Shown here piece after piece: positions 1 through 32,000 of a stretch of 32,000 nt of DNA. Origin of the DNA: Candidatus Brocadia sp. GTDB lineage: Bacteria > Planctomycetota > Brocadiia > Brocadiales > Brocadiaceae. The stretch lies in contig CP091279.1 of assembly GCA_021650915.1 (NCBI GenBank), positions 30,001 to 62,000 on the forward strand. Reading direction: 5' to 3'. A program made the position numbers and the translations under genes. How positions within the stretch are numbered: position 1 is the stretch's first letter; each line of letters begins with the position of its first letter. Under the pieces are notes generated by a model that had not been told where the DNA came from, did no database searches, and saw only the letters and a program-made list of their open reading frames with translations.

Positions 1-1
1 A

Positions 2-832
2 GAGTTAAAAAAGCTGATGAGGATAAGCGCAAAGGCGTCAAGCAGCGGGGGGAAAAACAAGGAAGAGCATGTGAGGAGTTACTTGGAATTATCGAGGGGT
101 TTGAGTGAAAAGATAGGAGCGAGTCTGTTAGCCATCTACGAAAAGGTGCTAACGACGAACCAGGTAGACAAGCATGCAGGGAAAATAGGGACACTGGAGT
201 ATTTTCACGGGATGTTGAATAAACAGATAGACCTGGTGGAGAGAAGGGTGATCCGGGATGAGGTAATACCGGCGGCAGAAAAGGTTCATTCGTTGTTTGA
301 GCCGCATACGGAGTGGCTGTACAAAGGCAAGTCAAACAAAAGGGTAGAGTTGGGACATAATATTCTGGTAGCAAGCGATCAGTGGGGTTTCATCGTGGAC
401 CATGTGGTAGGAGAAAAACAGGCGGATGTATCGTTGGTAATTCCATTGGCAGATAGGTTGTTGAGCCGTTACGGAGAAGGCACAATAAAGAGTATAAGTT
501 TTGATAAAGGTTTTTACAAGAAAGAGAATAAAGAGTTGCTGAGTTTGTATATACCAGAGGTAATCCTTCCCAAGAAGGGCAAGAAGAATAAGGCGGAACA
601 GGAAGAGGAATCGGGTAAGACATTTAAGAAGCTAAGGCACAAGCACTCGGCGGTAGAATCGGATATCAATCGTTTGGAGCATCACGGCTTGGATAGGTGT
701 CCGGACAAAGGGCTGCATGCCTTTAAAAGATATTGTGCAATGGGCGTGTTAGCTGCGAATTTGCACAAGCTGGGAAACGTGCTGCAGGAGAAGGCACGGA
801 AGCAGTGCGAAAAGTTGCGAAAAGCCGCCTAA
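2..832 (+). CDS. DDE transposase, IS4/IS5 superfamily (family unresolved), C-terminal part; 5' end off-window
   Basis: The frame is open from nt 2 with no upstream stop, so the listed ATG at 17 is probably internal. The C-terminal region has SFDKGFY and HSAVESDINRLEHHGLDRC...ANLHKLG, which resemble the D and E / C1 region of IS4/IS5-like transposases. Confidence 0.75.
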   Translation, partial: ELKKLMRISAKASSSGGKNKEEHVRSYLELSRGLSEKIGASLLAIYEKVLTTNQVDKHAGKIGTLEYFHGMLNKQIDLVERRVIRDEVIPAAEKVHSLFEPHTEWLYKGKSNKRVELGHNILVASDQWGFIVDHVVGEKQADVSLVIPLADRLLSRYGEGTIKSISFDKGFYKKENKELLSLYIPEVILPKKGKKNKAEQEEESGKTFKKLRHKHSAVESDINRLEHHGLDRCPDKGLHAFKRYCAMGVLAANLHKLGNVLQEKARKQCEKLRKAA

Positions 833-997
833 GCAAGCAAAAAACACGAAGAAAAACAGTCTGCCGGGAGGCAGGTACGCCCAGACAAGGCTAAAATAAA
901 GGGGAAAACAAGGGAAATATGTAAAAGAACAGTATTTTTGCCAAAAACCCTAATCTCAAATCTTAAAATTATCTATTGGTAAATAGAAAATCGACCT

Positions 998-1024
998 CGC
1001 ACTTTTACAAAAAGTGCGTTTTCG
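998..1024 (+). terminator. Hairpin plus T-tract downstream of the transposase (intrinsic terminator or IS-end hairpin)
   Basis: CGCACTTTT-ACA-AAAAGTGCG forms a perfect 9-bp stem (998-1018) and is followed by TTTTCGTT. Confidence 0.4.
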
Positions 1025-1034
1025 TTCAGACACT

Positions 1035-1145
1035 AAGTACTAATAGTCATACGTAAAAAAGAAAAAGAAGAAACTGCCTTTTCAAAATGGTTTTTGTTTA
1101 CCCTTCTCTCTCTTGCCTTGCTATTCCCCCTCTTTTTGACATTGA
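1035..1145. repeat. Relic resembling both subterminal regions of the ISAs1-like element at 21090-24860 (internally deleted derivative?)
   Basis: 1035-1105 aligns with the reverse complement of 24782-24830 (AAGTACT..ACGTAAAAAAGAAAA..AAACTG.CTTTTCAAAATGGTT.TTG). 1105-1140 aligns with the reverse complement of about 21100-21150 (CCC.TTCT.TC.CTTGCCTTGC). The CCAGGG...ACGTCAA termini are not present. Confidence 0.45.
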
Positions 1146-1203
1146 AAAATAGTATCAGTTTAGTTTCATAAAATCCTGGCAAAACAATTTTTCACAAGCT
1201 TTT

Positions 1204-1234
1204 GCTGGTTCAATTGTTCTCGATTGAACCAGCC
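1204..1234. repeat. Palindromic element GCTGGTTCAAT-N-ATTGAACCAGC
   Basis: It has an 11-bp perfect stem. A second copy (GGTTCAATCG-TGGA-CGATTGAACCAGCC) lies at 30159-30187 inside the CRISPR array. Confidence 0.7.
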
Positions 1235-1420
1235 GTGGGAGGATTACTCCTGCCGTCTATTCGATCGGCAAATGCACGTTGAACCATGCCTTTTTCTATC
1301 GTATCACGGACTGAATCGAACAGTTTCAATGCGAACTTATTCTTGACAAGATGATCCGCTTTATAATATCTTAACATGATACATCTTTATGACATCGGCT
1401 ATAAGGAAAGGCGGAGAGAT

Positions 1421-1978
1421 ATGGCACAGGAAAAGAAAGTCAATGGAGTAGACGTTGAGCAGTTATTTAGTACCATTGAGGGCATTAAAAAAAAACCAGA
1501 AATTGCGAAGTTTAAATTCCGGGCAACGAATAAGTGGGTCGACGGCACACACAATCGTGCAACGATTAAAGATTTTTATGGCGCTGGCAAGGAGGATAAT
1601 TCACGTGAGCCTCTCGTATTTGAGTTAGATGAACCTCCTGTTCTTTTGGGAAAGAATGAGGGGGCCAATCCTGTTGAATATCTTCTCGTTGCCTTATCGG
1701 GTTGTTTGACGACAAGTCTGATTGCTCATGCATCTGCCAAAGGCATCAAAGTAAGGGCGGTTGAATCCAGGCTGGAGGGAGATTTAGATCTTCGCGGTTT
1801 TCTGGGAATATCGGAAGACGTTAAAGTCGGTTTCGAGAAGATCCGCGTATACTTCAAAATCGACGCGGATATATCCGCGCAACAGAAGGAGGATCTCATC
1901 CGTATGGCTCAGAAATACTCACCGGTATATAACTCTATCGCCAATCCTGTTCCTGTCATTGTTCAACATGAAGAGTAA
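1421..1978 (+). CDS. OsmC/Ohr-family peroxiredoxin-like protein
   Basis: The core GANPVEYLLVALSGCLTTSLIAHASAKGI is OsmC-like. I chose the internal ATG (MAQEKKVNG) because the ORF-track start at 1376 adds an implausible leader. Confidence 0.8.
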   Translation: MAQEKKVNGVDVEQLFSTIEGIKKKPEIAKFKFRATNKWVDGTHNRATIKDFYGAGKEDNSREPLVFELDEPPVLLGKNEGANPVEYLLVALSGCLTTSLIAHASAKGIKVRAVESRLEGDLDLRGFLGISEDVKVGFEKIRVYFKIDADISAQQKEDLIRMAQKYSPVYNSIANPVPVIVQHEE

Positions 1979-3062
1979 GGTCTATTTTATCAAAGTCGAA
2001 AATGGCGAAGGTGTTGCTTCCGTTGCGCAAAAGGCGCGGCATCTCTTCGATGTCGCTGGTTTTGCATCTGCGATTCAAAAAAATAATATGGTGGCAGTAA
2101 AAACCAGCTTTGGCGAAAAAGGGAATATTGGACATCTCAAGCCACCGATCATAAAGGCCGTTGTTGACAAAGTAAAGGCGTGTCATGGCAAACCCTTTTT
2201 GATAGAGACAAACACCCTGTATGTAGGCCGTCGCACGAATGCTGTTGATCACATCTCACATGCCCACGAGCACGGTTTCAGCTATGAAAACACCGGCGCC
2301 CCCATTATTATCGGAGACGGGCTCTTTGGTGAGCATGGTGTGCAGGTGGAGATTAACCAGAAACTGTGCAAATATGCGTATGTCGCTGGCGTGGCCCAGG
2401 CGGCAAATGTCATCGTCTCAATTGCACATGTGACGGGACATTTAGCCACCGGTATGGGCGCCACCCTGAAGAATATCGGCATGGGGCTCTCCGCGCGGGG
2501 CGGAAAACTTGCCCAGCACTCAGGCGTAATCCCTCAAATTCTCAAGAAGCGTTGCAATACCTGTGGCGCGTGCGGTAAATGGTGTCCGGTGGGGGCAATT
2601 CATATGGATGAGCAATATGCCGTCATAGATTCAAAACTATGCATTGGGTGCGGTGAATGTCTGGCTGTCTGCCAGTTCGGTGCGGTGAAAATTGCCTGGG
2701 ATGAAAATACGGTCAACCTCCAAAAAAAGGTCGCAGAATACTGCCTGGCCATTTTAAAAGGAAAGACCGGTAAGGCTGTCTTTTTCAATTTCCTCACCCA
2801 CATTACCAAACATTGTGATTGCATGGACAAACCATTTGAGCCTGATATTGCCGATATTGGCATCATTGCGTCCACGGATCCCGTTGCCATTGAAAAGGCA
2901 ACAGCGGACATAATCAGGGATCAGATCGGATCGGACTTCTTTAAAGACGCCTGGCCTCAAATTGATTATACCATTCAAATTGCCTACGCACAGGAGATTG
3001 GCCTGGGCAGCATGGATTACGAATTGATACCGTGCGGACAGGATGCCGGTGTTGTCGTGTAG
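1959..3062 (+). CDS. DUF362 domain protein with two 4Fe-4S ferredoxin motifs
   Basis: The N-terminus (KVYFIKV...VAVKTSFGE) is DUF362-like. Two cluster motifs are present, CNTCGACGKWCP and CIGCGECLAVCQ. The gene overlaps the osmC-like stop; an alternative start lies at 1968. Confidence 0.85.
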   Translation: MFNMKSKVYFIKVENGEGVASVAQKARHLFDVAGFASAIQKNNMVAVKTSFGEKGNIGHLKPPIIKAVVDKVKACHGKPFLIETNTLYVGRRTNAVDHISHAHEHGFSYENTGAPIIIGDGLFGEHGVQVEINQKLCKYAYVAGVAQAANVIVSIAHVTGHLATGMGATLKNIGMGLSARGGKLAQHSGVIPQILKKRCNTCGACGKWCPVGAIHMDEQYAVIDSKLCIGCGECLAVCQFGAVKIAWDENTVNLQKKVAEYCLAILKGKTGKAVFFNFLTHITKHCDCMDKPFEPDIADIGIIASTDPVAIEKATADIIRDQIGSDFFKDAWPQIDYTIQIAYAQEIGLGSMDYELIPCGQDAGVVV

Positions 3063-3117
3063 ATGAGATATCCTATGGCAAAATCACAGGGAATATTGTC
3101 ATCTGAAAAATATTTCA

Positions 3118-3795
3118 TTACCCAGCGATGTCAAGAAGGGGAAGGAGTTCTGTTGGTCTTTTGATCAGGAGCCGTGCACCATTTTCCAGCAGCTCTTTTC
3201 CCGAACGGAAACCCCAGAGCGCCCCGACGGGAAACATGCCTGCCGCAACGGCGGTCTTCATGTCGATGGACGTGTCGCCAAGGTAGAGAAACTGTGATGG
3301 CGGGATGTTGAGGAACCGGGAAATTTCCATGGCGCCTGAGGGGTCCGGTTTGAGCGGTACGGTGTCGCACTGCCCCAGCACCAGGTCGAAGGTCTGCTGA
3401 GGGAAATATTCACTGACGCACCGCTTGGTAAAATCGTCCGGCTTGTTTGATAAAACAGCCATTTTCATGCCGTGCGCTGCCAATACATCAAGCATTTCTG
3501 TTACCCCATCGTAAGGCCGTGTCTTTATCTTCCACCCCCGTTCATATTCCTCCCGGAATGCCCGGACACAATCGAGGACAGTAACATCATCCCGCCTGTC
3601 TTCAGGGAGTGCGCGTCTCATCAGCACAACTGCGCCATCGCCTACCATATAGCGATAGTCGCCCGTATCGTGCGTGGGAAAGCCGTGTCTCTCCAAAACG
3701 CGATTTGCAGCGTTGCTCAAATCTTCCAAAGTATCAAGAAGCGTTCCATCAAGGTCAAAGATTATCGCTTTGAATAGCATTGCGTCTACCGCCAT
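3118..3795 (-). CDS. HAD-superfamily hydrolase, phosphoglycolate-phosphatase-like
   Basis: HAD motif I (IIFDLDGTLLDT), motif II (VLSNK) and motif III (YLGDTSIDMKTA) are all present. Confidence 0.85.
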   Translation of the reverse strand: MAVDAMLFKAIIFDLDGTLLDTLEDLSNAANRVLERHGFPTHDTGDYRYMVGDGAVVLMRRALPEDRRDDVTVLDCVRAFREEYERGWKIKTRPYDGVTEMLDVLAAHGMKMAVLSNKPDDFTKRCVSEYFPQQTFDLVLGQCDTVPLKPDPSGAMEISRFLNIPPSQFLYLGDTSIDMKTAVAAGMFPVGALWGFRSGKELLENGARLLIKRPTELLPLLDIAG

Positions 3796-3991
3796 AAATG
3801 ATCCTGATTTGCTTGATTTATAAGCAAAAAGCTCATAAATTGTGAGCCCTTACACGATACTGGCAAAAAGGGGATTGGATACTTTTCATATCATTCTGTT
3901 GATTATGGGTTGACATATTTTGCGGTATACGATAACATGCTGACAGCAATAAAATAAAGAGAAAAAAGCAATACTTTAGTTCTTTGAAAAA

Positions 3992-5372
3992 TTAACAAGC
4001 GATTTTGCAAGCAAACCCAGAAGGCGTTTTCACCATAAGGGCATTTTTTGCGCTAGCCAGAAGATTTTCCACTGGATTGATTCTTTGTAATTCAGCAGAA
4101 CGAAGCAGAGACATAAGGATGGCCTGTGTCTTAGCGCCATCCTCAGAGCGGTTCTGCTGTGAGACCTTTCTGGTCAATACTGGCTTTCGCATCTGTTGCT
4201 CAGCATGGTTGTTATAGGGACTGACATCCTCATGTTCCAGGAACGTAAAGAGTTCCTGTTTATGGCGGTTCAGGCGTTTGGTCAATCTTTGTGCATCTTT
4301 GTGCATCTTTATCCTGGCAGGGTGTTGCCAAAAACTGTTCAAGCCTGCAATACAGTCTATTTTTGAGCCTGAGAAAGCATGCCGGGTTTATCTGGTGCTT
4401 TTTCTCGGATAGCCGGATGGCATCCCTGAGTAATCGGGAGAGTTTTCTCCTGAAACTTTTCCATGAGACAGAATGGTTGTAGGTGTCTACTTTCACGAGT
4501 TCCGTAAAGAGATGATAGAAACACCGCTGCTTTGCCAGTGCGCTTGTCTTGTTATAAGCGCCCCAGAAGTCGCAGATCAGGATGCCCTTGAAGAGTCTGC
4601 CTAAGAACCTTTTTATGACAGGCGACCCCCGATTCCGTGTTATAAGGTAGTAGCAGAGGGTTTTGGTGGTAAAACACCATAACCAATGGGTTTTTCCATT
4701 CAACCGCCACCCGGTTTCATCTGCGTGCAAGACGGCGCTGGTAGAGACCTTTTGTCCAATATCGTTATACTGTGGTTCCAGGAGTGTTGCAAGAGCCTTC
4801 CAGGCCTGGGTTAAACCACCGGCGCTTACGTGAAGATTGAAAAATACGGAAACCATCTTTACAAGGTTGTTTACACTGATACCGACTACGTAATGAAGCC
4901 AGGCGGTAAAGACAACGAGGCGCAATCCGAGTCGGGCGTTTGGCAAGGCATCGGTGAGCGCGGGCTGAACGATCTTTTTGCAACAAGCACACCAGTAGCC
5001 ATGAACCGTATGTTCCGTCACGACAGGGTCGACCCGGGGGATATCCTCGATGTATCGCTTATACGTTCTCACCGGCTTTTGTAATGACTGCTGGCAGTCA
5101 GGGCACCTCTCCAGGGTATGTGTCTTATAGGCAGTTATGGTTTCCGGTCGTCTTCGGGAAACCCCCTTATGTCCTGGTTTTCTGCCACAAGGTCGTTTTC
5201 TCTTTTTACGGGTAGGCTTGAGATAAGGTGGCGTCATGCCCGAAGGGGTAGTTGGGCTTGGTTTATCGCAGAGTCGGTCATACTTCTCTGCCTTCCCGGC
5301 CAGTATCAGGATGACTTGAATCGCATCCTCTCTGTTCATCTCCAGGATGGCTCGGGCTTCATCCCTGGTCAT
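3992..5372 (-). pseudogene. IS66-family transposase (TnpC-like), frameshifted by a 10-bp tandem duplication
   Basis: Zinc-finger motifs CPDC...CACC, LHADETGWRLNG, WLWCF and a C-terminal NNHAEQQMR are present. The gene is split into ORFs 4260-5465 and 3992-4342. TCTTTGTGCA occurs twice in tandem at 4287-4306, and KDAQR is encoded twice. The likely start is MTRDEARAILE at 5372. Confidence 0.85.
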
Positions 5373-6240
5373 GAGCAAGAAGCCTCCGGAAATTTTTCTC
5401 AAGAGGATACAGGTAGAGTTCCTTCGTCTGGCCATGATACCGATAGGTATTGCCCCGTTTTGCACTGCCTTTGGTTTTTCCTACACGGAGCCAATTAGCT
5501 GCCTGATAGCAAGTGCCTTGAAATCGCGCGGTATCAACAAAGGTCTCCGCCAAATACACGGGATGTCCGTAGACAGCTTCCCAGTCATCTGACAAACGCT
5601 TGAGGGCAAGGGATAATACCTTGGATGCAAGGTGTTTGACCGTAACCCAGGGGGGAATGAGGAATCGCACGTTACTGGCAATTAAATGCAAGTGGGTGCG
5701 TTTGGTGGTCTCATCCCATCCGATGAAACGGTCACGGTCTTTGACCTTCCATGCTGCGCTTGCCCATCCAAGACAGGCAACGACCTGATTGCCGATATGT
5801 ACGATGTGCCTGACGTGTTCGCCAACAAGCCGGGGACATCCGAGGTAGTGGTAGTGATAGAGGAGATAACCCCAGAGGTAACTCTCTTGAGGGTCTTTTA
5901 CCACCTGGATCGTCGGGATTTCATACCCGGTGATAGTGCCTCCCAGTGTGCTTTTGACAAAAAGGGGTATCTGATCAAATATCTTAGGTTTCAGATTGTT
6001 TTTTGGTCGTATGCGGCCTGGAAGCGCTACCAGGCCCTGTTCTTCCAATCGCAGAAGGAGGTCTCGTGCCGCGTATTCTTTCAGCTTGCCATTGGGCTGC
6101 ACCCAGTTCCAACTTTTGCAAAGTTCACGGGAAATATAACTCCGCCCTTTGAGAAAATAACTATCAATGAGCGCCTTGATAAAGGCTATATCGTCTGTAT
6201 GCAGTTTCCGTGAACGGTATTGGAATAGTATAGGCTTCAT
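5359..6240 (-). CDS. DUF4338-domain protein encoded inside the IS66-like element
   Basis: The C-terminal 165 aa or so are clearly homologous to the N-terminus of ORF 23414-24781. Shared motifs are YHYLG, GW.AAAWK, RDR.IGW, N.RFLI.P, LAS, KRLS.DW, Y.HP.YLAETFVD and F.GTCY.A. The stop overlaps the likely transposase start. Confidence 0.8.
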   Translation of the reverse strand: MKPILFQYRSRKLHTDDIAFIKALIDSYFLKGRSYISRELCKSWNWVQPNGKLKEYAARDLLLRLEEQGLVALPGRIRPKNNLKPKIFDQIPLFVKSTLGGTITGYEIPTIQVVKDPQESYLWGYLLYHYHYLGCPRLVGEHVRHIVHIGNQVVACLGWASAAWKVKDRDRFIGWDETTKRTHLHLIASNVRFLIPPWVTVKHLASKVLSLALKRLSDDWEAVYGHPVYLAETFVDTARFQGTCYQAANWLRVGKTKGSAKRGNTYRYHGQTKELYLYPLEKNFRRLLAHDQG

Positions 6241-6431
6241 AAACAGGTTCCTTTTCTCTGAAGCCTTTTATACCACAAAGGGAAAACTGACGCCAGCTTT
6301 TTTGTATCTTAACGCCCTGATGGTTAAAACGCCTTCTGGGTTTGCTTATAAAATCGCTTGTTAATTTTTCAAAGAACTAAAGTGTTACGCTTTTATCAAT
6401 CTTTGCGGCAGAATATAACTGGAGGTGTGTT

Positions 6432-6639
6432 GTGACAATTATTTATTGTATCGGTGGTATAATTTCTCTTCTTTTATTTATACTCAAGATGTTCATAAAA
6501 TGTGAATTTTAAATTGATAATAAGGTGGCATGGACAAACTCTGTTTGTCCGTGTTGAACTACTATGAATCACAAATTGTGAGCCTGTGGAGTATATCTAT
6601 CTCTTGATAGCGCTCCTCAAGCCGGAGGTCTTTTCATGA
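6432..6639 (+). pseudogene. kdpF: kdpF interrupted by a 113-bp MITE
   Basis: A GTG start follows GGAGG. The first part, 6432-6480, encodes (M)TIIYCIGGIISLLLF. The second part, 6596-6639, encodes YLLIALLKPEVFS*. Removing 6481-6595 restores a 30-codon KdpF-like ORF. Its stop overlaps the kdpA ATG (ATGA). Confidence 0.7.
6481..6593. mobile_element. MITE-like element (TACTC...GAGTA ends, TA duplication) with central hairpin GGACAAAC-TCT-GTTTGTCC
   Basis: Imperfect TIRs are TACTCAAGATGTTCATAAAATGTGAAT and ATTCACAAATTGTGAGCCTGTGGAGTA. TA flanks both sides (6479-6480 and 6594-6595). Related copies lie at about 28862-28965 and about 29385-29510. Confidence 0.7.
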
Positions 6640-7019
6640 ATTGGAACAGTGTTATTCAAGTCGCCATTTTTCTTGCCACAGTCATTTTGTTAGCTAAACC
6701 GCTGGGGACATACATGGCACGCGTATACGAAGGAAAATCTGCGGGTCTCAATGTAGTACTGGGACCTCTGGAACGTTGGATATACCGGCTTTCAGGAATA
6801 GAGACGGAAACAGGCATGTCATGGAAAGGATACGCCGTGGCGATGATGCTGTTTAATGGTATCGGCATAGTGGTAGTGTATACCCTTCAGCGTCTTCAGG
6901 CATATCTGCCTTTAAATCCCATGTCCATGCCAGGCGTTGCCCCGGATTTGGTTTTTAATACCGCCGTTAGTTTTGCAACGAATACGAATTGGCAAAGTTA
7001 CGGTGGTGAGACGACACTA
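6636..7019 (+). pseudogene. kdpA: kdpA (K+-transporting ATPase subunit A), N-terminal fragment cut by an IS
   Basis: MNWNSVIQVAIFL...NTNWQSYGGETTL is a typical KdpA N-terminus. The frame leaves KdpA sequence at 7020, where the IS inverted repeat begins. Confidence 0.9.
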
Positions 7020-9027
7020 ACCCGACTTTCGCAATTCGAGGGGTATACAACCCGCTAAGCCAGGAAAATCAAGGGGTCGTGTAAAAAGGTCGGCACTACA
7101 GGCCGACCTGCCCGGATACGTAAACCTTGGGCGGCGGTTGTTCAGGAAGCGTTAATCCCAACTGCGCCAAAAGGAGTAAAACGTCCTTCTCCGGCTGGGT
7201 ATAACGGCTCATGACAATATGACGGCCATCCGTGGTCGGTAAATGAACGTCTATCATTTGAATGCCCGACAGTTTTTCCAAAATCGCTTCAGACGTCAGC
7301 CCTCCGGCCCTCCCCCGCGCAAGATTGCGCAGTGTCGTGTGGAGACAAAAAGCCAAAAAGGAAACAAAGATATGGGCTTCAATTCTCCGTTCCAATTGAT
7401 GCCATAGGGGGCGGACGGAAAGAGACCCCTTCAAGTCCTTAAATGCCTGTTCTATCCGTGTCAACAGCAAATAATTTTCCCAGACGGTTTCTGGCGCGGT
7501 GGCCTGCATGTTGGAACGAAGCAAATAACGCCCCTCGCGCCGATACGCCTGCCTCAGATGTTCCCGATCCAAACTGAACCGGAACGTATTCTCATTGACC
7601 GGTTCCTGCGGTTTGGGAATGGAGATCGTGACCAGTCTGTAGTCTCGTCCGGCTTCTTTCTTTAACGCGCCAATATGCATGAGCAGGTCATCGCGCGTGA
7701 GGGCTTTTCGATTGCGAAGTTCGCGCAGACCCATCCACAAACGTCTGAGTCTGCGCCTACGCATGGCACGCTCCTTAGACACCCGGTCATGGCTTTCCAC
7801 GTAAACGTAAAACTCCGATTCCTGCCGAAGAACTTTCACGCGGACGCTCTCCCTCGCCCGCATCCAGGTTTGTTCGAGTAGCGGTTTTTCTACTCTCGTC
7901 AAATGCCCCTTCGGAGTCCCAACCAAATAATCAATCCCGCGCTCACGCATCTTTTCCAACATCTCCTCCGTTGGAATACCGCGATCCATAAGCCAGGTGC
8001 GCCGGAATTTCCCATACTGCTTTTCAATCCGATCCAGAAATTCCTCCAGCGTTGCGGCGTCTCTGGTATTGCCCGGATACACTTCGTAGGCAACGGGAAA
8101 TCCTTCCGGCGTTAACACCAATGCCACTACCACCTGCACGCAATCCGAACGTTTGTCCCGGCTATATCCAAACCGTTTCTTACTCCCCGATCCAGTCGGA
8201 GGTGGGTCACTTTCAAAATACGTACTCGTCAAATCATACAGCAGTACATCGTACTTCGCCCCAAAGAGCTTGCCCCACTTCTCCTTTAAATAGGCAAACA
8301 GCTCGTCCCGATGCTCAAGCAACAAATCCAAACAACGATACGCCTTGTCCTTCTGCGCCAGGGAATAATCCTCTCCCAGCAGATCGCCTATTGCGCTGCG
8401 CACGTACCACTCACGGTGAAAACGAAATTCGCTTCCCGGATCGATCAACCGGTAACAGACAAGCGCCTTCAGTATATTCAACCAGCTTGTCCCCTTCCGG
8501 CTTGACGGCAGACGCATCCTCCAGAATGTGTCCAGTTCCAGCATATTCCATACATACAATCCCAACCAGCTTGCTCCCCACTCCCGTGGATGGCGCAGCT
8601 CTATTTTGTCCAACCTCACCCGAACTGTCTCACCATCCGGTATCGGCATGGCTTCCCGGTCATCCGGAAACAATGCCAGTTGTCTTGGTTTCGGTTCTTT
8701 ACCCGACACCGCCTCTATCGTCCGAATCCACCCAGCCCGTTGATTGTCATTGAGTTCTCCCAAATAGAGAACCTGCCGTTGCACCACCCTTCTTCCGCTG
8801 ACCCGGCGGTTCTCTACCACGCTCCAATAACGGTGGGTTTTCCCATCTTTCGTTCGTGTCTTTTCCCGGAGAAACATGCGAGCATTTTCGCACTTCCTCC
8901 TGCATGCGTCAAGAGGGTAGGTCGGCACTACAAGCCGTTTTGAAAATTCACCCCTTGAATATCACGGGTTTCCTGGCGACTCTTGCCCAAAAATAAACTT
9001 TTTTGGGCGCGAATTGCGAAAGTCGGG
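7020..9027 (-). mobile_element. IS1634-like (IS4 superfamily) insertion sequence inside kdpA
   Basis: 18-bp perfect inverted repeats CCCGACTTTCGCAATTCG (7021-7038) and CGAATTGCGAAAGTCGGG (9010-9027) bound the element. CTA lies on both flanks (7017-7019 and 9028-9030). The kdpA reading frame resumes at 9031. Confidence 0.8.
7096..8877 (-). CDS. IS1634-family-like DDE transposase
   Basis: The ORF is long and intact. I chose the start MFLREKTRTKDGKTHRYWSVVENRR, because the ORF-track start at 8928 adds 17 aa that run into the IS end. The family call rests on the N-terminal motif and the size, from memory. Confidence 0.8.
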   Translation of the reverse strand: MFLREKTRTKDGKTHRYWSVVENRRVSGRRVVQRQVLYLGELNDNQRAGWIRTIEAVSGKEPKPRQLALFPDDREAMPIPDGETVRVRLDKIELRHPREWGASWLGLYVWNMLELDTFWRMRLPSSRKGTSWLNILKALVCYRLIDPGSEFRFHREWYVRSAIGDLLGEDYSLAQKDKAYRCLDLLLEHRDELFAYLKEKWGKLFGAKYDVLLYDLTSTYFESDPPPTGSGSKKRFGYSRDKRSDCVQVVVALVLTPEGFPVAYEVYPGNTRDAATLEEFLDRIEKQYGKFRRTWLMDRGIPTEEMLEKMRERGIDYLVGTPKGHLTRVEKPLLEQTWMRARESVRVKVLRQESEFYVYVESHDRVSKERAMRRRRLRRLWMGLRELRNRKALTRDDLLMHIGALKKEAGRDYRLVTISIPKPQEPVNENTFRFSLDREHLRQAYRREGRYLLRSNMQATAPETVWENYLLLTRIEQAFKDLKGSLSVRPLWHQLERRIEAHIFVSFLAFCLHTTLRNLARGRAGGLTSEAILEKLSGIQMIDVHLPTTDGRHIVMSRYTQPEKDVLLLLAQLGLTLPEQPPPKVYVSGQVGL

Positions 9028-9030
9028 CTA

Positions 9031-9174
9031 AGCTGTCTGACTCGAATGGCCGGATTAACCGCGCAGAATTTCGTGTCCGCCGCCACCGGTATGGCTGTCC
9101 TTGTGGCATTGATCAGGGGATTTATCCAAAAAAAGTCCGACACTATAGGAAATTTTTGGGTGGATCTGAGATGA
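9031..9174 (+). pseudogene. kdpA: kdpA second fragment, truncated
   Basis: [46 protein letters not shown] continues KdpA directly after ...GGETTL. It ends at a stop at 9172-9174, and no further KdpA sequence follows. Confidence 0.8.
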
Positions 9175-9344
9175 TTTCAACATTATTAGCTGATGAGCAG
9201 ATGGAAGCTGAAGAAAAGACAAAGATTGTTAAGCAGATTCATTCCGAAGTGGAACAGTTAAATGCCCTTTCTGCTGAGTTGCATAACATACTTAAATTAC
9301 GATCGAATGTTATTCCGAATGAAGGAAAACCTGCAAAACTTTAA
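9171..9344 (+). CDS. Hypothetical small protein (57 aa), doubtful
   Basis: An ATG at 9171 follows GGTGGA. The product is a charged, helical-looking peptide with no recognisable family. Confidence 0.25.
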
Positions 9345-9408
9345 TATCGAAGGATGAAATTTTAAGCCCAGCATAAAACTCACATTTTGTGGGCATCCTG
9401 AGTAGATC

Positions 9409-10362
9409 TCAGGGAATCGTGTGTAAACGGGCATTTTTTAAGAGATCTTCTTCGTCTCTTTCGATCTGCGACTTGAGTTCCTCGGAGGTAGTAAACGGCA
9501 TCTCGTCCCGTATTTTAAAGAGGAATTGAACCTCGAGGTTTTGTCCGTAAATATTCTCATGAAAATCAAGAATATGCACTTCGACCTCCAGTCTTTCGTC
9601 TTCACCCGTGAATGGTTCCCTGGCAAAGGTTGGCCGCATGCCGATGTTGGTCAGCGCGAGGTAGTCATGTCCTGCCCAGCACAGCTTTGTTCCGTAAACA
9701 CCCCGGGGTGGCCTCACCTCATGATGTAAATCCAGATTCGCAGTAGGGTACCCAAGGGTTTTTCCCCTGCCTGACTTCCTCACGACCGTGCCCAGGATGG
9801 AAACAGGTCTGCCAAGCATCCGTTCGGCAGTTTCCAGTTCCCCGTTTAAAATAGCTTGGCGGATTGCCGTGCTGCTAATTACCCGTCCCTGATACATTGC
9901 CGGCGGACATTCATATACCTCAAAGCCATAGGTAGCAGCCAGACGGCGAACCAGATGGATATTGCCCTCGCGGTCTCTTCCAAAGCGGCAGTTGAATCCC
10001 AGGATAATGCACTTTACTCCCAGCCAGCCAACCATGATTTCGCGGATGAAATCTTCTGCGCTTATGTGCGCAAAGGTTTTGTCAAAGGGAATGACAACCG
10101 TATGATCCACCCCCAGATTGCTGAACAATTTCAATCGATGCTCCAGCGAGGTGATAAAAGATGGCGGCCTGTTTTCAAGGACGTTTTTGGGATGGCGGTT
10201 GAAGGTAATGATTACTGACTCGCCATGCTTCGTTAGGGCATGATGCAGCACCTCTTCTATAATCCTTTTGTGTCCCCGGTGAACGCCATCGAACATTCCA
10301 ATCGTGGCAACAGGGTAAGGAATCTTTCTGGTCAAGGTCTTTACGCCGTAAATCGTTTCCAA
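9409..10362 (-). CDS. ribF: Bifunctional riboflavin kinase / FMN adenylyltransferase
   Basis: The N-terminal nucleotidyltransferase motif is GMFDGVHRGH. The C-terminal riboflavin kinase region has GYPTANL...GVYG...E.HILDF. Confidence 0.9.
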   Translation of the reverse strand: METIYGVKTLTRKIPYPVATIGMFDGVHRGHKRIIEEVLHHALTKHGESVIITFNRHPKNVLENRPPSFITSLEHRLKLFSNLGVDHTVVIPFDKTFAHISAEDFIREIMVGWLGVKCIILGFNCRFGRDREGNIHLVRRLAATYGFEVYECPPAMYQGRVISSTAIRQAILNGELETAERMLGRPVSILGTVVRKSGRGKTLGYPTANLDLHHEVRPPRGVYGTKLCWAGHDYLALTNIGMRPTFAREPFTGEDERLEVEVHILDFHENIYGQNLEVQFLFKIRDEMPFTTSEELKSQIERDEEDLLKNARLHTIP

Positions 10363-10419
10363 TGCAGCTTCCTTTTTGCTTCCCTGGTAAACAAGGCCTG
10401 TTACCCGCAGGGCTTGATT

Positions 10420-12168
10420 CTATTGGAATTTCGTGTAGAGTTCCATGTGCCGGCTCAGATCATTTTGCCAGTCGGTCATGAAAGATTCTTGCTTTTCGTA
10501 TAAGTAACGTTGCGTTACCGCCTCTTTGTTTTTTTCAAACGCCGTTTTATCGGCAACCTTTTTATCAACCACCTGGATAATGTAGCATGCCTTTTCCCCG
10601 GCGGTTTCCACCGCAATTCCGCGCTGATCCGGCTTCAGTTCAAATCCCTTTTTCGCCACATTCGGCCGGTCTGCTTTGAGCGCTTCGATATATCGCGAGT
10701 CCTTATTAAAAAGCTTCATGGGACGGTTTAGGTAGTTTGTTTCACAAACCGGGACGTCTTTGAGTCCGACTTCAGTCTTCACAGCTTTCACCATGTCTTC
10801 GAAGACGGTTTTTGTGGAAGCTCCTGCGTATTTTTCAGCGATTTCCTTTGCCTTCAGAAGGCCCTTTTCGGCTCTGAGATCGCTGCTTACCCTGTCCCGG
10901 ATCTCTTCCAGAGGGGGCGCTGCCGCCGCCTTTTTGTCAGTGACCTGGAAAATAACCTTGCCTTCTACAAAATCGAGCGGAATGGAGGCCTCATGTTTAT
11001 CCCGGTCAAATGCAATCTGAACCAACTGGTCAGAACCCGGCAACACCTCGAACAGATCGTTTTCCGTGAGAAATTCGTCGTTCGATTTCTTGCTTTTTGG
11101 TATTTCATAAGCGACGTTATATTTCTGTGCCAGGTCTTTAAAGCCAGGGCGTTCGGCCTTGTCCATGGTTTCGTATATCTCTTCATCCAGTTTGTTCATA
11201 ATTTCAGCAGCCTTTGCCATGGCCTTTTGTCTGGCGAGTGTCTTTCGAATGTCTCCTTGTGCCTCGGCAAAGGTTTTGTATGTGGTAACGGTTTTTTGTT
11301 CCTGAGCCTTGTTTGCTGCAGACGACTCCTTCTCTTCCTTTTTCACGGTTTTCTTTTCTGCCGGAGATTCTTCTTTGACGGTAATCTTAAACTGTGTCTC
11401 TTTATTGTCTTCATAATATTTTTTCATTTCTTCATCGGCAACCGGCACGTGTTTCTCCATATCGGTGTATCGTGCAATGAGGCATTCCAGCTTTACCCGT
11501 TCAGGGAATTTATATCCGGGGTTTTCAGCATCTTCGCTGGCGGCGTTATCCTTGTGCTTTTCATAAAAGGAGCGGATTTCATCTTCCGTTATATAAACCG
11601 AATCCACAAAATCTTTCGCCTTTAAGGTAAGCACCTTGAGCTTTACCTGCTCGTTTTCCAGGGAATACCTCTGCCAGGCTTCGTCCGTAGTCATCTTTAC
11701 CGACATCCGGATCAACGAGTCCAGCTTCTCTACCAGGATAGCTTCACTCAGGGTGCGTGCTATCTGCTCCTGATTCAGCCTGAAATTCGCGCAGAGAAAA
11801 TGAAGGAGCCTTGTCCGGTCGAGATTCTCGTTTCCGCCAAATATCTGAAAGGCAAACCGTTGAAGCCCTTCGTCGATCTCCTGCATCGTTACCGTGAGTC
11901 CCATATGTCTTGCCTTTTCAACGTACATCAGCTGTTTCCAGACCAGCGAAACGATCGATTCATTTGCCTGAGGGAAGAATAATCTTTGCCACCGACTCAG
12001 CATCTCTGCAAATTCATTCTGCGTAATCTTCCGGCCAAATGCCCTTCCGATCGGTTTTTTCGGGATCATTTCCATCGCAGAATAACTAATGCCCCACACG
12101 CACATAGCAAAGATCATGACGATATAAACCGTCTTTTGATGCCTTCTGAACCAAGAACTCGAGACCAT
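10420..12168 (-). CDS. PpiD/SurA-like periplasmic chaperone / peptidyl-prolyl isomerase family protein
   Basis: It has an N-terminal membrane anchor (VYIVMIFAMCVWGISY), a SurA-N-like region and a long acidic/lysine-rich linker. The size is typical of PpiD-like proteins. Confidence 0.75.
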   Translation of the reverse strand: MVSSSWFRRHQKTVYIVMIFAMCVWGISYSAMEMIPKKPIGRAFGRKITQNEFAEMLSRWQRLFFPQANESIVSLVWKQLMYVEKARHMGLTVTMQEIDEGLQRFAFQIFGGNENLDRTRLLHFLCANFRLNQEQIARTLSEAILVEKLDSLIRMSVKMTTDEAWQRYSLENEQVKLKVLTLKAKDFVDSVYITEDEIRSFYEKHKDNAASEDAENPGYKFPERVKLECLIARYTDMEKHVPVADEEMKKYYEDNKETQFKITVKEESPAEKKTVKKEEKESSAANKAQEQKTVTTYKTFAEAQGDIRKTLARQKAMAKAAEIMNKLDEEIYETMDKAERPGFKDLAQKYNVAYEIPKSKKSNDEFLTENDLFEVLPGSDQLVQIAFDRDKHEASIPLDFVEGKVIFQVTDKKAAAAPPLEEIRDRVSSDLRAEKGLLKAKEIAEKYAGASTKTVFEDMVKAVKTEVGLKDVPVCETNYLNRPMKLFNKDSRYIEALKADRPNVAKKGFELKPDQRGIAVETAGEKACYIIQVVDKKVADKTAFEKNKEAVTQRYLYEKQESFMTDWQNDLSRHMELYTKFQ

Positions 12169-12348
12169 ATCTCCCTCTTAATTGAATTTATTACCCCGGT
12201 GACAATGAAAAAAATAAAATAAAGTTCCATTTTATATGCAAGAGTAATAATTATCAAATGGTTTTTTGTAATTTGTTTTTCGCCCCGTTCTGCAAAAACT
12301 ACCTTTTTACTTAAAATTAGAATTAATCGATTTTAGCGCAGAAATGTC

Positions 12349-12377
12349 TTGACACGATTTCCAAGCTCTGCTTAAAT
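12349..12377 (+). promoter_or_regulatory. Candidate sigma70-type promoter for topA
   Basis: TTGACA (12349-12354), a 17-nt spacer and TTAAAT (12372-12377) lie about 30 nt upstream of the topA ATG. Confidence 0.4.
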
Positions 12378-12408
12378 TTGCACTTTCAGGTTTTTGAGGT
12401 TTTTATAG

Positions 12409-14754
12409 ATGGCCAAAGCTAAGAAAAATATGGTAATTGTTGAATCCCCTGCCAAGGCGAAGACCATTGGGAAGTATCTCGGTTCGTCCTTCTTCGTCTG
12501 CTCATCAATGGGACACGTCCGCGACCTGCCCGAAAAAAAGTTGTCCGTCGACATCGAAAATAATTTTACTCCGGAATATAAGATCATCCCGAGCCGGAAA
12601 AAACTTATCTCAGAGTTGCTGGCTGGTGCAAAGAAGGCGGACGCGATCTACCTGGCATCCGATCTTGACCGCGAGGGAGAGGCGATTGCATGGCATTTGA
12701 CCCAGGCGCTGGGAATCCCTGACGAAAAGGCAAAGCGGGTTACGTTTAATGAAATTACAAAAGACGCCATTCTGGAAGCCTTTAATCACCCGAGTTCTAT
12801 CAATATGGCAAAGGTGAATGCCCAGCAGGCGCGGCGGATCCTCGACCGGATTGTTGGTTACCAGATAAGCCCCCTCTTATGGAAAAAAATCTCAAAAGGG
12901 CTCAGCGCTGGCCGGGTTCAGTCCGTGGCAGTCCGCCTTATTGTGGAGCGTGAAAGGGAAATCAGGGACTTCAAGCCACAAGAGTACTGGAAGATCACTG
13001 CCGAATTAAAAACGATTGCAGGGGAGAAGCCCGGGGATGCCAAAACCTTTAAGGCCATCCTGCAAAAGCTTAACAATGAAACTATTGAAATAAAGAATGA
13101 GCCACAAGCCACGGATATTGTCAGCGAACTTCAGAAGGCAGGGTATAGTGTCGCTAACGTAAAAAAACAAACGAAACGCAATAACGCCCCTCCGCCCTTT
13201 ACGACCAGTCTTTTGCAGCAGCAGGCATCCACCCGATTGCAGTTTACCGCCAAAAAAACGATGCTCATCGCCCAGCAGTTATATGAGGGAATTGATCTCG
13301 GCCGCGAGGGCGCCGTAGGGCTTATTACCTATATGAGAACGGATTCGTTTCACATATCGGAACAGGCGATAACGTCCTGCCGGAAGCTGATTGCAGAGAG
13401 CTATGGAAACAATTACCTTCCGGAAAAACCGAACCTGCATGCCTCGGATAAAAAAGGCACTCAGGGCGCTCACGAGGCCATCCGTCCTACGACGGTTGAA
13501 TACACACCTGAATCCATAAAGGACTCTTTAACGAAGGATCAATACAAACTGTATGAACTCATATGGAACCGGTTTATTGCCAGTCAGATGAAACCGGCGC
13601 TCTACGCAGTAACTGATGTTGAAATTGTGACGCAATCTGCAACAGACTCAGGAGATGACGCGAAGGCGCCTCCAAAGGAGTACCTGTTAAAAGCGAGAGG
13701 AAGGGAATTACTCTTCGATGGCCATACCCGTGTTTCAGGCCACGAAATGGAAAAGGATGAGCAGATACTCCCGACGCTGGAGAAAGACCAGAAGCTCGAA
13801 TTACTGGCGGTTGTGCCTACCCAGCACTTTACCCAGCCGCCTCCCCGTTTTTCCGAGGCGTCTCTCGTGAAAACCCTGGAGAAGATGGGAATAGGAAGGC
13901 CCAGCACCTACGCTGCAATTATCTCCACGATACAGGACCGGGGATACGTCAAGCAGGAGAAACGCGCCTTTTACGCGACGGAACTGGGGATACTGGTTAC
14001 CGAGAAACTCATTGAACATTTTGCAAAGATCATGGATGTAAAATTTACCTCGCACATGGAGGATGAACTGGACAAGATCGAAGATGAAAAGGTCGGGTGG
14101 CTGAAGGTGCTGAAGGAATTTTACGAACCGTTTAAAATTGATCTGGAAAAGGCGGTGGGAGAAATGAAAAGTGTCAAGGGCACTCCGGAAGAAAGCAACC
14201 AGAAATGCACCCTCTGCGGACAGCCAATGGTTATCCGGTGGGGGAGACACGGGAAATTTTTGGGCTGTTCGGGATTTCCCACCTGCAAAAGCACCCTTCC
14301 CCTCGATGAAAAAGGCGAGCCTTCTCCCCCGGAGACAACTGACCAGAAATGTGAAAAATGCGGGAGCGCCATGGTTGTGAAGACGAGCCGTCACGGGAAG
14401 TTTCTGGCGTGTTCTGCATACCCCACCTGCAAGAATACCAAGTCTCTTGGCGGCGAAACGACGAAAGTGGAGCCCACGGATGAAAAGTGTGAAAAATGTG
14501 GCAGCCCTATGGTGATCCGGTCCAGCAAGAGGGGCCGGTTTATGGGGTGTTCAGCCTATCCCAAATGCAGAAATCTCAAGTCACTTCCCACCGGAGTAAA
14601 ATGCCCGAATGAGGGTTGCGGGGGAGACCTCGTGCAACGGCGCTCAAAAAAGGGCGGGATATTTTTCGGGTGCAGCAAATATCCGGAATGTGATTATATA
14701 GCAAAAGAACTACCCGGTACTTCTGATGCCATAAAAGACGATAGCCCTGGTTAA
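12409..14754 (+). CDS. topA: DNA topoisomerase I with four C-terminal zinc-ribbon repeats
   Basis: A Toprim N-terminus (MVIVESPAKAKTIGKYLG) and the catalytic region GLITYMRTDS are present. There are four CxxC...CxxC fingers (CTLCG, CEKCG x2, CPNEGCG). Confidence 0.95.
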   Translation: MAKAKKNMVIVESPAKAKTIGKYLGSSFFVCSSMGHVRDLPEKKLSVDIENNFTPEYKIIPSRKKLISELLAGAKKADAIYLASDLDREGEAIAWHLTQALGIPDEKAKRVTFNEITKDAILEAFNHPSSINMAKVNAQQARRILDRIVGYQISPLLWKKISKGLSAGRVQSVAVRLIVEREREIRDFKPQEYWKITAELKTIAGEKPGDAKTFKAILQKLNNETIEIKNEPQATDIVSELQKAGYSVANVKKQTKRNNAPPPFTTSLLQQQASTRLQFTAKKTMLIAQQLYEGIDLGREGAVGLITYMRTDSFHISEQAITSCRKLIAESYGNNYLPEKPNLHASDKKGTQGAHEAIRPTTVEYTPESIKDSLTKDQYKLYELIWNRFIASQMKPALYAVTDVEIVTQSATDSGDDAKAPPKEYLLKARGRELLFDGHTRVSGHEMEKDEQILPTLEKDQKLELLAVVPTQHFTQPPPRFSEASLVKTLEKMGIGRPSTYAAIISTIQDRGYVKQEKRAFYATELGILVTEKLIEHFAKIMDVKFTSHMEDELDKIEDEKVGWLKVLKEFYEPFKIDLEKAVGEMKSVKGTPEESNQKCTLCGQPMVIRWGRHGKFLGCSGFPTCKSTLPLDEKGEPSPPETTDQKCEKCGSAMVVKTSRHGKFLACSAYPTCKNTKSLGGETTKVEPTDEKCEKCGSPMVIRSSKRGRFMGCSAYPKCRNLKSLPTGVKCPNEGCGGDLVQRRSKKGGIFFGCSKYPECDYIAKELPGTSDAIKDDSPG

Positions 14755-14952
14755 TCGCAGAGGAAGAGATCCAGGGCACAGCCACAACCAAATCCTCCCC
14801 GGAACGGGAGGGTGAAGGACATGCGCCTTCGCTTGACAGTAAGGAATTTCAAAGTTTTTTGCGGGTACGGCAGGTGACTGTCCCCCGATGGCGGGGGCAA
14901 AGGGTGGAAATGGGCAAATCAATACACGATACGAAACGTCTTAAATACAATA

Positions 14953-15160
14953 GCCATTGCGAGCAACAGCAAAGCAATCCTTCCCTGATGTCCGGGATTT
15001 TAATCTTTCTGTTCCTGCCTTACACACCCCTAACTCCCTCTCAAGAGGGGATGAGGGAAGTCCCCTCCTGGGAGGGGATTCAGGGGTGGGTTTAGCCTTA
15101 TAATGAAAAGTCGCCGAAGGCCTAATGAAAGATTGCTTCGGGCTAACGTCCTTGCAATGA
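14953..15160. repeat. Composite of dispersed short repeats downstream of topA
   Basis: CATTGCGAGC..CAAAGCAATCC (14953-14980) and GATTGCTTCGG..CCTTGCAATG (15131-15159) form an inverted pair. They flank CCCTCTCAAGAGGGGATGAGGGAAGTCCCCTCCTGGGAGGGG hairpins. The same CATTGCGAG/GAAGCAATC motif recurs at 18268-18335, 18490-18518, 20135-20165, 28683-28800 and 29211-29300. Confidence 0.6.
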
Positions 15161-15387
15161 TAACTCTCCTTTTGCGTTTACCATCGGCCATTCCTCCCGG
15201 TGCGCTCTTGCGGGTTCGGGTTTTTTAATCTGAACCCCATATTGAATAGCGCAAATTCAGTGATGTTTTGGTTCTCCGCATTTGCAGAAGGCCATACCCT
15301 GCCTTTGGCATAGTTACCTCGCAGGGTATTTTGAAGAGAACAATAGTATGGTGGCAATGATATCATCCTTATTTCAATAAGATACAT

Positions 15388-16458
15388 ATGAAAACCGGTA
15401 TTGCGCATCTGCCGCTTCATGGAGGCAAGGCGCCTTCGTGGCTATTCCAGCGGATGAAACGGCTTGCACGGGAAATTACGATTGCCGTGGTAAGCGAATA
15501 TGGCCCACAGGAGATGCTCAGAAGACTTTCCGACCCGTTCTGGTTTCAGGCATTCGGCTGTGTGTTGGGATTTGACTGGCATTCAAGCGGTGTGACGACT
15601 ACCACGTGCGGGGCGCTGAAGGAAGGCATGAAGGGGCTTGAGGTGGAATTAGGCCTGTTCATTGCCGGCGGCAAGGGAGGAACTTCCCGGAAAACGCCAT
15701 CGGAGATTATCCGTGCGGGCGGCCATCTGTCGTGTGATCCCGAAAAACTGGTCTATGCCAGCAGGATGAGCGCCAAGGTGGACAGCAGCGCCGTACAGGA
15801 TGGATATCAGTTGTATCATCACGCATTTATCTTCACGAAGTCCGGGGATTGGGCTGTTGTTCAGCAGGGAATGAATGATGCCAGTAAATATGCGCGCCGG
15901 TACCACTGGCTTGGCAGCAGAGTGGCAAACTTTGTGGTGGAACCCCATCAGGCCATTTGCTGTGATTCACGGGGGGATACCCTGAACATGGTGGCCGTAG
16001 CGAGTGAAGAGGCAAGACAATCCGCCGTCATCCTTTCACAGCTCAAACCCGGTGTTTTGGTGGGTGAGATCAAAAAGATTCAGCACCTGCATCTGCCGTC
16101 CCGTCACCACGTTGATATCCGGGATATTCACCCGGACCGCCTCTATAAGATATTCGTAAAGACCTATGAACAGGCGCCGGAAAATTTTGAATCGTTGCTG
16201 GGAATGGAAGGGGTGGGTCCCAAGACCATCCGGGCGCTGGCGCTGATTTCTGAAATTGTGTACGGGAAAAGCCCCAGTTTTCATGACCCGGTCAGGTACA
16301 GCTTTGCCCACGGTGGCAAGGATGGACATCCGTATCCGGTCGACCGGGAGGTGTATGACCGCACGATTGAAATATTCAGGAATGCCCTCCGGCAGGCAAA
16401 GGTTGGAAACAACGAGAAGGTGGACGCCCTGAAACGACTGAACCGTTTCATGTCTTAA
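15388..16458 (+). CDS. DUF763 domain protein
   Basis: The N-terminus TGIAHLPLHGGKAPSWLFQRMKRLAREI and the overall length are typical of DUF763 (recognised from memory). Confidence 0.8.
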   Translation: MKTGIAHLPLHGGKAPSWLFQRMKRLAREITIAVVSEYGPQEMLRRLSDPFWFQAFGCVLGFDWHSSGVTTTTCGALKEGMKGLEVELGLFIAGGKGGTSRKTPSEIIRAGGHLSCDPEKLVYASRMSAKVDSSAVQDGYQLYHHAFIFTKSGDWAVVQQGMNDASKYARRYHWLGSRVANFVVEPHQAICCDSRGDTLNMVAVASEEARQSAVILSQLKPGVLVGEIKKIQHLHLPSRHHVDIRDIHPDRLYKIFVKTYEQAPENFESLLGMEGVGPKTIRALALISEIVYGKSPSFHDPVRYSFAHGGKDGHPYPVDREVYDRTIEIFRNALRQAKVGNNEKVDALKRLNRFMS

Positions 16459-16545
16459 ATAAGCGCCCAACGGAGAGCGACCAGCCTGGTCGCCCTACAA
16501 GCACAAGATGGCGATGCGGACACACAAAGGTTATCCGTATTGACC

Positions 16546-17211
16546 TTACCCTGGGGTTGCTGCGATTAAATTTTCCTGCCATCGTGGCGAAAGCGCGGGG
16601 CAACGGGCCAGTTCCCGTGCCGCCGTAGCGTCCGTCCTGCGGTTGCGCATAATGGCGTATGCCGTAGCAACAGTCCATTGCGGGAAAGACCGTCCTGTGA
16701 GAACAAGCGTATTTCCAGCCTCCACATATCCCTCCCGGAGGACTCGGAAATACCAGCCTGTTTTCCCGGTCTGTTTCATGCGCGCGCCGAAATCCTGGAT
16801 TTCCCACCGGCGTTCGATTTTCCAGCAGGGTTGACGCGGCTGTGAAACCTGAACCAGCGCCTCGCCAGCATGAAACACATCGCCAATGCAAACCTCATCT
16901 TCCAGCAGACCGCTGGTCGTGAAGTTCTCACCAAAGGCGCCGTACGGCATGTCCGGCAGATGAAGTGTCTGTTTCCAATAGGGGTAATGCTCGGATGGAT
17001 AGGCATTGATTGCCTTGTGCGGGCCGCCGTGCACCGATAAATCTGCCTGCGCGTCGCCGTCGAGGTTCAGCGTACCCAGCCATACATGGCCGTAAACGGG
17101 CGCCTTGAAGATGCCCGTCTGCCACGGCTTATCAGGTGAACCGGTTGCGTGTATTCCGACCATGGTTCTTGGCAAACCAGCCTGAACTGAGAGGATGCAT
17201 GCTTCTTTCAT
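16546..17211 (-). CDS. MOSC domain protein (YiiM-like)
   Basis: HGGPHKAINAYPSEHY...GAFGENFT..GL.E..VCIGD......LVQVSQPRQPC is the MOSC beta-barrel signature. Confidence 0.85.
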   Translation of the reverse strand: MKEACILSVQAGLPRTMVGIHATGSPDKPWQTGIFKAPVYGHVWLGTLNLDGDAQADLSVHGGPHKAINAYPSEHYPYWKQTLHLPDMPYGAFGENFTTSGLLEDEVCIGDVFHAGEALVQVSQPRQPCWKIERRWEIQDFGARMKQTGKTGWYFRVLREGYVEAGNTLVLTGRSFPQWTVATAYAIMRNRRTDATAARELARCPALSPRWQENLIAATPG

Positions 17212-17393
17212 AGGGGTATTATTAAAGCATCAAACACCGGAAAAATCAAAGCGAAAGGTATGCAAACGATCACAAAACCTGGAAGATCGTCCGTTGTTAT
17301 AAAATACTTGTTTTTTGAGATAAAAAAAGTAAGCTTTAATCATTTGATGTATTCGTGCATAAAATCGATAGTTCTCTAGCAAGGAGGTCTGAA

Positions 17394-18185
17394 ATGAAAA
17401 GAGGTTCGGCGTTATTTACCACTGCTCTGTTGGCTTTGATTCCTTTGGTTTTGGGATACAGCGCGCATGCTGAAACGAAGAAATTAGACAAAACACCGCC
17501 GGAGCATTTATATATGAAGGAAAAGCAGCAGGCCCCTCCCGTTTCCCATCAGGACGTGTCGGCCCTCTCTGGCAAGGTGGTGGAAACGATGAACAGCGGT
17601 GGTTACACCTACCTCTGTATCGAGAAGGACGGCAAAAAAACCTGGGCGGCTATCCTGGAGACAAAGGTGGCCGTTGGGCAGGAGATAGCCCTGCAGCCCG
17701 GTTATGAAATGGTTAATTTTGCCAGCAAGACCCTAAACCGTACCTTTGACAAAATCATCTTCTCTACCGGACCCGCATCACAGGAGGGGACTGTTGATGT
17801 AAAGAGTTTCCACGGTAAAACCGCAGAAACCAAGACGAAAGAGGCCGCTCCCGCCGAGAAGATACAGGTAGAGAAGGCTTCCGCTGCCGATGCTTACACC
17901 GTGGCGGAACTTTACGGGAAAAAGGCCGAGCTTGACACGAAAAACGTTACCGTGCGGGGCAAGGTAGTGAAGGTCTCGTCCGGAATTATGGGAAGGAACT
18001 GGCTGCACGTCCAGGACGGAACGGGAAATCAGCAGGACGGGAGCAATGATCTGGTGGTGACATCAAAAGACCTGGCTGCTGTGGGCGATGTTGTAACCAT
18101 TAGTGGGACTTTATACAAGGACAAGGACTTTGGGAGTGGCTACAAGTATGACGTGATTGTAGAACAGGCAAGTATCAAAAAATGA
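17394..18185 (+). CDS. Secreted hypothetical protein with two similar beta-rich halves
   Basis: AGGAGG lies 7 nt upstream of the ATG at 17394. The signal peptide is MKRGSALFTTALLALIPLVLGYSAHA. An internal repeat is visible (GKVVETMNSGGYTYL... and RGKVVKVSSGIMGRNWL...). Function is unknown. Confidence 0.7.
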   Translation: MKRGSALFTTALLALIPLVLGYSAHAETKKLDKTPPEHLYMKEKQQAPPVSHQDVSALSGKVVETMNSGGYTYLCIEKDGKKTWAAILETKVAVGQEIALQPGYEMVNFASKTLNRTFDKIIFSTGPASQEGTVDVKSFHGKTAETKTKEAAPAEKIQVEKASAADAYTVAELYGKKAELDTKNVTVRGKVVKVSSGIMGRNWLHVQDGTGNQQDGSNDLVVTSKDLAAVGDVVTISGTLYKDKDFGSGYKYDVIVEQASIKK

Positions 18186-18345
18186 GCAAGAGGTTCGTTT
18201 TTTGAAAATAATGCTGTAAGGGTGAAGTACAAAATAGGAAGCGTAATAAATAAGTAGGCAGGCAAAATGTCATTGCGGGCGGAGCGAAGCAATCCCATAA
18301 TTGAGGTTGCTTCGTTGCTCTGCTTTTCGCAATGGCAATTTTTTC

Positions 18346-18369
18346 GTAACAATTTAGTTTTTTGAAAAA
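18346..18369 (+). repeat. Solo GTAAC-type terminal repeat (GTAACAATTTAGTTTTTTGAAAAA)
   Basis: It has the same 24-nt motif as the ends of the IS66-like element and of the MITE-like units at 20401-20532, 28177-28444, 28525-28663 and 28991-29141. Confidence 0.7.
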
Positions 18370-18395
18370 TCCCAACAAAGGCAATGTTTACCATA

Positions 18396-18432
18396 CCGTG
18401 TAGGGGCAGGTTTGAAACCTGCCCCTACACGG
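18396..18432. repeat. 37-nt near-perfect palindrome CCGTGTAGGGGCAGGTTT-G-AAACCTGCCCCTACACGG
   Basis: Read directly from the sequence. A second copy is at 20447-20482. Related GTAGGGGC...GCCCCTAC hairpins lie at 28073-28150, 29050-29118 and 30251-30278. Confidence 0.8.
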
Positions 18433-18446
18433 CAATACTATTCATG

Positions 18447-18518
18447 CCGCAGCACAGCCGCAACCAAATTTCCTTTACGAAAGCGGGGAGATTGCTTCGG
18501 AAAAGGCCCCTCGCAATG
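18447..18518 (-). repeat. Left half of a dispersed composite repeat, broken by the IS110 insertion
   Basis: It matches the reverse complement of 29262-29339 and 28766-28843 up to ...CTCGCAATG, then diverges at 18519. Confidence 0.7.
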
Positions 18519-28047: not shown

Positions 28048-28176
28048 GTAACACGTTGGTTTTTTGAAAAGGCAGGGGCGAAGCATTTGCCTGCCTGGGG
28101 TGTGAATACCTGTATGCCAATGTATGGCAAATGCTTCGCCCCTACACCGTGCGGTAACATCGTTATTAGAATATTA
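28048..28176. repeat. GTAAC-type repeat end plus inverted GGGGCGAAGCATTTGCC...GGCAAATGCTTCGCCCC module, starting 18 nt after the cas6 stop
   Basis: GTAACACGTTGGTTTTTTGAAAA begins at 28048. A 17-bp inverted pair lies at 28074-28090 and 28128-28144. The same module occurs in inverted arrangement in 28991-29141. Confidence 0.65.
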
Positions 28177-28444
28177 GTAACAATTTAGTTTTTTGAAAAA
28201 TCCCGAAGGGATGACATGATTATAGAAAAAGCGCGCCACCATATTTAACCCCGTAGGGGTGAAATATCGGGAAAATAGCGATACTATGTCACCCCTTACG
28301 GGGTTGACCATAATTGCATAACGATATGCTATAATCATGACATCCCTTCGGGATTAAAGAAGCGCTATTTTGTTCACCCGTAGTGATGGTGAGCGAAAGT
28401 ACACTGAATAAATACAAGAATTTTTCAAAAAGCTAAATTGTTAC
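28177..28444. mobile_element. MITE-like unit with GTAAC-type TIRs enclosing the 157-bp nested palindrome
   Basis: GTAACAATTTAGTTTTTTGAAAAA (28177-28200) is paired with TTTTTCAAAAAGCTAAATTGTTAC (28421-28444). Confidence 0.7.
28199..28355 (-). repeat. 157-bp nested-palindrome element, full copy
   Basis: The outer arms are AATCCCGAAGGGATGACATGATTATAG and CTATAATCATGACATCCCTTCGGGATT. The inner hairpins are AACCCCGTAGGGGTG and CACCCCTTACGGGGTTG. It is about 90 percent identical by eye to 30406-30563 in the opposite orientation. Confidence 0.8.
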
Positions 28445-28524
28445 GAATATTACGGTGTAAAAACTTCTTTTTTTGTAAGTTTTTGCGCAACCCGATGCAT
28501 CCTTTATCAGAAGGTACCGTTTGT

Positions 28525-28663
28525 GTAACAGTTTAGCTTTTTGAAAAACTCTCAATTTTATACCATATTTTGTTAAAAAATTGTATTATTAGAGCGATTT
28601 TTGGCCCTTTTTAAGCGATATTTCGACATTTTTTGGCAGTTTTTCAAAAAGCTAAATTGATAC
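28525..28663. mobile_element. MITE-like unit with GTAAC-type TIRs (139 bp)
   Basis: GTAACAGTTTAGCTTTTTGAAAAA (28525-) is paired with TTTTTCAAAAAGCTAAATTGATAC (-28663). Confidence 0.65.
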
Positions 28664-28682
28664 CCGTTTGTTTGTGAGAGAA

Positions 28683-28843
28683 GGATTGCTTCGCGGAGTT
28701 CACACTGAGCAAATCGAATGTGCTCGCAATGGTGACGTACCGTATGTCATCAAAGGCATAGCCCGTGTCATTGCGAGGGTCTTGTCCGAAGCAATCTCCC
28801 GCTTTCACAACGGAGAATTGGTTGCGGCCTTGCTGCGCTAGGG
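28683..28843 (+). repeat. Composite ~160-nt dispersed repeat (GATTGCTTCG..CTCGCAATG / GTCATTGCGAG..GAAGCAATC / TTGGTTGCGG..CTGCGCTAGG)
   Basis: It aligns with 29211-29339. In reverse orientation it aligns with 18447-18518 plus 20024-20165. Confidence 0.75.
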
Positions 28844-28861
28844 TAATTTTTCAAAAAATGA

Positions 28862-28965
28862 TACTCAAAAGGTTCACCATCAGTGAATATTTAGATTGAT
28901 AAACAGGGTGGCACGGACAAACTCTGTTTGTCCGTGTTGAACTTGCACGACGTTGTTTATAGTAT
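28862..28965 (+). repeat. Copy of the kdpF-type MITE (left arm and core; right end unclear)
   Basis: TACTCAAAAGGTTCACCATCAGTGAATATTTAGATTGATAAACAGGGTGGCACGGACAAACTCTGTTTGTCCGTGTTGAAC aligns with 6481-6560. Confidence 0.6.
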
Positions 28966-28990
28966 TACTGTATAAAAACTTCTTTTTTTG

Positions 28991-29141
28991 GTAACACTTT
29001 AGTTTTTTGAAAAATTACCATAATAACGATGTTGCCGCACGGTGTAAGGGCGAAGCATTTGCCATAAATTGGTATAAATGTATTCATGCCCCAAGATGGC
29101 AAATGCTTCGCCCCTACTTTTTCAAAAAACTAAAGTGTTAC
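28991..29141. mobile_element. MITE-like unit with GTAAC-type TIRs (151 bp) carrying the GCGAAGCATTTGCC palindrome
   Basis: GTAACACTTTAGTTTTTTGAAAAA (28991-) is paired with TTTTTCAAAAAACTAAAGTGTTAC (-29141). Confidence 0.7.
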
Positions 29142-29210
29142 TTTTTTTGTAAGTTTTTTTACAAACCCCTTTTCAGGAGGTACCATTTTTTATGAGTGAA
29201 GGATTGCTTC

Positions 29211-29339
29211 GCTTCGCTCGCAATGACCAACGTGTCGTGTGCCATCAAAGTGCATGGTCGGTGTCATTGCGAGGGCCTTTTCCGAAGCAATCTCCCCACT
29301 TTCATAAAGAAAATTTGGTTGCGGTTGTGCTGCGCTAGG
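29211..29339 (+). repeat. Second copy of the composite ~160-nt dispersed repeat
   Basis: It aligns with 28683-28843. Confidence 0.75.
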
Positions 29340-29384
29340 AAATATCTATTTTAAAAATTGGATAGACAAACCAGGTCTGATCAT

Positions 29385-29510
29385 TGCAAGCACAAGGTAT
29401 TGAGCAGTATTACAAAAACACGGACAAGCACAGCTTGTCCATGCCGCCCCTTTAGATTATGGTAAGTCTGTATCAAGTTTATAAATCACAAATTGTGCGC
29501 CTCTTGAGTA
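29385..29510 (-). repeat. Copy of the kdpF-type MITE (core and one arm)
   Basis: ACACGGACAAGCACAGCTTGTCCATGCCGCC is the core hairpin. ATAAATCACAAATTGTGCGCCTCTTGAGTA matches the arm at 6563-6593. Confidence 0.55.
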
Positions 29511-29600
29511 TAAAGTGCTTCAAACTTTTTATCAGGGTAGGATAACGGTCGTAACCTGCCTTTTCTTATCGTGGTAGCATGGTTTTTTGCAGTTTTGATG

Positions 29601-29895
29601 GGAGGTGAAAAATGTTTGAAGATAACGAAATTTCTCCTTTTGGCCGGAGGTATCTTCAGGCCTGGTGAAAAATCGGTGATTTCTGCACGTGATAAGTAAT
29701 TGTTTAACGGCCACTTATAAAATTGGAAATTGAGCGATGAGGAAAAAAGTTTGAAGATGGCATCTTGTCGGCGTTTGTGCAGGGTATCTTCAAGGTTTAT
29801 GAAAAATTTATCTTATGGATTGATCATTGGTTATGACTTTCAAGGTGGACAATTTCTGCAAAGTCGGGGGTGTGAAAATGGGGTATCTTCAAGGT
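29601..29895 (+). promoter_or_regulatory. Leader-like region with three repeated modules (GTGAAAAAT / GTTTGAAGAT ... GGTATCTTCA(A)GG)
   Basis: GGTATCTTCA(A)GG occurs at 29649, 29783 and 29882. Its inverse, GTTTGAAGAT, occurs at 29614 and 29749. G/TGAAAAAT occurs at 29605, 29665, 29799 and 29871. The role is unknown, and the region lies immediately upstream of the first CRISPR repeat. Confidence 0.35.
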
Positions 29896-29998
29896 TTTGC
29901 CAGAATAAGGCATAACGGTCTCTTGCTCTTGCAGTTAGAATGCATATCATGGTATATGCCGGAAGGGGGAAAAAGGCGTAACCCCCGATAAATGTGGC

Positions 29999-30310
29999 GT
30001 TCCCTGCTCTTTGAAGAGATGAAAGGGATTGAGAACAACAAAGTATCACCTATGTTATCATCCATCCAGTTTCCGGCGTTCCCTGCTCTTTGAAGAGATG
30101 AAAGGGATTGAGACGGTTTACCCAGATACAACCTGCACTCTCACCATACCAACCGTTTCGGTTCAATCGTGGACGATTGAACCAGCCTGGACGGGCAGCC
30201 CCAACCGCAGTTCCCTGCTCTTGGGAGAAATGAAAGGGATCGAGGCAGAGGTAGGGGCGTATTGCAATACGCTCCTACCAAAGTTTCCGGTTCTTGGGAA
30301 GAGTTGAGAC
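29999..30310 (+). CRISPR. Mini CRISPR array: 2 near-identical 37-nt repeats, 1 degenerate repeat, 1 internally deleted remnant
   Basis: R1 is at 29999-30035 and R2 at 30078-30114, both GTTCCCTGCTCTTTGAAGAGATGAAAGGGATTGAGAC, with R1 ending in A. R3 at 30210-30246 has 5 mismatches. The R4 remnant is GTTCTTGGGAAGAGTTGAGAC at 30290-30310. Spacers are 42, 95 and 43 nt. The strand is set by the ATTGAGAC 3' tail and by the degenerate repeats lying at the distal end. Confidence 0.8.
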
Positions 30311-30405
30311 CCGCGGGGGGGCTTGGAAATTTCATCTGTTTTCTTGTAACTACGCAGCATACTTTTGCCCACAATCACTACGGATAAACAAAATATTGAT
30401 TACAG

Positions 30406-30563
30406 AATCCCGAAGGGATGTCATGATTATAGCCTGTTGTTATGCAAGTATGGTGAACCCTGTAGGGGTGGTATAGTATCGCTATTTTCCCGATATTTCA
30501 CCCCTACGGGGCTAAATATGCTGGTGTGCTTTTTTCTATAATCATGACATCCCTTCGGGATTT
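30406..30563 (+). repeat. 157-bp nested-palindrome element, full copy, between the array and the RT
   Basis: It runs AATCCCGAAGGGATGTCATGATTATAG...CTATAATCATGACATCCCTTCGGGATT and aligns with 28199-28355 (reverse) and 20234-20363. Confidence 0.8.
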
Positions 30564-30574
30564 TCCGGTCTTGC

Positions 30575-30593
30575 AGTTTTCGCTGAATAGTTA
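30575..30593. repeat. Solo terminal repeat of the ISBst12-like IS66 element
   Basis: TTTTCGCTGAATAGTTA matches the reverse complement of the left end at 21319-21338 over 17 nt exactly. The final base is T instead of C. Confidence 0.6.
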
Positions 30594-30792
30594 TGTTCTC
30601 CTTTATGTTCCCTGTCCGTTAAAAGATCCGAAACACGTAAAGGGTATTCTGCAGGGAATAGGCAAAAATGAAATAGGGCTGGAATTTCGCCTGGCCTATG
30701 GGTATGATAGACCGGATATAGCCTGTGGGGTTGGCATGGGATACAAAAAGACTGTTCCGGCGCTGGGCCTCATGAAAGAGCATGGAGGGGCC

Positions 30793-30834
30793 TGCTGCCT
30801 CTGAAGAGGCAGCATTCTCAACGTCTTCTTTTTT
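30793..30834 (+). terminator. Perfect 9-bp hairpin followed at a distance by a T-run; function uncertain
   Basis: TGCTGCCTC-TGAA-GAGGCAGCA spans 30793-30814. The T-rich tract TCTTCTTTTTT ends at 30834. The 12-nt gap between stem and T-run is atypical for an intrinsic terminator. Confidence 0.3.
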
Positions 30835-30852
30835 ACCGTCAGGAAGTGTGCG

Positions 30853-32000
30853 GTGGGTGAATATTTTGATGCCTTGTGCGAGCGCTCTGTCATGGATGCC
30901 GCATGCCGTCGCGTTATGAAGAAAAAGGCGCGGGGAGGCCTCGACGGGGTAGAAATTGATGATCAGCATACCGACGCAGACAAAATGGTCTCTGCCCTTA
31001 TCAAAGAGCTTCGTACGGGCGCGTATGTGCCGGTGCCGTACGCCAGGGGGGCAATACCGAAATTTGATGAACAGAATCAATGGCGTAAAATCTCATTGCC
31101 TTCGGTGCGGGACAAGGTCGTTCAGCAGGCATTTGTTGAGGCGCTGGGGCCGGTGTTCAACAAAACGTTCCTGGATTGCAGTTATGCCTATCGCGAGGGA
31201 AAAGGTCCCGTCAAGGCCATAAAACGGGTAGAGCACATCCTGCATACGCATCACATCCGGTGGGTGACGACCATGGATATCGACAATTTTTTTGACACCA
31301 TGGATCACGATATTTTCATCGGTGAGTTTACCAAAAAGGTTGCCGAACCGGAGATACTCCAGCTTGTGCGTCTCTGGCTCAAGGCCGGCTGTATCAGCGC
31401 CAGGGGTGACTGGATAGAACCGTATGACGGCATTGCGCAGGGGGCGGTTGTTTCCCCGCTTTTCTCCAATATATACCTTCACCCCCTCGACTGCTTTGCC
31501 ATCGGAAACAACTGCCTCTATGTGCGCTACAGCGACAATCTTATTGTTCTTTCTGAAACAAAAGAGACCTTGTACCTCTGGTACGAACAGCTAAAATCCT
31601 TCCTCGAAGACCGTCTCAGGCTCAGGCTGAACGAAGACCCGTATCCGTTTAAGGACAAAGAACGGGGGTTTGTCTTTTTAGGGATCTTTTTTCAGAACGA
31701 TGTGCGGCAGATAAGCACCGCGAAAGAAACAAACATCTGTCGCAGGATTAACTGGCTCACGGACAAAACGCAGCAAAAAGACCCGGAGATATTCTTGGAG
31801 AAATTCAACAAATGTATCGAAGGGGTGCAGCGATATTATTCCTGTATTGAGCCTCTCAGGCAGTTTGAGATTATTGACCAGCATATCCTGAAGCGTGTTC
31901 GGCCCCTGCTGGATCATTTTTATGAAAGGGGTTGTTTCCCGTCGCGTGACGATCTCAAATCATACATCATGAAGATTCGTTTTCTGGCGACTAAACCGGA
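30853..32000 (+). CDS. Group-II-intron-like reverse transcriptase adjacent to the CRISPR array (CRISPR-associated RT candidate); 3' end off-window; absent from the supplied ORF track
   Basis: I translated the frame with codon starts at 3n+1 by hand. It is open from 30805 to the window end. The motifs are RKISLPSVRDKVVQQA (RT1/2), TMDIDNFFDTMDH (RT3), GIAQGAVVSPLFSNIYLHPLD (RT4), YVRYSDNLIVL (RT5, YSDN in place of YxDD), FLGIFF (RT7) and a thumb-like IEGVQRYYSCIEPLRQF. The start is uncertain. GTG at 30853 lies upstream of the conserved FDALCERSV..A...V...KA.GGLDGV block, and the first ATG is at 30892. Confidence 0.85.
   Translation, partial: MGEYFDALCERSVMDAACRRVMKKKARGGLDGVEIDDQHTDADKMVSALIKELRTGAYVPVPYARGAIPKFDEQNQWRKISLPSVRDKVVQQAFVEALGPVFNKTFLDCSYAYREGKGPVKAIKRVEHILHTHHIRWVTTMDIDNFFDTMDHDIFIGEFTKKVAEPEILQLVRLWLKAGCISARGDWIEPYDGIAQGAVVSPLFSNIYLHPLDCFAIGNNCLYVRYSDNLIVLSETKETLYLWYEQLKSFLEDRLRLRLNEDPYPFKDKERGFVFLGIFFQNDVRQISTAKETNICRRINWLTDKTQQKDPEIFLEKFNKCIEGVQRYYSCIEPLRQFEIIDQHILKRVRPLLDHFYERGCFPSRDDLKSYIMKIRFLATKP

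Follow-up and report, generated by a model that had tools for sequence, protein, structure and literature searches.

The window, a stretch of 32,000 nucleotides from Candidatus Brocadia sp. (contig CP091279.1, positions 30,001 to 62,000), holds at 3968-6388 a decayed insertion sequence of the IS66 family that carries a DruA-like gene and tnpC (Table 1). Canonical IS66 elements, in the ISfinder definition, are organized as tnpA-tnpB-tnpC. Here a single ORF, the DruA-like one, separates tnpC from the left end, and 3968-6388 has neither tnpA nor tnpB, nor room for them. The protein matches the Pfam family PF14236 'DruA', formerly DUF4338 (E=2e-39, 136 bits, cutoff 27), and no NCBIfam model. The initial annotation, which had placed a DUF4338 gene where tnpA and tnpB would normally be, was therefore correct, the only other gene being an IS66 TnpC. 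That tnpC is broken into two ORFs, 4260-5465 and 3992-4342 (PF03050, E=2.5e-23 and 6.7e-11; zf-IS66 also found), and deletion in silico of one copy of a 10-bp tandem duplication yields a 456-aa ORF starting at 5372. Between the restored start and the DruA-like stop there is a 14-nt overlap, identical to that of intact relatives; the TnpC of one such relative scores 256 bits against NF033517 (cutoff 180). The translational coupling proposed for this pair is supported, with the correction that in this copy the transposase gene is split. Judged against the relatives L007 and L008, the two genes have experienced similar purifying selection (dN/dS 0.11 for the DruA-like gene and 0.14 for TnpC).

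The inverted repeats previously put at 75 bp are likewise real, with arms that proved to be 78 nt. A repeat search returned inverted arms of 94 nt (3952-4045/6311-6404, 86%), and the true tips, as set by relatives, lie at 6388 (GTAACACTTTAG...) and 3968 (...CTAAAGTATTGC); the TnpC-side repeat includes the tnpC 3' end. Over its full length the window element has 88% nucleotide identity to the intact copies L007:1559-3970 and L008:3152-5563. Because no 8-bp target-site duplication was found around the window copy, relatives were used to define the element. With its tnpC frameshift, its mutated tip and its lack of a target-site duplication, the window copy is inactivated.

Table 1. Features of the two DruA-bearing elements and of the nested IS66-family element (positions in the window)
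Feature	Position	Strand	Details
IS66-family element, whole	3968..6388	-	2,421 bp, decayed; genes on minus strand
Terminal inverted repeat, DruA-like side	6311..6388	.	tip GTAACACTTTAG
Terminal inverted repeat, TnpC side	3968..4045	.	tip GCAATAC, GTAACAC expected; 2 mismatches to consensus
DruA-like gene	5359..6240	-	293 aa; predicted helical N-domain ~1-67, linker, predicted Mom-like GNAT ~100-290
IS66 tnpC pseudogene	3992..5372	-	both ORF pieces match PF03050 and zf-IS66
Tandem duplication, 10 bp	4286..4305	.	TCTTTGTGCA x2; frameshifts tnpC
ISAs1-type element, left part	23038..24859	-	1,822 bp; 98% identity to L078:995-2816
ISAs1-type element, right ~230 bp	21091..21318	-	parted from the rest by the nested IS66 insertion
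ISAs1-type ORF1	23414..24781	-	455 aa; predicted GNAT core, DDE_Tnp_1_assoc, N-terminal part of DDE
T4C6 tract	23453..23462	-	transposase frame shifts +1; junction kept in relatives
Nested single-ORF IS66-family element	21319..23037	+	1,719 bp; DUF6444 and DDE_Tnp_IS66

Intact relatives of the element are 2.36-2.41 kb long and multicopy, with 8-bp duplications flanking both genes. One DruA-like protein, P0098, occurs at five places (four within one sample), always with a 457-aa TnpC after it and the 14-nt overlap; the copies share common ends, GTATCATTTTAGCC.../...GGCTAAAATCTTAC, and are bounded by the 8-bp duplications AAATTTTG, CCCTCTTT and AAAAATTC. Target duplications of this length were seen in L002, L003, L004 and L008 (AAAGAGTC in the last), and the tips among relatives read GTAACAC..., GTATCA... 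or GTAAGA.... An IS66 TnpC lies immediately downstream of the DruA-like gene at 46 of 60 genome loci, which together span Planctomycetota, Desulfobacterota, Gamma- and Betaproteobacteria, Anaerolineales, Methylomirabilis and Chlorobi. Many metagenomic contigs of about 2.36 kb correspond to the length of the element, a search of a plasmid database returned two Thiodictyon records and nothing else, and the family as a whole comprises 7,972 clusters (50% identity) at E<=1e-3. Given identical copies in varied contexts, with 8-bp duplications around both genes, the DruA-like gene is part of the element itself, which is a widespread two-gene insertion sequence of the IS66 family, apparently undescribed so far; the DruA-like gene transposes with it. 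The initial annotation had itself raised the possibility of a separately inserted element, and the window copy by itself, having no target duplication, would be compatible with a DruA-like ORF that is a separate element inside an ordinary IS66 or a chance neighbour of TnpC; but there are no internal ends, the overlapping stop/start pair is kept across phyla and the target duplications enclose the whole two-gene unit, so that the probability of this explanation is close to nil.

The element shares with canonical IS66 the DDE TnpC (PF03050/NF033517), zf-IS66, GTAA-type terminal repeats, 8-bp target duplications (in the relatives) and upstream accessory coding that overlaps the tnpC start. It differs in the replacement of tnpA/tnpB by one unrelated 293-aa gene, and in the 78-bp inverted repeats of the DruA-like subgroup. 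The roles of IS66 accessory proteins are poorly understood, and here a subgroup has exchanged tnpA/tnpB for an enzyme-like protein. IS66 elements of the ISBst12 type have a single ORF, TnpC only, without tnpA/tnpB. The nested element at 21319-23037 (inverted repeat GTAACTATTCAGCG, 8-bp duplication TTGGTAGG) is an example and, having neither a DruA-like gene nor tnpA/B, provides a contrast case inside the window. The DruA-bearing elements resemble the ISBst12 type in the absence of tnpA/tnpB, in their GTAAC tips and in the 8-bp duplication, but possess a second conserved gene that overlaps tnpC by 14 nt, and their TnpC is missing the DUF6444 N-terminus present in the nested element.

The second DruA region of the window belongs to an ISAs1-type element into which this nested IS66 element has inserted. 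Its ORF1 (relatives begin at ATG 24766) carries a DruA domain at residues 29-175 (PF14236, E=2.3e-25) followed by DDE_Tnp_1_assoc and DDE_Tnp_1, and the NCBIfam ISAs1 model NF033564 matches both ORF1 (E=1.4e-44) and ORF2 (E=3.2e-16). The N-terminal fusion to an ISAs1-type transposase described earlier is accordingly sound, as is the assignment of the two DUF4338 regions to one family: both match PF14236, and they are 42% identical over 191 aa (E=9e-48). The fusion protein has no counterpart of the N-terminal ~100 residues found in the stand-alone form. The element, for which the 2,043-bp consensus copy in L078 served as reference, has short inverted repeats (CAGGGCTACGTCAAG/CAGGGTAACGTCAAAG, CAGGG...) and is flanked by the two copies of a 9-bp duplication (GCTGGGTAC, 24860-24868 and 21082-21090). 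It is thus like ISAs1 (NF033564) in its DDE_Tnp_1_assoc and DDE_Tnp_1 domains, short repeats and 9-bp duplication, and unlike it in bearing an N-terminal GNAT and in a frame that is broken at a conserved T/C tract and requires a +1 shift. Loss of the N-terminus to a group II intron was ruled out, given the element's own end at 24859 and the 9-bp duplication, and this intron-split reading is further rejected because relatives too are without the N-domain. Rfam at gathering thresholds gave no match in the window, group II intron RNA included.

The capture of this module is not confined to the two families seen in the window. Among 118 family representatives at 50% identity, scored against transposase models, 14 were associated with ISAs1, 6 with IS701, at least 5 with IS4, 3 with IS66, 2 with IS630 and 1 with IS3/IS481. 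Single-polypeptide fusions join the module to ISAs1, IS701, IS4/Tn5, IS66, IS630 and IS3/IS481-type transposases, and the module is found at either end of the transposase as well as in a gene of its own. The earlier suggestion of a portable module taken up by unrelated DDE transposases is thereby borne out and extended to at least six IS families, with repeated capture of the enzyme-like module. A full-text literature search found nothing linking DUF4338/PF14236 to insertion sequences. It is from gene order and the fusions that we infer a part for the DruA-like protein in transposition. One might argue instead that the gene is cargo, a Mom-like anti-restriction or defence DNA modifier of benefit, once transferred horizontally, to host or element. 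Mom, the phage Mu protein to which the module is compared below, protects from restriction (PMC13219725), the Pfam family also includes DruA of a defence system, and at several loci (L001, L024, P0001) the DruA-like gene is intact next to a degraded TnpC, such that its benefit could perhaps be separate from transposition. However, cargo would not normally be joined in frame to a transposase, yet the module is so joined, in either order, across at least six IS families; the gene stands where tnpA/tnpB would be, and its 14-nt overlap with TnpC is conserved; and its dN/dS is similar to that of the transposase. A cargo role is on balance rather unlikely.

What kind of enzyme the module might be is suggested by its predicted fold. 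The initial annotation had pointed to a wHTH or nuclease fold as something to look for; the model of the stand-alone protein gave a GNAT, nearest to Mom. An AF2 model built from a diverse alignment (pLDDT 92.4) predicts with high confidence a small helical N-domain followed by a GNAT fold; an earlier model from a shallow alignment (63-88% identity) had reached pLDDT 70, with non-significant GNAT matches. In a Foldseek search of PDB structures the top match was Mom (8bv8_B, E=9.8e-7, TM 0.57 on target), followed by 222 GNAT matches at E<=1e-3, and in the BFVD a phage Mom ranked fifth (E=4.5e-8). DUF4338 has independently been assigned as a GNAT fused to DndF (PMC10853773). PDB sequence searches with the single protein or the A2 profile gave no match; the Pfam Mom model PF25680 matches 6 of the 118 members, best among them the fused relative P0289 (29.6 bits, cutoff 27.1), the window protein falling under that cutoff at 17.6 bits; and hhalign of the DruA-like against the Mom-family profile gave E=0.0016 over 152 columns at a low probability (16%). 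Taken with the structural model, these matches indicate that the nearest characterised relative of the GNAT domain is phage Mu Mom.

Mom is a Gly-tRNA-dependent dsDNA adenine aminoacyltransferase whose biological role is restriction protection; H58, Y59, R111, S124, D149, R151 and Y159 are essential in it, as is, for activity, an HTH-like insertion at residues ~175-209 (PMC13219725). Five of these seven catalytic residues align with invariant or near-invariant positions of the DruA-like family (H58/Y59 with H131/Y132, S124 with S206, D149 with D236 and Y159 with Y245), and N163 likewise has a conserved counterpart. H131/Y132, S206, Y245 and R192 are 95-100% conserved across stand-alone and fused forms, and D236 is D or E. 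Similarly, both families are GNATs without the canonical acetyl-CoA loop, the motif [QR]xxGx[GA] being missing from 61 of 64 DruA-like and 51 of 57 Mom-family sequences (PF25680; 8bv8). There are also differences. Identity to Mom is about 15%, R111 and R151 occupy other alignment columns than the nearby invariant R192 and R238/239, and the HTH-like insertion is a gap in the DruA-like profile; the DruA-like proteins have instead a distinct helical domain at the N-terminus or a transposase fused to them. Searched against Pfam at E<=10, the N-terminal ~100 residues matched nothing, and their predicted helices suggest an HTH-like, putatively DNA-binding domain. Further, the module is encoded by insertion sequences and Mom by a phage.

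With the acetyl-CoA loop motif missing as in Mom, and the catalytic counterparts and nearby invariant arginines kept, we infer that the module is a catalytically active transferase resembling Mom, which transposons have recruited and whose substrate is probably DNA, and we put the probability of this reading at about one half. On this proposal the GNAT module would be an acyl- or aminoacyl-transferase of Mom type and not a passive DNA-binding adaptor. It would reach DNA through its own N-domain or, in fusions, through the DNA-binding domains of the transposase, and would covalently modify nucleic acid there, DNA being the most probable substrate, at the element, its target or close by, in a step that accompanies or forms part of transposition. 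Such a modification could designate or license the ends or the target sites, or it could protect the element's DNA. If the overlapping start (IS66 type) or the +1 junction (ISAs1 type) limits translation, more GNAT product than full-length transposase would be made. Kinship with Mom thus offers a concrete hypothesis, namely a chemistry not previously tied to transposition.

Fold does not predict the substrates of GNATs (PMC13219725), and two other roles deserve consideration. The enzyme might be a protein acetyltransferase that acts on the transposase or on a host DNA-architectural factor and regulates transpososome assembly, leaving nucleic acid untouched; most of the 222 structural matches are indeed protein or small-molecule N-acetyltransferases (HP0935, RimI, SpeG, Naa60), and fusion to a transposase would fit modification in cis. 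Such a role appears unlikely, if appreciably possible, given that the canonical acetyl-CoA loop motif is lacking in nearly all members, that the best relative by structure and sequence, Mom, uses Gly-tRNA and dsDNA, and that both the DndF fusions (PMC10853773) and the occurrence of PF14236 in Druantia point to nucleic-acid biology. The initial annotation had pointed to an accessory function such as end recognition, targeting or regulation, where the evidence favours an enzyme; along its lines, the domain might be a non-catalytic adaptor for DNA binding or targeting on a GNAT scaffold. In the fusions it does precede the DNA-binding domains of the transposase, and stand-alone proteins have a helical N-domain in addition, but the counterparts of Mom catalytic residues are almost unvaried at an overall identity of 30-45%, which makes the adaptor improbable. 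Conservation of this kind is a pattern typical of active enzymes. A GNAT toxin or addiction role was set aside, there being no partner antitoxin gene inside the 2.4-kb element.

A broader version of the Mom-like proposal is doubtful but worth stating. Insertion sequences from six or more DDE families might deploy a Mom-type enzyme of their own that marks DNA covalently with an acyl- or aminoacyl-derived group, possibly with charged tRNA as donor, either at the element or at its target, and by extension DruA might mark DNA as 'self' in type I Druantia. Were this true, transposons would possess a private epigenetic or hypermodification system. As to Druantia itself, the earlier statement that DUF4338 marks its DruA stands for the Pfam name, in that the window protein and type I DruA share PF14236 (136 bits), and fails for the system: neither window protein matches any PADLOC family, the DruA models included, at E<=0.01, and no druB, druC, druD or druE lies near, in the window or in the related loci. 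By context and by the PADLOC models, the DruA-like protein is not a Druantia component. A two-gene element of 2.4 kb offers a simple experimental way into both DruA of Druantia and the GNAT fusions of Dnd systems. Its neighbours in the window are fragments of a HAD hydrolase and kdpA, insertion sequences, topA and ribF, and in the related loci the neighbour of the DruA-like gene is TnpC.

The window element is classed as a member of the IS66 family that carries a new accessory gene. Long inverted repeats bound 3968-6388; the repeat finder places their arms at 3952-4045 and 6311-6404 (94 nt, 86%), and comparison with close relatives shows that the element really ends at 6388 (GTAACACTTTAG...) and 3968, so that its arms measure 78 nt and the whole 2,421 bp. 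Within these limits the DruA-like gene, whose Pfam family is currently named "Druantia protein DruA" and was formerly DUF4338, lies upstream of an IS66-type TnpC that has PF03050 and zf-IS66 domains (Pfam), and there is no room in the element for tnpA or tnpB. The initial annotation had described this two-gene IS66-like arrangement, which holds, but had missed that TnpC is broken: it is read as two ORFs (4260-5465 and 3992-4342), split by a short tandem duplication, and removal of one TCTTTGTGCA copy gives a single 456-aa ORF, its start at 5372 lying 14 nt ahead of the stop of the DruA-like gene. Given the broken TnpC, the absence of a target-site duplication at this copy, and two mismatches in its TnpC-side tip, the window copy is immobile and decaying, with its DruA-like gene intact.

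Features of the window with their coordinates
Feature	Position	Strand	Remarks
DruA-like ORF	5359-6240	-	293 aa; Pfam PF14236, E=2e-39
10-bp tandem duplication	4286-4305		TCTTTGTGCA x2; splits TnpC
GNAT-ISAs1 fusion ORF	23414-24781	-	DruA (residues 29-175) + DDE_Tnp_1_assoc + DDE_Tnp_1; NCBIfam ISAs1 match
ISAs1-type element	21091-21318 + 23038-24859		9-bp duplication GCTGGGTAC on flanks
Frame-shift tract	23453-23462	-	T3-5C5-6T; downstream catalytic part in +1 frame
Group II intron RT/maturase ORF	24840-25892		cut at 350 aa by ISAs1-type element
Intact single-ORF IS66-family element	21319-23037		1,719 bp; 8-bp duplication TTGGTAGG; interrupts ISAs1-type element

There is a two-gene IS66-family variant with a Mom-like GNAT gene in the tnpA/tnpB position, and this gene moves along with its transposase. 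Close homologues of the DruA-like protein, ~292 aa long, number more than 3,500; the best of them, from Candidatus Brocadia, is 98% identical, and many are encoded on metagenomic contigs that, at ~2.36 kb, match the element in length. One homologue, P0098, is present at five places, four of them within a single sample, always followed by a 457-aa IS66 TnpC with a 14-nt overlap; its copies have common ends (GTATCATTTTAGCC.../...GGCTAAAATCTTAC) and differing 8-bp duplications on their flanks (AAATTTTG, CCCTCTTT and AAAAATTC). The nearest relatives of the window element, the Planctomycetota loci L007 and L008 (88% nucleotide identity), have perfect GTAACACTTTAG tips, and L008 has the target duplication AAAGAGTC; measured between the window copy and these two, the DruA-like gene has a dN/dS of 0.11 and TnpC one of 0.14. 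In all three the inverted repeats are ~78 bp (3968-4045 and 6311-6388 in the window) and take in the last ~25 codons of tnpC, so that the sequence coding for the TnpC C-terminus recurs in mirror form at the DruA-like end, where ORF 6167-6364 finishes ...MVKTPSGFAYKIAC; repeats of more distant relatives are only ~25 bp. With each species represented by one genome, a scan yielded 60 loci from Planctomycetota, Desulfobacterota, Gamma- and Betaproteobacteria, Anaerolineales, Methylomirabilis and Chlorobi, with IS66 TnpC directly downstream in 46 and most of the others being fragments or contig ends. Accidental adjacency of the two genes is excluded. The same holds for the scenario named at the outset as a refutation, insertion of the DruA-like ORF into an IS66 element as a separate element, since the 8-bp duplications flank both genes and the pairing with TnpC is recurrent.

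Deletion derivatives that have lost most of TnpC are seen in P0001 (Ca. Brocadia, 98% identical), L001:5001-6599 and L024, with the DruA-like gene still intact or nearly so; in P0001 the TnpC C-terminus is joined to DruA-like residues 1-~273 at a short 'KEL' microhomology. Downstream of a DruA-like gene (51% identity) at L045:25-2393, and overlapping it, lies a 510-aa ORF without a Pfam match, which could be an unrecognised transposase partner.

More broadly, one GNAT module has been fused to many transposase families. An exhaustive representative search gave 7,972 clusters at 50% identity (E<=1e-3), and a transposase-model scan of 118 of the top 150 representatives, counting models in the same polypeptide, found fusions to ISAs1 (14 members), IS701 (6), IS4/Tn5-like (5 or more), IS66 (3), IS630 (2) and IS3/IS481-type (1) transposases. 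The portability first proposed from two cases is thus real and much wider. The GNAT module is N-terminal in the ISAs1, IS701 and IS4 fusions, whereas the single-polypeptide IS66 fusions (P0306, P0337 and P0276) place TnpC first and the DruA-like domain last, the reverse of the window's two-gene order. Separate-gene pairs with DDE_Tnp_1/IS4 transposases also occur, at locus L050 and on a Thiodictyon plasmid.

A structure model of the DruA-like protein built from a shallow alignment was poor; in that from a diverse alignment (pLDDT 92.4) a linker connects a small N-terminal domain (~1-67), made of a beta-hairpin plus three helices, to an alpha/beta domain. Phage Mu Mom is its best match in the PDB (8bv8_B, E=9.8e-7), ahead of 222 GNAT acyltransferases at E<=1e-3, and a phage Mom is within the top five viral structure matches. 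The Pfam Mom model matches 6 of 118 representatives, one above the gathering cutoff, and scores the window protein at 17.6 bits, under that cutoff; in profile-profile comparison with an alignment of the Mom family, the 152 columns covered score E=0.0016 at a probability of only 16%. DUF4338 has independently been called a GNAT domain and reported fused to DndF (PMC10853773). BFVD matches to the model include many 500-700 aa phage 'endonuclease-like' or 'homing endonuclease' proteins with a GNAT-matching domain, and Mom-like GNATs may be linked to other mobile-DNA nucleases too.

Mom moves glycine from Gly-tRNA(Gly) onto N6 of adenine in dsDNA; R111, S124, R151 and an HTH-like insertion are essential, and H58, Y59, D149 and Y159 also contribute (PMC13219725). 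By alignment, Mom H58/Y59 correspond to DruA-like H131/Y132 (motif YHYLG), S124 to S206 (LAS), D149 to D236 (ETFVD), Y159 to Y245 and N163 to N249; for R111 and R151 the invariant R192 and R238/239 lie close by, although in different columns. This putative active site is under strong constraint: across 120 ISAs1 fusions, 39 long fusion representatives and 79 short representatives, H131, R192, S206, E232, Y245 and W250 are 95-100% conserved and position 236 is D or E, the ISAs1 fusions having a D-x-R spacing like Mom's D149-E-R151. The DruA-like protein is thus probably an active transferase, and a non-catalytic adaptor is very unlikely. The canonical acetyl-CoA loop motif [QR]xxGx[GA] is absent from 61 of 64 DruA-like and 51 of 57 Mom-family sequences; a protein acetyltransferase regulating the transpososome is an unlikely alternative. 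The substrate is presumably nucleic acid, with DNA the most probable. The DruA-like proteins lack Mom's HTH-like insertion, and in its place stand an N-terminal helical domain (stand-alone proteins) or transposase DNA-binding domains (fusions). The predicted transferase would act in or alongside transposition, and the favoured reading, with a probability of roughly one half, is that the GNAT module is taken to DNA by its own N-domain or by the transposase and would there modify DNA, either in the element or its target or close to them. A less likely reading, and a much more novel one, is that a DNA-hypermodifying enzyme is carried by transposons.

The initial annotation's link of DUF4338 to DruA was right as to the Pfam name, but the proteins of these elements are not Druantia components: PADLOC's DruA models do not match them, and druB-E are found neither in the window nor in related loci. 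NCBIfam has no model for the DruA-like protein. A cargo gene for anti-restriction or defence is rather improbable. If solved, the chemistry of the transposon-borne enzyme would inform DruA function. Full-text searches of the literature turned up no account of an association of DUF4338, PF14236 or DruA with insertion sequences, though individual elements may already stand in ISfinder; public annotation has "DUF4338 domain-containing protein" or just "ISAs1 family transposase".

The GNAT core of the window's ISAs1 fusion shares 42% identity with the stand-alone protein's residues 100-290 (E=9e-48), and the N-terminal ~100 residues are missing, as in most of its >6,000 relatives. The element, 98% identical to a 2,043-bp multicopy consensus, is the middle layer of nested insertions (21082-25892), lying in the intron RT gene and itself holding the single-ORF IS66 element. 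Full transposase requires a +1 frame change at the conserved tract; 115 of 117 cluster representatives stay in frame and stop shortly after "F(P/S)PSAP", and two read through. Tract and +1 relationship are common to five distinct elements, including the Thiodictyon plasmid copy, which PGAP annotates as two genes; the tract is also at L068:4167-4176, L069:3520-3529 and L051:1781 and 4155. The conserved junction points to transcriptional slippage or programmed +1 frameshifting, neither of which is known to have been described for the ISAs1 family. Far from the full copy, a 51-nt remnant (1051-1100) matches the stretch 35-85 of the ISAs1-type left end at 88% identity.

Insertion sequences are very abundant in the window, which has other transposases at 17-832 (DDE_Tnp_1) and 18658-19668 (IS110) as well. 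The kdpA gene is cut down to its first 140 codons (6636-7058) and adjoins a 610-aa DDE_Tnp_1 (IS4-like) transposase gene (7096-8928). Some 2 kb downstream of a Cas6 gene (27062-28030) lie two identical 39-nt direct repeats with a spacing of 79 nt (29996-30113); these may represent a CRISPR array that is minimal or eroded.

Follow-up and report, generated by a model that had tools for sequence, protein, structure and literature searches.

An asparagine in place of the second YxDD aspartate is conserved across part of a CRISPR-associated RT-Cas1 lineage

A YxDD box is regarded as the hallmark of all reverse transcriptases (RTs). Its second aspartate is a ligand of the A-site (catalytic) metal, and studies of RT-Cas1 proteins routinely mutate the box to obtain an "RT-dead" control. 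The DNA analysed here (32,000 nucleotides of contig CP091279.1 from a Candidatus Brocadia genome; hereafter "the window") ends inside an RT gene that lies next to a CRISPR array and encodes YSDN instead of this box. This raises the question of whether the asparagine marks a polymerase that has died together with its locus, which was the outcome preferred in the original prediction, or a form of the enzyme that has been retained by selection. The coordinates of the features under discussion are collected in Table 1.

Table 1. Features of the RT-Cas1 locus in the window, with positions counted from the first nucleotide of the window
Feature	Position	Strand	Remarks
Separate group II intron RT with YADD	24840-25892	-	Same window
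cas6, 322 aa, crRNA-processing endoribonuclease	27062..28030	+	PF10040, E 1e-18
Leader-like region with repeated GTTTGAAGAT / ATCTTCAAGG motifs	29560..29998	+	Upstream of the array; leader role inferred
CRISPR mini-array, 37-nt repeat GTTCCCTGCTCTTTGAAGAGATGAAAGGGATTGAGAC	29999..30246	+	Two near-perfect repeats and one degenerate repeat (5 mismatches); spacers of 42 and 95 nt
RT-Cas1, 5' part (RT fingers, palm and thumb-like domains)	30853..32000	+	GTG start, 382 codons, open to the window end
Motif 3 / motif A catalytic Asp143 within DIDNFFD, followed by steric-gate Phe148	31276..31278	+	D143 and F148 invariant among relatives
Motif 5 / motif C box Y227-S228-D229-N230, replacing YxDD	31528..31539	+	Alignment to RT relatives
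Asn230 codon AAT, second catalytic Asp position	31537..31539	+	AAC in L090

The replacement itself was confirmed by the sequence, by alignment and by a structural model. The codons TAC AGC GAC AAT lie in the frame of the ORF, whose GTG start is preceded at a distance of 8 nt by a ribosome-binding site (AGGAAG). Residues 69-268 of the protein matched Pfam RVT_1 (E 6e-26), with an additional weak match to the GIIM maturase/thumb family. Searching PDB with phmmer aligned residues 10-351 with the GsI-IIC RT (6AR1; E 7e-37) and set the R-Y-S-D-N of the query opposite R-Y-A-D-D in the GsI-IIC, E. rectale and R. intestinalis intron RTs. The same alignment recovered RT motifs 1-7, complete and in order, as had been predicted for all blocks other than the altered one. 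In the AlphaFold model (16 homologues as input; pLDDT 90.2, pTM 0.87), S228-D229 form the turn between strands 223-227 and 230-235, i.e., the motif-C hairpin, and the top fold match of this model in Foldseek was again GsI-IIC RT 6AR1 (TM 0.76). The domain is thus of the group II intron-like kind according to Pfam, alignment and fold. It retains the motif A and motif C aspartates (D143, D229), the steric gate (F148), the motif B QG (Q197-G198) and the fingers Lys and Arg (K71, R79), and YSDN takes the place of the canonical YxDD with its two aspartates. With regard to intron affiliation, the score against the group II intron RT/maturase model TIGR04416 was 240 bits (below the cutoff of 300); no Rfam family was matched anywhere in the window, and no intron RNA was found there.

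To recover close relatives, we scanned metagenome contigs with a 32-nt pattern of the motif region in which the critical codon was masked as NNN. One contig matched (L090, WBZY01002349.1), and it is 97% identical to window positions 30605-32000. Since this independent assembly encodes Asn230 by AAC instead of the AAT of the window, a synonymous difference, the concern that a base-call error at 31537 had created the asparagine can be dismissed. Across the 382 codons of the window ORF, the two sequences differ at 12 synonymous and 13 non-synonymous sites (dN/dS = 0.29, based on just 25 differences), which indicates purifying selection. The L090 ORF is 784 aa long and includes a full Cas1 domain (PF01867, E 1e-63) in which the motifs FEGRIS, NYGYGILY, HISFLHAF and DLVEEYR are kept. 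A cas2 gene (91 aa; PF09827, E 1e-24) lies directly 3' of it, at a position that corresponds to sequence beyond the window end, and the genes further downstream are housekeeping genes. Nineteen perfect copies of the 37-nt repeat of the window, separated by 18 unique spacers, are found 5' of the L090 gene. Going by the L090 ORF for the Cas1 part, the window gene is predicted to supply the RT portion of a fusion with Cas1. Among the nearest database proteins (41-60% identity) are RT-Cas1 fusions with the Cas1 domain PF01867, and two genome relatives (L006 and L047) have the same RT-Cas1 architecture as L090. The window gene is therefore a member of a known RT-Cas1 kind of system.

The window's own CRISPR locus is in poorer condition than that of L090, with 3 repeats compared with at least 19. 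The mini-array is located ~600 bp 5' of the RT-Cas1 start and is flanked by two copies of a 157-bp MITE-like element, and motifs similar to those of the leader-like region also occur in the leader of another array (L005). Adjacency to an array is thus seen in the window, and adjacency to cas2 is seen through L090. The window cas6 is 48-53% identical to the cas6 genes preceding RT-Cas1 in relatives L001 and L006. Upstream of cas6, the place of the effector genes of these relatives is taken in the window by transposases (IS110, IS66 and ISAs1) and the group II intron RT; tblastn searches with the L001 and L006 effector proteins found neither effector genes nor remnants in the window, and linkage to a type III effector (cas10, RAMP genes) was accordingly not seen there. 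Extension through the window Cas6 protein returned 23 short contigs, and L086 departs from the window at 28845 in repeat-rich DNA. The erosion of the locus, which the original prediction had linked to the motif, is therefore real. The link itself is not supported, given that the asparagine has long been conserved in relatives (see below), and we regard erosion and motif as separate matters. The arrays of the window and of L090 have no spacers in common, at a dS of 0.05 between their RT regions. Such full spacer turnover suggests recent adaptation in the YSDN lineage, although it does not imply that the RT was involved.

How widely the asparagine is distributed was evident from the first 27 matches covering the motif (P0001-P0027), 19 of which read Y[SA]DN and six Y[SA]DD. 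All matches at 41-60% identity had Y[SA]DN, with the exception of P0009 and P0015 (YSDD) and of two fragments without the motif region. Among 83 more distant matches, mostly RTs of the group II intron type, DN was found in one short fragment alone. We pooled 241 RT domains (80 genome loci, the 150 top-ranked representatives found by searching 1.84 billion proteins, and the first search), a sample that mixes genome loci with cluster representatives and in which sequences sharing >95% identity were merged. In this sample, the residue at the second motif-C position was Asp in 167 sequences, Asn in 73 (~30%; hereafter N-type, as opposed to D-type) and Lys in one. The alignment that the original prediction had proposed thus uncovered well-populated and conserved YxDN clades.

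In a neighbour-joining (NJ) tree computed without the motif column (distance-based, with weak deep nodes), the subclade of the window contained 14 sequences, all with Asn, at a minimum identity of 40%, and a second N-only clade contained 27 sequences at a minimum identity of 28%. The asparagine has therefore been kept over very deep divergence. Fitch parsimony on this tree gave ~22 changes between D and N from a D root, a count to be read as an upper-range estimate because the deep nodes are weak. At least five N-type sequences (L015, L049, P0008, P0026, P0147) have a D-type sequence as their nearest relative, and the YSDD sequences P0009, P0015 and L008 are placed at the edge of the window's subclade. 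The switch between the two residues is a single G/A transition, Asn is isosteric with Asp, and the Asn codon in 21 N-type genome loci was AAC in 11 and AAT in 10. Restriction to D or N in 240 of the 241 sequences argues that the position is not functionless, since free drift would otherwise be expected. Taken at the level of sequence, YSDN is not a lesion but one of two selectively maintained states (Asp and Asn) in this lineage. We found no discussion of a D/N dimorphism in RT-Cas1 in the searchable literature, and motif-5 variation is not mentioned in the Toro 2017, Toro 2018, Silas 2017 and 2021 review papers. A recurrent and conserved alternation of D and N at a catalytic position that is supposed to be invariant, affecting ~30% of an RT-Cas1 lineage, thus appears to be undescribed.

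If the asparagine were part of a decaying enzyme, other catalytic residues might be expected to vary along with it. All 73 N-type sequences have K71, D88, D143, F148, G194, Q197, P203, N207, Y209, D214, R226, Y227 and D229, and 72 of the 73 have R79, Q92 and G198; D143 and F148 are also present in all 166 D-type sequences. Judged by these residues, N-type proteins show no relaxation of the remaining active site. The motif-6 Lys of group II intron RTs (LNxxK) is absent from N-type and D-type proteins alike. Its loss was considered as a possible second lesion and rejected: because D-type members lack the Lys equally, the loss is not part of a joint decay and is unlinked to the Asn. A screen for charge-compensating residues gave the strongest associations with Asn at A196, L277C, S228 and residue 231, all of them confounded by phylogeny. 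Ala196, which precedes the motif-4 QG, was found in 44/70 N-type compared with 12/161 D-type sequences, and residue 231 in N-type sequences is I or L, not F.

The genomic settings of N-type relatives are intact. The best genome relative of the window RT (L006, an uncultured Syntrophorhabdus MAG; 54% identity) has the order cas10...card1-cas6-RT-Cas1 (778 aa)-cas2-array, with at least 11 repeats, and a complete genome (L047) combines cas2, a 797-aa RT-Cas1 and 31 repeats. Near N-type genes, repeat numbers ranged from 9 to 31 overall (e.g., 30 in L043, 27 in L072, 17 in L082). N-type RT-Cas1 genes thus belong to type III loci that are complete and have long arrays; among the relatives, L001 and L006 carry the type III effector module. 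Wherever the contig permits reading, no shortened N-type ORF was found. Damaged relatives do occur: in P0003 the Cas1 part ends at the contig end, and in P0016 the RT is shortened at its 5' side and lies beside a Y1 transposase. Full-length N-type genes are nevertheless the rule. Populated arrays are no proof of RT activity, however, because Cas1-Cas2 integrates DNA spacers without an RT.

What the YSDN enzyme does can be approached through biochemical precedents. In retroviral RTs, mutation of any of the three aspartates is stated to abolish activity (PMC2148107). The Ty1 RT is more tolerant: its D211N mutant remains a processive polymerase in vitro with an unchanged dNTP Kd, a kpol that is 223-fold lower and a preference for Mn2+, and pausing and PPi handling are altered, whereas D211E or changes at the other two aspartates lead to loss of activity; comparable tolerance has been reported for the Ty3 RT (PMC2148107). 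In vivo, however, Ty1 D211N does not support transposition (PMC2148107). We consider it probable that YSDN RT-Cas1 is a working polymerase with altered kinetics or metal use, and from the combined evidence we infer that the enzyme retains some catalysis, that its metal use or kinetics are changed, and that spacers are acquired from RNA. Two active enzymes favour this view as well: the P. muris RT-Cas1 of what is probably the same lineage, whose motif is YADD (PMC11662929), and the mononegavirus L polymerases with their natural GDNQ motif (PMC5648267). The carbonyl oxygen of the Asn would still help to position the A-site metal, although a negative charge is lost. If Ty1 D211N is a guide, dNTP binding would be normal, catalysis slower and Mn2+ favoured over Mg2+, and a slow polymerase of this kind could be enough to copy or tail RNA protospacers of 35-40 nt for integration by Cas1-Cas2. 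Of the two outcomes originally offered for the D-to-N change, polymerase-dead or altered, the second is viable; the first, although preferred at the time, is opposed by the conservation of the Asn, the invariant active site, the intact loci and the dN/dS.

The dead retroviral Asp mutants and the failure of Ty1 D211N to transpose (PMC2148107) nonetheless count against a working YSDN polymerase. They agree better with a YxDN RT that is non-catalytic and is retained because it serves the Cas1-Cas2 integrase as a structural element that binds RNA or nucleotides. Such an RT may take hold of protospacers (RNA or DNA) or stabilise the complex while other enzymes make the cDNA. The loss of a residue that ligates the catalytic metal would be consistent with this, as would the absence of the motif-6 Lys, and the long arrays beside N-type genes could be wholly DNA-derived. 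We regard such a pseudo-enzyme as unlikely. A dead site should drift, yet 240 of 241 sequences have D or N, and the 73 N-type sequences, at identities as low as 28%, show no variation in the other catalytic and dNTP-binding residues. The motif-6 Lys is missing from D-type proteins too, including the lineage of the P. muris RT-Cas1, which is RT-active and takes up RNA-derived spacers (PMC11662929). Moreover, N-to-D reversals or repeated D-to-N changes (P0009, P0015, L008, L049, L015) favour two functional states over a one-way loss.

Between a working and a dead polymerase lies the option that the chemistry itself has changed, so that the N-type enzyme would perform Mn2+-dependent short 3' tailing, priming only, or synthesis with relaxed sugar selectivity instead of templated cDNA synthesis. 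The shifted metal preference, pausing and PPi handling of Ty1 D211N (PMC2148107) would fit, and the M. mediterranea RT-Cas1 is reported to put short 3'-dN tails on RNA protospacers (PMC11014452). Positions near the site also co-vary with N (Ala196, residue 231), but this co-variation is confounded by phylogeny, and the steric-gate Phe148 and the template- and primer-binding motifs are unaltered; we therefore rate a change of this kind as improbable. A private lesion in a decaying locus, or a sequencing or assembly error, would suit the eroded state of the window (three repeats, one of them degenerate; MITEs; IS elements; an intron RT; no effector remnants). Its probability is nonetheless close to nil. 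The Asn is encoded by a different codon in the independent, 97%-identical L090 and is present in 14/14 members of the subclade and in 73 relatives in total, and the ORF is open over all 382 window codons with a dN/dS of 0.29; lesion and error are both refuted by the Asn of the relatives and the AAC codon of L090. A broader proposal, which we put forward only tentatively, is that D and N are alternative adaptive settings of the enzyme, the N setting being slow, Mn2+-dependent or confined to tailing or, at the extreme, providing a pocket that only captures RNA protospacers. If this were true, there would be a second biochemical mode of RT-linked CRISPR adaptation, as yet uncharacterised and toggled by one G/A transition.

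Since YxDN occurs in nature in ~30% of the proteins of one large RT-Cas1 lineage, within an otherwise frozen active site, annotation pipelines and readers should not label YxDN RTs as inactive. Swapping D and N in these proteins could reveal how much catalytic power the acquisition of spacers from RNA needs, and YxDN enzymes might offer properties that are useful in RNA-recording tools.

Among known systems, the closest counterparts of the window protein are the RT-Cas1 proteins of clade 2 / 2B (Silas branch 9; type III and VI-B), with which it shares an N-terminal group II intron-like RT joined to Cas1 and a location near cas2, cas6 and an array. Phocaeicola (Bacteroides) barnesiae DSM 18169 (L066) and Xylanibacter (Prevotella) muris (L036, YADD), the latter presumably the P. 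muris of the literature, came up in the same profile and pattern searches as the window relatives. The RTs of both fall into one radiation with the window RT in the NJ tree, which was built without other CRISPR-RT reference clades, and P. barnesiae DSM 18169 was placed in RT clade 2B by Toro et al. (PMC6013744). On this sequence evidence, the lineage of the window RT probably includes the Bacteroidetes "clade 2" RT-Cas1 proteins. Clade 2 RT-Cas1 proteins and the window lineage are alike in their DIDNFFD motif A, in the lack of the motif-6 Lys and in a length of ~760-800 aa. The window protein differs from the P. barnesiae and P. muris proteins in its overall sequence (31-35% identity), in having YSDN in place of their YADD, and in belonging to a subclade of the Syntrophorhabdus/Thermodesulfobacteriota type.

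Group II intron RTs, of which the GsI-IIC RT (6AR1) is the best match in both sequence and fold, share the motif order and the thumb/X domain with the window protein, which is set apart from them by its TIGR04416 score below the cutoff, the Cas1 fusion, YSDN, the missing motif-6 Lys and the lack of a detected intron RNA. A further CRISPR RT-Cas1, the type VI-A/RT2 protein of Eubacteriaceae bacterium CHKCI004 (WP_090127495.1), belongs to another RT clade (12) and has a type I-B-like Cas1. Its core is given as FGDN in one figure legend of PMC11662929 and as FGDD in the preprint of the same paper, which makes it an ambiguous precedent for an active RT with Asn in the core; the wild-type protein showed RT activity on poly(rA)/oligo(dT), and spacer acquisition was 6-fold lower in the FGAA mutant (PMC11662929). 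The Ty1 D211N mutant matches the window RT in both the substitution and the catalytic position affected, but it was engineered in the RT of a eukaryotic LTR retrotransposon and does not transpose, whereas the Asn of RT-Cas1 is natural and under selection. A natural exchange of Asp for Asn at the second acidic residue of motif C is also known from the L polymerases of the Mononegavirales, whose GDNQ is an active variant of GDD in a right-hand polymerase that binds two metal ions (PMC5648267). These are very distant RNA-dependent RNA polymerases in which the Asn is fixed across the order, whereas in RT-Cas1 it alternates with Asp.

The 157-bp MITE-like element found around the mini CRISPR array carries terminal inverted repeats (AATCCCGAAGGGATG.CATGATTATAG ... 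CTATAATCATGACATCCCTTCGGGATT). In L090, a metagenome contig with a full RT-Cas1, the homology with the window starts only past the second copy, at window position 30605; no match to the element was found upstream of the window-homologous part of that contig. Another metagenome contig, L086, encodes a cas6 that is 100% identical to that of the window; the contig matches the window at 99.8% as far as position 28845 (L086 position 2975), from where L086 continues with unrelated genes (HMA_2, P-type ATPase). Either repeats have produced a chimeric assembly here, or another strain carries a real rearrangement.

Upstream of cas6, the window contains a cluster of transposase genes, in which the N-terminal region of the ISAs1-family protein is DruA-like, and a second RT, which occupies the position where relatives have type III effector genes. 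This RT is a genuine group II intron RT/maturase, with a length of only 350 aa; no intron RNA was detected for it by Rfam. It probably belongs to a truncated or degenerate intron.

Mobile and duplicated features around the mini CRISPR array (window positions)
Feature	Position	Strand	Details
Transposase gene cluster (IS110-, IS66-, ISAs1-family)	18658-19668, 21584-23005, 23414-24781	+, +, -	upstream of cas6
Group II intron RT/maturase	24840-25892	-	TIGR04416, 392 bits, YADD
MITE-like element, copy 1	28199-28355		157 bp; one side of array
Duplicated ~500-bp block	28421-28940, 28953-29440		two copies; non-coding, between cas6 and array
MITE-like element, copy 2	30406-30562		157 bp; other side of array

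The two copies of the ~500-bp block share 74-96% identity and comprise repeat families D2, D4, D7, D8, D9, and D14. Between them and the array, the leader-like region (29560-29998) includes several copies of GTTTGAAGAT / ATCTTCAAGG, and similar motifs (AAGTTTGAA(G/T)AT / ATATTCAAACTTTT) were identified in the array leader of the related locus L005 (about 12000-12700). The shared motifs may represent a conserved element of the leader that serves spacer integration. Within the array itself, the second "spacer" (30115-30209) is 95 nt long vs. 33-43 nt for the L090 spacers, and may consist of two spacers that have lost the repeat between them or contain an insertion.

Some RT-Cas1 relatives are damaged. 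In P0016 (L005, 9171-11779), the RT is truncated at its 5' end and a Y1 (IS200-like) transposase ORF lies immediately upstream, while Cas1 and the array are intact at this locus. The Cas1 of P0003 ends after about 90 residues, 68 bp short of the contig end, as read on 4 (L001-L004) of the 17 contigs with this protein.

With regard to the active site, only one relative, the representative protein P0124 (399 aa), had neither D nor N at the second motif-C position, where its motif (RYADKILL) has a Lys. The lysine that is conserved in motif 6 (LNxxK) of group II intron RTs was missing throughout the RT-Cas1 lineage (all 241 relatives, column of window residues 261-268), from D-type and N-type members alike. 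For WP_090127495.1, the type VI-A RT-Cas1 of Eubacteriaceae bacterium CHKCI004, the mutant is given as FGDN->FGAA in the published Fig. 1 legend (PMC11662929), in conflict with the preprint (bioRxiv 10.1101/2024.03.12.584598), which gives FGDD->FGAA.
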